Part shown: piece by piece, positions 1 through 64,000 of the stretch
Layout: each line of letters opens with the position of its first letter
Numbering within the stretch: position 1 is the first letter of the stretch
IMG/VR virus record: IMGVR_UViG_3300007754_000004
Coordinates: 20,413-84,412 of that record
Length of the DNA stretch: 64,000 bases
Direction: 5' to 3' (one strand)
DNA from: a virus
Made by a program: the position numbers and the translations under genes
The notes under the pieces: generated by a model
What the model saw: only the letters and a program-made list of their open reading frames with translations
Database searches by the model: none
What the model was told of the DNA's origin: nothing

Positions 1-415
1 CTTTCCTCTTTGTTTTCACGAGGTTATCGACCAAGGAGCTAATCCTCGGCCGGAGGCTCTGGACTGACCACGCCCCGAGAGCGTCCGCGGCGTTGAAGAG
101 ATTGTCCTCTGATCCCTCAGGGGGGACATGCACCTGCCCCCAGGTGGCGGAACCTCCGGCTTGCCACACCGAGAGGAGCACACGAAGTCCTGGAGAATAA
201 TGACCTGACGACTGGAGAGACCGCTTCCCCGCAGGGCTCGCGAGGCTGTACCGGAAGTACCCCCTGTCCAGGTTGTGTACCACGGCGATCCGATCGATCT
301 GCTGCTCGATCTCAGGCACCAGTCGAGGAAGCCCCGCGAGAACCGCCTCCCCGAGCCCGATCAGGATTCGATTGCGGGGCGTCCTGGCCTCGCGAATGGT
401 CTCCAAGAAATTCAT
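1..415 (-). CDS. hypothetical protein (partial, runs off the window edge)
   Basis: ATG at 415 immediately after the stop of 417..1196; translates MNFLETIREARTPRNRIL...VDNLVKTKRK; no stop seen before the edge. Confidence 0.6.
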   Translation of the reverse strand, partial: MNFLETIREARTPRNRILIGLGEAVLAGLPRLVPEIEQQIDRIAVVHNLDRGYFRYSLASPAGKRSLQSSGHYSPGLRVLLSVWQAGGSATWGQVHVPPEGSEDNLFNAADALGAWSVQSLRPRISSLVDNLVKTKRK

Positions 416-416
416 T

Positions 417-1196
417 TCAGCCTCCAATTTCCACGATAAGCCTTCCGGGCCCTTCAATCGCCAGGGAAGCTCCTTGAGCTGTTTGAACCGCGGCGACTCC
501 ACCCGTGGCGATGGTCCTCACGACGCCGGGAGCCACCACGTATCCCCAGCGACGCGATGCCTTCCCGGAGACGCTCTCGGGGATCTCACCGAGGGCAACC
601 GCAGCCTTCGTGAGCGGCTGCCCCTGGAGCCCCAGGGAACGCAAAGCTGAACTGGTCCGCGGGCCGATGATCCCATCCACGGGACCGCAAGGAGCCCCGA
701 GTCGATGGAGCTGGGCTTGGACAAATCGCTCCGTCGTCTTGCCCCCACCCCAGGTCCCCACATCCACCTGTGCCGCCGCACATACGGACTTCCAGGCGAC
801 TTCCCCTCTCCCCTCGCCCAGGAGAGAATCATACAACCTCTGCCAGGGTCCGAAAAAGTGAAACACGCCCTGCGTAGGGCTCGGGAGGGGGTATCGATCG
901 AAGGGCGTAAACCCCAGGGGGATGACCAACCCCCAGAGAGCCTCCAGGGACTCCTGAGACGCTCTACCGGCTACCTCCAGGGTCAGGGTCACCTCCCGCC
1001 CTGAACGCCGAAGAGAGAGGCTCTCAGGCAGCCCTGTGAGACCCGCATCCGTCTTGACCTGGGTTCTCCGAACCCCTGTCGCTGTCAGGGCTCCGAAGCC
1101 TCTCTCAGCAGCTCGCCTGTTGGCCTGACGCAGTCCTTCCACGAGGTCCGGCGTAAACACCGAGGAGCGAGTGCTGATCAGGGAGGTTCGGAACAT
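417..1196 (-). CDS. peptidoglycan-binding domain protein (endolysin-like, possibly a degenerate M15-type peptidase)
   Basis: VQAQLHRLGAPCGPVDGIIGPRTSSAL is a typical PG_binding_1 motif; adjacent to a holin-like gene; class B motif upstream. Confidence 0.65.
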   Translation of the reverse strand: MFRTSLISTRSSVFTPDLVEGLRQANRRAAERGFGALTATGVRRTQVKTDAGLTGLPESLSLRRSGREVTLTLEVAGRASQESLEALWGLVIPLGFTPFDRYPLPSPTQGVFHFFGPWQRLYDSLLGEGRGEVAWKSVCAAAQVDVGTWGGGKTTERFVQAQLHRLGAPCGPVDGIIGPRTSSALRSLGLQGQPLTKAAVALGEIPESVSGKASRRWGYVVAPGVVRTIATGGVAAVQTAQGASLAIEGPGRLIVEIGG

Positions 1197-1222
1197 CCAG
1201 GGGTCTCCTATCCCGAGAGGGG

Positions 1223-1237
1223 CATAGGAGGTATACC
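1223..1237 (-). promoter_or_regulatory. putative late promoter, class B (TA-N7-TAT)
   Basis: GGTATACCTCCTATG on the minus strand, ~27 nt before the ATG at 1196. Confidence 0.55.
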
Positions 1238-1238
1238 G

Positions 1239-1712
1239 CTAGGGCCCCTTGGGCTGGAGAGCCCCGATATGCTTGAAGAGAGCTTCCCACCCCCCGATCG
1301 CCGCGAGTCCCGCGGTCAATCCCTGCATCAGGGCAGCGTCAACCGCGGCGTTTGCTGAGAGGGCCGCCCCCGTGGTTCCGAGTACGGCGAGGCTCAAAGT
1401 CACCCACGGCACCGCTTTCTTAGGGACCTTGTTCTTCAAGGCGTACTTTCGAGCCAGAGCTACCAGGATGCTGAGGAGCAGGCCGACCACCACCGGCCAG
1501 GACTTGCTATCCAGGGCTCCCACAAGAAGCCCGACTTCGTCTGCGACCTCCTGAAGGGCTTCAGCTCCCTCGACAATCGCCTCTTCAATCTCCTCCGGAT
1601 TCGGAGCGTCTCCCACCCGCTCCACGGGTGCCGGCTCAGACGGAGGGCTATCCTGTCCATAAGCGACAGGGGAGGCCAAAGAGACCATCAGGAAGAAGTA
1701 GAGAAATCGCAT
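1239..1712 (-). CDS. holin-like membrane protein
   Basis: N-terminal hydrophobic/signal segment plus about three TM segments (WPVVVGLLLSILVALA; VPWVTLSLAVLGTTGAAL; GLTAGLAAIGGWEAL); ATG at 1712 with GAGG SD (the ORF track starts at 1724). Confidence 0.55.
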   Translation of the reverse strand: MRFLYFFLMVSLASPVAYGQDSPPSEPAPVERVGDAPNPEEIEEAIVEGAEALQEVADEVGLLVGALDSKSWPVVVGLLLSILVALARKYALKNKVPKKAVPWVTLSLAVLGTTGAALSANAAVDAALMQGLTAGLAAIGGWEALFKHIGALQPKGP

Positions 1713-1720
1713 GGTCGTCC

Positions 1721-2086
1721 TCAACGATGAGCGAGGATGGTTTCGACAATCCTCGCTTTTGTCATGTCCGGGGTTACGAGAGCACCCTCTCCCCGAGCCA
1801 CCGTCAGGAGATCGGATTTAGGGAGACGTTGAAGAGCCGATCGACTCAACAGGATGGGGCTCGGTTCACCGGTCCCGGGGTCGATAGCCCCTGGAGGCGG
1901 GGGGCTGTCCGCCCGGTAGGTCTTAGGCTTACCCAACTCCAACAGCCGTCGCTTCACGTTCTGCCTCTGGTCCTCAGAAAGTCCCGGGTTCAACAAAGCA
2001 GACCTGAGCTGAGACCGGTACCTCGCGAGGTGTTGTTCCCGCAGCTCAAAGGGAACGTCCATCTGACTCAAGAAGTGAGGCATCAA
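1721..2086 (-). CDS. hypothetical protein with C-terminal Rho-N/HeH-like motif
   Basis: LQRLPKSDLLTVARGEGALVTPDMTKARIVETIL; ATGA-coupled to the upstream virion gene. Confidence 0.6.
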   Translation of the reverse strand: MMPHFLSQMDVPFELREQHLARYRSQLRSALLNPGLSEDQRQNVKRRLLELGKPKTYRADSPPPPGAIDPGTGEPSPILLSRSALQRLPKSDLLTVARGEGALVTPDMTKARIVETILAHR

Positions 2087-5000
2087 CCCACCGTGCTAGA
2101 GACGTCGCCGCCAGAGTAGACAGCCAACACAACGCCGGCCACATCGGGCGAACTCCGACGACGACCCTTGACCATCGGCCGCCCCTCAAGCCGATACCTG
2201 TCCGCGGCGGCGTAGCCTTCGCCATATCCGCTCGGGGAGATGATCCCACTCAAGGAGAGACCATCATCCTGAATGCTGCTCCCCAGGAGCCCGTAGGTCG
2301 CGACGACCATCTGAACCTCGTCTCCCTGGCTCACCTGAGCGTTGGTGGAAAACGCCTGCTCGGGGAAGTTCCGGACCAGCATTGCCTTGCAGACCAGGAC
2401 GCCACCCTTGAGGACCGGCTTGAGGCTGGCCTCAAGGGCTCCGCTTACCCAATCCACGGGACCACCCGGGTTGGGGTCGTCCATGACGAACACGGAGCCC
2501 CCGCCGCGATAGAGGCGGTACTTCTTGCTGCCCGTCGGCTCGTTCACGTCGTGGTACGCCGTGTAGGCCAGGATCCCACCGTCCGCCATCCCGACCCAAT
2601 GACCCGCCCCACCCGTGAAACGGGTGTAGGCCCCGCTCCCGCTGTTTGTCAACGGAAGGAGAGTCTGTACCGGCCGAATCCCAGGCGGGAGCGTCTGCAT
2701 CGCAGATGCTTTGTTGCCCAGGGGATCCTCGCAAAGGAAGTCGCTGTCCTGAAGGAGAATCCCAAGCGGGAGTCGCTCCGTCATTCCCGTCAAGTCAATC
2801 TGAGAGGTGCCCGACCCGGCGTTCATCACCAGATCAGACCCATCCCGGAGATTCGCCGCCGTCGGGGTGCCCACTCCGGGCTCCGGCGTCGTCGGAGTCA
2901 GAAGCTTGAACGCCGCCGGAGTGTCGTGAGACACCTTGATCCCATTCCCCTGAGCACCTACAGGGACCGCCTCGATCAACAGGACGTCGTCACCCTCCGT
3001 CCGCGCCGTCACCACCGCCGTCAAAGACGTGTGGGCGTTGATCCCAGCGACCAGATTCACGATCGAAGCCGCAGCGTCAGCTCCGACCTGAAACTCAGTT
3101 TGGTCCGCAGGGGACCCCGAAACTGCCGTGAGGGTAATCTTTGTCCCGCTCAAGTTGTAGATGGTCAGAATAGCCCCGGTCAGGGAGCCGTTAGCAATGA
3201 CCTGAAGGAGAACGGAAGCCCTTGAGTTGTTTTCCCGCTGGCCCTCACTGAACGCCCTGGGGAGAATCCTCCAGGGGTTCGCGGAGGCTGAAGCCGGCAC
3301 CCGAGAGGCTGCCGCTGCGGTGTCCTCCGTGTATCCGACGTCGAGGATCGTCCCGGCCTTGAGCTGGCCTCCGACCTTCCCTGTTCCGAGGGTCGTGTAG
3401 AAGTCGATGCTGGCGAGCACCTGAACTACTCGCCGGTTGGGGGTCTCGATTTGAAGAACCCCGGAGCTGTCGAATTGCTGAATCGGAGTCGCCAGAGCGT
3501 AGGCATCTGAGACAGCGATCTGCCCATAGCGATGCTGGTAGTCGCTGGTAGTGCGGGTACTCCCCGCTCGCGTCATGTAGGGGTCCCCCTGATAGACCGT
3601 CCGGTCGTATCCGACATACACCTGATCGTTAAGGGGTGCCGCAGCGGGGATCGTCATGTTGATCCCTTCCAGCTCCACGTTGGTCCCTTCGGTGACCGCA
3701 GCACCGGCCCCCGTGTTCCTCCGAGCGAGGACGAAGTTGTTCAGGTTGATGAATCCCCGGGCGAAACCGAAGACCACGCACTCAACCACATACTCCAGGT
3801 CGTCGAAGGTCTCGCCGGAGACATAATCCGGGCTCAGGCTGATATCGAGGGCGTTGGACGGAATCACGTAGGTGTGATCGTCCGCGTCGCCGGTCACGTC
3901 GTTCGCCCCACCCTTCCGAATGAACAGGGTTTGAGCCTTGGCGTCCTTCCTCAAGAGGTTGGTCGCCGCGTCTGAAGACACCGTGACCCGGTCGGCGTCG
4001 AAAGTCGCCCCACCCTTATCGATGAAGTTCCGACGATCATAGACGCCGTAGAGGCGAGCAATACCCAGATAGGGAGGCAGCTCGATCCCCTTCAGAGTCC
4101 GTCCGAGATCTGAAGAGACTACCGTGGTGTCCGTGACCAGCCGGGCCTGATACGCCGGGGTCGCGGGACCGGCGATGGTTCCATACTCCCCGTAATCCAG
4201 ACCCGAAGTGCTCCCGGTCTGGAGGTAGAGAGAGGACACCAGATTCCCAGCGGAGTCGTTGTTCTGCCCGCCCACGACATAGAAGACCGGCTTGGTCTCG
4301 TCAGCGTCATCGGTAAAGAGGTGGTTGATCCCAGGGAGAAAGGTCCCCGTGGTCACCGAGGTGTCATGGTAGGGAATGTCCTGGCGACCAAACCGGGGCA
4401 TGTACTCCCAGGGGACCACGAATCCCATCCTCAGGTTTGAGGTAAAGATCGTCGCCCCATCCTTGTCTGTCCCGATGGTCGGGGCCGGGCCCGGATAAGT
4501 GGTCGCGCCGACTAGGCTGGAAGCCGCCATGTTCACGGAGAACATGGTCATGCTCCGGTCCAAGAAAGGCCGGAAGACAAGAGACTTGCTCCCCTTATCG
4601 AAGAAGACCTCAACCTCTCGATCCTGCTCCGAGAACGCGATGATCTCGCCCCCGTGGGCCGGGGCAGCGGAGCCATCCAGCCCCAGGCCACTCAAACGAT
4701 TCCAGACCTGGACATGAGCCGAGTCGAAGTGCGTCTCTGCGGACGCGACCCCGGACTCAGAGGAGAACGTGGAGTCCAGCGTAGACCCCGCCTGCCGGAG
4801 ATAGTTCGCCCCAGCACTCCTCACGGCGACGCGGCGGATTTCGTCCGCGACTCTCGCTGTACCGCCACGACCAGGGTGATACAGCAGAGAGGTGGAGAGG
4901 ATCGCCTTGCTGGCGATCGGCTGGCTGATCGCGTTGGCCCCGAGCGTCCCCGCTGCCCAGGGAGCGGATCCCGCTCCCTCCAGGTCCGTCAGGACAACAC

Positions 5001-7434
5001 AAGCTGCCGCCTTCCCGTCCGTGAACCCGGTCCCGTCCTGAGAGTTGCAGTGCTGTGACCGCACCTCAGCGTTCAGAGTCCCCGAGCTGGGCAACGTAAA
5101 CTCAGTCACGCCCTGACAGATAAATTCCACCCGGAGACGATCCGCAGCGGAGGCATCCTTGTCGGTGTACCCAGCCGTCCCCGCTCCGACGACCTTGAAA
5201 ACTCCGTTGTTGTCCGCGTTGGTGTCGTCCCCATACACCACGATGTAGACTTCAGAGCTAGCCCCTGTCCGATCCTGACCTCCGTTGGTCAGCATGTCAT
5301 ACAGCGTGCGGGTGCTGTTGATCAGAGTCTTCGATGACCCCGTCGTAGACAGGCTCATGTCTCCGTTGGTCTCCAACGAGAACCACGTACCTGCGGTGTC
5401 GAAGTCTAGACCCGGGAGATCGATCTCGTACTCACTGGACGAAGGGCTGTCGTTGACCAGGGTGACCGCGGAGACCTGGAGGTCGTTGTGCAGCAACCCG
5501 CCCAGGAACATGAAAGGCTTCTCAAAGTTCTCTGAAGCCAGAGGGTACATAGGCCCCGGATGCAGAGCGGCGACCTCACCCGGGGCGGCCGGGTTCATCG
5601 CGTCCTCTTCAATGAACCGGAGAGTCACGGACTTCTGGAGCCCCGTGGAGCTGTCCGGGTCATCGGTCTTCCAGTATTCCCGGGGGGACAGGAACCGGAC
5701 GGCTCGCTCTGTGGTGTCCCGGAAGGTGGCCCTTGCTCCCTCGGAGCCGTTGTCCCCGCCGATGTGGAGGAAGAATACGGAGCCGTTGTTGAACCCCGTC
5801 GCGTCCGTCATGAAGCCGCTGGGCTTGAAGTCCGCCCCTACATCCCACTCTGTCACTGCATCAAAGCTCGTGACGCTCCCGCTGGTCTGCGTTGCCTCGT
5901 CATCTAGGAGGACCGTCACCCCAGGCTGAATGACCGCGGCGTCAGACCAAATGGTCCGGATCCCGTCAGGACCATCCACCGCTTGCGTCTGGTTGGGTAC
6001 GGAAGCAGCCCCGTTGGCGTAGAGGTAGTCTACCTCCACCACCGAAGGCCCCTGCGTGTCTCCCGTGTCCGACTGCTTGTGGCACGTCTGGAGGCGACCA
6101 AGGATCAGCTTCGTCAGGTTGTGGCGGAGCAGGTGGTCGTAATCCCACTGGCCCAGGGAGATCCCCCGGCGAAGGTCCAGCACATCCCCCGCTGCGATCT
6201 CATCCGCAAAGCGACCATCCGGCCGGCTGTTGAAGAAGCCGATGGAGGCACCCGCCGAATGAGGGAGAGCCATCGAGCCATTGCGACCCCGGCCGCCCGT
6301 CGGGATTGTGATCGTCCCGGCGGTCGTGTCCACCGCCGAGATCCCCATGACCTCCCCATCGATCACCATGAAGGTGCTCGAAACCGAGAGGCTCGGGTCA
6401 TCCCAGCCAGAGTTGGTCAGCCCCGTGACCTGGATAGCTCCCGTGTCATCCTCATCGATCGCGTTCGTCAGGGTCGCGGTTCCAAAAGCCTTCGCCCCAT
6501 CCCGGGGGTTCGTCAGGGACGCCGCGGAAGGGTTCCGATCAAAAGAGCCGTTCTGGTTCGCGTTACCTGAAGTCTCCACCGCTACGAAGGCGTTCGCGTT
6601 CCTCCGGAAGACCGCACATAGGGGGATCGCGTACACGTAGCCGTCATAGGTCCCCAGGCTGTTGGTCGCGTCTCCATCACCCGCCCGCCAAAGCGAAGGG
6701 TCGCCCAAAGTCTCCCGCATGTTCGTGAAGACCATGCCGCTAACCGGAGCCGTCGCCACCCCCTGCCCCAGCACGTTGGGGTCGTCCAGCCCGTCCGGAT
6801 ACTGGTCCAGCGCAACAGAGGAACCCGATCCCGCCCCCTGCCCAAATACCCGAATCCGATACTGAAGCTGGAGTCGCTCTGTCGTCTCAAACCCGAAAGC
6901 CGGGTCTTCAATATCGTCCGTGATGTTGGTCCCCCCATACTCCACGTTCCCCCACTTGTAGACGGTGGAAGCTGAAGGCTTGTTCGTGGTGCTCGGGTTA
7001 GGCCCCACCTGAGTCAGCCACACCTCCAGAAAGACCAGATCGGTTCTGGCATCCGTAGCCGGAGGGGGGAAGAGCTTGACGAGGTGGCTCGTGTCCGTGT
7101 CCGCAGACACAGCGGTTCCTACAACCGGAACCACCCAACCATTGACCAGAGCCCAGAGGATCGGCTCCAGCTCCCCAGACTGCTGCCGGCCGAACTTGAA
7201 GTAGTTGCTCCAGGCAGAGTTGAATTCGTAATCCGTCAGGGCAGACACCGGATCCAGCAAGAAGCCTGAGTGGGATTGACTCTGGAGAGCCTCCCGCATC
7301 CTCTCCCAGGCAATTTGAGCCATTAGATTTAGCTCATGATCTAACGGCGGTTTCCCAGCCTGCCATACTACTGAGGCGAACTGCCTGTCAAGAGCAGACA
7401 GGGTACGACTAGGTCCATTGAATCGCTCAGCCAT
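2083..7434 (-). CDS. large virion structural protein (1783 aa; baseplate/tail-fibre network), paralog of 33990..37280
   Basis: Long G/T/S/D-rich ORF; N-terminal FASVVWQAGKPPLDHELN resembles DUF6519/DUF4815-type virion N-termini; motif blocks shared with 33990..37280. Confidence 0.8.
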   Translation of the reverse strand: MAERFNGPSRTLSALDRQFASVVWQAGKPPLDHELNLMAQIAWERMREALQSQSHSGFLLDPVSALTDYEFNSAWSNYFKFGRQQSGELEPILWALVNGWVVPVVGTAVSADTDTSHLVKLFPPPATDARTDLVFLEVWLTQVGPNPSTTNKPSASTVYKWGNVEYGGTNITDDIEDPAFGFETTERLQLQYRIRVFGQGAGSGSSVALDQYPDGLDDPNVLGQGVATAPVSGMVFTNMRETLGDPSLWRAGDGDATNSLGTYDGYVYAIPLCAVFRRNANAFVAVETSGNANQNGSFDRNPSAASLTNPRDGAKAFGTATLTNAIDEDDTGAIQVTGLTNSGWDDPSLSVSSTFMVIDGEVMGISAVDTTAGTITIPTGGRGRNGSMALPHSAGASIGFFNSRPDGRFADEIAAGDVLDLRRGISLGQWDYDHLLRHNLTKLILGRLQTCHKQSDTGDTQGPSVVEVDYLYANGAASVPNQTQAVDGPDGIRTIWSDAAVIQPGVTVLLDDEATQTSGSVTSFDAVTEWDVGADFKPSGFMTDATGFNNGSVFFLHIGGDNGSEGARATFRDTTERAVRFLSPREYWKTDDPDSSTGLQKSVTLRFIEEDAMNPAAPGEVAALHPGPMYPLASENFEKPFMFLGGLLHNDLQVSAVTLVNDSPSSSEYEIDLPGLDFDTAGTWFSLETNGDMSLSTTGSSKTLINSTRTLYDMLTNGGQDRTGASSEVYIVVYGDDTNADNNGVFKVVGAGTAGYTDKDASAADRLRVEFICQGVTEFTLPSSGTLNAEVRSQHCNSQDGTGFTDGKAAACVVLTDLEGAGSAPWAAGTLGANAISQPIASKAILSTSLLYHPGRGGTARVADEIRRVAVRSAGANYLRQAGSTLDSTFSSESGVASAETHFDSAHVQVWNRLSGLGLDGSAAPAHGGEIIAFSEQDREVEVFFDKGSKSLVFRPFLDRSMTMFSVNMAASSLVGATTYPGPAPTIGTDKDGATIFTSNLRMGFVVPWEYMPRFGRQDIPYHDTSVTTGTFLPGINHLFTDDADETKPVFYVVGGQNNDSAGNLVSSLYLQTGSTSGLDYGEYGTIAGPATPAYQARLVTDTTVVSSDLGRTLKGIELPPYLGIARLYGVYDRRNFIDKGGATFDADRVTVSSDAATNLLRKDAKAQTLFIRKGGANDVTGDADDHTYVIPSNALDISLSPDYVSGETFDDLEYVVECVVFGFARGFINLNNFVLARRNTGAGAAVTEGTNVELEGINMTIPAAAPLNDQVYVGYDRTVYQGDPYMTRAGSTRTTSDYQHRYGQIAVSDAYALATPIQQFDSSGVLQIETPNRRVVQVLASIDFYTTLGTGKVGGQLKAGTILDVGYTEDTAAAASRVPASASANPWRILPRAFSEGQRENNSRASVLLQVIANGSLTGAILTIYNLSGTKITLTAVSGSPADQTEFQVGADAAASIVNLVAGINAHTSLTAVVTARTEGDDVLLIEAVPVGAQGNGIKVSHDTPAAFKLLTPTTPEPGVGTPTAANLRDGSDLVMNAGSGTSQIDLTGMTERLPLGILLQDSDFLCEDPLGNKASAMQTLPPGIRPVQTLLPLTNSGSGAYTRFTGGAGHWVGMADGGILAYTAYHDVNEPTGSKKYRLYRGGGSVFVMDDPNPGGPVDWVSGALEASLKPVLKGGVLVCKAMLVRNFPEQAFSTNAQVSQGDEVQMVVATYGLLGSSIQDDGLSLSGIISPSGYGEGYAAADRYRLEGRPMVKGRRRSSPDVAGVVLAVYSGGDVSSTVG

Positions 7435-8044
7435 AGGACACCTCAGAGTTTAGAGGGAACGACCTGGGGCCGCCGTTTCTCCCTTGCTTGGAAAAACTCG
7501 GAATCCCCATCCGTTTCCGATATATACAGACCATCGACTTGGAGACACCACCGATTTCGGCTACCGCTGCGTCGGTCATGGTCCCGGCTAATGGGTGCCA
7601 ATCTCGATGGGGTGGCTTCGATGTTTTGAGTCGGTAAGGCACGAAGTCTGCGGGTGCTTCTACCTGAGTCTTGAGCCCCTTCCCACGTCGCTTCCACACC
7701 ATGTCAATGTCTGCGGGGTCATTTCGGGAAGCCCCCTTACTCGTCTGCTGAGTCCGCTCTCGGTGGCAGTTGGCACAGACCACCTCACACTTGGCAGCCT
7801 CAGCACGGATGGCATCCTTCGATCCCATGTGAAGAACGCAGCCCAGCTTCCTACCCCGAACGTGGTCGAAATCGAGCTGACAGTAGTGCCACGCCAATCC
7901 GCTCCACTCCCGCTTTGCGGCCCGCTCGCACTCCCGACACTGGCGGTGACGAGGCCGGAAATCACCGGGTTCCCCACACTTTGAACACAACTGCCGCTGG
8001 AGGGCTGAGAGCGTCCAGGAAGCGTTCGGGGTTTTCTCTGCCAT
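7427..8044 (-). CDS. HNH endonuclease-like protein with C-terminal HTH (free-standing homing-endonuclease type, probably degenerate)
   Basis: CSKC...CREC zinc motif; LDFDHVRGRK...EAAKCEVVCANCHRERT HNH motif; C-terminal MTDAAVAEIGGVSKSMVCIYRKRMG HTH. Confidence 0.75.
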   Translation of the reverse strand: MAEKTPNASWTLSALQRQLCSKCGEPGDFRPRHRQCRECERAAKREWSGLAWHYCQLDFDHVRGRKLGCVLHMGSKDAIRAEAAKCEVVCANCHRERTQQTSKGASRNDPADIDMVWKRRGKGLKTQVEAPADFVPYRLKTSKPPHRDWHPLAGTMTDAAVAEIGGVSKSMVCIYRKRMGIPSFSKQGRNGGPRSFPLNSEVSYG

Positions 8045-8105
8045 CGATCGATCCTAGGCGTGGTTCAGTAGGCTGAGTCAGCCCTCAGACCCTACCCAGG
8101 CTCCC

Positions 8106-8121
8106 CTATAGCCTCCTTACC
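8106..8121 (-). promoter_or_regulatory. putative late promoter, class B
   Basis: GGTAAGGAGGCTATAG upstream of the HNH/virion operon. Confidence 0.55.
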
Positions 8122-8133
8122 ACGGATCACATC

Positions 8134-8730
8134 TCAGCCGGACTCGTAGGGCTCCACTTCATCGTGATCGTAGTATCCCTCGCCTCCCGCCTCATGCCGG
8201 ACCTTGTACATCAAACCGTGGGAATCACTGACCTCAACGACCTCTCCCACAACACCCCAACGACACCGCTCGCGGACACCCGGCGCCCACCCAGCTTCTT
8301 CGCTGGACGGTTCCAGCGTCCGAACTGAGGCCCCCACCGTCAGCCGATTCTTCCGGCCGATGATATATCGGACGTCCCGAAGGGGTTCCGCCATCCATCC
8401 GATCAGCCGCGTCCCTCCGCAGAGAATCCCGGCTTCAGACAGGGCCCCCATCATCTCCCGACGCCCCAAGTCGTGATTGGTGTTGACCAGGACCGGGATG
8501 GTGAACCCGTGCTTTACCAATCGCTCGCAAAGCCACTCCCCGTTACCCGGGCCCATGCTGTAGTCGAGGATGATCACGTCAAAGCAGGGATCCTGACCCA
8601 TGAGGAGATAGTCCAGAGCTTCCTGCCCATTCTGCTTCCAGACGAGGTCACAGGCATGACCCAGCTTCTTCTGAGCGGCTTCCCACTCCGTGCTCATGTC
8701 GTCCACGACCAGGACTCGAAACTTCGTCAT
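8134..8730 (-). CDS. atypical response-regulator receiver domain protein with C-terminal SH3-like domain
   Basis: VLVVDD...NGQEALDYL...FDVIILDYSMGPGNG...IPVLVNT; conserved beta5 Lys not evident; C-terminal GVVGEVVEVSDSHGLMYKVRH beta-barrel-like. Confidence 0.7.
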   Translation of the reverse strand: MTKFRVLVVDDMSTEWEAAQKKLGHACDLVWKQNGQEALDYLLMGQDPCFDVIILDYSMGPGNGEWLCERLVKHGFTIPVLVNTNHDLGRREMMGALSEAGILCGGTRLIGWMAEPLRDVRYIIGRKNRLTVGASVRTLEPSSEEAGWAPGVRERCRWGVVGEVVEVSDSHGLMYKVRHEAGGEGYYDHDEVEPYESG

Positions 8731-9338
8731 CAGGGGCTCCCCATCGGAGGGTCGGGAAGCCCGAGGGCTTCTCGCAGGTTGGTCAGGGCTTGCCTGACTA
8801 GGAAGTGGTCATCCCGCCGAATATCAGGCATCCCATCCAAGACCACACGGGTGGGGCTCCCGTAGGGAAGCGAGACGATCTCGAAATCCAAGGCGTGCCC
8901 CTCATCCCGGCGATCTCGGTACCGGAAATATCGATCAGGGACTTCCGACAGGTCCGCCTCGCGAGCCTTCTTGTACCAATCCGCAAACACGACAGGGATC
9001 ACCCTGGCCTGAAACCAGGAGCCTTCAGCCGGGAAGTTCTGCGTCCACCGGAACACCCGGAGATTTTGAACGGAGGGGATTACCAGAACAAAGCCATCCG
9101 GGAAATCCGAGGTACAAGAGTCGAACACCGTGGTCGCCCGAGCTACCCGCAAGGTACCGCTCCCCCAGGCTACCAACCCCTGTCTGTCCATCAGGTCATA
9201 GAGAGCCGAGACCGTCTGACCCAGAAGGAGATCCCGGCGACAGCAACTCTCATAGAGAGCCGACACCAGCTCTTCGTTGTCACACCAGGGGTGATCGTGG
9301 AGGTAGAACCTCACGACTGCCCCGAAGAGTTGGACCAC
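8730..9338 (-). CDS. hypothetical protein
   Basis: 202-aa ORF in a tightly coupled operon (TGATG overlap with 8134..8730). Confidence 0.6.
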   Translation of the reverse strand: MVQLFGAVVRFYLHDHPWCDNEELVSALYESCCRRDLLLGQTVSALYDLMDRQGLVAWGSGTLRVARATTVFDSCTSDFPDGFVLVIPSVQNLRVFRWTQNFPAEGSWFQARVIPVVFADWYKKAREADLSEVPDRYFRYRDRRDEGHALDFEIVSLPYGSPTRVVLDGMPDIRRDDHFLVRQALTNLREALGLPDPPMGSP

Positions 9339-9796
9339 GCATAGACCACCCGGGCCTTCTCCAGCCCATGCTCCTCCTCAAATCGATCGAGGGTGAACCG
9401 GGGACGGTCAGGGTTCGACCCAAGGGGGCTCCCCTTGGTCGGCATCTCCCCCTCAGGGACAAGCTCCGCTCCGAGGAGGAAGAGACGACGGTCCATCTCT
9501 ACCGCCATCGCGGTCAGATCGTCCCCGATGTGTTCCTCCTTGAGGAAGGGAAGACCTTCAACCCGCCTGTAAAGCAGGGCGGGGCCAAACTCATCCTTGA
9601 GGGAGACAAAGAGAGACCACTGATGGCGACCTGAACGCCGCTCCAAGGCCCCCTGTGACGCCTCCCAGGGGAGGAAGTAGACCCACCCCATGAGCCCGAA
9701 CTCCGGATGCCTCGCCGGGACACGGATAGCGGCGTCGATTGGCTCACCTCGCTCAAGAGCGTCGAAGGCTTCTTCTTTGGTGCTCGGGGTGGTCAT
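9311..9796 (-). CDS. hypothetical protein, paralog of 10165..10656
   Basis: Shared blocks AAIRVP / W.YF..W / DR.LF.LGAE.V..GE.P / DRP.F.L. Confidence 0.7.
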   Translation of the reverse strand: MTTPSTKEEAFDALERGEPIDAAIRVPARHPEFGLMGWVYFLPWEASQGALERRSGRHQWSLFVSLKDEFGPALLYRRVEGLPFLKEEHIGDDLTAMAVEMDRRLFLLGAELVPEGEMPTKGSPLGSNPDRPRFTLDRFEEEHGLEKARVVYAWSNSSGQS

Positions 9797-10168
9797 ACCT
9801 GCTCCAGGGCGTTCGCGATTTCATCCAGATATCGAGAGCCTTCCAGAATCCTGAGTCGGCCGGACGACTCCGTGAGGTACCAGTCCCCGGCGTTCCCGTT
9901 TCGCCGGCCCTTGACGACCAGCCGGATCCCGCTGCCTGGACCCTCCTCCACGAGGGTATCCACGTCCTCCTCCAGATAGCGGCGATGAGCCTCCCGGAAC
10001 ATCCCGACCAGTAGAGCCCTTTCCTGAGTAGGCTGGACAACCTGCTTCCCCCCATCCCGAGCCCTCCCGAGCCACGTCCCCTCCTGTAGGAGGAGCCGAT
10101 GCTCCTTCCTGCTCACCAGGATAGGGAAGTAGCCGTTGGATTGCCGAACAACCAAGGGGGTAGCTCAT
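9793..10168 (-). pseudogene. hypothetical protein with an apparent +1 frameshift in a C5 run near the start
   Basis: Coupled ATG at 10168 with GGAG SD is one base out of frame with the body ORF 9793..10155 (ATG AGC TAC CCC C TTG GTT). Confidence 0.5.
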
Positions 10169-10656
10169 GACCGCTCCCTTGAGCTACCCCGGAAGACCAG
10201 CTTTCGGGCTTCCTCTCGCCCCAGATCATCCATCGCCCACCGCAAGCTGAACGGGGGGCGATCCTCCCGGTACCCAGCCCCGACGCAGTTGCCCGGCCAC
10301 TCGCCATCAAGGACGACCTCCGCCCCCAGGCGGAAGAGGTAGCGATCCACCGCCACCGAGATCTGCTCCGCGGTCATGCTGCTGTCCATCTCGATCTGGG
10401 CATACTCCAGCCCGACCTCTCCAACCTTGCCATAGGCCGGCTGACCCTGGTATGCCTCCACAGCGGACACGGAACCGATGCCCCCCATGTGACTCCGCCC
10501 CCACCAGCGACCCATCTGGTTCCAGCAGCGGAAGTAGAGCCAGCGGCCGGTGTTGGTTCCGTCCGAGAGATAGACCGGGACCCGAATCGCGGCCCGGATC
10601 GCGATGCCCTCGTTGAGGAGGTCTTGGGCGTGTCCCTGGCTGGTCGGGCGGATCAT
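10165..10656 (-). CDS. hypothetical protein, paralog of 9311..9796
   Basis: Shared motif blocks with 9311..9796; GAGG SD; class A motif upstream. Confidence 0.7.
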   Translation of the reverse strand: MIRPTSQGHAQDLLNEGIAIRAAIRVPVYLSDGTNTGRWLYFRCWNQMGRWWGRSHMGGIGSVSAVEAYQGQPAYGKVGEVGLEYAQIEMDSSMTAEQISVAVDRYLFRLGAEVVLDGEWPGNCVGAGYREDRPPFSLRWAMDDLGREEARKLVFRGSSRERS

Positions 10657-10685
10657 GAGCTACCTCGTGTCTAAAGTCCCTGGTG

Positions 10686-10712
10686 TATACGAACTTGCTC
10701 GAAAAACTTACC
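10686..10712 (-). promoter_or_regulatory. putative promoter, class A (ECF-like)
   Basis: GGTAAG-N14-TCGTATA. Confidence 0.6.
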
Positions 10713-10956
10713 TGTAAAGATCAAGGTCTCGGACTTCCCCGACCACACTCCGCATCACATCGACAGCCTCCTGCTCGGAGTTATAGATGGGTGCGGAGTT
10801 GACGAGGGGCTTCCACTTCATCCGGTCATGGTCGATCAACTCGATCCACCCGGTCCACTTCCCCTCTTCATTAGGCCCCCCCGCGGTACAGGAGACGTCG
10901 CGGGTTTGGATGATCAGCATGGTCCCGCGACTCAACCTTGCGGTGAGGGGACTCAT
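10708..10956 (-). CDS. hypothetical protein
   Basis: 82-aa ORF, ATGA-coupled to the upstream gene. Confidence 0.55.
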   Translation of the reverse strand: MSPLTARLSRGTMLIIQTRDVSCTAGGPNEEGKWTGWIELIDHDRMKWKPLVNSAPIYNSEQEAVDVMRSVVGEVRDLDLYR

Positions 10957-11852
10957 CGGTCTAGCTTTGACCAGGAAGGAGCCTCCCAGGTAACCGGCTC
11001 GTGGCCGAACCCGCTTCGGTGCTCGCTGACACGCCGCACCAGCTCTTCAGCGTCATCCTTGTGGATGTAGACGAAGTGGTAGCCCCGTCCATCCCTCCAC
11101 TCGATCCGCAGGTCTTCACAGAGCTGAGTGGTGTGCTCCGCCGCCGCCTCGGCGGGGTAGAGATAGCGAGAGAAATACTGGTTCTGCATCCCGAAGAGCC
11201 GGGAGAACGTCCGGATCTCGTAGAAGCCATCCCAGAACCAGCTCATCCAGAGCTTGAAGAGATCCCACCGAGCCTGGGCGAGTCTCCAGGCGACCATCGG
11301 GGTCTCATCCTCCCCATAGGCGGTGACCCGGAAGCAACCCGGGTCGTTCCAGAACTTCCCACCATGCCCCAGCCACCCGCCGAAGCGATACTCCCGAACC
11401 GGCTCCGCCTTCATCATGGCGTGGATGAAGTCACGTCGGTCATGTCGTGAGGAGTGGGCCCCACACCGGTTCACCAGCACATCGTAGACGGCTACCGCCT
11501 GCTCCTCAGTCAGGGTCCGCGGATCCCGGCGAGGGGTCGGCCAGTCGAACGACGGCGGGGGCTTGGGGATCTCCTCCGTGAGACCCTTCAGGTAGTGCCC
11601 CAGGTAGGCGTTAGCGGCCTCCCAGCGGGTCTTGAAGGGCCCGAGGGACTCCCGGGGGCTGGTCAGCTTGAGGTGGACGTACCAATCCCCTCGCTTGCCC
11701 TCCACGGTGCAGAGATACACCGGGATGTTCCCCTTGAAGGGAGGGAGGTTCCGATCAGGCTGAGTCCAGTCGCAGTAATAGCTGTGACGACCCTCACCCC
11801 TGCCGCTGATGTGGCGGCCTCGGAAACTGAAATCAATCTCGGCACCCATCAT
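10953..11852 (-). CDS. hypothetical protein
   Basis: ~300-aa ORF; ATGA overlap with the upstream gene suggests a start at 11852 (the track gives 11861). Confidence 0.65.
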   Translation of the reverse strand: MMGAEIDFSFRGRHISGRGEGRHSYYCDWTQPDRNLPPFKGNIPVYLCTVEGKRGDWYVHLKLTSPRESLGPFKTRWEAANAYLGHYLKGLTEEIPKPPPSFDWPTPRRDPRTLTEEQAVAVYDVLVNRCGAHSSRHDRRDFIHAMMKAEPVREYRFGGWLGHGGKFWNDPGCFRVTAYGEDETPMVAWRLAQARWDLFKLWMSWFWDGFYEIRTFSRLFGMQNQYFSRYLYPAEAAAEHTTQLCEDLRIEWRDGRGYHFVYIHKDDAEELVRRVSEHRSGFGHEPVTWEAPSWSKLDR

Positions 11853-12058
11853 CGTGTCCACCTTTCGATCCTCTCGACCGCTTCCTCTACGTCTTCGGCC
11901 ATCGCGAGGAGCACGTCCGCCGTCTCCTCGTCCACATGACCAGCCTGAGACCGAAGGATCTCCGGGTCCGGCATGTTGGCGATCAGACCCTCCAGAAGGG
12001 CCACCACGGCTCGCCTGTCAAGCCCTCGCACCCGCTCTCGTAGCCTCAACCTGTCCAT
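11849..12058 (-). CDS. hypothetical protein
   Basis: ATG at 12058 with CAGGAG SD directly after a class A motif. Confidence 0.6.
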   Translation of the reverse strand: MDRLRLRERVRGLDRRAVVALLEGLIANMPDPEILRSQAGHVDEETADVLLAMAEDVEEAVERIERWTR

Positions 12059-12076
12059 TCGTATCTCCTGATTGAG

Positions 12077-12103
12077 TATACGAATGGGATCAAGAAAGTT
12101 ACC
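12077..12103 (-). promoter_or_regulatory. putative promoter, class A
   Basis: GGTAAC-N14-TCGTATA. Confidence 0.6.
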
Positions 12104-12105
12104 GG

Positions 12106-12801
12106 CTAAGAGCAGGAAGCTTCCCACCAGAGTGCCACGGGGATGCCTTGTTCGTCGCAGGAGAGCATGACCACGACGTTTCCACCGTCTCCCCACCCGG
12201 TCTCCAGGGTAGCGAGGCAGGAGGCACTGACGCCGTCATGAGAGGGGAAGACGGGCTCCTGATTGAACCCAGGCTGGCCTCCCCATTGGTCCACACCATG
12301 AGGTCTGGGGAGGACCCTTCCGCTGGTCAGGTCGTCCAGAGCCATCTGCTTGTGGTGAATCTGACTGAGTACCTCCCGCCATCCCAGAGTCCGAAACTGC
12401 CCGTTAGAGCGGTAGGCTCCATCATGGAGCCGGTTGATCTCGGATTCCAGAGCGGCCACCTTCTTCCGAGCCTCCCCCACTTCGTCATACGGGGTGAAGG
12501 GTGTCTCCGGTTCGCTCACCGGGAAGAAATAACCGATGACGCCGTCATACCCCCCAGCTCGGGAGCACTGAAGAGCGAGCACCACCCGATAGTTCTGACC
12601 ATGGATGGGGACGATGATCCCTGATCCATGGGGTCTCCCAGGGTAAAGCCGCGGGGAGAACAGCTCCGGCCACCGAGAGGTCTTGTAGTGGATTGTCTCC
12701 CCGGAATCCGAGATCAGGTGTTCCCACTGGCAAACCTCTAAGCCCTTCAGGGGGCCCGGCGGCCGGTAAGGGGCCCGCTTTGCGGTCAGGGTGATCAGCA
12801 T
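12106..12801 (-). CDS. hypothetical protein with YwqG/DUF1963-like C-terminus
   Basis: GGQPGFNQ...CLATL..GWGDGGNV..ML....WWEASCS resembles the GGxPxxxQ...WGDxG motif of YwqG-like proteins. Confidence 0.5.
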   Translation of the reverse strand: MLITLTAKRAPYRPPGPLKGLEVCQWEHLISDSGETIHYKTSRWPELFSPRLYPGRPHGSGIIVPIHGQNYRVVLALQCSRAGGYDGVIGYFFPVSEPETPFTPYDEVGEARKKVAALESEINRLHDGAYRSNGQFRTLGWREVLSQIHHKQMALDDLTSGRVLPRPHGVDQWGGQPGFNQEPVFPSHDGVSASCLATLETGWGDGGNVVVMLSCDEQGIPVALWWEASCS

Positions 12802-13319
12802 AGGATTATCTTAATCAAGGGGAGGGAGCCGCAACCCTTACAGGTGGTCTCCAAGGTAGGCCCCACCACCCGCACCTGAAGGGGATGACAGAGGCTCGGG
12901 GAGGTCTGAAGCGAGGGACAGCGAACCTTCTTCATCAAGAGAGTTGAATCTGCTCTCCGATACGTCCTGATAGGACCACCGCAGGGGGAGCAGACCACAT
13001 GGACGAGCCCCGGAGCCAACCAGACGTTGACAAACTGGTAAATGCACCGGGAGCACTTCAGAACCTCCGTCCCCGAAAAGGAGCCCTCTCTGGGGGACCA
13101 GTCTGGGTAAAGGCTCTCCGGAAGCTGCCCAGCGGGGCAACCTGACCCGTGCTCGGGTCGTGGGCCCCGCCACCACTCATGGCAGTGGAGGCACTTCGAC
13201 AGCTTGCTATCACCGAGCCCGCCCTGTGAGGCTAGGATCCCCCCGTAGCTGCTCCAGCCAGGGCCCGGGTCTCTCGCCTGGAAGCCGGGTGGGGCTCCAA
13301 TGGGGGGTTTCCAAGCCAT
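12795..13319 (-). CDS. Cys-rich putative zinc-binding protein
   Basis: CxxC pairs CLHC, CSRC, CSPC, CKGC; GGAG SD; class A motif upstream. Confidence 0.55.
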   Translation of the reverse strand: MAWKPPIGAPPGFQARDPGPGWSSYGGILASQGGLGDSKLSKCLHCHEWWRGPRPEHGSGCPAGQLPESLYPDWSPREGSFSGTEVLKCSRCIYQFVNVWLAPGLVHVVCSPCGGPIRTYRRADSTLLMKKVRCPSLQTSPSLCHPLQVRVVGPTLETTCKGCGSLPLIKIILC

Positions 13320-13340
13320 CGCTTCGCTCCTACTCCCCGC

Positions 13341-13367
13341 TATACGAACGAGGTCCCCATTATTGCC
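13341..13367 (-). promoter_or_regulatory. putative promoter, class A
   Basis: GGCAAT-N14-TCGTATA. Confidence 0.55.
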
Positions 13368-14775
13368 GGCTCTTGTGGAGGATCATGTACACCGTATTGA
13401 TCCGAGTGCCTGATTCAAGGAAAGACTCAGGGGGGAGATCGGTGAAGAGATGCCCCCACCGGGACTTCTGACTCTTCGCCCAGGCCCGGAACCGCTTGTG
13501 CTTCGCGGTGGTGCCCAGGTCCGCGGAGATAGGCAGCACCGCGACCAGAGTGCCCCCCGGAGCCAGGAAGTCAAAGGCGTGGGTGACGTGCTCCATCCAG
13601 TGAGTCCCGTAGAACGGGGGGTTCATCACCACATGGGTGTAGATCGGATTGGCGGGGAGGTTCAGGAAGTTCGCCGGAATCACGGTGAGGCGAGGATTGT
13701 TGATCCCCTCCAGGGCAGAGACGCGGTCAGGATGAATCTCCACCGCGTCCACCTGACCGGCACCCTGACTCAGAAGATGGCGGACGATATGACCCGTTCC
13801 AGCGGACGGCTCCAACACCCGGGAGCCTTCGGAAAAGCGAACCCGATCGAGGATCTTCCCCACGACCGGGCTCGGAGTCGGGTAGAAGCTGAGATTCTTT
13901 GCGGGGAGGCCCGCCTTGGTCTTGAGGCTGTCCGCCGTGTCCCCACGAGGAGCCGCGTCCGGGAGAACCTCCCCGTAGTAGTCCGCCAGGACTTGATTGG
14001 CCTTCTCGACCAGATCATCCCGCCGGAACCAGAGGTGTGCGTTCCCATTCTTGAAACACCGCACGCGGAAATAGGGAGTCTCCGCGTAGGACTGTCGGGG
14101 GTTGTAGCCCCGGCCCCGGGTTTCCTCGATCGCCTTGGTCAGGGCACCGGGCTCCGGCTTCTTGCCGTCCAAGACAGCGAAGACACGCTCGATATCCGCC
14201 ATCGTGTCCCGCATCCCGGAGTGGTAATTCCACGACCCCCACGAGTCGAACACGTTGGTCAGAATGATCCGGGTCCCGAGCTTGAACCCGTCGTGAGACT
14301 TGAACCTCCGATCCAAGTGCGTGAAAGCTCTGGCGAGCCCACGCTGAAAGATGAGGTTGGCGTCTGAGAGCAGGCTCTCAAGAATCCCCCGAACGTTGTC
14401 CACCGTGACCTCAGGCACGTCCCCACAGAGATCCTTCTCCAGGTCTTCCTTCGCCTTCCGGTCCATCAGGGTCCCCATCCCTGTCAAGACGACGAGGTTC
14501 TTCCAGACACGGGCGTCCACGTACTTACGCCACACGTCCAGGGACGCCCCCGGATCGAACTGCTGGAAGAGGCGACGATAGGCCCCATCCTCAGAGCGGT
14601 CGCGGAGGGCAAAGACGGCAGCCCCGTGAGCCTCCCGGGCGATCACTGCTGCCTCATCCACCATGTCATGACCCGCCTGGATCATCTCCACAGCTCGCCG
14701 CATCCTCTCAATGGAGGCATCGCGGGCAGCCACGATCCGAACGATCGTAGTCCGGGGGATAAGCTCCTGATCCAC
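13360..14775 (-). CDS. DUF4942-domain, class I SAM-dependent (amino/N6-type) DNA methyltransferase
   Basis: FYPTP, VLEPSAGTG, AVEI and VVMNPPF motifs; N-terminal YFRVRCFKNGNAHLWF..DLVEKANQVLA typical of DUF4942. Confidence 0.85.
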   Translation of the reverse strand: MDQELIPRTTIVRIVAARDASIERMRRAVEMIQAGHDMVDEAAVIAREAHGAAVFALRDRSEDGAYRRLFQQFDPGASLDVWRKYVDARVWKNLVVLTGMGTLMDRKAKEDLEKDLCGDVPEVTVDNVRGILESLLSDANLIFQRGLARAFTHLDRRFKSHDGFKLGTRIILTNVFDSWGSWNYHSGMRDTMADIERVFAVLDGKKPEPGALTKAIEETRGRGYNPRQSYAETPYFRVRCFKNGNAHLWFRRDDLVEKANQVLADYYGEVLPDAAPRGDTADSLKTKAGLPAKNLSFYPTPSPVVGKILDRVRFSEGSRVLEPSAGTGHIVRHLLSQGAGQVDAVEIHPDRVSALEGINNPRLTVIPANFLNLPANPIYTHVVMNPPFYGTHWMEHVTHAFDFLAPGGTLVAVLPISADLGTTAKHKRFRAWAKSQKSRWGHLFTDLPPESFLESGTRINTVYMILHKSRQ

Positions 14776-14800
14776 GGGACAACTCCTGTTGTTGACTTTG

Positions 14801-14827
14801 TATACGACCCGACCCCAGAAAGTTACC
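14801..14827 (-). promoter_or_regulatory. putative promoter, class A
   Basis: GGTAAC-N14-TCGTATA. Confidence 0.6.
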
Positions 14828-14882
14828 CCCTAAAGTTCCTGGGCTAGCGTATACCGGGTATGAGCCAACGTGAGACAAGCCC

Positions 14883-15293
14883 GTGATAGCCCTTGTTCGT
14901 TTCCTGAAGCGGCGTCTCGGGGTGAAGACATGGCATGTAGAGTCAGCCTTCGTCCTCTCGGTGCTGGTAGCCGTCGCTTCCCTGAACTGGTCCCGTTGGG
15001 AGGAGTGGCTTGGGGTAGCCGCTGTTTGGCTCACCTTCGGCCACGCCTCGGTCTCTGACCGGCTCTCTGAGAAAGAAGGACTCCGAGCAGCCTCCGGGGA
15101 CCCCAGCATCGTTGAGTGCTGGGAATGGGAGCGGAGGTACTTCTACGGCAAAGAAGTGACGTGGTTCGTCTATTTCCTCGCCTTGGAAGCGTGGAGTGCC
15201 CTGGTGGGGGTGGTGGTCTTCCTCTTCCATCGGAAGTGGAGAGCCCACTGGAGAGCCTACAAGTCAGTTACCGAAGAGACCGGACCAGAATAG
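14883..15293 (+). CDS. hypothetical membrane protein
   Basis: 3-4 hydrophobic, Trp-rich segments. Confidence 0.6.
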   Translation: MIALVRFLKRRLGVKTWHVESAFVLSVLVAVASLNWSRWEEWLGVAAVWLTFGHASVSDRLSEKEGLRAASGDPSIVECWEWERRYFYGKEVTWFVYFLALEAWSALVGVVVFLFHRKWRAHWRAYKSVTEETGPE

Positions 15294-15643
15294 GGATAGG
15301 GATAGGAGTAAAGCCCACCCGCCCGCACGTAGAAGGTGTCCCCATCAGAGCAGGCGGCGAAGATGACGTTGGCCTCTTCTGGGGAGCACTCTCCAGAAGG
15401 GATGCTCATCTCCTCGATCGACTGGACAAGCGCATTGGCCTCAGCCCACTCAGGATCCTTGAAAAAGCGGAAACGAACCCCCGCGGCTTCCAGGGCTTTC
15501 ACCATGTCCCTTTGGGGAGCCCCTGAGGACCACTTCGTCGGTGGTCTGGGATAGTAGAAGTGTAAGAGATTGATTCGGACTCCCCGGCGAGTACAGCCGG
15601 GGTGAGTCGGGTCGCCTTGGAACTCCAGACCGAACATGATCAC
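15257..15643 (-). CDS. hypothetical protein
   Basis: 128-aa ORF with SD, downstream of a class A motif. Confidence 0.55.
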   Translation of the reverse strand: MIMFGLEFQGDPTHPGCTRRGVRINLLHFYYPRPPTKWSSGAPQRDMVKALEAAGVRFRFFKDPEWAEANALVQSIEEMSIPSGECSPEEANVIFAACSDGDTFYVRAGGLYSYPYPYSGPVSSVTDL

Positions 15644-15654
15644 CTCGGTCCTTC

Positions 15655-15681
15655 TATACGACCGAGGCTCGGATAGTTTCA
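15655..15681 (-). promoter_or_regulatory. putative promoter, class A
   Basis: TGAAAC-N14-TCGTATA. Confidence 0.6.
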
Positions 15682-16437
15682 GAAGAGGATCGAGTAGGCG
15701 GCGAGGTATCTCTTCGTGGACGTGCTTCGGTTCACGAAAGCGAGCCTCAAGGTGGCGGACTTCACGCAGAAGCCTGTAGGCTCCAATCTGCCTACCTGCG
15801 TCCAGGCGAGCCCGTCATTGAGACTCAGGTGGACCTCAAAATCCCCAGGCTCCTGGTTGGTCTCCGTGACGGACTTGACCGCGGGGGAGTTAGTCCCGCT
15901 GGTCGCCCCGTAGGAGGATCGAATGTCGTGGCTGGTGGAGAAATCATAGATCTGCCACCAGACCATAAACTCGTCCGCCCCGACGCCGCTGGTCTGAGCT
16001 GAGATATCAATGGAGTCTGTGACTACGCAGCCGGGGCGAACCGGTGTCACCATGGCATTCTGGGAGAGGATCGCAGTCATACAGGGAGCGGTGCCCGTCG
16101 CTGCGGGGCCCGTACCCCGACCTGTCTGCACCCGAGCAATCGCGGATCCCGGCCCGGTGGTGCTGAGGTCCAGGTCAGCCACGTCGGATGCAGACAGGAG
16201 AGGGTTGAAAACGATGTTCCCGTATTGGGGATACTGAGCGAGTAACCCAGCTTGAGCCAAGCTGGAGACGTCTCCCCCATCCACAGGAGAGATGTACGAA
16301 GCCGGACCCACCTCGACCTTGGCCCCATCCGGGACGGGAATAATGAACTTCCCGTTGAATGGAGTGGGATCGCCCACCGCCGGGGTCTTCTCGACCTGAA
16401 GAATCTTCAGATCTGCGAAGTTTCCGAGGATCCTCAT
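15679..16437 (-). CDS. putative virion structural protein
   Basis: 252 aa, ATGA-coupled to the giant virion gene; beta-rich, VHLSLNDGLAWTQV motif. Confidence 0.65.
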   Translation of the reverse strand: MRILGNFADLKILQVEKTPAVGDPTPFNGKFIIPVPDGAKVEVGPASYISPVDGGDVSSLAQAGLLAQYPQYGNIVFNPLLSASDVADLDLSTTGPGSAIARVQTGRGTGPAATGTAPCMTAILSQNAMVTPVRPGCVVTDSIDISAQTSGVGADEFMVWWQIYDFSTSHDIRSSYGATSGTNSPAVKSVTETNQEPGDFEVHLSLNDGLAWTQVGRLEPTGFCVKSATLRLAFVNRSTSTKRYLAAYSILF

Positions 16438-19400
16438 CGGTCATTCCCCAGGTGGTTGACGTTCTCCACATAGGCGGTGCCGTCTGCGGTCTCGACCTCA
16501 AAGGCCGCCTTCACGCTACCCACCCAGCAACCCGCTCCGGTGGAATTGGTCACGTCGCCATTACCCGCGGTGATTTCCAGGTACACCCGAGCCCCTGGAG
16601 GCAACATAGACCCAGATGGGGCCGCGATACCGTACCTCTCCAAGATGTAGTCCAGCCAGTTGCCCACCTTGAAGGGCCTGTCCTTCGGACGGAAGCTCCC
16701 AGGAGTCAGCCGGCGACCGAACTTCTGGATGCTGGCCGAGTCCGTCGCGTCGAAGTCATCCCCAACCGGGGTGAGCGCGATCGTGAAGGCGTGGGGACAG
16801 GTCGTAGGGACATTGTTGATCGCTGATCCGGCGTTGATATCCGGAGCCTTCGGGTTCTCGCCGCCATGAGCGACCACGATCCCTGTCAACGCCTGCGGGC
16901 AGACAGCAGGCGGGGTCGTACCCGAGAAATCATCCATGTCCGGCCAGAGACCGCTGGTGAAGGCCGAACGAATTCCGCCGCTCGTAAGGGAGGACCGAGG
17001 CAGAGGGCTTGCGAGCACAAGGGAGTCATCCCGAGCCCCCCAGACGCTCGCCGTGAAGTCCTGAGAGCCCCAGACAATCGGGTTGTGGGCGTTCCCCAGA
17101 TAACTGATGGAGCCGTGAAGGTCGTTCGCTGAGGACTCACTGGAGCAGCCGAAGCCGTACTCGGGATCTCCGGTACGCCAGTCAGACTCCGCGCCTGGAG
17201 TGTTGGAGGGGCCCGCGTCCACCCAACGCTCCATCACGTTGGGCATGATATCCCCGGCTTCCCGGTTCACGTACAGGGGAACCACGACGGCACCGCCCGC
17301 CTTGTGAGTCCCTGTGTTGTCGTCGTGGTTGTACATGACCGTAGGAGCCCGGCCACCGAAGGGGCTGATTCCCGGACCTGAAGCGTAGGGGTGCTCCTCA
17401 AGGGAGATCCCCGACTTGAACTCGCGGGCGTGTGAACCCGGAAGCTCCACGATCAGGTTGAACGCCATGTAGTAGGGGGCCAACGGATCACCGCTGGTGT
17501 CCACATAGCCCGGGGTGGCTTCCTCACCTCGGCTGGGGAGATTGTTGCCCCAGACGCCGAAGTTTACCCAGAGCCGAAGCAGTCGAGCACCCTTGGGCTG
17601 CTTCCCCGGGAAGGGAGAGGCGATTCCGCCACCCGGCTGCATCGCCTGGGTGAAGGCGTCCGTCAGGTCCACCCGGAGGGTGGGCATCGGCTCCTCTGCG
17701 TCCCGCTGGTTGTCCGGGCTGGGAACCCAGAGCTGCCACCAAGCAGGTCCAGGAGTCCAGACGTAATTCCGTCCGGTGTCCGCATTCCAAAGCAGCGTAC
17801 CCGTCCGGCCGGAGACCATTGACCGATCCATCAGTACCCAGGGCGTCGAGAGATCGAACCCAAGCCCCGAGGTGGTGTTGGTCATCACCTTGGGCCCTGT
17901 TCCAACATCTACGTCGCCAGAGGTCGTGGCTCCCGGGACTACCCAGGTGCTCGACTTCATGTTGTTGGGGGAGATGGTGACGATCCGCTCGCGAGCGACC
18001 GGCTGGATGGCGTACTGCATCACGTAGTTGTGTCCCCGAGAGGGGATCTCCCCCGACACCGTGTCCGGCCAGAATCCATAAACCCCAAGAGGGGAATAGA
18101 GCAGAGGCCGACCTCGTCCTGAGTCTCCGTTGGTACCAGAGACCACTCGACCCACCTTGATCAGCTCAGTGTAATACTCCTCGCAGTCTCCCCCGAGGAT
18201 CAAATCCGCGGTGGTCGGGCACCGGTTGATCCGGAAGATATCCACCTGCTCGTCGATATCATCGCCAGGGTACGGGTTTCCACCCACCCATGCCTTCGTG
18301 GTCAGGGAAGCCCCTGCTTCGGACTGCGAAGCCAAGAGCGTGTTGAACCGGTACTTCGCCGGCCTCTTCAGGTGGACATAAGACCCCGAGTGCTCTTCCG
18401 TCAGGGGAGCTGAGAACACCCACCGGAGACCGGCAGCGGCAGACCGAGAGAAATGCTGGCTGTTGTCTACGATGGGGAGAGCGTTGTTTCGATCACCGAA
18501 GCCCCGGTCAAGCTGAGAGGCGTGACCCGGGTAGGAGTGGAACCCGATCGACATGGGATCACGAGCGTTCCCCGCTGTCGGCATCGTGTGACCGGTAGAC
18601 GTAGAGAGCCACTCCACCCGGAGTGCTGCCCGGTTGCCTGTCACCTGAGCCGCTTGGGTAGCGGTGAGCAGGCTCAGGTCGTAGGTGACCTCCAGGGAAG
18701 CCCCGTTGCTGGACCAGACAATGAACTGAACCCCGAAAGAGGTCGAGAGCCCGTTGAACGCTGCCGTGCTGTTCAACAACGTCACGATCCCATCCGGGTC
18801 TGCGGAACCCGGAGCCAGGATGGTAGGCCCAGCCGTGTAGAATGAAGCCCCGGTGTTGTCCGTAATCCACAGGGACATGTTGCCGAAGTCACCCGGCGTC
18901 CCGGACATGAGAGATTGATTCGTCCGGAAGTTGCTCGCAGCCTCAAGCAAAGGAGCCCGAGCGACCAGCGGAAGAGCCCCATCGAAAGTGGTGGAGTGTT
19001 TCTTCGCGTCACCCTCTCGACGAAGCTTCCGAACTACGGCTACCGAAGTCGTCAGAGCCGCATTTGCTCCGGTCCCGTCGAACTCGTTCACAATAGCTGG
19101 CTGGACCTCGTAGTTGTCCAGCACGTCAATGACGACCCACCATCCCGTGTACTTATAGTTGTACGTCCCGCAGATGTAGATCATCCGACCTACATCCCCC
19201 GCTCCGAAGTCACCCCCAGGGGGTTTGAAGGAGTACCGGGTGGAGTAGAAGATCGCGTCGGCGGAGTCGATAGACGTCGTGGGATCCGTGGCGTCCGTCC
19301 ACGGCGGAATGAGGCCGCCCCCTACTCCCCGAGGCCCGAGCACCGGGACAAACTCCACGTTCGGAGTGATCCGATACCGGTGACCCACCAGGGGCCGACG

Positions 19401-22400
19401 AACCTGCTCAATTTCCTGATCCGAAGCAGCGACCACGACGGTGACCGTGTCAATCCGATCACCGAAGCCGTTGGAGGTACCGTTCACCGTGTCCGCTTCC
19501 GGGTCTTCGCTCACGTCCACGTAGGGCCCGATATCGTAGACCACCTGAAGCTCGTTGGTCACGCCCCCGTGGTTGATGGTAATGCTCCCGTTGATCGGAC
19601 CGCGGGTGCCATTCCCCAACTCTCCGGAGAGGGTGTTCACGTTCGTGTAAGCGAACTCTCGACCCAGGTGCCCGGCGGTGAAGAAGCACCCGTTGGACAC
19701 ATCCTCGATGACCATCCCATCGAGGATCCGCATCTGCTCCGCGGTCCCGCTATTGGGGTAGTCCCCCGTAACGCTGCGGCTGCGAGAGTGCCGGTACGCC
19801 TGAGACAGGACCCCCGGACCTGCTTCGTGGGAAGCCGGCCCTTCGGTCCTGTCCCCATCCTTGGTCCTCTCCGCGGAAGAGAAACACATCTCGGGGCTGA
19901 TTCCGAAATCCGTGGTCTTGTTGGCCCGGAATTCATACAGCGGGGTGTCCGTCGGGGTGCTTCCCACCGCGGTGTCGGTGACGAAATCCGCCCACCCGCT
20001 ACCCGCCATCGTCGGGGGGCCCTTCGGGAGGAGGAGACACTCCCCGAATGTCGGGACCTCAATCCCACGGATACCCGAGCTGGGTGCCCCCAGAAGGGCG
20101 TTCATACCCTGGTGACCACCCTTGGCGTCGATTACCCGGAAGGGCCTCTCATAGCGGACGGTACCCGGCGAGCGGAACCTGATGCCCGACCAGGGAGCCG
20201 GGAAGAGGCTGTCATTCGGTGTGATGTGGATATTGGGTTCGTCCGTACCTCCCAGATCAGGACTGGTCCTGGCGATGAGCAGTCGGGCGGGGCTCGCGAA
20301 TGAACTCGCCGCGACAGCGTTCTCCTTCAACCTGAAGGGCAACCCCTGAGCCGCTCGGGCATCTTCAAACTGGAGAGAGCCGTGGGGGCCTACGACCGTG
20401 GCGTCCTCAAAGAATTCAACAGTGTTGAACGTAGAGGGGACGCTGGGGGCCCCGTGGCTCCGAGACCTGAAGTGGGAGGTCAGGGGCCACGCCGACGCCT
20501 GACCGACGACGGAGAATCCCGCGAGGGTCTCCATCTCTACCGGACGGGGAGTTGCCCGGAAGGCGGAAGCCATCACCAGACCGAGGCCGCCATCCAACAG
20601 GACACCGGGACCAAGTCGCTGAGTGTGTCCGACGAAGCTGACACGCCCCGCCCTGTCCATCGCGAATTCTCCCCAGGTGCTCGCAGAGGAGAGGTCGTCG
20701 AGCCCGTCAGCCCGAGCCGTCGCATGGACTACCGCTCGGGCATAGACGTGGTGGGTGGTGGTCGTGCCGGGAGTCCCGGACCAGGAGAACCAAGCGTGGC
20801 TGGTGACCCGTCCCCGGGAGTCTTCAGAGGATCGAATACCCAACAGCCGAGCCGCTCCTGGGAGCGGCCAGCGATCGGTACCCGGACCATCCCGGAAGAC
20901 CGGGATCATCTCCATCGGGAGATCTTCCCGCCCGAGCCAGCTCGGATCCAGGCTCATCCCGTGGATGCCCTGCGGGGCACCAGTCGGAGAACCTCCGGGA
21001 TCCACTACGTCCGCGACGTAAACCTTTTCCGTCGCCTGGATATCCGCGTAAATGCCCCAGGGGTGACCCTGAAGCTGGTTGGCCCGGACACTCTCCGGAA
21101 CAAAGCTTTCAAGGGTCGCCGCGACGTTAGCATCATTCGCAGGCGGGACCGCGTACCTCTCAACGCGGAGCTGGAGGACAGAGACGACGGCGGAGGCCGG
21201 GAGAGTGCCGTCTTCCATGTCCCGGATGTTTGCGGTCGATCCCGTCTGACCGGTCGCGAGGGAAGTCAGAGCCGGGAACTTGCTCTCCAGCTCAGCACTC
21301 AACCCGGACATGGTGATCACCGGAGCCCCGACGATCCTCCACACCCCGTTGTTGTTGTCGCTGGTGTATCCCCCAGACGTATCCTCAAGCTGGAGATACT
21401 TGCCCTCAAGGAAAGGCATCAGGACAGGCATGTCCGGATTGCCAACCCACCACGCTGCCCGAAGAGCACCGATCGCGTCGGCCCCCCGGATCAAGTCGTC
21501 CTGGGTACCGGGCCAGTCAAGCTGACCCGATGCCATGAGGAAGGCGTGGAGGTCGGCCCGGGTCAGACCCAGGCTTACCGTCGCCTCCTGAATGAACATG
21601 GTCTCGGCAGCACTACCCGCTCGTCGAGCAGCTCCGAAACCGGAGATCGCGTGAGCCATCCCGTTGTCGTAGCCACCCGTTGCAGCGGGGCCGACCTCCA
21701 TGAGGTTCCACCCGACGGAGCCCTTAACGGCCAACATCCGACGGACGTAGGCAGTCGCCTGCGTGGAGGCCAGAGGGCGGGGATTGGTCAACCAGATCTG
21801 AGCGTCACCAGACACCCTGAGACCCGCCACACCGCCGACATGGGCTCCCCCGGCGTAAGACCCCTTGGGGAGCCTCTGGAGGCTCTCAGAGGTGCTCTCA
21901 CCGGTCGCAAGGCCCTGATCGTAAACGCCACCTGAGTCCGGGGCGGGCCAGTCGAGGTTACCCAGGGCGACCGAAGTCGAAAAGACCCCGCTCTCAAGGA
22001 AGGTGGTGGTGACCTGAAGAGGGGAAGCCGCGAGACCCTCTCCCACAACCGGCGTGGTAAACGAGACACCGGGGAGAGCTGAAGGCCCGATCAGGCTGAT
22101 GAGGTCTACTCGACCTCCGCCGACCAGGACACCGGAGAATGAAGATGTAGCTGTGGTGTCTGCCGAGCCTCCGTCAAGCCCCTGTCCGTACTCATCCGAC
22201 GTGTTGGTCAGTGCCGTATTGGCGTGCTTCGCCAGTGACCTGAAAGCGGAAGCGAACTGGTTGAATCCCGGTCGGGGAATGATCGAGACTTCCAGGTCCG
22301 TCGAAGCGGTGTTCGCCGTAGGGGAGAACGCTCCAATGGACGTGGGCTGGAAGCCCTGAGGGAGGAGATGACCATCCGTGGTCTCGTAAGTCCCTCGGGA

Positions 22401-25400
22401 GACCACCAACAGCTCGCCCGTGTTGGTAGAAGTATCCCAAGCCAGCACCCGCCCCTCAAAGGCTTCCGTGGTGCCGTCCCTGATGCCCGTAACCAGATCC
22501 CCGGCGGCGATCGAATTGGGAGCCACCGAAGGTGAGTCGAACTCCGTTCCAGTCGCCGTCACCTCGATGAGGAAGGACGGGTAGCCGACCTGGGAAGTCG
22601 CTGTCAGAAGACAGGAGAACCCCATCTCCCCATGCGGGGAGAGACCGTAGCTCACCCAGATATCCGCGAGTCCGGCAGCGGAACCCGTCGTCCGGTCGAT
22701 AACCGTCAGATCCTCGGCACCCCAGACCCACCGGCCCATGTAGCCGTACTCATAACCCTTGTCAGGCCACGCCTGAGCCGGCGTCGATCCCGGCTCCAGG
22801 TCTGTCCCCACTTGGAAGACCGGCGCCCGACGAGGACCAGCGAACCAATCCGAGCCATGCCCGCGAAGGATCTCGATCCGAGCCCGAAGAGGACTCGATG
22901 CCGTGCTCTTGACGCGGTGAGATCCGACGAGATGCCCTAGCGGACGAACACCATTCTGGGAGAAACCGAGATCCGTGGCTCCCGAGTTGGCCGCCGCTTC
23001 CGAAGGGAAGTCACCCGCAACCGGAGGCGAGGGAGTGTCATTGGCGTCGTCCCCGAAAAAGAGCCCACAGGTGGGGATCTCGTAAGGGTCCGGGTCGAAG
23101 TCCCCAGCGAGGAGCCCCGCGATATCCCCTGACGAGTCCTCCGCGTTGACTCGCCCGACCTCAATCATGACATTGTAGAAGTCCTGAGCAGACGCGCTAG
23201 CGTCACCAGAACCCCACCCACCGCAGATGAGGCAGACCGTCTCCGAGCCCGTCGGGTGACGGGCATCCCCTGGTCCAATGAAGAGGAACTGACGCTCTCC
23301 AACAGGGGCTCCAGTCGGAGCCGCGATCGACCCGGCAGCGGCACCGCCAATCCAGGCGTTCGGGGAAGCCGAGACCCCCGCGGGGGTCTCGTAGAACCCC
23401 GCATCGTCCAGCTTGTCCCCAACATACCCGGCGTAGGTGGTCTCGTAGAGAGCCTGATTCAGGAAAGCTGCGACCTCATCCGGATCCGTGGACGTGATCG
23501 TCGTGTCGTAGTTCAGAACGAGGGTAGCCCACTTGCTGCCGTTGTCGTTCTTGGGATCTGCGGAGAACACCGACAGAGCGAACCCAGAGGCCACGCTGGT
23601 GGTGAACGGGTTGAGGGCGTTGATTACCTGAGACTCCAGGTAATACTGAGCCGGGAGGACCCGGACCTGTCGGCCGGACACAAGGAGCCGCTCAGTGGCC
23701 CCACTCCCCTCCGTTGTTGATGGAGAGGAGGCCGGGGTGAGCCCGGAATAATGGCTGTTGATCGCCGTCTGGATATCAGTGGGGCTATCACTCCCCACCG
23801 CCGTGTAAGCGAACCAGTTGAGGGGGTTCGCGGGGGCCTCGGCATACTCCCGGGCGGTGATCAGCTTCCCACCAGCACGCCCGAAGATCTTAGCGTCTAC
23901 CACCAGCCGCACACCGGCTACCAGCGGCGTCCAAGAGGCGTTCTCTGCCGACGCGATGGTGGAGCCTTCCACCACGGCACAGAGCCCCGCCACGTTGGTC
24001 GGGAGAGCCGTCTGGAAGACCGAAGAAGCCTCATCCACCACGAGGTCAAACTGATTCGGCGGGGAGGCAGAATCAGGGATCGTAGCGTTAACCGAAGAGA
24101 CCTGCTCCACTCGGTTGAGGAACCGGGTGCTGGAGAGCGTCCCGGCTGCGAAATCTAGCGACAAGGAGGCGTAGAGACGTCCCCTCGCCACCTCCAACCC
24201 GACCTCGTTGTCCTCAGAGTCCGAAGCCCAGGAGGGTGCTGTGGTCGTCCACCGGTTCGACTTCGTATCGAGGAAGAGACGGGCCACCTCTGACGAGCCG
24301 CCCAGAGGGAAGCCCGCCCTCAACTCCGCCGCCGGCCCCTGGACCGCAGTTGGGGTGATCAGCAGAGAACCATCCGGCTGAGCCGTCAAATCACCGTAGG
24401 CGATTCGCCATGTACCTGACCGCCACTTTGCACCATAGGTGGTATCCAGGCGGAGATCGCCGTCGCCCTTCCTCAGAACCACGGTCGCCGGAACGGTGAA
24501 CGGAATGGCGGCGTCCGTCGCCACACCAGTCAGGTCAAACGTCGTACCCGTGACGTTCCCGAGCCCGGTCCAGAAAATCCGACCCTGGCTCAACCCGAGA
24601 GGGCTTCCCCCCTCGTAAAGCACTTCGGCGGAACCCGTCTCCGGCCAGTTGGCCGAGTTGGTCCCCGTCAAGGTCATAGTGTGCGGGTTGCTGCCAGCCG
24701 CATGAGCAGTCAGCGTCGCGTGAACCCGACCCCCGAACACATCCCGCTGCGTCGCGGAAGAATAGCCCAGGGTCGCGGACTCCAGATCGCCACCCGTGAC
24801 CCGTAGCCCCACGCCCGTCTGCCCTGACTCACGGGAATACGGGACACAGGCAGCGAAGAGCACCACCTCACCCCGAGGGTTGTTTCCCCCGGAACCGATG
24901 ATCCCCGCCGGGACAATCGCCCCCCCGGAGGACGCCGGGGGTGCGTGGGAGAGGTAAACGAGTCCGCCAGCGTAGTCCACCTCGATGAACTGGCTGTCTG
25001 TAGTGACCGAAGGATCGATCACCACATCCCGAGTGTAGATCGGCCGGCTGAAATCCGGGACCGCGTCCCCACCGCCGTCATCCTTCGCAGGGAAGAGCAC
25101 CATCCGGAAGCCCAGGTCCAACAAGCTCCCAGGATCCGCCTGCCCGGTCCCGGATTCTGTATCGAAGATGGACCGATCCGCCCGACCCGGGCTCCCGCCA
25201 GAAGGCACCTTGCCGGAGGCATCGATCTTGGTCGTTCTGCGGACCCACTCCGGATCGATCAGATTCCCGAGCCTCGCCGCCTCAACCCGGTCCAGATCGA
25301 AATCACCCGTGAACAACTCGCTGATGGCATCGTGGAGCGTGAAAGTCACCTCCACCTTGGCAGCACCGGTATGCCCCGTGGTGTCAAAGTAAGGACCGGG

Positions 25401-26672
25401 GCCGAAGAAGTACCGACCCGTCGCCGGGTCCACTTCAGGCAACCTCTTGAGCTGGTACTCGTCCGCGGCAGAGGCGTCCACGATCTCGTAGTAGCCAAGA
25501 AGGGCCGCCTCATCTCCGTGAGACAGGGCCGCCCCGTCTACCAGATTGACACCCGTGACCCGGACAACCTTGCCGGCGTCTCCCGCAACGACAGGGCTCC
25601 CCGCAATATCCTGAATCCGCCAGATCCCAGGACCGTCAGCAGGGGTGCCGCCGCCGTATTCCACCACACCTTGCATGGTCCTGCGGGCTACAGGGATGGG
25701 CGTCGCCGCCTGTCCGCCGTAAGAAGCCACCTCACCTGCCGTTGAGGTAGCCTCAAACCCTCCGTCCTCCCACACCTTGTAAGGAGGGTAGAAGCCGGAA
25801 GAAGCCGTGTTCTCCGGCGGCACCACGACAAAGATCCGCTCCCGCCCCACTGCGGGGCCGGAACCCGGCATACCAACCAGCCTCGTAACCTGAGGCTGGA
25901 AGAGCATGATGGAACGGAGGGCCGGGTTCAAAGGAATCGTGAAGACGCTGGACAACCTCTTTTCAGAGGCCAGCGTGATCACCCCGCCCGTGTAGGAGGA
26001 CACCCGGAAGATTTCAAACCGAGCGGACCCCACATACTTGCTCAGCGGAGTCAGCCCATTGACCCCAGCCGCCAGGGTGCCGTCCACGGATCCCGTGTCC
26101 GAGATCACCAGATAGAGGCCCCCGTTGTAGGCAGAGATCCCCGTCCCGGAGAGGTTGTAGGCTTCTGCGAGATCGGCGGCAGACCGCGAGCCGCTAGGCC
26201 CGTCCGCCATCGTCAGAGTGTCATTGTTCCCTACAGATCCGACCGTCCACTGCCAGTCGCAGAAGGGAGAGGCCTTCGTGGGTCCAATGACATGGAAAGC
26301 GATCGGGTGACCGAGCAGCGAGGGGCCCTTTGGCCCGAACCGATGGGAGCCGTGGTCATAGGGCCTGAAGTTAATCTCAGGGTGGCCCGCGAGACCAAGT
26401 CGAGAGTCGATGGTCTGAACGTCGTGGGGGAACGCCGTCGCTGTCGATCCGCTCTTGTCCGCATTGCTGGAGTCGGGCTCCTGAGTCGCCTGGAAGCTCC
26501 GCTCAAGAGAACCAGCCCAGGAACCAGCGAGACCCGAGACGACCTCACTGCTCTGAATCTGAGCAACGCGGCTCAGATGCTCCTGCCAAGCCTCGCGAAC
26601 GAAATCCGTGGCAGCCCTGTTCTCCAGAGCCTTGCGTAGGCGGATCAGGGTTTCGTCGTCACGAGTCGCCAT
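16434..26672 (-). CDS. giant virion protein (3412 aa; putative tail fibre/baseplate-associated)
   Basis: Uninterrupted 10.2-kb ORF, G/S/T/A/D/P-rich, class B motif upstream, structural context. Confidence 0.8.
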   Translation of the reverse strand: MATRDDETLIRLRKALENRAATDFVREAWQEHLSRVAQIQSSEVVSGLAGSWAGSLERSFQATQEPDSSNADKSGSTATAFPHDVQTIDSRLGLAGHPEINFRPYDHGSHRFGPKGPSLLGHPIAFHVIGPTKASPFCDWQWTVGSVGNNDTLTMADGPSGSRSAADLAEAYNLSGTGISAYNGGLYLVISDTGSVDGTLAAGVNGLTPLSKYVGSARFEIFRVSSYTGGVITLASEKRLSSVFTIPLNPALRSIMLFQPQVTRLVGMPGSGPAVGRERIFVVVPPENTASSGFYPPYKVWEDGGFEATSTAGEVASYGGQAATPIPVARRTMQGVVEYGGGTPADGPGIWRIQDIAGSPVVAGDAGKVVRVTGVNLVDGAALSHGDEAALLGYYEIVDASAADEYQLKRLPEVDPATGRYFFGPGPYFDTTGHTGAAKVEVTFTLHDAISELFTGDFDLDRVEAARLGNLIDPEWVRRTTKIDASGKVPSGGSPGRADRSIFDTESGTGQADPGSLLDLGFRMVLFPAKDDGGGDAVPDFSRPIYTRDVVIDPSVTTDSQFIEVDYAGGLVYLSHAPPASSGGAIVPAGIIGSGGNNPRGEVVLFAACVPYSRESGQTGVGLRVTGGDLESATLGYSSATQRDVFGGRVHATLTAHAAGSNPHTMTLTGTNSANWPETGSAEVLYEGGSPLGLSQGRIFWTGLGNVTGTTFDLTGVATDAAIPFTVPATVVLRKGDGDLRLDTTYGAKWRSGTWRIAYGDLTAQPDGSLLITPTAVQGPAAELRAGFPLGGSSEVARLFLDTKSNRWTTTAPSWASDSEDNEVGLEVARGRLYASLSLDFAAGTLSSTRFLNRVEQVSSVNATIPDSASPPNQFDLVVDEASSVFQTALPTNVAGLCAVVEGSTIASAENASWTPLVAGVRLVVDAKIFGRAGGKLITAREYAEAPANPLNWFAYTAVGSDSPTDIQTAINSHYSGLTPASSPSTTEGSGATERLLVSGRQVRVLPAQYYLESQVINALNPFTTSVASGFALSVFSADPKNDNGSKWATLVLNYDTTITSTDPDEVAAFLNQALYETTYAGYVGDKLDDAGFYETPAGVSASPNAWIGGAAAGSIAAPTGAPVGERQFLFIGPGDARHPTGSETVCLICGGWGSGDASASAQDFYNVMIEVGRVNAEDSSGDIAGLLAGDFDPDPYEIPTCGLFFGDDANDTPSPPVAGDFPSEAAANSGATDLGFSQNGVRPLGHLVGSHRVKSTASSPLRARIEILRGHGSDWFAGPRRAPVFQVGTDLEPGSTPAQAWPDKGYEYGYMGRWVWGAEDLTVIDRTTGSAAGLADIWVSYGLSPHGEMGFSCLLTATSQVGYPSFLIEVTATGTEFDSPSVAPNSIAAGDLVTGIRDGTTEAFEGRVLAWDTSTNTGELLVVSRGTYETTDGHLLPQGFQPTSIGAFSPTANTASTDLEVSIIPRPGFNQFASAFRSLAKHANTALTNTSDEYGQGLDGGSADTTATSSFSGVLVGGGRVDLISLIGPSALPGVSFTTPVVGEGLAASPLQVTTTFLESGVFSTSVALGNLDWPAPDSGGVYDQGLATGESTSESLQRLPKGSYAGGAHVGGVAGLRVSGDAQIWLTNPRPLASTQATAYVRRMLAVKGSVGWNLMEVGPAATGGYDNGMAHAISGFGAARRAGSAAETMFIQEATVSLGLTRADLHAFLMASGQLDWPGTQDDLIRGADAIGALRAAWWVGNPDMPVLMPFLEGKYLQLEDTSGGYTSDNNNGVWRIVGAPVITMSGLSAELESKFPALTSLATGQTGSTANIRDMEDGTLPASAVVSVLQLRVERYAVPPANDANVAATLESFVPESVRANQLQGHPWGIYADIQATEKVYVADVVDPGGSPTGAPQGIHGMSLDPSWLGREDLPMEMIPVFRDGPGTDRWPLPGAARLLGIRSSEDSRGRVTSHAWFSWSGTPGTTTTHHVYARAVVHATARADGLDDLSSASTWGEFAMDRAGRVSFVGHTQRLGPGVLLDGGLGLVMASAFRATPRPVEMETLAGFSVVGQASAWPLTSHFRSRSHGAPSVPSTFNTVEFFEDATVVGPHGSLQFEDARAAQGLPFRLKENAVAASSFASPARLLIARTSPDLGGTDEPNIHITPNDSLFPAPWSGIRFRSPGTVRYERPFRVIDAKGGHQGMNALLGAPSSGIRGIEVPTFGECLLLPKGPPTMAGSGWADFVTDTAVGSTPTDTPLYEFRANKTTDFGISPEMCFSSAERTKDGDRTEGPASHEAGPGVLSQAYRHSRSRSVTGDYPNSGTAEQMRILDGMVIEDVSNGCFFTAGHLGREFAYTNVNTLSGELGNGTRGPINGSITINHGGVTNELQVVYDIGPYVDVSEDPEADTVNGTSNGFGDRIDTVTVVVAASDQEIEQVRRPLVGHRYRITPNVEFVPVLGPRGVGGGLIPPWTDATDPTTSIDSADAIFYSTRYSFKPPGGDFGAGDVGRMIYICGTYNYKYTGWWVVIDVLDNYEVQPAIVNEFDGTGANAALTTSVAVVRKLRREGDAKKHSTTFDGALPLVARAPLLEAASNFRTNQSLMSGTPGDFGNMSLWITDNTGASFYTAGPTILAPGSADPDGIVTLLNSTAAFNGLSTSFGVQFIVWSSNGASLEVTYDLSLLTATQAAQVTGNRAALRVEWLSTSTGHTMPTAGNARDPMSIGFHSYPGHASQLDRGFGDRNNALPIVDNSQHFSRSAAAGLRWVFSAPLTEEHSGSYVHLKRPAKYRFNTLLASQSEAGASLTTKAWVGGNPYPGDDIDEQVDIFRINRCPTTADLILGGDCEEYYTELIKVGRVVSGTNGDSGRGRPLLYSPLGVYGFWPDTVSGEIPSRGHNYVMQYAIQPVARERIVTISPNNMKSSTWVVPGATTSGDVDVGTGPKVMTNTTSGLGFDLSTPWVLMDRSMVSGRTGTLLWNADTGRNYVWTPGPAWWQLWVPSPDNQRDAEEPMPTLRVDLTDAFTQAMQPGGGIASPFPGKQPKGARLLRLWVNFGVWGNNLPSRGEEATPGYVDTSGDPLAPYYMAFNLIVELPGSHAREFKSGISLEEHPYASGPGISPFGGRAPTVMYNHDDNTGTHKAGGAVVVPLYVNREAGDIMPNVMERWVDAGPSNTPGAESDWRTGDPEYGFGCSSESSANDLHGSISYLGNAHNPIVWGSQDFTASVWGARDDSLVLASPLPRSSLTSGGIRSAFTSGLWPDMDDFSGTTPPAVCPQALTGIVVAHGGENPKAPDINAGSAINNVPTTCPHAFTIALTPVGDDFDATDSASIQKFGRRLTPGSFRPKDRPFKVGNWLDYILERYGIAAPSGSMLPPGARVYLEITAGNGDVTNSTGAGCWVGSVKAAFEVETADGTAYVENVNHLGNDR

Positions 26673-26717
26673 GCAATTAGCTCCCGGTAGCCTGAGGCAC
26701 CTCTACCGAAGGGCCGG

Positions 26718-26733
26718 CTATAGCCCTCATATT
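26718..26733 (-). promoter_or_regulatory. putative late promoter, class B
   Basis: AATATGAGGGCTATAG. Confidence 0.55.
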
Positions 26734-26737
26734 GAGA

Positions 26738-26764
26738 GGTAATTTCCAGGGGCCAGATCGTATG
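26738..26764 (+). promoter_or_regulatory. putative promoter, class A
   Basis: GGTAAT-N14-TCGTATG, back-to-back with a class B motif. Confidence 0.55.
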
Positions 26765-27040
26765 ACCCAGCAACCGGAGTAGATAAATGAGTCTCTTCCT
26801 TTCCCTGGTCGTCGGGGCTACCCTGCTCGCCATCCTCCTCGCGGGCTCCCTAAAGCAGAAGCCACGGAAGCCGCCCCCCCTCGCCCTGGTAGGACCAGCC
26901 CCGTACATCGGGCCGGCGACCCACACCCACTCCTCAATGGGGACTCCCTACGGGAAGGAGCTGCCCTGGCAGGAAGCCACCCCGGACGGACACCTCGCGT
27001 GGGCTCACGTCCTGCTGGGCTCCGCTCCGCTGGATGAAGG

Positions 27041-27215
27041 AGCGGGCTACTTCCACAACGTCGGCCACGAAGCTGTCGTGCTGAAGACGGATCTCTCGCC
27101 GGAGCTGGTGGCAGCGTCCATCGCAACCACCTCTGGGCTTCAGGGGCAGGTGCGACGCAGCGGATCCTACCCGAACACCTACCGCTGGATCAGCTACGAG
27201 GTCTCCTCGACGGAG
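27041..27215 (+). repeat. 175-bp direct repeat, left copy
   Basis: agcgggctac...tcgacggag identical to 29974..30148 except G27157 vs A30090. Confidence 0.97.
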
Positions 27216-27254
27216 TCGGACGACTGCTCCATGGAGTGTGTATCCGAAGGTCTC

Positions 27255-28358
27255 TTACCAACCGAGCGAGAGTTGACCTCCAATGCCCTTTCGCACCACT
27301 TTTCCGGTTCTCCGCCGCTCCAAGGCCACCAGCACCGCTTCCCCAAGCCGCCGAGCCAAGAGGGGGGGCACGGCATTTCCCACTTGGTGGGCAGTTGGTA
27401 CAGTCTTGCCAACAAAGATGAAATCGTCGGGGAAGCTCTGAAGACGAGCGGCCTCACGCATGGTGATGTTCCGGTCGGCCACCGGGTGGGCGAAACGGCC
27501 GCGGGTAAAACTATTACACTTGGTGGTGATGGTTCCCGCAGGCTTATCCCAGTGGAGACGACCGTAAACGCCTCGGTGGCCAGCCTTTTCCACGCTGACC
27601 CGGTGACATGGAAGACGGAGTTCCTCGGGGATATCTGCTCGGCCGCCGCCCATTGGGACGTGGGAAATACGCCGGCGATTCTGGGCCGAGATGTTGTCTC
27701 GGTTGTGATTGGGAATTCTGGATGCGGCCTCCGGACGGGCAAACGGACACGGAAGGTCGCCTATAGCGTCACGAACTGTAGACCACGACTCCGAATTGTG
27801 GGTCGGTTCCGGCCAAATGAAAGCCTTGGGGCGATCGACTCGTTCGCCGACCAAAAACGCACGTTTTCGATGTTGAGGCACACCAAAATCAGCGGCATTC
27901 AATGTGTTCACATCGGTTCGGTAACCGAGAGTTCTTGCAAATTCAATCGCTTGAGACAATTGCGCCTTGCCCCTCCTGTTGCGGATGGCGGCGACATTCT
28001 CCATGATGAAGAACTCAGGCTCCATCTCACCAACTAACCGAATGAAATCGAGTACGAGTTGGTTTCGATCGTCTTCGTTGCTTCCCCGTCGCTGTCGGGA
28101 AAAACCCTGACATGGAGGGCCGCCGACAACAAGAGCGGGGTCTCCTCGATACAAATTAGCCTTGGCGAGCAGCATGTCCCCATGTAGCGTCGAGGCATCA
28201 GCCTCCAACACATGGTCGCCGAGGTTGTGGCGGTGGGTTCTGACGGCCTCCGTGTTCCAGTCGAAGGCGGCGCCTAAGCGGAAGCCGGCTTGGAGCAAGC
28301 CAAAAGCGAACCCGCCGGCTCCGGCGAAGCAGTCGATAGCAACGGGAAGGTCGCTCAC
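27255..28358 (-). CDS. DNA (cytosine-5)-methyltransferase 2
   Basis: Motifs DCFAGAGG, GGPPCQGFS, MENV, PQHRKR, REAARLQSFPD, GNAVPP. Confidence 0.95.
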   Translation of the reverse strand: MSDLPVAIDCFAGAGGFAFGLLQAGFRLGAAFDWNTEAVRTHRHNLGDHVLEADASTLHGDMLLAKANLYRGDPALVVGGPPCQGFSRQRRGSNEDDRNQLVLDFIRLVGEMEPEFFIMENVAAIRNRRGKAQLSQAIEFARTLGYRTDVNTLNAADFGVPQHRKRAFLVGERVDRPKAFIWPEPTHNSESWSTVRDAIGDLPCPFARPEAASRIPNHNRDNISAQNRRRISHVPMGGGRADIPEELRLPCHRVSVEKAGHRGVYGRLHWDKPAGTITTKCNSFTRGRFAHPVADRNITMREAARLQSFPDDFIFVGKTVPTAHQVGNAVPPLLARRLGEAVLVALERRRTGKVVRKGIGGQLSLGW

Positions 28359-29656
28359 TTGAGCCTCTTGGTGTGCTTGCGACCAGGGATGCTGCTCGAG
28401 AACGAGTTGCTGGTCGGCTCCAATACATCACCGTCCGTGTTCATCTCGACGACCTCGTTCGGATCGCGGGACAACTCCGTCAAGATGTGAGCAGCCAGAT
28501 GAGCGGCGAATTGCGGCGGCACGGCGTTGCCAATCTGCTGAAACCTGTCGTCAAATGGTCCCTCAAACATCCAAGAGGAGGGGAAGGCTTGCAACAGGGC
28601 CGCTTCTCGGATGGACAGGCCACGGTCTTGTTCCGGATGAACGTACCGACCGCTGGCCGGATTGCGGGAGTAGCCGGTGATCGTGTTGGCAGGTCGATCC
28701 CAGAACATGCGCCCGTAAACATCACGGTAACCATCCACTCTGTCGAGGCACTTTGGACCTACGCCGGGTGGTCTTGAGCCGCCGTCCTTGGGGATTTGTC
28801 GAATCGTAGCGACGGTGCTGGCTCGGTGTCGGGTACAGGCATGCATCGGATCGTCGGGTGACGGGGAGCGGGGCCCGATGGGAGGCAGGTGCCCAATGGC
28901 GGAGCGTACGGTGCGGTAGTCAGCGCTGTCGGTCAGGAAGGGGTCAGGCATTCGGAATGGGCGTGGAGAGGCCAACACCAGGGCTCGGAATCGGGCCTGA
29001 GGTACACCAAAACCAGCAAGGTTGTGGATGCGGGCCCGCACAATGTAGTCGGGATCGAGCAATTTCTTCAGGGACTGAAAACGGTCTAAGTACTTATGAG
29101 CCAGCAACTCCGGCACATTTTCCATGACTATGAAGTCAGGGTTGAGACGGCGTGCGATGCGAGCAAAGGCGTCTACGAGGTGGTTGCGTTCGTCAGATTC
29201 CCGGCGAAGGCGCTTTCCGTGAGCGGAGAAGCCCTGACACGGGGGCCCCCCGATGAGAACCTTGGGGGCCCCCGAAACGAGGCCGAGGCTACTCAAGAAG
29301 TTGTCGATGTTGTCATCGGATGCCGCGACAACGGCCAGATCTTCTCGTCGCACCCGTACCGGCAGGTTGCGGTCGAACGTGTCGGCCGCGTGGGGGTCGA
29401 GGTCTGCCGCACCCGCCAGTCGGAAACTGTTGATAGAGCGCCCGATAGCTTCAAAGCCGGCAGCAAGCCCACCACAACCGCAGAAGAGGTCAATGACTTC
29501 GATCGGGCCGGAGGCCGGGGGGGCTTGAGGATCGAAGGCGGCGACAGCCTGCTCCGCTATCGCGCGGAGTGGATACCGAGCCCCTTCTCCGCCTTGGCCC
29601 TCTCGACTTGTGGCCAACGGTTTCGGCTGAATCTGGCTGGACGGGACAATTCTCAT
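28355..29656 (-). CDS. DNA (cytosine-5)-methyltransferase 1
   Basis: Motifs DLFCGCGG, GGPPCQGFS, MENV, PQARFR, REAALLQAFP, GNAVPP; start MRIVPS at 29656 overlaps the RHH stop (TGATG); the track extends it to 29779. Confidence 0.95.
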   Translation of the reverse strand: MRIVPSSQIQPKPLATSREGQGGEGARYPLRAIAEQAVAAFDPQAPPASGPIEVIDLFCGCGGLAAGFEAIGRSINSFRLAGAADLDPHAADTFDRNLPVRVRREDLAVVAASDDNIDNFLSSLGLVSGAPKVLIGGPPCQGFSAHGKRLRRESDERNHLVDAFARIARRLNPDFIVMENVPELLAHKYLDRFQSLKKLLDPDYIVRARIHNLAGFGVPQARFRALVLASPRPFRMPDPFLTDSADYRTVRSAIGHLPPIGPRSPSPDDPMHACTRHRASTVATIRQIPKDGGSRPPGVGPKCLDRVDGYRDVYGRMFWDRPANTITGYSRNPASGRYVHPEQDRGLSIREAALLQAFPSSWMFEGPFDDRFQQIGNAVPPQFAAHLAAHILTELSRDPNEVVEMNTDGDVLEPTSNSFSSSIPGRKHTKRLK

Positions 29657-29865
29657 CAGGGCTGCTTCCGGTTGACGGGGTCGAAGAGGGGGCGTTGTTC
29701 GGGGAAGCCGACCGCGTCCAGGTGTTGCTTGATCAGGTGATCTGCAAACGTGCTTTTCTTGCGGCATGTCTGCTCGCAATAGGCTTGGTAGCGCTCATAC
29801 TCAACAAGGCTGAGGCAGACGGTGATGCGTCGAGTGGTCTGGTGCTGTTTGCTCTCCGCAGGCAT
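29656..29865 (-). CDS. ribbon-helix-helix (CopG-like) transcriptional regulator
   Basis: RRITVCLSLVEYERYQAYCEQTCRKKSTFADHLIKQHL beta-alpha-alpha pattern; AGAGGAG SD; first gene of the operon. Confidence 0.7.
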   Translation of the reverse strand: MPAESKQHQTTRRITVCLSLVEYERYQAYCEQTCRKKSTFADHLIKQHLDAVGFPEQRPLFDPVNRKQP

Positions 29866-29886
29866 GGGTCGCTCCTCTCTCCCGGC

Positions 29887-29954
29887 AGTATAACAAGCCT
29901 GCACAAGATTGCGCAAAACATCTCAAAAGTGCGCACTCTTACGTCATAGTGCGC
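29887..29954 (-). promoter_or_regulatory. sigma70-like promoter with phased TGCGC operator-like array
   Basis: TTGCGC-N18-TATACT with extended TGn; GCGC at 29911, 29931, 29951. Confidence 0.65.
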
Positions 29955-29973
29955 TATTCGCCGAAGGAAGCGA

Positions 29974-30148
29974 AGCGGGCTACTTCCACAACGTCGGCCA
30001 CGAAGCTGTCGTGCTGAAGACGGATCTCTCGCCGGAGCTGGTGGCAGCGTCCATCGCAACCACCTCTGGGCTTCAGGGGCAGGTGCGACACAGCGGATCC
30101 TACCCGAACACCTACCGCTGGATCAGCTACGAGGTCTCCTCGACGGAG
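29974..30148 (+). repeat. 175-bp direct repeat, right copy
   Basis: Matches 27041..27215 at 174/175 positions, offset 2933. Confidence 0.97.
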
Positions 30149-30185
30149 GCCCGACGCCGGGACTTCGGAACCTACACCCGATTCT

Positions 30186-30878
30186 CTATCGAAGTCCGGC
30201 GCCTGACATAGTCACCTCGATAGCGACGTAGGTGTAGCGGTCATCCTGAGTAGGGACGCTCCCCGTAGTCACCACTAGCGTGTGGTCTCCCCGATCCCAC
30301 TCGCGGTAGACTCGGACATATCCCCACTCGACTGCGTAGAAGAAGGGGACTTGGCTGCTCTCCCAATCCCGACAACGGAAGTTGGTGAAGTAGCCCTGAG
30401 CGGAGGGGTTGCTCCAATCGCAGTGCTTCCCGGGCGTCCGGGAAGGGGTCGGGAGGGAGCGCATCCTTCCCCGGCCCTCCTTCAACCAGAGTGCCTCATC
30501 CCAGACGAAGGACTCTTCGTACTCCCCCTTGAGGGACGCCGTGAGAGCCTCGAAATAAGCCCACTCTTCGTCGGTGGATCGCTCAGGGCTGTAGAAGAGC
30601 TGGCTGTCGTTCCCAGGGTACAACGGCTCCGGGAGGAACAACCACTGAACCAGTGTCCCCCCTTCGTCGAACCTGTACTCCGTCTCCCCCGCAACCCCCA
30701 TCCGAGTCTCCTTGTACCGGAGAATACCGGACTGGACCAGGAGAGGCGGGAGGCCCTGATGGGCGTGGCGGACCAGATGCTCGGAGGAGCCCAGCGGGGG
30801 CCCCATCATGTCAAAGGTCACGGGGCCCTTGTCACAAGCCAGGGTCAGCAGGCAGAAAATCGTCGGGGGAAGTCTCAT
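30186..30878 (-). CDS. putative lipoprotein
   Basis: MRLPPTIFCLLTLA-C lipobox-like signal; class A motif upstream. Confidence 0.6.
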   Translation of the reverse strand: MRLPPTIFCLLTLACDKGPVTFDMMGPPLGSSEHLVRHAHQGLPPLLVQSGILRYKETRMGVAGETEYRFDEGGTLVQWLFLPEPLYPGNDSQLFYSPERSTDEEWAYFEALTASLKGEYEESFVWDEALWLKEGRGRMRSLPTPSRTPGKHCDWSNPSAQGYFTNFRCRDWESSQVPFFYAVEWGYVRVYREWDRGDHTLVVTTGSVPTQDDRYTYVAIEVTMSGAGLR

Positions 30879-30903
30879 CTCATTGCTCAGTAGTTCCCTT
30901 CCC

Positions 30904-30930
30904 TATACGAACCCGCCCAGGAAACTTTCC
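30904..30930 (-). promoter_or_regulatory. putative promoter, class A
   Basis: GGAAAG-N14-TCGTATA. Confidence 0.55.
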
Positions 30931-30975
30931 GAAGAAAGATTCCAAGAAACCTGTGGGCCCGCGTATATAGGGGGT

Positions 30976-33900
30976 TTACGAGCGGATAATTTCCAAACCC
31001 ACGAGGCCGCGGAGGTTATCTACGGTGCCGCTGCTACCCCCCTGCTCCAGGTTGAGGGCCTTCCCTCCGGCGGTATCCTTGATGATAACCTTCACGAGGA
31101 CCGGGACGGTCCCTTCAGCGGAGACGAAGAGAGTCGCCGCTGGACCTACGTGGACCCGCACCTGACACTCCACAACGCCCGAGACAGCGTCCACATCATC
31201 AAACGTGGCAGGTCCCGTGACCTGACAGCCGGCTCCATCTTGGAAGGAATCCTGCTTGCTAGGGCCGGCACCGTCGCCCCGCCCAAGGTCCATCCAGGTC
31301 GTCCGTCCAGGGACCTTGACCAGGATAGCAATCTCCGGAGCCCCAGGCCCGGGAGGATCGTAAGCGAAATCGTTGAGGAGAAGGCCCTTCACCTTGAGAG
31401 TGAATAGGGCTGAACCTTCGGCTGCAACCGGGGTACCCGAATTCTTGAACCCTACATCGAAGGCTCGGATGTAGATCCGGTCTCCAGTCTCCGAGCTGTA
31501 ATCCGGCTGGTCTGCGGCGATATCAGAATCCCCTGAAGGACCGGAGGGACGCATCCCGGAGCTGTAGTCGTGCTGGGGGAAAATCAACACGCCTGCGCTG
31601 GGGAAAGCAGACGCCACCCCGTCCGAGAGGGGCGGGTTCCGATCCGGGAGACCCGCGACCTGAAGCTCTCCCGCAGGGATGGAGCTGAGATGGTTCCCAA
31701 GCTGCACCCAGGAACTCGTATCGTAGCCCGAGACCGCCGTAGTCCCCGCTCGTACAGGGACGTCAATCGCAGAAGAGGCCCCGCCGAGCCCTGGCCCCAC
31801 CAGGAGAGCCTGATCTCCCGCCGACACCCCCGGGAAGGTAGCATCATAGCGGTAGACCTCATCAAGGAACCGCTCCTCTACGTCCTTCTGAGCCGTCTGA
31901 GTACCCGCCGCCGCAGTGGTCGCCGTCGCGGGGTTGGCATACACGGACTCATCGGTGCTGTGGAAGAGCAGGGTGTCCCCGTTGGTCTCCAGAATCGTTG
32001 TTCCATACACGGCCGTCGCCGCTGCGCTGTTCCCCAGGGGACGACGGATAAACATCCTGACCCGAGCATCCCTGGAGAAGCTGGGAGCCGAATCGTCCCC
32101 CGTGGGCTGGAAGCCTGTACCGGCGATCGTAAAATCAGCCTTGTCCGTGAGACCAGGAGGGGCGACCAGGGAGAAAGGACCGTCAGTGTCCCCGAGATGA
32201 GTCATGTTCATCTCAATCCGGCCTGCCTTGGACGTGCCTGTACCAGCGGGCACGGAAAAGGTCGTCCCCTGAGCGAACGGGCCCACCCAGAGGAAACCGA
32301 CGTCAGGGCCTTCCAAGCCAGAAGAAGCGGGGGTCCCGTTCCCCACTCGATAGCTGCTATCCCAGACCCCCGTCGCCTCCATCGGGAGCGACGTGATCTT
32401 CCAGGGGTTGAGCTGGGTGGACGGGATGAAGTAGCTGACACCGCTCAACACCTGGACGTTCACCGGAGAACCCGGGTCAAAGGTGTAGACCGTGTTGACA
32501 AACACGGGAGCCGCCGTGCCGTCATCATCCTCGATATGAGCACCGCGGACGATGCGGTAGCTCCCCGCCGGATCGAAGGGCGAGGAACCCGTGGAGAGGT
32601 TGGCCGGAAGCTCCACGTTGGTCCAATTGACGATATTGGCAGACCATAGGGCACTGTCCGCAGGGGAGGTGCCGTCCACCACGAGGGCCTCAAAAGCGGC
32701 CTCCGTCTTGAAGTGGAGGAGCAGGAAGGAGCCGATATCCCGGGCGTCGCCGCCAGCTACCGTGGGGAACTCGAACCGCTGACGGAAACGAGCCAATTGG
32801 AAGGTCCAATAGGTCGTCTCAAAATCGGTGAAATCACCCGCCTGAGTGAGATCCGTCCCTGCATTGAGGGCGATTGTCGGCTTGCTGAAATAGCGAGTCC
32901 GCTCTGCCGTCGGTGTGAATCGCAACCCCGTCGAGGTGCTGTAGTCGTTCAGGTAGGGCAACCTGTATCGGAAGAAGTTGTTGTCATCCCGGTTGTCCGC
33001 CGCTCCCGCGAGTGTGGGAGCCGACGCGGAGGTAGTTCCCCCGAGGATATCGAAGCCCAGACGGGTCATGCCGACCGTCGTGTCCGCCGCCGGGGGGGAG
33101 ACGCCACCCGTGGAAGAGACTCCCGTGTGCAACTCAGAGAGATCAAACTGACCTGTTGCTCGCCCAGGGAAGGTATAGGGATCAAAGCCGTCTGAAGTCG
33201 AGTCTCCCAGCGTGAACATCCCGCCCGGGTCACCGTCGCATCCAGAAACCTTCCCCGATCCAAGGGAGAGAGCGGCGATGCACCGAAGGTTCTGAGCCTG
33301 ACCGGTGAAATCCGCAAGGGTTCCTCCGGCTGGGAAGTACAGGAGAGCCAACACGCCTCGATCAGCGGGGTAAACCGCGCCGCTGACTACAGCGTAGCTG
33401 TTCCCTGATCCGGGCTTCGGCATCACCCGAGCGGTCTCGATGACCGCACTCCCCCGAGTGAACCCGCCCTGATAAGTGTCCCCTGAACCCCCGCCCGTAT
33501 AAGTCCCGTCCGCGACGTTGAAGGTGCTGTCCGTTGAGGGGTCATTCCCCGGCGTCGTGAAGCCGTCAGCGTACTTCGGGAGGACGTGGAAATAGGGGTA
33601 GATATCCGTGTCAGCGTTGGGGGCTGTTATGTCCGGACATGTCACCACACCATTAGCGACGAGGCCGGCGTCGTTCAGCTTCAGGACTCCCCAATCCGGG
33701 ACACCAGAGAACGTCAGGTAGCTGAGATCCTTCCCCAGACCAGGAGGTCGGGGCGGAACCAGAGCAGCCAGCTCGTCAAAACCCTCCTGCGTGCTGTCTC
33801 CGTCAAAGGAGCCCGACTCGTCTTCCAGAGCGATGGCTGACGCCGCGTGAGCGGCTGTCGGGTCATCAACATGCCCGCTGACGCTGGAAACCCCGCCCGC

Positions 33901-33990
33901 GCTTGGGGCAAGGGAAACAGCCTCAACGCTGTCCTGGGCAGCGAGACCCGACCCGACCTGGAGGTCACCGGGGTTGTTACTACGAGGCAT
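30976..33990 (-). CDS. virion structural protein (1004 aa, tail-fibre-like N-terminus)
   Basis: HVDDPTAAHAASAIAL...QEGFDEL motif seen in tail fibre N-termini; TGATG-coupled to the upstream virion gene. Confidence 0.75.
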   Translation of the reverse strand: MPRSNNPGDLQVGSGLAAQDSVEAVSLAPSAGGVSSVSGHVDDPTAAHAASAIALEDESGSFDGDSTQEGFDELAALVPPRPPGLGKDLSYLTFSGVPDWGVLKLNDAGLVANGVVTCPDITAPNADTDIYPYFHVLPKYADGFTTPGNDPSTDSTFNVADGTYTGGGSGDTYQGGFTRGSAVIETARVMPKPGSGNSYAVVSGAVYPADRGVLALLYFPAGGTLADFTGQAQNLRCIAALSLGSGKVSGCDGDPGGMFTLGDSTSDGFDPYTFPGRATGQFDLSELHTGVSSTGGVSPPAADTTVGMTRLGFDILGGTTSASAPTLAGAADNRDDNNFFRYRLPYLNDYSTSTGLRFTPTAERTRYFSKPTIALNAGTDLTQAGDFTDFETTYWTFQLARFRQRFEFPTVAGGDARDIGSFLLLHFKTEAAFEALVVDGTSPADSALWSANIVNWTNVELPANLSTGSSPFDPAGSYRIVRGAHIEDDDGTAAPVFVNTVYTFDPGSPVNVQVLSGVSYFIPSTQLNPWKITSLPMEATGVWDSSYRVGNGTPASSGLEGPDVGFLWVGPFAQGTTFSVPAGTGTSKAGRIEMNMTHLGDTDGPFSLVAPPGLTDKADFTIAGTGFQPTGDDSAPSFSRDARVRMFIRRPLGNSAAATAVYGTTILETNGDTLLFHSTDESVYANPATATTAAAGTQTAQKDVEERFLDEVYRYDATFPGVSAGDQALLVGPGLGGASSAIDVPVRAGTTAVSGYDTSSWVQLGNHLSSIPAGELQVAGLPDRNPPLSDGVASAFPSAGVLIFPQHDYSSGMRPSGPSGDSDIAADQPDYSSETGDRIYIRAFDVGFKNSGTPVAAEGSALFTLKVKGLLLNDFAYDPPGPGAPEIAILVKVPGRTTWMDLGRGDGAGPSKQDSFQDGAGCQVTGPATFDDVDAVSGVVECQVRVHVGPAATLFVSAEGTVPVLVKVIIKDTAGGKALNLEQGGSSGTVDNLRGLVGLEIIRS

Positions 33991-36900
33991 CAGCTACTCA
34001 CCGTCAACAAGAGGTTGCGAGTCCGATAAACCGCGGCACAGGTTCGGTTACCTGAGTCCACGAATCGGACAGTGTTTTCCTCGTCCAACTCTGCAAGGCG
34101 ACTGACCACCACCAACAACACCTCATCCTTCCGGAAGAGCAGCGAGTCCGCCGTCGCTCGGGCCAGGAAAGGAATGAAGACCTTGTGGCGGACGACTCCG
34201 CTGAGACCCTGGGCGAACGCGGTAGGCCGGTAAGAGGAGGTGTCCGAGACCTTGTACATTGCCCGGAACTCAACATCCTTGTCCGCAGACGAGAACGTGA
34301 AGTTCCCGGTGCCGTCTACAGGAACCAGCCCACGGAGGTTGAGCAACCCTGTCTCTGCGTTGAAATCGTCAATGGAGATGTTGCTCGTCGCCGCGAAGTA
34401 CCACTCACCTGGGAAGTTGCTGGTCCCGTCGTCGTTGACGGGAATCTGATCCAGGGGAGCCAGATACGGGTAAGGCAGATCGACCGACCCCATCCCTACC
34501 TGACCCGTCCACAGCCCCTCGGACATAACCAGAGGTTCTACCGTCAGGGGATCCGGAAGCTCGCTCATCGGAGCGTTTCGAGTGCCCACAGTTTGAGGTG
34601 CGTTGCTACGGAAGTAAACCCCGACCTGATAGCCGCCCCCGCTGGCACCATAGTTCGGGACCGGGTCCTGAGCGAAATACGTGATCTGGCAGAGGGTCTG
34701 CCCCGCTCCGGAGAGAGGATCCTTGGACGGTGATCCACCCGCAGTGTCGAGCACGATCTTTCGGCTACTCGACCCGTACTCGGTAGACGCAGCGGCTACA
34801 TCATGTGCCTGAGAAGCCACCTGATCCGTAACCCCCGTGAGGTGAGACCCTGACCCGTAGATCCGGCGAAGAGGGTGGATGTTGGTCGTGTCCCGTGAGA
34901 CCACCGTGTCCGTGATAGGGGTACCTGATCCGAAACCGGTCCCGGGGTCGTTCGCTATATACTCCAGCCCGACCTCACGATAACCGCTACGGAAAGTCGG
35001 GCTCAAGAGATTCTCCATGTCGCCGGGGCGTTGGCTGGTGGCGTTCTCCAGAACCGGACCACGAGGCCAGGGGCCAGCGTCCGGGCTCAAGGTCACGTCC
35101 GGGGTATCCGTGACGCCCACACCCATCGGGTAGGTCAGCTCAACCTCAAGGAAGACCCGCCGCTGAGAACCAACGTCCGAGCTGGTGCCCACCATCGCAT
35201 GATCAGGGTTCCCAGAGTCGCCCCCGTTCACCTGAACCTCATTAGCGTCCAGAGTGAGCTGGAGATGACCCGTCCCGACCCCGGTGATGGACTTGAACTG
35301 GACCGCCTGATCTACAGCGGTGGTGTAGTGCCCGTCATCATGCCACGCCCCGAGAACATCCGTAATCATCGTCCCTGGAGGAGCGAAATCAAGAACACTC
35401 GCGTTGTGACCAGGACCGGGGCCCGAGAAGGTCGCGTTCGCGGGATCAAAAGCCCCCATCGTGGAAGCATTCAACTCCGTCAAGTCCAGGTTGAGAACGT
35501 CGCCCTCACCCCAGCCATTCCAGGCTCCATTCGCCTGGGCCACATACTTCCCAGGGTATGTCCCTGAGTCATAGGAAGGCACGAACTCGAAAACCACCCG
35601 CTCGACCACCGCCTGATCAGCAAATCGTCGAGCGACGTGATCGAAATTCCGGATCGTGTCACCGCGAGTTGTCGAACCGCTCGTGGGGTTGTTTCCGCCG
35701 TGGGTCGTGTCTCGGCCAATCTGATTGCAGACCAGGAACTTCGTGGACACATCACCCGAGCCTGACCCGAGGGTCTGCTTGTCCGAAGCGTCCACAGCCC
35801 AGGTAGCCGTCTGCCCGTCAAGGAGACTCTGCATCTGGAATTGCAGCTCAGCGGCGAAGTCAAAGCCCATCGCCGCGACGTGCCGCCGGAGGTCAAGGAG
35901 GTCCCGGCTGTTAATCGCGTCCGAGAAGGCGCCGTCAGGACGATCGGACTCTCCCACCGCAATGACACCAACCTGAGGATTCGTGAACCCCGTGTGCGTG
36001 CTGGGGAGCCCTCCGTTCGCGTTCGTCTGCGGATCCCAACCTGATCCAGCCCCCCCGTTGTAGGAGTTGTTCCGCCGGAACACGAAACATACCGGGATGG
36101 CGTAGACGAAACCATCTACCGTGCCCAGAGCACTCGCCGCAGTGGAGGAACCATCACCCGCGACCCACAACCCGCTGTCCTCTCGATCATAGGCGACAGC
36201 GGAGCTGTTGGAGCTGGTAGAAGACAGGTCCGCGGCGACAAAGGGATAGCCAGCGACCGGGCTGGCTTCCGCCCCTTGAGCGAGAATCGCGGTGTTGGAG
36301 AAACCCTCGGGCTGTGTCTTGTGGTTGACCGCGATGGTCTGACCCGTCGTGCGAAGCCGATACTGGACCTGCACCCGCTTGGTCGTCTCCGCGTCCACCA
36401 CCGTGTCCTCGATATCATCATCAAGCCACACGCCGCTGGGAGAGTCTACATTGCCGTGCCGGTAGATCTTGTCCTGAGCAGGCTTGTTCGCCGTATCAGA
36501 ACCCCCAGCCAGAGTCGCCCCGGATAGGACGAAAGCCGTCGCATCGCTAGTCGCCAGAGTGATCGAGTTGCCGGCGGCGCCTGGGGTCGCGGCCTTGACG
36601 GTGACCGTGTCCGTTCCGTTGGACGCCGCGGTCACCGTCGTGATGTAGGTCCCGATAGCCGAAGCGAGGTTGGACGCCGTCAGAACATCCGACGCCCCAA
36701 TCAAAAACTCGTTCGCCCCGGGAGCAGCAGCCCTCGCCGTCAGCACAGTCCCGTCAATGGTCGTTGTGTCCCCGTCGTCCATATTGGAGGTGACCGTCTG
36801 AATAGTCCCGGACGCCCGAGGGGACCGAGAAACCAGGGCTCGCCACACCTCCAAGAAGACAAAATCTGTCCGCTTCACGTCCGGGGCTGAGCCCCCGAAG

Positions 36901-37280
36901 ACCGGAGCCGAGTCCAGGGTGATCAGGTTGTCTCCGCTCGTGGTGGTCCCCGTAAACTCAACCACCACAGGCATCCCGGCGACTACAGCGGTCCTCCTCG
37001 TCATATGGAAGGCGTCAACCGCAAATCCGGGATCCGCAGGAAGATCAAAGCTGAAATCGGCGTACCCGTTGTGTCGAGTCTGACCCCTGAGCCAACCCGA
37101 GGGATGCTGCCATTGGCGGAGCAAGCCCCGAACCTCTTGAGCGATATCCCCCGGGAGGTTCAAATCCGCGTCCAAGACCGGATGACCCGCCTGCATCACC
37201 ACGGCATCGAAGGACCGCTCCCCTGCGGGGAGATGCCGCGATACATCTGATCCCGAGAAATACTTATCGCGGTTCGCCAC
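33990..37280 (-). CDS. virion structural protein (1096 aa), paralog of 2083..7434
   Basis: SFDAVVMQAGHPVLDADLN N-terminus; shared RTDxVFLEVW, ETTxRxQxQYRxR, LWxAGDG, DGxVYAIP, RPDGxFxD..LDLRR. Confidence 0.8.
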   Translation of the reverse strand: MANRDKYFSGSDVSRHLPAGERSFDAVVMQAGHPVLDADLNLPGDIAQEVRGLLRQWQHPSGWLRGQTRHNGYADFSFDLPADPGFAVDAFHMTRRTAVVAGMPVVVEFTGTTTSGDNLITLDSAPVFGGSAPDVKRTDFVFLEVWRALVSRSPRASGTIQTVTSNMDDGDTTTIDGTVLTARAAAPGANEFLIGASDVLTASNLASAIGTYITTVTAASNGTDTVTVKAATPGAAGNSITLATSDATAFVLSGATLAGGSDTANKPAQDKIYRHGNVDSPSGVWLDDDIEDTVVDAETTKRVQVQYRLRTTGQTIAVNHKTQPEGFSNTAILAQGAEASPVAGYPFVAADLSSTSSNSSAVAYDREDSGLWVAGDGSSTAASALGTVDGFVYAIPVCFVFRRNNSYNGGAGSGWDPQTNANGGLPSTHTGFTNPQVGVIAVGESDRPDGAFSDAINSRDLLDLRRHVAAMGFDFAAELQFQMQSLLDGQTATWAVDASDKQTLGSGSGDVSTKFLVCNQIGRDTTHGGNNPTSGSTTRGDTIRNFDHVARRFADQAVVERVVFEFVPSYDSGTYPGKYVAQANGAWNGWGEGDVLNLDLTELNASTMGAFDPANATFSGPGPGHNASVLDFAPPGTMITDVLGAWHDDGHYTTAVDQAVQFKSITGVGTGHLQLTLDANEVQVNGGDSGNPDHAMVGTSSDVGSQRRVFLEVELTYPMGVGVTDTPDVTLSPDAGPWPRGPVLENATSQRPGDMENLLSPTFRSGYREVGLEYIANDPGTGFGSGTPITDTVVSRDTTNIHPLRRIYGSGSHLTGVTDQVASQAHDVAAASTEYGSSSRKIVLDTAGGSPSKDPLSGAGQTLCQITYFAQDPVPNYGASGGGYQVGVYFRSNAPQTVGTRNAPMSELPDPLTVEPLVMSEGLWTGQVGMGSVDLPYPYLAPLDQIPVNDDGTSNFPGEWYFAATSNISIDDFNAETGLLNLRGLVPVDGTGNFTFSSADKDVEFRAMYKVSDTSSYRPTAFAQGLSGVVRHKVFIPFLARATADSLLFRKDEVLLVVVSRLAELDEENTVRFVDSGNRTCAAVYRTRNLLLTVSS

Positions 37281-37316
37281 GTAGCCTCCGAAGGACTCGA
37301 CCTTACCTGCTGCCTG

Positions 37317-37332
37317 CTATAGAGCGCCTACC
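37317..37332 (-). promoter_or_regulatory. putative late promoter, class B
   Basis: GGTAGGCGCTCTATAG. Confidence 0.6.
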
Positions 37333-37341
37333 GGAAGAGGA

Positions 37342-37998
37342 CTACGATTCGCCTTCATTGGTGACCCAGAAGTCTCGGGTCAGCATAGAAGCTCGCCCCT
37401 CAGACATGCTTATGGCTTCCTTTACCCGCAGGCCGATCCCTGACTTGAGCGTCTGCGAACCCTGCTTGAGACGATGAAGGTTCAAATACACAATCTCTTG
37501 CGCGGTCACGTCCACGAACCCAACAAGAAGCTGGGAAGGGTCGTCCGCGAGGAGGAGGCTATGACCCTCAAGGGCTCTCGCCCTCATCGTCTTCAAGTAA
37601 CTATCCAACGAATCAGGCCGGATAACCGCTCGCCAGTCCGAATTTGGGTTCCGCCCTGTGTCTATGTCGTCTGAAGGCAGGGGATCCCCGGACCAGAAGG
37701 CTTCCGTCAGAAGGAACGCCCGTCCAGCCGGGTACCGGATTGCTTCCCGGATTCTTTGAGCTTGGGAGCCCGCCGGCTCATCGTCACCGCCTCCCCATCC
37801 CTTGATGTATCGAAGGCCCACCTTGAAGGACTCGCCTGTATCCTTATCCACGAAGCCAATATGTCGAGTCCGAGGGTTATCCTCGCTCTCCAAGGAGGCC
37901 CCCGCCTCTACCCGAAGCTTGATCTCCGCAAGAAACTCGTCGAAGGAGTAGAACTCAACGATCCTACCCAGATCAAAGACACCGTGCCCTTTTTTCAT
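37342..37998 (-). CDS. hypothetical protein made of two tandem ~85-aa repeats
   Basis: Repeated S.D..L....R...G.SL...D.P....GFVD......L..K......R..EAI....GRA.LT..FW; ATG at 37998 with purine-rich SD (the track starts at 38079). Confidence 0.65.
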   Translation of the reverse strand: MKKGHGVFDLGRIVEFYSFDEFLAEIKLRVEAGASLESEDNPRTRHIGFVDKDTGESFKVGLRYIKGWGGGDDEPAGSQAQRIREAIRYPAGRAFLLTEAFWSGDPLPSDDIDTGRNPNSDWRAVIRPDSLDSYLKTMRARALEGHSLLLADDPSQLLVGFVDVTAQEIVYLNLHRLKQGSQTLKSGIGLRVKEAISMSEGRASMLTRDFWVTNEGES

Positions 37999-38017
37999 CT
38001 CTCTTCCCTCTATGCCT

Positions 38018-38044
38018 GGGCACATTACCCGAGATACTCGTATA
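38018..38044 (+). promoter_or_regulatory. putative promoter, class A (variant)
   Basis: GGGCAC-N14-TCGTATA ahead of the plus-strand island. Confidence 0.4.
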
Positions 38045-38175
38045 AGAGCGTGACCCTCAAACCGAGCAACCTTTGACACCGCTCCAAGAACTCTGCTGCC
38101 TCGTAGGATTCCCGGCCAGCATCGACCGAGACCTGCTCATCACGAGAGCCGTGAGCCGACACTGCGGAGGCAACC

Positions 38176-38622
38176 GTGTTCCCTAGCCACGACCTGTCCG
38201 GTCTCTATGGCTTCCTCTCCCCTTCCCAGGGTCAGCAGTTGGCAGCCCTGGAGAAGGACTACCGGAGGCTCCTCGCAGCCGCGGAAAAGGACCGTCAGAT
38301 TCTCCTCGGCGTGCTCGACACCATCGGAGTGCGGCTGGACGAGCTGGTCCCGGACCCCGAGGTAGCCAAGGCCCGGGTTCTCCACTATATGAACCTCTGG
38401 AAGGAGGATAGGGCAGACTCCTCCCGATGGCAGGAGATCGACCAGGAAGACGAATCGACGTGGCCCCCGAACAACGAGTGGACTCTCAACTGGAACGAGA
38501 GTGAGTGGTACGTCGAGGTCCCCGGGAATTTCCGAGGGATGGTGGACGAGTCCCCTGAACACTTCCACGGGATCAAATACCTCATCCTCTCCTTCCACGG
38601 GAAGGTGCCCGGTGGATCCTGA
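38176..38622 (+). CDS. hypothetical protein
   Basis: GGAGG SD, GTG start, 148 aa. Confidence 0.6.
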   Translation: MFPSHDLSGLYGFLSPSQGQQLAALEKDYRRLLAAAEKDRQILLGVLDTIGVRLDELVPDPEVAKARVLHYMNLWKEDRADSSRWQEIDQEDESTWPPNNEWTLNWNESEWYVEVPGNFRGMVDESPEHFHGIKYLILSFHGKVPGGS

Positions 38623-39154
38623 ATCCTGGCCCGCCGCCCTCCCCAGCGGCAGCACCTACGCCAATATCCAACATCCGGTACTCGCCCGAAGTCAATCGCA
38701 CAAAGAGCCCGTGAGAGCGATCCTAGGCCCCTATCGGCGGGGTGAGCTGGTCGTCCCCGACTACCAGAGGGGGCGAGTCTGGACGCCTCGACAGCAGGCG
38801 GAATTCACGGGCTTCCTGCTGGAAGGCGGACCCGTCCCCGCGATCTTCATCCGAGACGTGGACACCGACGATGGGTTCCGAGACGAGCTGGTAGACGGGC
38901 AGCAACGGATCCTCGCCCTCATCGCGTGGGAAGATGAGAAGATCCCCGCGATCCTGCCCTCGCAGAACCGCTGCATCTGGAAGCGAGATATGGAGTGGCC
39001 CGGCTGGAGGATGAACATCTGCCTACCGGTTGGCCGTTTCCGAGGAACCCGAGCAGAAGCCATGAGCCTCTACCTCGCCATCAACACCAAGGGGACGCCG
39101 CATACACAAGCGGAACTCGACCGGGTTCGGGGAATGTTGGAAAAGGAGAGGTAA
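38612..39154 (+). CDS. DUF262 (GmrSD/ParB-like) domain protein
   Basis: PDYQRGRVW, LVDGQQRI and YLAINTKGTP motifs; probable GTG start at 38612 (the track starts at 38501). Confidence 0.85.
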   Translation: MDPESWPAALPSGSTYANIQHPVLARSQSHKEPVRAILGPYRRGELVVPDYQRGRVWTPRQQAEFTGFLLEGGPVPAIFIRDVDTDDGFRDELVDGQQRILALIAWEDEKIPAILPSQNRCIWKRDMEWPGWRMNICLPVGRFRGTRAEAMSLYLAINTKGTPHTQAELDRVRGMLEKER

Positions 39155-39177
39155 CTCTTAGGGGGTTGGTTCGTATA
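39150..39177 (+). promoter_or_regulatory. putative promoter, class A
   Basis: GGTAAC-N15-TCGTATA. Confidence 0.55.
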
Positions 39178-39199
39178 CCCCATTAACCTGGAGTTGAAC

Positions 39200-39418
39200 A
39201 TGTCCCCCCGACTCATCAACCTCACCAAGAGAATTCTCCGGGCGCGTTCCGTCATCGCGGCGGACGTGAATCGGGCGAGTCCTGAGAACGACCTCCTGAG
39301 AGGGGTCGCTGGGAGCCTGTCTCACCTCACCCGGGATATCGCGACCCTGACCGTTCTCATGGAGAACGAGGGTGCCGCCTGGGAGGAAATCCTCGCTCAT
39401 CTGGAGAACAGCTCGTGA
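39200..39418 (+). CDS. hypothetical protein
   Basis: GGAG SD; helical protein; GTGA-coupled to the next gene. Confidence 0.6.
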   Translation: MSPRLINLTKRILRARSVIAADVNRASPENDLLRGVAGSLSHLTRDIATLTVLMENEGAAWEEILAHLENSS

Positions 39419-39705
39419 CCGTCGAACGTTTCGTCAAGTCTCCTGGGGAAGCCCCCTCCACCACCCTCCCCGACGGCTCCACGATGACCGTCTACGGCGA
39501 CCACACGCCCACCTGGGTCCGCCTCCCGCCGGACCTGGGAGGCGCCCGAGTGGCCGTGACCCACGCCCGGGAAGTGACGTGCCCCATGATGGGCTGCGGG
39601 AGTCACCGGGGCTTCGTTACCTCCGCGCCCGCTCCCAGGGACGGGATGATCGCCTTGGTGGAATGCCCAGAGTCCTCCCGGATCTTCTGGGTTCGGGTTC
39701 AGTGA
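39415..39705 (+). CDS. hypothetical protein
   Basis: 96 aa, coupled start, CPMMGC...CP. Confidence 0.55.
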   Translation: MTVERFVKSPGEAPSTTLPDGSTMTVYGDHTPTWVRLPPDLGGARVAVTHAREVTCPMMGCGSHRGFVTSAPAPRDGMIALVECPESSRIFWVRVQ

Positions 39706-39739
39706 GACTCGCCTGGAGTCTCCTCTCGGAGGCTGAGAC

Positions 39740-40261
39740 GTGAACCTCCCAGACTTATGCGAAGCCCTCGGGATCCCTTATTCTCCGGACACCGCCCATC
39801 GTACCGAAGACAAGATGTGGGAGACCCCCTGGGATGGGAAGCAGCTCCACGGGGCTTGTGAGGGCGGCCTGAGTCGTGAAGCGGACCTCTTTCACGATAT
39901 CGGACACTGGCTAGTGGCGTCTCCTGACCGCCGACACCTCATCGGTTTCGGTCTAGGACCGTCCTACGACGGAGCTGGGGGGGATCAAAAAGACGATCCC
40001 CTCTTCAAAGCCTATGTCCTGGTGGAACCGGAAGTCCAAGCCTCCGCCGTTGGAATCCTACTCCACGCACAACAGGATCCAACTCAGGCCGGCTTCCATG
40101 CCGACGAACATGGCTGGTTTGACCCCGGGGATCGCTGGACAGATCTCCGAGAATCTATCCGGAAAGAGATCCCGGAACGAGTCCTCGTGCTCCTAGAATC
40201 CGCTGGTGTGGAGATTGACTGGTCCTGCATCGATTTCAGGAAGTCAACCCCTCCTCAGTGA
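39740..40261 (+). CDS. hypothetical protein, EpmC/YfcM-like HxxxH metal-site protein
   Basis: LFHDIGHWLVASPDRRHLIGFG....DG resembles the YfcM core LHEIxHWCIAGxxRRxLxDFGY..PDG. Confidence 0.5.
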   Translation: MNLPDLCEALGIPYSPDTAHRTEDKMWETPWDGKQLHGACEGGLSREADLFHDIGHWLVASPDRRHLIGFGLGPSYDGAGGDQKDDPLFKAYVLVEPEVQASAVGILLHAQQDPTQAGFHADEHGWFDPGDRWTDLRESIRKEIPERVLVLLESAGVEIDWSCIDFRKSTPPQ

Positions 40262-40547
40262 CCGTGAATTCATCCCGCTCCGTCACCTCGTTCATCTCCT
40301 TGGAGTCCGGTGCATACTCCTTGGGGAGACCCTTGACCTTCAAACGGTCAATCCCATCCCCATCCACGAACACCTTGACGACCCGACTGGAACCCCAGAC
40401 CCCGAGTAGTTCCACGGCTCCAAGGAAACGACAGATCTTCTGGACGGTCTCGGGTCTCCCCGAGATTTTCAAGTCCACCGTCTCGGTCTCCTGAGCCTGA
40501 CGACGAAGCCAATGGCCGGCAACACGAGAGGATGAGGGTTTGGACAC
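40236..40547 (-). CDS. small late hypothetical protein
   Basis: GTG at 40547 with CAGGAGG SD; class B motif directly upstream. Confidence 0.65.
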   Translation of the reverse strand: MSKPSSSRVAGHWLRRQAQETETVDLKISGRPETVQKICRFLGAVELLGVWGSSRVVKVFVDGDGIDRLKVKGLPKEYAPDSKEMNEVTERDEFTVTEEGLTS

Positions 40548-40572
40548 GGTAACCTCCTGTTCCATCCAGGAA

Positions 40573-40587
40573 CATAGAGGGACTACC
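40573..40587 (-). promoter_or_regulatory. putative late promoter, class B
   Basis: GGTAGTCCCTCTATG. Confidence 0.55.
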
Positions 40588-40686
40588 ACCTCAAACGAAA
40601 CGACCTAGCTCGTCCCGTGACGACAAGCAGAGCAGGTTTTCATGCCTGGGATATTAGGTTTTCCCTACCCGCTACGTCAAGTGATT

Positions 40687-41334
40687 TTAACCCGAGCTGA
40701 TCCGCCACGTAACCCCGAAACGAGCCGTTGCGGCGATCGTGACGACCCCGTGGGTCAAGTAGTTCGCGAGGATATCGTAGTTGGTGAGGTCCACCGTCGT
40801 ATCCCGAGTCGGGTAGGTGTCCGGGTTATGGTTCTTCACCGCGACGTTGGAGGAGATGGTGGACAACAAGCCCATCTCATTGAGAGGGCCTACAGCCTCT
40901 CCCTCCCCGAACGAGACCGTATAGTCCACGATGTTGGTCGGGTAGCTGACCGCTGCCCCATCAGTATCCCGATAGACGACGGAGCTGAAGGCTTTCCGGG
41001 CGATCTCAGCGTTGAGCTTCCGCTGAGCCTTGTCAGGAGCGTCAGGGGACAGCAGGGCTCCTGTAGCCCCGGTACCCACCGCCAACATGTTGATCCCGTT
41101 GGTTCGACTGGAAGGATCCTTGAGGAGGATCGCGGCTAGGATGCCGGCGTCGTGGGTGATGAGGTTCCGCTTGTGGAACTTGTGGAGGGTTCGCCCGGTC
41201 TTCGCATCCCAGGCGTGGAAGAACACCTCCCCGATCTTCTGACCCGGAGCCGGGTCAGCGTAATGGAAGTGGAAAGCCATCGACACGTCATCGCCGCCGG
41301 GCTTCATCTCGTCGTAGTGAATGATGTTGCTCAT
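40687..41334 (-). CDS. baseplate/tail-fibre attachment-type structural protein
   Basis: RNLIT..G...INMLAVGTG......L..EIARK...SFGEGEAVGPLNEMGL...TWRI pattern of tail-fibre/collar N-terminal-like proteins. Confidence 0.7.
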   Translation of the reverse strand: MSNIIHYDEMKPGGDDVSMAFHFHYADPAPGQKIGEVFFHAWDAKTGRTLHKFHKRNLITHDAGILAAILLKDPSSRTNGINMLAVGTGATGALLSPDAPDKAQRKLNAEIARKAFSSVVYRDTDGAAVSYPTNIVDYTVSFGEGEAVGPLNEMGLLSTISSNVAVKNHNPDTYPTRDTTVDLTNYDILANYLTHGVVTIAATARFGVTWRISSG

Positions 41335-41363
41335 AAAGTCCTCGATGCCACCTTACCGGGGCC

Positions 41364-44300
41364 TCAGTTAGCTGCTTCCACGGAACCATCCGTGATCGTC
41401 GGAGCGTCCACGGCAGCCCCACCGAGAAGAACGAATTCGCTGCCATCCAGAGCGACCCCGCCCGCCAGGAGACTCTCCTGGTTGAGAGCGACGAGCCCCG
41501 GACCCCAGGGGGCCGCTCTGGAGTAGAGCCCGGCACCGTCCGTGATTCGATACGCGGCAGCCCCGTTGCCTTCCGCCCCTGCGGTGCCGTTGCCCCCATC
41601 GACGGTCGCCGGAGGAGCATTGTCCGTCCCCAGAGCGACCGTGTCCTCAAGAGCCGTCTCACTCCCAACATCATTGGCGTCGGTCAAAACCGACCGGATC
41701 TTGAGATCCCAGGAGACCCGCTTTCGGGTGGGGCTCCGGGTCGATTGACCGGAGTGCTGAGCATTGGGCCAGAGGAGCATGGTGCCTGGGCCCAGAGTCC
41801 CTCCGGTGTACACTCCCCCAGAGCAGAAGAACAGGCTCGTTTGCTGGTGGCTGTTGTCCAGGCTGTCCTGAATCAGGGCATCTGACTTGACCGCCTGTTC
41901 GGTAAACTGCGTCCCCTCCAGCGTGATCTCAATCAGCCCCTCACCGATAGCAGGACCATCGCAGAGCATAGAGAGGAGTCCTTCCTCCCCCCCATCGTCC
42001 GCCTCAAAGAAGTCCAGGGATTCATAGCGGGCGTCGGGGTCCTTCGTCTGAACCGTCCGATAGGGGTCGTTCAGGATGAAATCCATGTCCCCGAGCGTGT
42101 CGTTGGGGTCGTTGACCCGCGACCCGTGCTGGACCTCCGTGGTTGTCGTTCCCAGCTCGCTCTTGGGGAAGGGGGGAGTCCCCTCGTTCAACCGGGTGAC
42201 CGTTTGATGGAAAGCCTGCCCCTGGAGGTACGTGCTGGTAACCGGACCCCCAGGAGCGAAAGTCACCGTCACCCCGGAGGTGGGGTCAGTCAACGCCGTC
42301 GTCAGGGTGATCGTCTGGGCGTCCGCGTCGAAAGTCCAAGCGGAGGAACTGAGTACGACCCCACCCGCAGTCACCGAGAAGACCCGACTCGCGTTGATGT
42401 GGGCGGGGCGGAGGGAGACCAGGGTGGCAGTCAAGGGAGTGACTACCACGGTCTCCACCGACACATCTGTCCCCAGCTCGCCGCTGTGGATGATGTTGCC
42501 GCGGTTGAGAACCATGTGGTGCGGCGAGATGAAGTCTTCTGTCGGATACTGGTAGATCCGGTAGCGGACTTCTTTCCATCTCTGCTGGGTAATCGAGCCC
42601 GCCCCTAAAGCCCCCCAACGGACCATTCCGAAGGACTCGCTGGACCGCGGGAGGTCCCGGTACTCTACGTTGATCCACGCCGCGGAAGGCTCCGTGGTCT
42701 CCGTCGCGAAGTCCCCATCATACCCTGAAGGCAGGTCCATATCGGGGCGGAGGAGACTGACTCCCCAGGCCGGATCCCGATGGAGACGGAGACGAATCGG
42801 GCTCCTCCAATCCATTTCCTGAAGCGTGGCTGCCGTAGAGGAGTTGACTGCGTCGGTCCCGTCCGTCCGGGGTAGCCGCCAATGGTCAATATCCCCCGGC
42901 GTTGTCCCTACGAAGATGCCGAGAGTACGCTTGGCGGTGGCGGGAGGAAGCTCTTGGACGCTGAAGGAATCGACGTCCATTGAAAATGCCGTGTCGGCCC
43001 CCATCGCACCCACAAACGCCATTGTATCCGTGGTCGCGAGGGTAAAATCAGTGAGCGTCGCCGTCCCCTGGAGGACGTCGTCCACCAGGAGGGAGACCAC
43101 ACCCGTCGTGGGATCCGCCAACACTCGATAGACGTGATGAGCCGCATCAGTCCAGTCAAAGCTGAAGGTCGCGATCGGGGTCCCGTCGCTGTGTAGGATC
43201 ACCCTCGCCGGGTTGGCGAGGAAACCCACGGCTACCGTCCGAGCCGCTGGCGCGGTGCCTACCTCCGCTCCCCAGACAGGCCCCATTTCATCAGACCCGT
43301 TCGCCGTGTAGCTGAGCACGGCAGCCCGAGCCTCGATGATCCGACCTCCGCTGGCTGGGGTTTTCAGGTCGGAAAACCATGTCCCCGTCTGACCGACGAC
43401 CTGGGTAATCCTGATGAGCGAGTTTTCAGCCGCCGCCGTGATATCCAAACCCGTAGCCGCGGTCCAACCGGCTCCCGCTGGTGTCTCAAGCCCGGAGAGA
43501 GACGCCTCGCTCAAGGTCAGGAGAGATCGGGTGGAGCCCGACTCCTGGTAGAGCAACGTCCCGAGCTGAACCTTCCGAGTCGCGTCGTCAATAACGAGGG
43601 TGGCGTCCCCCGGAGCGGTCCCGCTGTCCAGCCAGAAATGAGCATCCAGATCGAGATACCTGGGTGCTGTCAAATGAGGCTCGACCCGACCATAGCCAAA
43701 CGTCGTGGCCCCCCCCGAAGACCCTCTCAGGAGAAGTGTATCCCCGGAGCTGTCGATCTCCGAAGTCCCGAAAGACTGCGTGATGAACCACTTGTTGTTG
43801 CTGTCGTTCTCGGGCTTGGCCCCCATCTCTGCCGCGACGACCACCCCTCGGGAGTGGTAAGTGGTCGCGTCCGGAGTCACCCCGTATCGACGGAAAGCCC
43901 ACCGAGATCGGCTCTTCGCCGCTTCAGACAAAGACCCGAAGAAGAACTGCCCCTGGTCTCCCGTAGGGAGGAGCAACCCGGTCTGAGCAGGAAACGCGGT
44001 CGCAGAAGATAGGCTCGCAGCTTTTCCCGCCAACTCCCCCGCGATATGTAGCTCCGCCTGTCCGGTCTCCGGGGTCGCCGCCAACCGAAGCGTCGTGAGG
44101 GTGCTGGACCAGTCCGTCTCAAAATAAACCGTAGGGTTGTCATTCCCCCACAGCTTGTAATCTGCCGGGAAGGACGACTTCAGGACCACCGTGCTCGTCC
44201 CGTTCGTCAAATGCGAAATCGAGCTGACGGTGTAAATCCCAGCTTGGTTCCCCGAGAGTACCTGAAGCCGAGTGTCCTCCGCGATGTTCTGAGGGAGGAG

Positions 44301-46613
44301 GCTCGTCGTAGCGGAGAATGTAGTCGCCGCCGTGATTTCTACCTGGACCCCCAACCCGATCTGCCAAGAAGCCACCAGATCGGGCCTGGAGGCGTCTTTG
44401 AGCAGGCCGATATGCTTGACCCCGTTAACGTCGAGACAGCCCGCCAGGAACAAGCTCAGGCTGTTGTGGAAGCCAAAACCGACACCGCAGAAGACCCCGG
44501 TAGCCGTGTAGGACTCCACCAGGATTCGAGCAGAATCCGTGACCGAAGAAGAATAGGAGAAATCCCCCTCGCGGTGATAGACAGCGGCGGTCGTCGCCCC
44601 CTGATCATCAACGATCCAGGTCTTGTCTGCGAAGTTCCCAGACCCGGACTCCGTCCCCGTAAGACCCCACCCCGAGGATTGCGGGTCGTCAGGGCCTTCA
44701 AACGCAATCGCGACTCCCGGAGGAGTCCGGGTCATGTCGTGGAGTCCCGCCCTATGGGGGTCCCGGTTGAGCAAGAGCGTAGAGGAGTTGAGTAGAGCAC
44801 TCTGCTCCCGCTCAAATCCCATATACCGGTGTCCGATGAACTTGGGCTTCTTACGGGCCGGGGGGCCTAGGACCACGCTCATCGGGAAGCGGTTGGACTT
44901 GGCGACTCCGTTTGGAGAACTCGTTGAGGTGGTGTTTCTGCCCTGGGGATGATCCCACTGATTGAGAACCAGCCCGAGCGTGTTGAGTCCAGAGAGCGAA
45001 ATCAAAGGAGTCTGGAACCAAGTGTAATCCACCTGGACCGTCATCTCCCCGATCGGCATTCTCGGGATAGGGGTCGCCAGCGTCACGAGACCCGTATACG
45101 GGTTGATCTGGCTGATGGTCACCGCGGTTCCGTTGACCCGGACAGTCACGTCCTCTTTAGCAGCAGGGGTTCCATCGCCCCACCCCTTCACTAGCGGGCC
45201 CCGCTGAGTCTGCAATGTGGAGAGAGCGAGCCCGTCATCCCCCGTGAAAGTCGTAGTGCCGCCATGAACGAAGTTCCAGGCGGAGGAGAACACCGTCTGA
45301 CTGCTGGTGAAGTCGAGGCTCTTGAGGGGGAGCTGAGTCACCCCGTGCGTGACCCCCAGGGTGAACTGACAACCCGGAGAGATAGTCGGAGAGCCGTCTA
45401 GAGCCGTAGAGGCTGCGGAGAGAAGAGGGGTGTCGTTGAAAAGGAAGCCGAAGAGGGACCCCTTCTGATTCCGAACGACCGTGATCTTGGACTGGTTACT
45501 GGACCAAGCCGCCGGCACCTGCGCTGTGTAGGAACCGCTAACGATATCCAACACATCGACACTGCTGACCCGCTTGAGCGAGATGCTGAGCTGGACCGAT
45601 CCGTCTGAAACTATCCAGGTCCCGAGAGTCGTGTCCCCCAGAGCGGGGCTGTAGGTCGCGGAGGTTGGGTCGATGACCAGATCGACCCGGTAAGAGGACC
45701 CCGCCTGAATCTTCCCCGTCGTGTCTTGGAAGCTCCAGCCATAGGTGTCCCCTTCCGCTTTTGTCAAAAGCAGACCTGAGACAGCCACCGCTGACGACCC
45801 GACGCCGACTTCCACCCCCGTGAATCCTGTCGCCGCTGTAGGGAGCACGTCACCGTCATAGTCGATCGCTGTCGCGGGACCGATCTCCGCCGTGTAAGCG
45901 GCGGTCGTCTGCCCTTTCACCGTCAGGACAACTTGATCGGCCTGAGGCTGGTCTACCTCGGTGACCGCGAGAGTCACCGGGTAGCTGGAGGTAAAGACAT
46001 AAGCGGAAGTCGTCTCGATACCGGGAGAGAACTCCGTCTCCGTCAGCATGTCCTGACTGAAATCTACCTGGAGGCTGTCCCCCGCGGTCGGGGTGACCGT
46101 GAACGTCGGAGTCGAACCCAGGGAGTAAAAACTCGCAGTCCAGACCGAGTCTACCTCGTTATCTGAGAGATCCGTGACCCCCGAAACAGCGATAAGATAG
46201 CTGCCGCCCAGAGTCGTCCCTGAATGGGTCACGATGACGCTGGTGTAGCCGCCATAGGAACCTTTCACCCCGCCGGCCACACTCGTCGCTGTCGCAGGTG
46301 CTCCGAGGGTCGGCGTGAAGGTGTAGTTCGTGGCGTCCTTCAAAACGGCGTCGTCTTTCATCTCTTCGGAGAAGAAGACTTCAACCCGGGAGCCATCGAG
46401 TGACTGAGCCGACGTGACCCGAGGGCTCGTAATATCCGACGAGCCATAAGGACCCGTTCCGTAAGGGCTGCCGCCGTATCCACCACCAGGAGGATAGGGG
46501 CTCCGCGGGAGCAAGGCTCCGCCATAAGGCGAGAAGCCATATTCCGGGCCGCCGTAGCCATACCCTGCTGGTGGGCTCGGGATATAGAGCCCGCTGACAG
46601 GATCAATAGGCAT
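41364..46613 (-). CDS. large virion protein (1749 aa) with Ig-like and lectin-like beta-sandwich domains
   Basis: GYG/PYG-rich N-terminus; PRVTSAQSLDGSRVEVFFSEEM Ig-like; FDWTDAAHHVYRV...VSLLVDD ConA/LamG-like. Confidence 0.75.
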   Translation of the reverse strand: MPIDPVSGLYIPSPPAGYGYGGPEYGFSPYGGALLPRSPYPPGGGYGGSPYGTGPYGSSDITSPRVTSAQSLDGSRVEVFFSEEMKDDAVLKDATNYTFTPTLGAPATATSVAGGVKGSYGGYTSVIVTHSGTTLGGSYLIAVSGVTDLSDNEVDSVWTASFYSLGSTPTFTVTPTAGDSLQVDFSQDMLTETEFSPGIETTSAYVFTSSYPVTLAVTEVDQPQADQVVLTVKGQTTAAYTAEIGPATAIDYDGDVLPTAATGFTGVEVGVGSSAVAVSGLLLTKAEGDTYGWSFQDTTGKIQAGSSYRVDLVIDPTSATYSPALGDTTLGTWIVSDGSVQLSISLKRVSSVDVLDIVSGSYTAQVPAAWSSNQSKITVVRNQKGSLFGFLFNDTPLLSAASTALDGSPTISPGCQFTLGVTHGVTQLPLKSLDFTSSQTVFSSAWNFVHGGTTTFTGDDGLALSTLQTQRGPLVKGWGDGTPAAKEDVTVRVNGTAVTISQINPYTGLVTLATPIPRMPIGEMTVQVDYTWFQTPLISLSGLNTLGLVLNQWDHPQGRNTTSTSSPNGVAKSNRFPMSVVLGPPARKKPKFIGHRYMGFEREQSALLNSSTLLLNRDPHRAGLHDMTRTPPGVAIAFEGPDDPQSSGWGLTGTESGSGNFADKTWIVDDQGATTAAVYHREGDFSYSSSVTDSARILVESYTATGVFCGVGFGFHNSLSLFLAGCLDVNGVKHIGLLKDASRPDLVASWQIGLGVQVEITAATTFSATTSLLPQNIAEDTRLQVLSGNQAGIYTVSSISHLTNGTSTVVLKSSFPADYKLWGNDNPTVYFETDWSSTLTTLRLAATPETGQAELHIAGELAGKAASLSSATAFPAQTGLLLPTGDQGQFFFGSLSEAAKSRSRWAFRRYGVTPDATTYHSRGVVVAAEMGAKPENDSNNKWFITQSFGTSEIDSSGDTLLLRGSSGGATTFGYGRVEPHLTAPRYLDLDAHFWLDSGTAPGDATLVIDDATRKVQLGTLLYQESGSTRSLLTLSEASLSGLETPAGAGWTAATGLDITAAAENSLIRITQVVGQTGTWFSDLKTPASGGRIIEARAAVLSYTANGSDEMGPVWGAEVGTAPAARTVAVGFLANPARVILHSDGTPIATFSFDWTDAAHHVYRVLADPTTGVVSLLVDDVLQGTATLTDFTLATTDTMAFVGAMGADTAFSMDVDSFSVQELPPATAKRTLGIFVGTTPGDIDHWRLPRTDGTDAVNSSTAATLQEMDWRSPIRLRLHRDPAWGVSLLRPDMDLPSGYDGDFATETTEPSAAWINVEYRDLPRSSESFGMVRWGALGAGSITQQRWKEVRYRIYQYPTEDFISPHHMVLNRGNIIHSGELGTDVSVETVVVTPLTATLVSLRPAHINASRVFSVTAGGVVLSSSAWTFDADAQTITLTTALTDPTSGVTVTFAPGGPVTSTYLQGQAFHQTVTRLNEGTPPFPKSELGTTTTEVQHGSRVNDPNDTLGDMDFILNDPYRTVQTKDPDARYESLDFFEADDGGEEGLLSMLCDGPAIGEGLIEITLEGTQFTEQAVKSDALIQDSLDNSHQQTSLFFCSGGVYTGGTLGPGTMLLWPNAQHSGQSTRSPTRKRVSWDLKIRSVLTDANDVGSETALEDTVALGTDNAPPATVDGGNGTAGAEGNGAAAYRITDGAGLYSRAAPWGPGLVALNQESLLAGGVALDGSEFVLLGGAAVDAPTITDGSVEAAN

Positions 46614-49561
46614 CAGTCAATCCGGAAGAGTAGCTCGAAATAGGTACCTGACCCGTTGAAGGCGCCATTGTCCGACGCGAAGCTAGCCGTCCAGCGGTCT
46701 CCATCGGAGAAGCTCAGGTCAGCCGCGTTTGCGGTCAACGTTACCGGGGTCACCGTCGCTGGGCTCAACGTGTTCATATCGAAGGGGGTGGCATTGAGAA
46801 CCGTGTTCCCCGTCGCTTCGTTGGTCACCGACAAGTCGTAGGCTCCCGTTGAGTTGACAGTCTGCATGTAGACCGTCACCCGCACCAGCGTGCAATCCCA
46901 GGAGACCCACCCGCGATGGTTCACCGTGGAAGCGGGAGCCGGAGCTACGTTGAACTGGAAGGGGATCTGATAAGAAGAGACCGCCTCCGGGGTGGCATCG
47001 CTAGCCGCTCGGAAGTACAGGGCTCCCTGCTGGAGGCCCCCAGACCCGTCGCTGACGAAAATAGCTCCCTTCCCGGCAGCCGTCGTCGGGGCCGCCGCTT
47101 CGTCGAAGATCAATCCCGTGGGATCAATCAAGCCCGGGACCGTCAGCTTGCCCGTGACCGCATCATAGACGAGGTCATTGACCCCGTTCCCAATCGTGAC
47201 CTGCTGGGTGCCAGAGCAGGACATGTCCACGAAGGTCGGGTAGGTGCCCGCTGTAAAGGTAGCCCCCCCGGCGACCGTAAAGTCACCCAGAGCGGCGTTG
47301 ACACCGGCATCGGCGGAGAGGAAGAAGACCTCCGCCGTAGAGCCCAGGGCGACCGTCGTTACAGTAATGACGCCAGCGGCTTCAGCAGCCGTGAGCCCCT
47401 TGAGAGCGGAGAGCTTGGTCACCACCTGAGCCAGCGTATCCGCTGAGTCCAAGCTCGCGGTGACAGCCCCCATGCTCGTGGCGAAGGTCACATCCCCGGT
47501 GACCCCGATGGGATCTGCCGAAGCGGCATTCGCTTCCAAAGTAGCCGCCGTCGCCGCCGTGGGATCCACCAGACGAACCGATGAAGCGGTCGATCCGGTC
47601 AACTCCTGACCGGGGACAAGGAACAAGGTTCCTGCGTCGCCGCCATTCGCCGGGTCGTAAGCTGCGCCCGCGATCAGATACAGGTCCGCGGCGTTGGGTG
47701 GGGTCGCGTCCGGAAGGGAATCCCCCCCTTGAAGGACCAGATTCCCGATATCCGAGCCGGAGACGCCGCTCTCCGTCTGAATCAGCAAGTTGTAATTCCG
47801 AGCCAGGACTTCCTGGCTTCGTGCCTGGATTCGGGCGTTCCCTTCCGCGTGGGCTACATCTGCGGGGATGACTGCCCAGCCCAGGGAGATCTGAGGACCC
47901 GCTCCGTAGGGGTTCGGGTCAAGAGAAATCTCCGGCTTGGTCAAAGCCCCGAGCGAAACCGCTCCCACGACCTCCAAGCCGCCGTCGGTGTTGCCGGCAG
48001 GCGGGGGATCTGAAGGGCTAGCGGCGTCTACGATCTGAACCGCCCCCTGATCCGCGATGATCGTCCGCCCACCACCGGAAGCCGCGACGCCATTGTCATA
48101 GGCGTCATCCAACGAGGTGACCAGGACGGAGAGACCATGAAGTTCATCCAGGGCGGCCTGGACCTCCGCCGCGGTCATCCCCGTGGTGCTGTTGTCGTAG
48201 AAGAGGGTGCTAGAGAGTACCGTCGCCGCGATGGTGGGCGAGCCTGTAGTAGAGACCCCACCGTGATAGGTAGAGCCCGCGTGGAGGGCTCCAGTCCCCG
48301 AGACGCCCGTGTCGTCAATGGTGATGGACCCGTCCACCCAACACCAGCGGAGACGGGCTCTCACGTCCCCGGAGATAGCTCCCCCGCTCGGGTGAATCGC
48401 GAGCGGAGTCCCCGTCCCGTCCATCTCAATCCGCGTATACTCCAAGAGGAGCAACTCCGCTGACGACTGGATGCCCGTAGCTCCCGTTCCGCTGGTCTGA
48501 ACCAGACACCCCACCATCGTACAGGTGGCCGAAGCGTCCAGGGCGAGGTTGATATCAGCTCCGCTCGGGCCCTTGAACTTGCAGCGGTGAAACTCCGCCG
48601 TGGTGCTGCTGCCCGTCTGGGTATACGCCAACCGATCTGCGGCCCCACCCGACGCGAATTCGATCCAGCAGTCGTGGGCCAGAAGAGATCCCCCGCTCAA
48701 ATCCAGAGCGGGACCCTGGCTAGCTGAAATCCCATCCTGAACAACATGGCAGCGGTAGAGGACCAGCTCCCCCGCCCCCGACTTGTCCAGTGTCGCGGAT
48801 GCCGAGGTGTTGACATTCTCCAGGGTCAGCCCCGAGACAGAACAACGATCCCCGCTGTTCGTCAGTGGAGCTGTGTGCAACCCCCGAAGAGCGGCGACGT
48901 TGTTGTCCTCGTGTCCCTTCTGATTCCCAGGCCACCCAACGAGGTGAACGTGGGCCTTCAGGGTGAGATCTTCCGCGTAGACACCCGGCCGGATGGCGAT
49001 GACGTAAGGCGAAGCCAGGGTGGCTCCTGCCGTGTCCGCGGCATCAATCGCCGCCTGAACCGTGCTGTGATCCGCGTACCCGGTCGCGGATCCATCCACG
49101 TACAGGATCTTCCCCGAGGCCGACACCGACTTGCAGAAAGCCAGGAGCGTCTGAAAGTTGGCGTTCTGCTCGTTGGTCCAACCCTCGGTGTCCACGTCTA
49201 CCGGGATCGTTCCCGTGCCATCCCGCCGCTCACCAGCAGCGACCAGCTTGAGACTTCCAAACACCGTCAGAACACGCAAGCGGACATGCTGCGTGCTCTC
49301 GGAGCCGAGCCCGGCGTCTACCGTCAGGCGGACCAGATAGGGGCCTTCCTTGTCCGCGACGAAGCCGCCCGGAGACACCGCAGTGACGTCCCCGGAGAAC
49401 GTCGCTGTGCTGCCCTCAGGCACGAAAGCGAGGGTCCAGGCGTAGGTGGTCGCGGAATCCACCGAGGAGACCGTGACGGTATCTCCAACGCCTACATCGT
49501 CGCGGCTCTGCCCATCAAGCTGAGACAGCCCGTTGACCAAACTACGGATGTTGGCGGCCAT
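46613..49561 (-). CDS. tailspike/receptor-binding protein with pectin-lyase-like beta-helix
   Basis: N-terminal PKD-like TYAWTLAFVPEGS...GPYLVRLTV; HSTVQAAIDAA...VIAIRPGVYAEDLTLKAHVHLVG beta-helix cap. Confidence 0.7.
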   Translation of the reverse strand: MAANIRSLVNGLSQLDGQSRDDVGVGDTVTVSSVDSATTYAWTLAFVPEGSTATFSGDVTAVSPGGFVADKEGPYLVRLTVDAGLGSESTQHVRLRVLTVFGSLKLVAAGERRDGTGTIPVDVDTEGWTNEQNANFQTLLAFCKSVSASGKILYVDGSATGYADHSTVQAAIDAADTAGATLASPYVIAIRPGVYAEDLTLKAHVHLVGWPGNQKGHEDNNVAALRGLHTAPLTNSGDRCSVSGLTLENVNTSASATLDKSGAGELVLYRCHVVQDGISASQGPALDLSGGSLLAHDCWIEFASGGAADRLAYTQTGSSTTAEFHRCKFKGPSGADINLALDASATCTMVGCLVQTSGTGATGIQSSAELLLLEYTRIEMDGTGTPLAIHPSGGAISGDVRARLRWCWVDGSITIDDTGVSGTGALHAGSTYHGGVSTTGSPTIAATVLSSTLFYDNSTTGMTAAEVQAALDELHGLSVLVTSLDDAYDNGVAASGGGRTIIADQGAVQIVDAASPSDPPPAGNTDGGLEVVGAVSLGALTKPEISLDPNPYGAGPQISLGWAVIPADVAHAEGNARIQARSQEVLARNYNLLIQTESGVSGSDIGNLVLQGGDSLPDATPPNAADLYLIAGAAYDPANGGDAGTLFLVPGQELTGSTASSVRLVDPTAATAATLEANAASADPIGVTGDVTFATSMGAVTASLDSADTLAQVVTKLSALKGLTAAEAAGVITVTTVALGSTAEVFFLSADAGVNAALGDFTVAGGATFTAGTYPTFVDMSCSGTQQVTIGNGVNDLVYDAVTGKLTVPGLIDPTGLIFDEAAAPTTAAGKGAIFVSDGSGGLQQGALYFRAASDATPEAVSSYQIPFQFNVAPAPASTVNHRGWVSWDCTLVRVTVYMQTVNSTGAYDLSVTNEATGNTVLNATPFDMNTLSPATVTPVTLTANAADLSFSDGDRWTASFASDNGAFNGSGTYFELLFRID

Positions 49562-49594
49562 GCAGCTCCTCAACCAGTTTCTACTCGCTGGGGG

Positions 49595-49610
49595 CTATAG
49601 GCGGACCATT
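49595..49610 (-). promoter_or_regulatory. putative late promoter, class B (TG variant)
   Basis: AATGGTCCGCCTATAG. Confidence 0.45.
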
Positions 49611-49660
49611 GACCAGCAGGAGTAGGGTCACATATGAACGCCCAATTCCACGAGCCACTC

Positions 49661-49687
49661 TGAGAATTTCAGAGCCCGAGTCGTATT
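49661..49687 (+). promoter_or_regulatory. putative promoter, class A (variant)
   Basis: TGAGAA-N14-TCGTATT. Confidence 0.4.
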
Positions 49688-49708
49688 CTCCTGTAGAGAG
49701 GCATCGAC

Positions 49709-49951
49709 ATGACCTGCCAGGGAACGCTGAAAGAAACTCTCCGGGTTCAGACCCGGCTACTGGAAGAGCTACACCGAGCAGAGAGGGAAACGGACAAGTG
49801 GTTCCCCCACCAGAACAAGGGACAGTTCTGTGCCCTCGTCAGAAACTCGCTGGAGGCGGCTGAGGCGATCCTCGGTCCTCATGACCCGGTCATGGCGGGG
49901 GCCTGGACCATGTTCGACCAGTACGCCGGGATCTACAAGAGGGGCGGCTAG
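49709..49951 (+). CDS. small hypothetical protein (antisense insertion in the structural module)
   Basis: GAGG SD, 80 aa, own promoter motif. Confidence 0.55.
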   Translation: MTCQGTLKETLRVQTRLLEELHRAERETDKWFPHQNKGQFCALVRNSLEAAEAILGPHDPVMAGAWTMFDQYAGIYKRGG

Positions 49952-51243
49952 ATATAGAACTGAGCCGACACGTCTTCCGCCGAGACGACCTTCGGTACCC
50001 GCATCCCGAGCCGGTCTACGGTCACCTCATACGCTTGCCCTGTCCCCACCGCGGGCATTCTCTTCCGCAACCGGAGAATGCTGGGGGCCGCTCGAACCTT
50101 GGTAGCGGGTCCAGATGCCGTCCCTACCGGACCACCAGACGCCCCCAGGAGCGTCTTGAGGAGATAAGTCCCGATGTTGGCCCCAGCCGTGAAAGTGATC
50201 GTCTCTCCCTCCACAGCCTGTCCAAAATCCTGGGAGGCGTCTTCGATCACGTCCTCCGTGACGGTCGCTGTCCCGGTCAAGCCGGTAGGCGAGGTCGTGT
50301 AGCTCCTCGCTGTGCTGTCGTTACCCGCTGGGAAGACGAGTACATCGCGGACCTCATAGCGGCCGATATTATCCCCTGCCGAGAGCACCAGGAGAGCGTC
50401 GGCGGAGATGCTGGTGAAGTCCCGGGAGGGATCCGAGAATAGAGTCCGATCCGTGTGCGTCTCCCCCGCCGTCCCCGTAATGGACTTCGCCCCGTAGCAG
50501 TAACCCCGGAGATCGTCGTAGTAATAGTTCTCGACGGTCCATGAAACCGTGTCCGTGAACACATCTCCGAAGGCATCCCGGAACAAATGCCTGTACTCAT
50601 AGAGAGTGTGGGCAGGCTTAAGAGCCTTCAGAACCAGCCGGACGTTCTCCTGAAGTATGATCGGGTCCTCTTCCGGCCACTCGGTTCCACCCTCCCGCTC
50701 GACGTTCACCTCAAAAGTAAATTGGTCGTCGAACCCCCAAGCGGTCCCCTCATCATGAGCATGAGCCACCTTGTCAATGACGGTTACGTCAGCGGTGGTG
50801 AGAAGATCTACTCCTTCTTCCATTGTGGCCCGGGTGGCTCCCTTCAAGAGCAGAACCACCATGTTCTTCAGAAAGGCCCGATAGGTTACGTCCCCATCGA
50901 TCTGGGGAATCGACCCATGACGGAGAGACTCCGGGAAGATGAGCTGACCGAGAATCTGCCAGAGGAATTCAGCCCGCGTGTAGTCGAAGTCCGTATCTAA
51001 GAAGACCTGCTGAGCCCCGACCTGAATCCTCGCCAGCTCCTCCGCGAGAGCCTGGAACTGGAGGGTGTACCAGGGGCCGTTGACCTGGGCGATGTAGTTC
51101 GACGGGAGCACCTTGAGGAAGGCCGCCATGACCTTCTGCGTCTGGGCTTCGACTCGGTTCTCATAGTCCTGACCAGAGAGGTCCGCCTGAGCGGGGTTCT
51201 GCTCAATGAGGTCAGGGAGCCCGTGCTGGGTAGGATCCGCCAT
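49948..51243 (-). CDS. baseplate wedge protein (gpI/gp48-like)
   Basis: LPSNY...LAEELARI...LWQILG...DVTYRAFL...LLKGAT...LKPAHT pattern; downstream of the J-like gene. Confidence 0.75.
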   Translation of the reverse strand: MADPTQHGLPDLIEQNPAQADLSGQDYENRVEAQTQKVMAAFLKVLPSNYIAQVNGPWYTLQFQALAEELARIQVGAQQVFLDTDFDYTRAEFLWQILGQLIFPESLRHGSIPQIDGDVTYRAFLKNMVVLLLKGATRATMEEGVDLLTTADVTVIDKVAHAHDEGTAWGFDDQFTFEVNVEREGGTEWPEEDPIILQENVRLVLKALKPAHTLYEYRHLFRDAFGDVFTDTVSWTVENYYYDDLRGYCYGAKSITGTAGETHTDRTLFSDPSRDFTSISADALLVLSAGDNIGRYEVRDVLVFPAGNDSTARSYTTSPTGLTGTATVTEDVIEDASQDFGQAVEGETITFTAGANIGTYLLKTLLGASGGPVGTASGPATKVRAAPSILRLRKRMPAVGTGQAYEVTVDRLGMRVPKVVSAEDVSAQFYI

Positions 51244-51716
51244 CAGACGTTGAACCGCTTCCGAGCGTCCGCAGGAGAGGAGCCGTTGGGGAGATAAACC
51301 GCCCCGTCACCGATCCAACGGTTTCCGACTTGATACTCCAGCACCCACTTTTCCGTGTTGAGCCGACCCATAGCTCTGACGCCGCTGTCCGGACCAAGGC
51401 CCCGCACCCGATAGGGAGTCCCCTCATACTCGAAATGATCCACCCCATGACGAGCCAGCCGGATCCGTCGGGATCCGTCGTAGAGTCTCCACGCCATCCC
51501 GTCACCGGAATAGTCGTAGCTGGCTTGCTCTTCGACCCATCCCCGGATCCGCTCCAGGGACTCGTCGAAGATCAGCTCAAGAACGGCACCGTCCGGGCGA
51601 GCAGAACCCACGGGGGTCATGGTGACCTTGCGGAGACCCCGGCCGAACTCCTCCTCGGCTTCCATTTGAACCAGCTCCAGGTTGTCCTTTCGCGATTCCA
51701 CAATCACGCCGATCAT
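51243..51716 (-). CDS. hypothetical protein
   Basis: 157 aa, translationally coupled at both ends between baseplate genes. Confidence 0.6.
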   Translation of the reverse strand: MIGVIVESRKDNLELVQMEAEEEFGRGLRKVTMTPVGSARPDGAVLELIFDESLERIRGWVEEQASYDYSGDGMAWRLYDGSRRIRLARHGVDHFEYEGTPYRVRGLGPDSGVRAMGRLNTEKWVLEYQVGNRWIGDGAVYLPNGSSPADARKRFNV

Positions 51717-54700
51717 GCCGAATCCTCGTCGTAGGTGAAGGTGAGGGTGCCCACGCTCAGATAGGCCGCCTTGCTCGGGTCGATGTTCTTCGCACCCGTG
51801 TCCGTCCCCACAATATAGGTCACCGTGTAATCGTGCTCTGAAGGGGCATCAGCCGCAGCCAGGGAAATGACTACCCGATTCGCGGTCAACTCCTTCAGCC
51901 GATCTTCTTTCTCCTGGTCCGTCTCATACCCAGCGGCGTCCAAGGTCGTGTCATCCGTCAAGCCCTCGATCAGATGACCATCTGAGCCGATGATATAGGC
52001 TCGACCCGCGGCGAGGCCCAACGCCGTCTGAGGCGGCACAATCTGGAGATCCAACTCGTCGTCGTCCTGATAGACCCCGCGATACTCCGTGGACGCACCC
52101 CCTCCGGTTGTCGTCGCGGCGTCCAGCTCCTCTTCAATCAACCACACGCTGATCTCAGGAGTGGACCAGGAGGCAAGGTAGGTGACGTCTCCTGACTGGT
52201 CGGTTCGCAGAGCCTCCCGAATCACCTGTGACCCAGCTTGCCTCACCATGAGGGTGAGAGGCTCCACCACATAGGAGACTTGAGTGGCCCCGCCGATAGA
52301 TCCGGTGACGTTGGATTGCCGAAGCGGCTCGCCAAGCCGAAGCCCGCTGAAGAGATTTTCGAGGTTGGTCCGAATGGCTGAATCCGCGGCTGCTTGATCG
52401 GCTCTCTTCTTCAATACGACCGTAGCTGAAATATCTACCGGGATTTTCACCGCGTCTTTGACCAGGATATCGCTGCACACATGGCGGGAGCTATCCAGGT
52501 CTCCCTGAGCGACTGAGACCACCTGATTGACTTCGTACTCAACCGTGAAGTTCTCGTCGTGCTTATAGCTGATCAGGACGGAAGCCCCTGAGGCGATGTT
52601 CCCTCCCTCGACTCTCTTGACGGACACCGCAGTCGTCTGATTCCCTTCGACGATGGTGTAGTCACTCACTCCAGAGCTGTCGTTGGGGCCCCGGTGAGTC
52701 GTGAGCCCGTCTGAAGACTTCACCACCAGAGTCCGCGAATCACACCCGAGGTTGTTCAGGTACTCCAGGTACTCCCCAATCAGAGTGTGAGCCTCATCCG
52801 TCACCTGGATGCTATCCCCGCTGGGTGTCAGCACCCCAGCGGAGTTCGTCGTCCCCGTGATCAAGAGATAGTCTCCCGCCTTGGTAGACCTCCCGATCCC
52901 CAAAGGGGCCTCCGGGTGGTAGAGCGCATAGGCGGCGGAAGCCAGCTCGCCGCTGATCACCCCTGTCACGGACTTGATCGAACGAGCCGGCTGACGAGGC
53001 AACGTAAACTTGCTCCCTGTCCTATAGCGATAATCCCCCAACACCACGTCCGTCAGGGTCACAGCAGGCTGGGCGACGCTGGTGTCCAGAACGATGGTGT
53101 CGTAGCTGGAGATGGTCACGTCGTCCAAGGTGAACACCTGACCCGTGCTGGCGTTTCTCAGTTCATACCCCGCGTCGGAGTCGTCCAACATCTCAACGAT
53201 CGGGTTCTCCAGGGAGAGATTAGCGTCCACCGCCCGGAAAGTGAGATCAGCGGGATCCCCGACGACTTCAAATTGAACGTCCTGCTTGATTTCAAAGGTG
53301 AAGGCGAAGGTGTCTGTGACCTTCGCCACGTTCTCCCCCTGGAGCCAAACATCCACCTTTCCGCCGACATGCTTGGAGCCGTCGTAGTCTCGTTGCATCA
53401 GCGTTTCGCCTGCGGTCACCACCTCCGCTTGAAGGACGCCGGACACATCTGCCGCGATCTGTAGGAGACCCCGCTCCGTCCCTGAGTCCACGCTGGCGAG
53501 AGCGTTCTGACACCGCTCCGCGAGTTCCTTGTTGGACTCCGAATTTTTACCGCCGAAGGTCGCTGCCGCGTTGCTGACCGAGAGCCCGAGAGACCGAGCT
53601 GCGTTGCTCTGGATGGTCCGAATCTGACCTGCCCCAACCTCACCGGCAGATCCCACAGAAGAAGCCTTCACCGGCAGCGTAACCGACCAACGACCCGTGG
53701 AAGGGTTGTAGTGGCTGGCAAGACTGGACAGGCTGATACTCCCCGCCCGGGTGGTCTTGAAAGAAACCGAGCCTGAAGAAACTGTCGTCCCGATCGCCAC
53801 CGTCAAAGTCCGAGTCGGCTGGGAGGTCGTGTAAAAAGTCACCTCCCCCCGAGCAAACTGACCCGCCCGACGGGTCGCTCCATAACGAGCCGCCAAGGCT
53901 TCAAACCCGCGATCAATGAGACTCTGAACGTCAGAGTTGCTCGTCAGGAAGAATGCCTTCTTCAACGCCTGCTTGTACGTCGAAGCGGATACGTCCACGC
54001 TGCTGCCCGTGCCTGAGGGGTCGTCGATCAGCAACAGCGAAGAGAAGCTCGCCATTCGGTGCAAGAAATCCTGAATGAAACGAAGCCGTTCCGCTTCCGC
54101 CATCGCAGGATCGATCACGGTATCCCTGAGGACACTCCCCGGACCCACTTTGATTTGAGGATTGCTCCGATAGATGGCGGCGACCATCGTCCTGGTAAGC
54201 TGTTGACGAGTCCTCGCGGGGAAACTCCCAAGCGTGTTGGTCACCGTCACGGGGCGAGCCGCTACCTCCGATGAGTACCCGGATTCAATCTCTCTCCGGG
54301 TGGTCGAGTCGTAGTAAATCGCCGTGACCACGTAATAGAGAGGGTCCTCGACCCGAGTCGCGGCGAAGTCGCCATTGGAGATCGTGGCCGGGGTAGAAGT
54401 CGGCCCCCCTGATCGAACGTGGTCGAAGCTGTATGAGGTGATCTGGCGAACGGTGTCGATCTGAGCCGTCACCCGCACATCTGTCGCCGTCTCCGGGATC
54501 TCCAGCTTGTCGTCAAAATCGCTCTGGAGGAGGAGATCCTTGCTGTCTACCTGCGTGCCAACAACCCGGACATAGAGAGGATCCGAAGCGTGGTCTCCTG
54601 CGGCGTCCAGCTTGATCGAGTTGTCCGCCGTGATTGACCCGACGGAGGTTACCTCTTCCTCCGTCGTACCCGAATCCACCGGGCTCAAGTTGATGAGCTG

Positions 54701-55177
54701 GTACCCCGTGGTACCCCCGCCGGACTCCGTCGAAGCGTAGAAGTTGTACCCGATAACGTTGGAATCGGAGAGGCCCTCGACCTTGATCCGAACCTTGTTG
54801 TCAAAGCTCTCGACCGAGATGTTCGTAGGGGCATTCGCGACAACCCCCACGTCCGCTTCCTGAACCAGGGTCGCCTCAATCACCACAGGCTCACTGACCT
54901 GTCCTGTGGACGCAATGGACCTCACCTGGAGGTTGTTCACTCCAGCGATGAGCGGGAGACCATCCGGGTACGCCGCCGGGTTGGGCAGAGTCCAAGCCGT
55001 ACCCGTGAAGTACACAAGGTCCGGGTCCGAGACGAACGCTCCACCCCGAACCGAGACCTCCATGTCTACCGTGCTGGAGTCCATCGTCCCTGAGAAGAAC
55101 CGAGTCCCCAAGGTAGTCGAGAACTTCCATGAAGCCCGAGCCACGCTATCCGAGCCCGTTACCACCGGGGCAGCCAT
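51713..55177 (-). CDS. baseplate J/gp47-family wedge protein (extended, 1154 aa)
   Basis: GSVLRD, LAARYGATRRAGQFARGEVTF, GGKNSESNKELAER, GGKVDVWL, LRLGEPLRQS motifs. Confidence 0.85.
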   Translation of the reverse strand: MAAPVVTGSDSVARASWKFSTTLGTRFFSGTMDSSTVDMEVSVRGGAFVSDPDLVYFTGTAWTLPNPAAYPDGLPLIAGVNNLQVRSIASTGQVSEPVVIEATLVQEADVGVVANAPTNISVESFDNKVRIKVEGLSDSNVIGYNFYASTESGGGTTGYQLINLSPVDSGTTEEEVTSVGSITADNSIKLDAAGDHASDPLYVRVVGTQVDSKDLLLQSDFDDKLEIPETATDVRVTAQIDTVRQITSYSFDHVRSGGPTSTPATISNGDFAATRVEDPLYYVVTAIYYDSTTRREIESGYSSEVAARPVTVTNTLGSFPARTRQQLTRTMVAAIYRSNPQIKVGPGSVLRDTVIDPAMAEAERLRFIQDFLHRMASFSSLLLIDDPSGTGSSVDVSASTYKQALKKAFFLTSNSDVQSLIDRGFEALAARYGATRRAGQFARGEVTFYTTSQPTRTLTVAIGTTVSSGSVSFKTTRAGSISLSSLASHYNPSTGRWSVTLPVKASSVGSAGEVGAGQIRTIQSNAARSLGLSVSNAAATFGGKNSESNKELAERCQNALASVDSGTERGLLQIAADVSGVLQAEVVTAGETLMQRDYDGSKHVGGKVDVWLQGENVAKVTDTFAFTFEIKQDVQFEVVGDPADLTFRAVDANLSLENPIVEMLDDSDAGYELRNASTGQVFTLDDVTISSYDTIVLDTSVAQPAVTLTDVVLGDYRYRTGSKFTLPRQPARSIKSVTGVISGELASAAYALYHPEAPLGIGRSTKAGDYLLITGTTNSAGVLTPSGDSIQVTDEAHTLIGEYLEYLNNLGCDSRTLVVKSSDGLTTHRGPNDSSGVSDYTIVEGNQTTAVSVKRVEGGNIASGASVLISYKHDENFTVEYEVNQVVSVAQGDLDSSRHVCSDILVKDAVKIPVDISATVVLKKRADQAAADSAIRTNLENLFSGLRLGEPLRQSNVTGSIGGATQVSYVVEPLTLMVRQAGSQVIREALRTDQSGDVTYLASWSTPEISVWLIEEELDAATTTGGGASTEYRGVYQDDDELDLQIVPPQTALGLAAGRAYIIGSDGHLIEGLTDDTTLDAAGYETDQEKEDRLKELTANRVVISLAAADAPSEHDYTVTYIVGTDTGAKNIDPSKAAYLSVGTLTFTYDEDSA

Positions 55178-55214
55178 CAGACCTCACTCCAAGTCATCTC
55201 AACCAACCCAACCT

Positions 55215-55229
55215 GATAAAGCCAATACC
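55215..55229 (-). promoter_or_regulatory. putative late promoter, class B
   Basis: GGTATTGGCTTTATC. Confidence 0.5.
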
Positions 55230-55232
55230 GCA

Positions 55233-55259
55233 GGTAACTTTTTCTCCCACACTCGTATA
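55233..55259 (+). promoter_or_regulatory. putative promoter, class A
   Basis: GGTAAC-N14-TCGTATA. Confidence 0.6.
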
Positions 55260-55280
55260 TACCCGTAAGAGGAGTTCAGA

Positions 55281-55505
55281 ATGAACCTGCCCGGCTACGA
55301 TTCATGGAAGATCGACGGAAACCGAACTTACTGCTACGACTGCGGGGAATACTGGTATGAAGCCTACGGGTGTGCCTGCGACGAGGGTGATGTGCCCGAC
55401 GACCAGGACTACCCGGACGAGAACCCGGCCCCGGCTTGTGGAGACCCCGAGTGCGAGGAGCCCGAGTGCCAGCCCGTCGGTGGGGATTTCTCTCTCCCCT
55501 TCTGA
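55281..55505 (+). CDS. small acidic Cys-rich protein
   Basis: AGAGGAG SD; CYDC, CAC, CGDPECEEPEC; ends DFSLPF. Confidence 0.65.
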   Translation: MNLPGYDSWKIDGNRTYCYDCGEYWYEAYGCACDEGDVPDDQDYPDENPAPACGDPECEEPECQPVGGDFSLPF

Positions 55506-55529
55506 AAAACTCCGGGGGTCGGTCGTATA
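55503..55529 (+). promoter_or_regulatory. putative promoter, class A (variant)
   Basis: TGAAAA-N14-TCGTATA. Confidence 0.45.
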
Positions 55530-55536
55530 GGGGACC

Positions 55537-56178
55537 ATGAGCTACATCGCGACCCCTTCCCGCAGTACCCTGCCCACCTCCATGAAGAGTCGCTTCTACG
55601 ACTCCTTCCAGCCCCGGACGTGGTCCGAGCTGGCGGAGCACGCCGGCATGTCCTCCCGCCCGGCGTACTACTCCGGGCGGGGGGTAAACCGCGGGGACCT
55701 CGGCTATCGCGAGCTGACCTGCATCTACCGCTACCTGGAGGCCGGAGCCAGTCAACGGCACTTTCCGGAGACCGCTCCCGAAGGATTCATCTCGATGGTC
55801 CTGAGCATCGAGATCCTCTCGGCCACCGCTTTCCTCAATCACTTGAGGGACCTCGCCAACAACGGCTGGGTCTGGTACGAGGCCGCCCCCAAGGAGCAGC
55901 ACATCGCGGTGGACCGGAATGAGGATGGGAGTCCCGGCCCCGGGGCGATGGCTCAGACGCTCTTCGGAATCGTGGGGAAGAGAGAGAGAAACACGAGGAT
56001 GGAAACTCGGGAGACCAAGGGTTTCCAGCGGTCCTTCCTGGCGAAGATCGACCAGAGCCACAGGATGCCACCTCGGGAGACACCTGAGGTGTCGGAATAC
56101 TGCTGGGGGGCTGGGTGGGGCGAGGACGTTTCCGACTACGATGAGTGGCTGGGGGAGCCCTGGCCGCCGCCGGATTGA
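55537..56178 (+). CDS. hypothetical protein
   Basis: 213-aa ORF with GC3-rich codons. Confidence 0.65.
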   Translation: MSYIATPSRSTLPTSMKSRFYDSFQPRTWSELAEHAGMSSRPAYYSGRGVNRGDLGYRELTCIYRYLEAGASQRHFPETAPEGFISMVLSIEILSATAFLNHLRDLANNGWVWYEAAPKEQHIAVDRNEDGSPGPGAMAQTLFGIVGKRERNTRMETRETKGFQRSFLAKIDQSHRMPPRETPEVSEYCWGAGWGEDVSDYDEWLGEPWPPPD

Positions 56179-56180
56179 TA

Positions 56181-57254
56181 TCAGAGCCCGAGGCTTAGTC
56201 CGTTGCTCCCCATCAGGGCGACAGCACCGGGGACGGTGAACACCGTGGTGACCACCACGGGCTCCCCTGAGGCGTTGTAGGCGACCACGTCGATCATGAA
56301 GGACGTCTGATCGCTGACATGAGGAGTGACCTCGATCGAGGCGACTCGATACAGCTTTTCCTTCAGGCTCACACGCTGGTACCGAGCCTGATGGGTTTGG
56401 GCTTCCTGCAACTTGGCGAGAGCGTTCTGAACATCCTCTTGGAGGAGTGTCGCGACAGCCCCGATTGCCTTGTGGCCGGTGCGGCTCATCAACAGGCTCC
56501 CGTACCAGGAGTGATACGGGTTGGAACCACGGCGGGTGAGGAGGATCTTCAAGGCCGCCTGCTGGAGCAGGTTCTCATCCTCGACCAGGACCACATCACC
56601 TGAGATACTGAACCGCCAGTCGTTCTCCACGAAGGTCGCCCGACAGCGGAGACAACGCTGCGGCGGGACAGAATAGGTGACCTTGAAATTCGCCTGTTGC
56701 TTGACCGGCTTGACGAACTTCGGGAACCTGTTGGTGATCGTGTCCTGTCGCGTCGCGAGACCCCACCCGGGATACAGCTCCTTCCCGCGAGAAGCATACT
56801 GGCCTCCGAATCCAAGGGCGGCGGTAGCCGTCCCGCTGACTTGAATCCGAGAGGCCGGGCCGATGGCAGCCCCGTCGGTGAAGGCAAGATGCCCGCTCTC
56901 GTTCTCTGGAACCACATCCGACAGAACCGGGAGCAGCTTCCTGACAACAGCATCCGTCGTCACCCTGTACCCGGTCGGGAGAGTCACGGTCGCCGTCTCA
57001 CCACTCCCGGTCACCGTCAGGGTCTCTGACCCCGCGGGGATGTAGAACGGACCACTGGAAGCCCCCTTGAGCCGAGCAGGGATAGAGAACCCGCCGGAGG
57101 GGATATAGAAGCTGTTGTTGACCATCACCCGGACCAGCCCGGCGGCACCCACCGGCTGCATCGTCTCCAAAGAAACCCTGTCCGACCCGAGAGCCACAGG
57201 TTCCTCAATAGAGATATGAGGGCAAGGCCACCCGAGTTGGATCTCCTGGCTCAC
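56181..57254 (-). CDS. baseplate gp25/GpW-like protein with N-terminal extension
   Basis: C-terminal LLQQAALKILLTRRGSNPYHSWYGS.L...VQNAL...IEV matches the GPW_gp25 pattern. Confidence 0.75.
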   Translation of the reverse strand: MSQEIQLGWPCPHISIEEPVALGSDRVSLETMQPVGAAGLVRVMVNNSFYIPSGGFSIPARLKGASSGPFYIPAGSETLTVTGSGETATVTLPTGYRVTTDAVVRKLLPVLSDVVPENESGHLAFTDGAAIGPASRIQVSGTATAALGFGGQYASRGKELYPGWGLATRQDTITNRFPKFVKPVKQQANFKVTYSVPPQRCLRCRATFVENDWRFSISGDVVLVEDENLLQQAALKILLTRRGSNPYHSWYGSLLMSRTGHKAIGAVATLLQEDVQNALAKLQEAQTHQARYQRVSLKEKLYRVASIEVTPHVSDQTSFMIDVVAYNASGEPVVVTTVFTVPGAVALMGSNGLSLGL

Positions 57255-57553
57255 CTGTACTTCCTGAGAACCCCCTCAAGAACACCCCGGAGAGACCGAC
57301 CCCCAGGGTCACCGCCACGACGGATATCTCGGACAGCTCGGGCGATCTCCGAGTGGGAGTCCGCCAGGGAGGGGCCACCGTCCCGACGGTCCAGGACGTC
57401 CACGACGTCCTCCAGCATCCCGAAAGGGTCGGAGAGTTCCTTGATCGCCCACACAAGATCGCTCCGGTCACTGGCGACCAGAGCCCTCAAGAGAGCCGGG
57501 CGAATCTCCGGGTTCTGGTGAGCGAGACGAATAACTTTGCGGCGAAGCGACAT
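57251..57553 (-). CDS. small late hypothetical protein
   Basis: ATG at 57553 with GAGG SD (MSLRRKVIRLAHQNPEIRPALL); class B motif upstream. Confidence 0.65.
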   Translation of the reverse strand: MSLRRKVIRLAHQNPEIRPALLRALVASDRSDLVWAIKELSDPFGMLEDVVDVLDRRDGGPSLADSHSEIARAVRDIRRGGDPGGRSLRGVLEGVLRKYR

Positions 57554-57576
57554 GGTAGACCTCTGCCTTTGAATAG

Positions 57577-57592
57577 CTATAGAGGGATTAAA
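57577..57592 (-). promoter_or_regulatory. putative late promoter, class B
   Basis: TTTAATCCCTCTATAG. Confidence 0.55.
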
Positions 57593-58412
57593 GCTCGGTC
57601 CCCACCTCGTAGTCCTCATCTGACATAAGGAAGGGGTAATAAGCCAGGGCATCCTCATTCGGGGTGTCCATATCTCGCACCCCGTCCTCATCTTCAGCGT
57701 AGAAGACTGCGTCGATAAAGCTAACCAGGGAAGCGACGTTAAACTCCCGATTGAAGTCCTCTCGATTCACGCTGTTCAAGGCACCCACGGTGCCCCCTAC
57801 AGCCAGAATGATTCTGGTGACTTCTTGCTCAAGCTGCTCTCGCAAATCCGCGAGCTTGATAATCCGAGCCTCCAGGTCATGACGCTTCGCTCGGATTTCC
57901 TGGGAGACCCATCGACGGCTGTGGTCCACATGGAAGACCGCTCGATCGATATTATCCCGGCGAACCCTCCCGCCGGTTCTAGGGGCAGGATCGTTGCCGA
58001 TGCTCATGTACCCCCCGTCATACTGCGTGGCGTTGATGCTCCCTTGCTTGGGGTACACAACGCCCCCGCCCGGATACGCCTCGCTGGTCACCCCATCGTT
58101 GTAGGAAGTCTGGTCCGGGAGCAGAAAATGGCTGATGCTCATCGGATTACCCCCCTGAGCGACATACGCCTGAACCAGCTTCCCTAGCGAAGACCGCTCG
58201 GGGACAAAGAATCCCACCCGCTGCTCTGAAGCCACGCGATTCCCCTGATCATCCTCCGTCGTCTGATACTCCACCAGGACATACCCGATCCGAACCAGCT
58301 CAGCCCGGATCACAGCGAGGCGGTTACCCACATCACGTCGCTCCTCCAAGACGAAGCGGCGAAAGTCCCGCCAAGACCCCTGACGGAACATCCCGAGCCA
58401 ACCAAAGGACAC
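57588..58412 (-). CDS. putative baseplate/virion protein
   Basis: 274 aa, coiled-coil segment, in the structural operon. Confidence 0.65.
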   Translation of the reverse strand: MSFGWLGMFRQGSWRDFRRFVLEERRDVGNRLAVIRAELVRIGYVLVEYQTTEDDQGNRVASEQRVGFFVPERSSLGKLVQAYVAQGGNPMSISHFLLPDQTSYNDGVTSEAYPGGGVVYPKQGSINATQYDGGYMSIGNDPAPRTGGRVRRDNIDRAVFHVDHSRRWVSQEIRAKRHDLEARIIKLADLREQLEQEVTRIILAVGGTVGALNSVNREDFNREFNVASLVSFIDAVFYAEDEDGVRDMDTPNEDALAYYPFLMSDEDYEVGTEL

Positions 58413-58413
58413 C

Positions 58414-60819
58414 TCAACCCTCCTCAGGGAAGAAGAGCTTGAGCAACTCGATCGTCACTGACGGCAACCCGCCAGCGACCACGACGACCCCGGCTCCATA
58501 GGAGGAGGCTGCATCTGAAGGCTTGTTCTCCGCAGTAACCAGCCCACTCACCAGCCCATCCGTCCCGTTCCCCGTCACCACCAGCCCGTTCATCGACGGG
58601 AACTGGAAGTCCAGCATCCTCTGAATGAGGGCGTTGATCTTCACGATCAACGCCTGAATCTGGAGGATGCGAGCCTCCACGAAGGCGATGTAAGCGAGGA
58701 TCGCCTCAACGATAGAGTCCGCCGCCGCTTTCAAACCTTCCAGCCAATCAAGGAGCTGCTGGAGAGCGTTCTCCAGGTAAGGAATTCCCTGGGGGAGCAG
58801 CTTGTACGCCACCCAGGCGCCGTCCTCTGCCGGGAGAGAGCTGGATGCCGAAGCGATGTTCAGGACAGCCGCAGCAGCCGCGTAGACCTCAGCCGTCAGA
58901 ACGTTCCGACAGAAGAACGTCTCAGTAGCCGTGAAATACACCGGGGAGCTATCCACGGACCCCTTCACAATTACCCCTCGCATCCTCTGGCCGAATCCGG
59001 GTCCCCGGTCCATCAAGTGCAAGCGAGCCCTGCCGGATCTCTGTTGGGAGACGGTGGTCCCCCCAAACGAAAATGGATTCCTCGTAATCCCTGTCGAAGC
59101 CGTGGACTCCAAGGCTCCGATCAGCGTCGTGCTGTCCGACCACTGCCAATCCAGAAGCGGCTCACCGAGCCCGACAACGTGTTCCTCCACCGCCGCCCCC
59201 AGGGTGCTCGACTGGCGGATCATCAGGTTCGCCATGTTGCGGCACCGATAAAGCACCTGCCGGCGAAACACCTGCGGGTCAGAGGGCTGCTTCCGGAACC
59301 AGTCTGAGGGGTTCCGGATCATCTGGGGAACAAGGGTGTCCGCGAGATCTTCCAGGCCCGTTGCGGTGAGGGCATACCCGGGCCTGAACGTGTCTGACAC
59401 AGGCAGATCCGACCGGGACAACACCATGACGATCAGGGCTGCCGTCACCGTATCAAAATACTGAGCTTCCTGGGGGAAGCTCACCACCACGGCATCGCTG
59501 GTGGGGCCTTTGTCGCTCTCCTCCACGGAAGACCCCGACGCCTGCACCATCACGGGTTGTTTCAAAGCCGACCGACCGATCACATCAGACGGGCTGACAA
59601 GGTACTGGAAAGCCGTGCTCGTCGTCACCGCGTCCGAGACCGCAGAGACCCGGACGTATAAAGTCGTCGCAGGATCGTCATCCAGGGTCACCGAGGCCGC
59701 TCCGGTTGATCCGTCCCGAACCACCTCCGCGTGGTAAGGCATGTCTTCTGCGTTCAGGGTCACCTGATATCCCTGGCCCGGGACCATCGTGGTCGTCAGG
59801 GAGTTTTCCACGTAGAAAACCCGCTGGAAGACGTACCTGTCGCCTTGCTTCAAAGCCTCCAAAGGAATCGGCGTCGCCTCCGCGGGCGACTTGAAAGCAT
59901 AGATCCAGACTTTGCCTGGACCACGGGTGCCGTCGCTGTTGAGAGCCTCCAGGCTCTCAAGGTCTCCGCTCAAAGCATCGTAGCCACCGTAGAGACGGAA
60001 AGCCTTCCCACCCTCCCCCACGAACACGCCACCGATCCGGGTCTCCTGTCCGTCCCCGTCCGTCTTGGGATCGGAGATCGGAGCCTCCCACCCGATCAAG
60101 AGACCCTCCTTGAGGGTGCTGACCTCAATCAGGAAGCCGTCCGGGGCTGGCATCGGATACGAGACCCCGCCAGCGATGACAGAAGCCATCCTCCACCGGA
60201 TCTGGACAGAGACCGGGAGTTCTTCCCGCCTGAGAAGCTGCCCCAACTGCTTGAACCCAGCGATTCCGGTAGACTCGTTGCCATACCCCACCTCCAAGCC
60301 CACCGGCTTGGAGTAAAGCTGCATCCGGCCCTCTCTCATCCCAAAGAACCGCTTGATCAGCTTGATCACTCGGATGATGAGCTGGATGTTCGTAATATCG
60401 ACGTTCACATAGAGGAAGATGGCTACCGCAGTCGTCCGCCCGCTGAAATCCGGTCGGGTAGGGTCCGCTCGGTTGACCAGCCGCGCCAGCATCCTCCGCT
60501 CATAGGCGGAGAAGCCACCCAGGATATCCTTGTATGGAGCCTCAATCTTCAGGTCGCCCGAGTAGTAGATCCCAATGTCCCGGATATCCTGAAGGAGACC
60601 CTCAATGGTCGAAATGATGGCTTCCAGAATGGCGATCAGGGGATCGAGGAAGCCGATCAGGAACGCCTTGACGAAGTTGAGGATGGTGAGGGCGATGTTG
60701 AGGATCGCGAGCAGAGCCGTCGCGACGGAGTCAATCTGCTCCGCAAATGTCTGAAGCTGCTCCGGCACCCCGGGCTTCATCTGCACCCAGGTACCTGACC
60801 CGACCTCGACCTCTGGCAC
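58414..60819 (-). CDS. putative baseplate/virion protein (801 aa)
   Basis: Amphipathic helical N- and C-termini; coupled operon. Confidence 0.7.
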   Translation of the reverse strand: MPEVEVGSGTWVQMKPGVPEQLQTFAEQIDSVATALLAILNIALTILNFVKAFLIGFLDPLIAILEAIISTIEGLLQDIRDIGIYYSGDLKIEAPYKDILGGFSAYERRMLARLVNRADPTRPDFSGRTTAVAIFLYVNVDITNIQLIIRVIKLIKRFFGMREGRMQLYSKPVGLEVGYGNESTGIAGFKQLGQLLRREELPVSVQIRWRMASVIAGGVSYPMPAPDGFLIEVSTLKEGLLIGWEAPISDPKTDGDGQETRIGGVFVGEGGKAFRLYGGYDALSGDLESLEALNSDGTRGPGKVWIYAFKSPAEATPIPLEALKQGDRYVFQRVFYVENSLTTTMVPGQGYQVTLNAEDMPYHAEVVRDGSTGAASVTLDDDPATTLYVRVSAVSDAVTTSTAFQYLVSPSDVIGRSALKQPVMVQASGSSVEESDKGPTSDAVVVSFPQEAQYFDTVTAALIVMVLSRSDLPVSDTFRPGYALTATGLEDLADTLVPQMIRNPSDWFRKQPSDPQVFRRQVLYRCRNMANLMIRQSSTLGAAVEEHVVGLGEPLLDWQWSDSTTLIGALESTASTGITRNPFSFGGTTVSQQRSGRARLHLMDRGPGFGQRMRGVIVKGSVDSSPVYFTATETFFCRNVLTAEVYAAAAAVLNIASASSSLPAEDGAWVAYKLLPQGIPYLENALQQLLDWLEGLKAAADSIVEAILAYIAFVEARILQIQALIVKINALIQRMLDFQFPSMNGLVVTGNGTDGLVSGLVTAENKPSDAASSYGAGVVVVAGGLPSVTIELLKLFFPEEG

Positions 60820-61043
60820 TAAGAGCCTCCTCCATGCTTGATCCTATCCACCTGCTCGTATAGCTCCGCTACCCGGTTCTGGTCCTGCTCCAACTGATGC
60901 TCCAAGAGAGCCTTCACCTGAAGCAACGCCTCCTTTTGCTTTTCCACCAGAGGAGATTTCCGAACACCTCCAGGTGATTCACGCCAGGAGTCTTGTTGGA
61001 TTCCCAGGGCTTCAAGCTGAGCCTGAATCTCTTCAAGCGTCAT
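60819..61043 (-). CDS. small coiled-coil protein
   Basis: 74 aa; stop/start overlaps at both ends. Confidence 0.6.
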   Translation of the reverse strand: MTLEEIQAQLEALGIQQDSWRESPGGVRKSPLVEKQKEALLQVKALLEHQLEQDQNRVAELYEQVDRIKHGGGS

Positions 61044-64000
61044 CAGGTGCCCTCCATGCTCTCTTGAATCTGGAGCAGGTTTTCCTGCTCCTCCAACCGC
61101 TCTTCCAGGCTCTCATCAAATCTCTCCACCGCGGGGAGAGTCCCCGTGACCCGGTGAGATCGGTAGTTGATCCAGGTGTAGCGGAGGTTTCTGAATCTGT
61201 CCGTCCGGTCCAGGGGGTCATCCAGCCGATCCGGGAGCACCGGCCTTCCCTCTCCGTCACCCTGAAAATCGGAGTACGGATCGCTGAAAGAAGCGTAGGC
61301 AGGAGGGGTCAGGTAGTCCAACCTGAGGTCCAGGCACCAGAAACGCCGACCGAGGACGCTGAGACAGTCACTCGTGTTGGCGTAGGGGGACACGAGTACC
61401 AGCCCCTCGATATCCGTAATCAGGTCGTTGAAAGGCACCCCGAGCCCGTTGGGGTACGGGCCGATATCCGTGATGTGCTCCTCAGACTGGAAATCGAGGT
61501 AGCTCCCCGAAGCGTCCCCTTCCATCGGGACCGCCATCTCCTCCATCCAAGAGAGCATCCTCTCCCGCATGAACAGGATGAGGTCGATCGTCTCCGTACT
61601 GAAGAGACTGGAGGGCCTGATGATTTTGTAGCTGAAGTGCTCTACCGAGTAGTTGTCCGCAGCGTAGCTGTCCCCCCCATCCGAAGGAGCTGTGGGGCGG
61701 AGGTCATTCTGATTCTCCCTCCCGCCTACCGCCCAGGGAGCCGTGGAAGCGTTCACCGTAGGCAAGACCACATACTCATAGCCCACCCCGCCGAACACCA
61801 CGTCACTCCCGTCTCCGGCGAAGGTGTGGGCCGGAGAGACGACGATCTTGTCCGGCTCCACGCTGGTCACCCAATAGTGGCCCCGGTTGTCATCCAGGTC
61901 GCTCGGACCCCTCGCCTCATAAGGCCCACCGGGCACGTCCCGATCAGGACAGGAAACGTCGCCAAAGGGACGCATCCCGTCTTCTACCGGGGACGCCGGG
62001 TTGCCGGATGCCCCGACCAGGGAGCCCGCGGGGTCTACCAGGAGAATATCCCCCGCCTGGATTCCCAGGGTGGTGTAGTCCAGCCCGGAATCTCCATCCT
62101 TCAACTCGTTGACGGTCTCGACCCGGCCACCCTCCCCCGCCAGGGGGTCACCTGTCTGGTCAAGCAGAACCGCGTCTGTGATGTAGCTGAGTAGCTCCTC
62201 GTTGGATTGCTGGTGGGGCACCGGGGCTCGCTTCAGGTAAATCTGGAAGCGGGCTCCTGAGGCCACTGAGAGCCCTGGGGGGCGCAACTTCAGCGTTGTC
62301 CCTGACTGGATAACGGCGACCTCCGCTTGGCTGAGAACAACACCCTCCCCATCCAGAACTCGCACCGCATCTCCAACGCTGACATTCACATCAGCGTCCT
62401 CGAAATCCCCAAGCTGGGTTCCCCCGGCCGCGGTAAACACCCGCGTCCCGGCGTCATAGGACCAGGAGGTCCCTTCGCGAATCTCGTAAGCGAAGCGGAG
62501 AGGAGATAGGTTCGACGAGATATCCAGCGTCAAGGCGTGCCAACGTCGAATCCGACGAACCTCAAAGGTGACGGCTTCCGTCGCGGACCCCCCAAAGCTG
62601 CTGGGATCGCGCATCCCAACCAGGAGGCCCGTGCCGGAGTTGCTGGCGTCCACCACCTTGAGGAGACCGTCCCCGAGATCTTGAACCGGGGTCGGAGTGC
62701 TAGGCTCAAAGAAGATCCCCGCGGCAGCCCGGAAACCTGCCGTACCCGTCTGGTCAGCGGAGCTGTTCAAGACAAACTGGTCTCCAACTACGGGACAGGT
62801 GATCCCCTTCACCGCAGAAGAAGCCCCACCCCGGATCGTCTCCCACTCCGCCGCCGTCATCCCTGAGATATCCACGTAGTCGGGGACGCCCGCGAAGTAG
62901 GTCGCCACTGAGCTGGTGTAAATCGCAGGATCAGCCGTGGACCTCTCAGAGACCACCAGAGAGCCCGCCGTGCCCTGAAGCGTCATCCCCGAGGTGTAGC
63001 TGTATGTCTCGGAGCCGCCCTCTTTCGGGTCATACACCGTCAGGTGAAGAAGTCCGGCGGCGGTCGTCGTCCCGCTGTCATAGCCTACAGCGTTGGCTTC
63101 AAGGAGCGACCCGATCTTGTCGTTCATCGGGAGGTAGACCATCCCGCTGACTCGCTGGCCTGCGACGAGGGTTGCCCAGAAAGTCGCTGCGGACACCGCA
63201 GTTACCCCGTCAGCCTCCAACACCGTAGCGTCATTTACGGTGAAGGTCCGAGAGGGCACATCCAAGCTGGTGTAGGTCACCTGGACGGTCAAGGAATAGT
63301 TCCCGACGTTCACCAGGACAAAGAGGGTGCCCCCCGAAGCATCCCAGGCGATACCGTTTGCCGGCTCATTCGTGGTCTGGAGAGCGTCCACCGTGATCGT
63401 CCCCGCCCCGTCATCCCAGGACGAAATGACGGGGAACACCACGTTCAACCATGCCCCTGAACTAGGCGCCGCAGCCTTGGCAGAGACCTCCGCGTATCCT
63501 GTCGGGGCCGCCGGGTTGGAGTCCGCCACCGACCCCCGAATCACATAGGTCCCGGCGGTAGCCGCAGCTTCCCCAGAACCCGACGCCGTGATCCGGCAGA
63601 GGTCCCCAATCTCGATGTTCGACAGCCCCGCGGCGGTAGTGGGATCCGTGATCCCCGTGAGGCTATTGAGAGGGCCTCCAGCGACAGCCGTGCCGGTGCA
63701 AATAGCCGCCGCTTCATTCTCCCCCGAGCTGGGGATAGCGGAGAAGGAAATACTGGATGCCGGAGTCAGAGAGGAATCGTCACCCAGAGCTGCCGAGTGA
63801 GCCTCAAACGCCATCACCTTGAGAGAGCCTTCCTCGTCCCCAGCTCCCGAAGACCCCGCAGCCGCGAACGTCTCAGAGACCCCTCCACCGCTGGCCCGCG
63901 GGAGGAAGGTGAAAGCAAAGCCTCCGTTGACCTCTGCCGGAGCGTTCACCGTCAGGAGTGCGGCCTCTCCTGTCACCTGAGTTACCGAGAGGCCGCACTC
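61043..64000 (-). CDS. large virion protein (partial, starts beyond the window)
   Basis: At least 977 codons, open to the window edge; G/S/T/A/D-rich. Confidence 0.75.
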   Translation of the reverse strand, partial: ECGLSVTQVTGEAALLTVNAPAEVNGGFAFTFLPRASGGGVSETFAAAGSSGAGDEEGSLKVMAFEAHSAALGDDSSLTPASSISFSAIPSSGENEAAAICTGTAVAGGPLNSLTGITDPTTAAGLSNIEIGDLCRITASGSGEAAATAGTYVIRGSVADSNPAAPTGYAEVSAKAAAPSSGAWLNVVFPVISSWDDGAGTITVDALQTTNEPANGIAWDASGGTLFVLVNVGNYSLTVQVTYTSLDVPSRTFTVNDATVLEADGVTAVSAATFWATLVAGQRVSGMVYLPMNDKIGSLLEANAVGYDSGTTTAAGLLHLTVYDPKEGGSETYSYTSGMTLQGTAGSLVVSERSTADPAIYTSSVATYFAGVPDYVDISGMTAAEWETIRGGASSAVKGITCPVVGDQFVLNSSADQTGTAGFRAAAGIFFEPSTPTPVQDLGDGLLKVVDASNSGTGLLVGMRDPSSFGGSATEAVTFEVRRIRRWHALTLDISSNLSPLRFAYEIREGTSWSYDAGTRVFTAAGGTQLGDFEDADVNVSVGDAVRVLDGEGVVLSQAEVAVIQSGTTLKLRPPGLSVASGARFQIYLKRAPVPHQQSNEELLSYITDAVLLDQTGDPLAGEGGRVETVNELKDGDSGLDYTTLGIQAGDILLVDPAGSLVGASGNPASPVEDGMRPFGDVSCPDRDVPGGPYEARGPSDLDDNRGHYWVTSVEPDKIVVSPAHTFAGDGSDVVFGGVGYEYVVLPTVNASTAPWAVGGRENQNDLRPTAPSDGGDSYAADNYSVEHFSYKIIRPSSLFSTETIDLILFMRERMLSWMEEMAVPMEGDASGSYLDFQSEEHITDIGPYPNGLGVPFNDLITDIEGLVLVSPYANTSDCLSVLGRRFWCLDLRLDYLTPPAYASFSDPYSDFQGDGEGRPVLPDRLDDPLDRTDRFRNLRYTWINYRSHRVTGTLPAVERFDESLEERLEEQENLLQIQESMEGT

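Follow-up and report, generated by a model that had tools for sequence, protein, structure and literature searches.

A nuclease-free pair of cytosine methyltransferases within a 175-bp target duplication appears to interrupt a membrane-protein gene in a marine phage of very large size

We propose that a self-contained operon, comprising its own promoter, an RHH-type repressor and two methyltransferases, entered an accessory gene (gene X) carried by an uncultivated marine phage of very large size, by "insertion with long target duplication". In this recombinase-free process 175 bp of gene X would have been copied to both sides of the incoming DNA, and the insertion would have split the gene. 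The overall explanation, which combines the insertion of the operon, a protection that needs no nuclease and a mixed population of filled and empty sites, has in our estimate a probability of about 0.7.

Results

The window, a stretch of 64,000 nt within the 84,412-bp IMG/VR record IMGVR_UViG_3300007754_000004 (positions 20,413 to 84,412), contains a direct repeat of 175 nt whose left copy (27041..27215) and right copy (29974..30148) are identical at 174 of 175 positions. The sole mismatch, G at 27158 against A at 30091, changes R124 of gene X to H. The repeat pair had been noted in a first-pass annotation and was reproduced here; self-BLAST of the record revealed no other long repeat except for a short tandem array at its 5' end, and the repeat sequence is found in two copies only in the 84 kb. 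In runs X1 and X2 it forms one 175-nt Logan contig, of the A variant. A gapped match reaches a few bases further left (27036 / 29967), across GAAG(G) microhomology and an AAGCG stutter, and it is in this extension that the previously described GAAGGA microhomology and AGCG stutter are seen. The insert between the repeat copies measures 2,758 bp, and the space that its genes leave is too small for a further gene. No nuclease, integrase or transposase was found in the insert, where Pfam, PHROGs and NCBIfam match the methylases only, and no terminal inverted repeats were found at it. The 7-nt CCGAAGG close to both cassette ends, considered as a shared signal, is within chance expectation.

The repeat is an internal part of a predicted membrane-protein gene, and in silico removal of the insert together with one repeat restores, as had been claimed, an ORF of 163 aa. 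The 5' part of gene X (26787..27215, plus strand; 143 codons), recognized by its GC3, Shine-Dalgarno sequence and hydropathy, encodes an N-terminal hydrophobic helix. The 3' part (29975..30211, plus strand), which is in frame after the in silico excision, consists of the repeat, the final 20 codons and the stop. GC3 is 0.82 in the 5' part and 0.81 in the 3' part (phage genes, 0.71-0.78), the gene has a GGAG Shine-Dalgarno sequence, and the Kyte-Doolittle value across residues 1-19 is 2.47. Furthermore, a promoter-like phage motif, GGTAA-N16-CGTAT, lies 24 nt upstream of the ATG (26738..26763, plus strand); the window contains six copies of this motif, compared to 0.07 expected by chance. Since no homologues of gene X were found beyond its own copies, its status rests on composition and signals, by which it looks like a real small membrane-protein gene. 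No relatives of gene X or of its 230-aa neighbor were found in IMG/VR and JGI metagenomes, in a scan that possibly stops short of records very near the window, and no related phage was found in scans that may likewise omit such records. In the filled form, the 5' part of gene X continues to 28037 as a 416-aa ORF antisense to the second methylase gene of the insert (M1, below). The giant proteins encoded nearby have almost no PHROGs or Pfam matches, and the label "virion module" for this neighborhood comes from one weak baseplate match.

The cassette is a translationally coupled operon on the minus strand, in the order RHH-like ORF, M2, M1. The gene overlaps and the profile searches bear out its earlier description as a coupled regulator and methyltransferase pair that lacks an endonuclease, an integrase and a transposase. 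The first gene encodes a putative RHH-like regulator of 69 aa (29656..29865, minus strand); stop-to-stop, its frame reaches 29916, and the ATG at 29865 is preceded by a GAGGAG Shine-Dalgarno sequence. M2 (28355..29656, minus strand; 433 aa) is coupled at both ends, with its ATG overlapping the stop of the RHH-like gene (TGATG) and its stop overlapping the GTG start of M1 (GTGA). M1 (27255..28358, minus strand; 367 aa), the last gene of the operon, ends only 39 nt from the left repeat. Both M1 and M2 are C5-cytosine DNA methyltransferases according to TIGR00675 and PF00145 (M1, 5e-60 and 204 bits; M2, 1e-47 and 163 bits; curated cut-off, 22 bits). Both genes are intact, with readable GGPPCQGFS, MENV and GNAVPP motifs, and their products are 37% identical to each other; relatives of M1 in the PDB include HaeIII, HhaI and DNMT1. 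The GC3 of M1 is 0.61 and that of the cassette 0.61-0.70, versus 0.71-0.78 in phage genes, a difference that we count as a probable sign of foreign origin.

The assignment of the putative regulator draws on sub-threshold Pfam matches and structural neighbors. Pfam gave matches below the cut-off only (RepB-RCR_reg and RHH_5, E 0.06-0.19), the Atlas feature score to CopG-like RHH clusters is 0.94, and the structural neighbors are RHH proteins (TM 0.6-0.67); in the AF2 monomer (pLDDT 64), two helices come after an extended segment. An identical 69-aa protein is called on 8 public contigs. Ahead of the operon, a promoter-like site (29887..29916, minus strand) that can be read by eye, TTGCGC-N18-TATACT, its -10 preceded by TGn, may drive the cassette; a sigma-70 consensus scan did not call it because its -35 is weak. 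Three GCGC-core boxes with a spacing of 20 nt (29909-16, 29929-36 and about 29949-54), the first of which overlaps the -35, are candidate operators for the RHH-like protein. The pattern KTGCGCAM occurs only twice in the window, both times at the cassette boxes, a count that is not above chance.

The best relatives of the methylases are 65-67% identical to them. Among the M2 relatives listed, 47 of 119 lie on a contig exactly as long as one that bears a listed M1 relative. In L012, a Kiritimatiellaeota MAG, an M2-like gene is followed in tandem by an M1-like gene, and P0207 of Phaeobacter inhibens is an M2-M1 fusion in a single protein. These findings agree with the likeness to paired methyltransferases drawn in the first-pass annotation and support the view that M1 and M2 represent a widespread conserved pair of a kind found in bacteria. 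Both the conserved pair and its fusion in Phaeobacter inhibens are new here. Among 401 genomes from the phylum to which L012 belongs, L012 is the only one with an M2-like gene; there the pair adjoins a separate Type ISP enzyme, not a cognate endonuclease; in the cassette, too, no cognate endonuclease stands beside the pair. We found no close methylase relatives in IMG/VR, INPHARED phages or PLSDB plasmids, where identity is at most 39%, and therefore no donor. The idea of a recent capture from a bacterial restriction-modification (R-M) locus thus gained no backing, given the missing donor, the distance of the best relatives and the lack of a cognate nuclease context.

Public data contain the filled form in quantity. 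Six marine and seawater runs from two studies contain a cassette contig of 2,818 nt whose two ends run into the repeat, and the fused left-junction ORF (416/366 aa) is carried by about 11 contigs from JGI and ENA of up to 133,582 nt. The uninterrupted gene that had been predicted was recovered as an exact protein of 163 aa: P0252 and P0253 are letter-for-letter the products of in silico excision that keeps the right or the left copy. Their sources are JGI/IMG and ENA (2+2 contigs, the longest of 15,154 nt and another of 1,544 nt), so intact gene X occurs on four public contigs, in both SNP versions, and is known at the protein level only; it may be an assembler artifact. The 163-aa forms fall in a 90% cluster that has a 416-aa representative, and the presence of the exact excision product in public contigs beside the interrupted ones appears to be new here. 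Filled and empty forms each occur with either SNP allele, in all four combinations. An exact 40-mer of the repeat gave no matches in DNA scans whose range possibly excludes records very near the window.

We also performed the comparison of coverage inside and outside the cassette that the earlier annotation had suggested. In Logan k=31 contigs, which cannot span the 175-nt repeat or, with it, empty-site, circle and tandem junctions, the cassette/flank depths were 19.2/23.0, 12/14.2 and 38.2/45.9 in runs X1, X2 and X5 (ratios of 0.83-0.85) and the ratio was lower in X6; the depths of the two flanks agreed within 5%. In all runs the cassette is covered less deeply than its flanks, and bulk amplification is therefore absent, contrary to one of the outcomes that had been envisaged. 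Taken together, the public 163-aa forms and the reduced depth of the cassette indicate that a mixed filled/empty population is likely.

Discussion

Could every genome be filled, with the 163-aa forms being loop-skips of the assembler and the low cassette depth a local coverage bias? The forms could be artifacts because loop-skipping is possible and ENA also holds the cassette as a separate contig. The repeat is a separate node at k=31, and with k set lower than about 118 an assembler is able to jump over the loop and write A-R-B (R being the repeat) from filled genomes only. Many public assemblies were made with a maximum k of 55-127, and the exact stretches inside the repeat are 117 and 57 nt. 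The ENA cassette, left as its own contig of 2,889 nt, presents just the situation in which A-R-B gets written; furthermore, the DNA scans found no empty-site contig, with records very near the window possibly outside their reach, and local coverage bias could produce a depth deficit of 16%. However, the same ratio recurs in three samples from two studies with flanks that agree closely, and the cassette has a lower GC content than the flanks. GC bias in a cassette of lower GC is expected to raise depth, not to lower it. The four contigs with intact gene X, in both SNP versions, add a second independent line beside depth, and we regard the all-filled account as unlikely, although it deserves to be taken seriously. 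In the k=31 graph both flanks and both cassette ends connect to R, a topology that would be the same if the phage carried an intact gene X and the cassette were located elsewhere, for example on a 2.9-kb circle sharing the 175 bp, so that the filled form would be an assembly chimera. This is very improbable: a 2.9-kb unit of this kind has no replication gene, the cassette/flank ratio is constant though absolute depth varies threefold between samples, the contigs threading the left junction come from two assembly sources and reach 133 kb, and the repeat copies in the IMG/VR record differ by the SNP.

The locus might instead be an actively maintained reversible switch or "accordion", in which recombination between the repeats excises, re-inserts or amplifies the module time and again and protection from restriction is traded adaptively against the function of X. 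Both forms occur with either SNP allele, and these four combinations require recombination or recurrent mutation, for which 175 bp of identity is ample in the case of homologous recombination. Nevertheless, bulk amplification is absent, a circle, once excised, has no means of replication, the haplotypes may stem from faulty phasing in the assemblies, and a standing ancestral polymorphism fits the data equally well. An adaptive reversible switch is thus a conjecture, and to our minds an improbable one. We hold it rather unlikely, too, that a standing filled/empty polymorphism is continually regenerated across the repeats, with excision bringing back the intact membrane-protein gene and co-infection re-installing the cassette, as bet-hedging against host restriction.

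In our preferred explanation, the insertion of the operon into gene X with long target duplication, the insertion would be young, or the copies kept uniform, since they are identical at 174-175 of 175 positions. M1 and M2 would be an old functional pair whose putative targets are most likely the opposite strands of one asymmetric site, or else two different sites. As no nuclease accompanies them, phage DNA would be pre-methylated and so protected from host restriction. Filled sites and precisely empty ones appear to be present together in the natural population, and homologous recombination, either from one repeat to the other or, during co-infection, between a filled and an empty genome, could interconvert the two forms; the empty sites may be either ancestral or excised.

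Descriptions of long target duplication come from bacterial genome comparisons; the present case, which has no nuclease, is located in a phage. Should the filled and empty alleles truly occur side by side in the same samples of seawater, a single very recent event would be visible in its two states, and existing read sets could then be used to examine microhomology at the junctions, circle or tandem junctions, and the dynamics of the alleles. In this way a huge phage may, by giving up one accessory gene, obtain a double methylase that arrives complete and regulates itself, for defense against restriction by the host. Were the polymorphism continually regenerated, methylation would be a recombination-driven on/off trait at the population level in a huge phage, and the locus would offer an example, observable in nature, of the "insert, amplify, release" cycle hypothesized for R-M genes.

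Comparison with known systems

Like phage orphan methyltransferases and "morons", the cassette is an extra unit with its own putative promoter and methylases that have no nuclease; morons do not, in contrast, typically have a flanking duplication (175 bp here), disrupt a resident gene or show an apparent presence/absence polymorphism. With the R-M operons that are controlled by C proteins it shares a small DNA-binding protein as the first gene and repeated palindromic boxes over its own promoter, all of them putative here. C proteins, however, are helix-turn-helix proteins, whereas the putative regulator here is RHH-like and has no nuclease expression to delay. The arrangement of M1 and M2 also recalls Type II systems with asymmetric sites, in which adjacent co-transcribed methylases are kept as a pair and are sometimes fused. 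HgaI reportedly has two cytosine methylase genes (Sugisaki 1991). Fused double methylases are found in FokI and MhoVII (PMC12898733). The likeness to HgaI is one of arrangement, not of sequence comparison, and the present pair differs in having no cognate endonuclease.

The closest parallel is the insertion of R-M genes with long target duplication (Nobusato, Uchiyama, Ohashi and Kobayashi, Gene 2000; Furuta, Abe and Kobayashi, NAR 2010, PMC2853133), where flanking repeats range from 46 to 423 bp and orphan M insertions are included. The idea of insertion, amplification and release through repeats is not new: amplification and release through repeats were proposed for R-M genes between 2000 and 2010 (PMC2853133), and experimental demonstration of the amplification of repeat-flanked R-M genes is credited to Sadykov 2003, as cited in PMC2853133. 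Shared with these cases are a small R-M-type unit without a mobility gene, long direct repeats and a single repeat copy at the empty site. Here the repeat of 175 bp exceeds the threshold of 30 bp, the insert of 2,758 bp is below that of 20 kb, there is no mobility gene and the repeat is not multi-copy; the single copy at the empty site is seen at the protein level only (P0252, P0253). The strict screen of PMC2853133 demanded both R and M, and the cassette, which carries a pair of M genes but lacks R, corresponds to that study's orphan-M cases. Breakage of DNA by the R enzyme, the driver usually suggested for insertion (PMC2853133), fits poorly because the cassette has no nuclease. The known cases are located in bacterial chromosomes; the present unit is in a phage genome, consists of two methylases and a putative RHH-like regulator without a nuclease, and lies inside a coding region, not at the end of a gene. 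A final difference is that its filled and empty forms seem to be present side by side within the same metagenomes.

A coupled pair of methylase genes lies between long direct repeats

The first-pass annotation had described near-identical 175-bp direct repeats around a coupled methylase operon; we confirmed this observation, and the interpretation built upon it was partly supported. The repeats (27041-27215 and 29974-30148) are 175 nt long and carry a single mismatch, G27158 in the left copy vs A30091 in the right. The described GAAGGA microhomology and AGCG stutter at the junction were also accurate: if gaps are allowed, similarity reaches 5-7 bases further left, across GAAG(G) and a short stutter of AAGCG. 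Self-comparison of the 84,412-bp record, of which the window covers positions 20413-84412, revealed no other long repeat besides a short tandem array (period ~73 nt) at its extreme 5' end (G000:C1:1-180 of the virus record, 20.4 kb before the window starts).

The three cassette genes all lie on the minus strand. The first encodes a 69-aa protein (ATG at 29865, GAGGAG at the proper distance before it, ORF open to 29916) and was called identically on 8 public contigs; an 86-aa version is absent from the records. Its stop overlaps the ATG of the methylase M2 (433 aa; TGATG), the stop of which overlaps in turn the GTG of the methylase M1 (367 aa; GTGA). M1 and M2, 37% identical to each other, are both full-length C5-cytosine DNA methyltransferases (PF00145, TIGR00675; PDB relatives HaeIII, HhaI and DNMT1) with intact PCQ, ENV and GNAVPP motifs. 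The 69-aa protein matches Pfam below threshold, and it is predicted to be RHH-like from its 0.94 feature similarity to CopG-type clusters and RHH structural neighbours in the Atlas, together with a low-confidence AF2 model in which an extended segment precedes two helices. Upstream of its ATG come 108 nt of unique sequence. Here we found TTGCGC-N18-TATACT, extended by TGn, and three boxes with a GCGC core at a spacing of 20 nt, which we infer to be candidate cassette promoter and operators. At the other end, the M1 stop is just 39 nt away from the left repeat. As described earlier, the 2,758-bp insert contains no nuclease, Vsr, integrase or transposase, nor room for one, and we found no terminal inverted repeats in it.

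We also noted P0246, an ENA protein on a 2,889-nt contig about as long as the cassette alone. This variant of M2 carries five substitutions; F58I and C59S fall in AdoMet-binding motif I, and D268A/D269A are also among them. It may be genuine, a decaying copy or the product of low-quality assembly. Elsewhere in the window, the C-terminal 180 residues of a 471-aa protein (13360-14775, minus strand) match domains of very large phage proteins annotated in PHROGs as DNA methyltransferases; it would be a further modification gene of the same phage.

The methylases form an old pair

M1 and M2 have their nearest relatives among metagenome proteins, at 65-67% identity, and none above 39% was found in IMG/VR, GenBank phages or plasmids. 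Forty-seven of the 119 listed M2 relatives come from contigs that match the contig of a listed M1 relative exactly in length, and hence share that contig with it. In a Kiritimatiellaeota MAG, an M2-like gene (49%) is followed by an M1-like gene (45%), adjoining a Type ISP enzyme. Furthermore, residues 5-382 of P0207, a 750-aa Phaeobacter inhibens protein, best match M2 and residues 391-724 best match M1. The shared contigs, the MAG tandem and this fusion point to M2-M1 as an old functional unit with M2 first. P0207 and ~15 other proteins of 724-753 aa (from, for example, Phaeobacter inhibens and Agrobacterium tumefaciens) are listed among the M2 relatives; these appear to be single-chain M2-M1 fusions in the phage gene order, as checked in P0207 alone. 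In the MAG contig (L012:2-2833) the pair is directly preceded by the Type ISP restriction-modification enzyme and followed by an Xre-type HTH gene, a setting that resembles a defence island.

A non-palindromic site requires either two methylases or one double methylase (PMC12898733), HgaI being an example (Sugisaki 1991, as cited there); the M2-M1 unit would fit this rule. No nuclease partner of the pair was seen. The cassette has a lower GC3 (0.61-0.70) than the phage genes (0.71-0.78), consistent with a foreign origin. The proposal that the phage recently captured the operon from such a locus in a bacterium (an R-M locus) is unproven, since none of these relatives identifies a donor; it is the duplication that is recent or has been homogenised.

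The cassette splits a probable phage gene

Gene X, which the cassette interrupts, bears several marks of a genuine gene: a plus-strand ORF from 26787 with a GGAG Shine-Dalgarno, a GC3 of 0.82 in the pattern of this phage's real genes, a hydrophobic N-terminal helix, and a copy of GGTAA-N16-CGTAT 24 nt upstream. This motif occurs six times in the window vs 0.07 expected (10687, 12078 and 14802, minus strand; 26738, 39150 and 55233, plus strand) and may mark a phage-specific promoter class ahead of accessory genes; the methylase cassette makes no use of it. Deleting the insert and one repeat in silico gave the 163-aa ORF previously predicted. The gene signals support the idea of an interrupted phage gene, and the single helix makes its product a putative membrane protein; homologue searches returned only X's own copies. 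When the cassette is present, the reading frame of the 5' part of X continues for another 273 codons antisense to M1, giving a 416-aa ORF (26787-28037, plus strand) that public gene callers annotate and that is probably a high-GC shadow frame, not a functional fusion.

The region is present in six marine/seawater metagenome runs from two studies. In the Logan contigs (k=31), the repeat is a separate node. The left-flank contig ends 30 nt inside it, the right-flank contig begins with its final 30 nt, and the cassette is on a contig of 2,818 nt that enters the repeat by 30 nt at both ends. Taken alone, this graph would also accommodate a free cassette circle and a phage with an empty site. However, the 2.9-kb unit lacks a replication gene, cassette depth follows phage depth from sample to sample, and the fusion ORF across the left junction (416 aa, or 366 aa when started further in) was called on ~11 JGI and ENA contigs, reaching 114,718 and 133,582 nt. 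As these observations argue against a free circle, we take the insertion into X as real. The record itself is a linear virus contig per IMG/VR, with a CheckV completeness estimate of 16%. In the 90% cluster of a neighbouring 1004-aa protein (30976-33990, minus strand), the listed representative is a 31-aa fragment from a 261,502-nt JGI contig; this length and the CheckV estimate may indicate a huge phage, with a genome of several hundred kb.

Probable empty sites and allele combinations

The uninterrupted gene is found in public assemblies. The 90% cluster of the 416-aa ORF includes two 163-aa proteins identical to the in-silico excision products: P0252 (JGI/IMG and ENA, 2 contigs, longest 15,154 nt) to that keeping the right copy (H124), and P0253 (ENA, 2 contigs, longest 1,544 nt) to that keeping the left (R124). 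Coverage independently points the same way as these proteins: relative to the flanks, cassette depth was 0.83 in run X1, 0.85 in X2 and 0.83 in X5, with the two flanks within 5% of each other. The GC of the cassette is below that of its flanks, and with Illumina reads lower GC is expected to increase depth, not decrease it. The filled left copy carries either allele (R124 in the database proteins P0250 and P0251, H124 in P0254), so that each SNP allele is on record both with and without the cassette; if the assemblies are phased correctly, this requires recombination or recurrent mutation. Misassembly can also produce such forms, as assemblers at k < ~118 are able to misphase the SNP or skip the loop, and in one ENA assembly the cassette stayed on its own, as a contig of 2,889 nt. 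Weighing these observations, we consider a real empty-site subpopulation likely (probability about 0.7). The empty site may be either the ancestral allele or an excision product. The suggested amplification through the repeats did not appear in bulk, as cassette depth never exceeded flank depth.

Relation to insertions with long target duplication

The Kobayashi group described "insertion with long target duplication", in which R-M units without mobility genes lie between direct repeats (46-423 bp) whose sequence occurs once at the empty site; all R-M types are represented among the cases, and so are orphan methylases (PMC2853133). Invasion, amplification via the repeats and release is their stated hypothesis, DNA breakage by the R enzyme the suggested driver, and amplification was shown experimentally (Sadykov 2003, as cited in PMC2853133). 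The idea of an excisable or amplifiable module is therefore not new in principle, having been put forward there; here it is carried over to a new host. The phage cassette is of value mainly as an example that is very young and may still be polymorphic, so that existing reads could serve to study the mechanism of insertion and excision. It agrees with the described insertions in all structural features that were testable. Unlike them, it sits in a phage genome, and its filled and empty alleles apparently occur together in the same samples; having no nuclease, it also fits poorly with breakage by an R enzyme as the driver of insertion.
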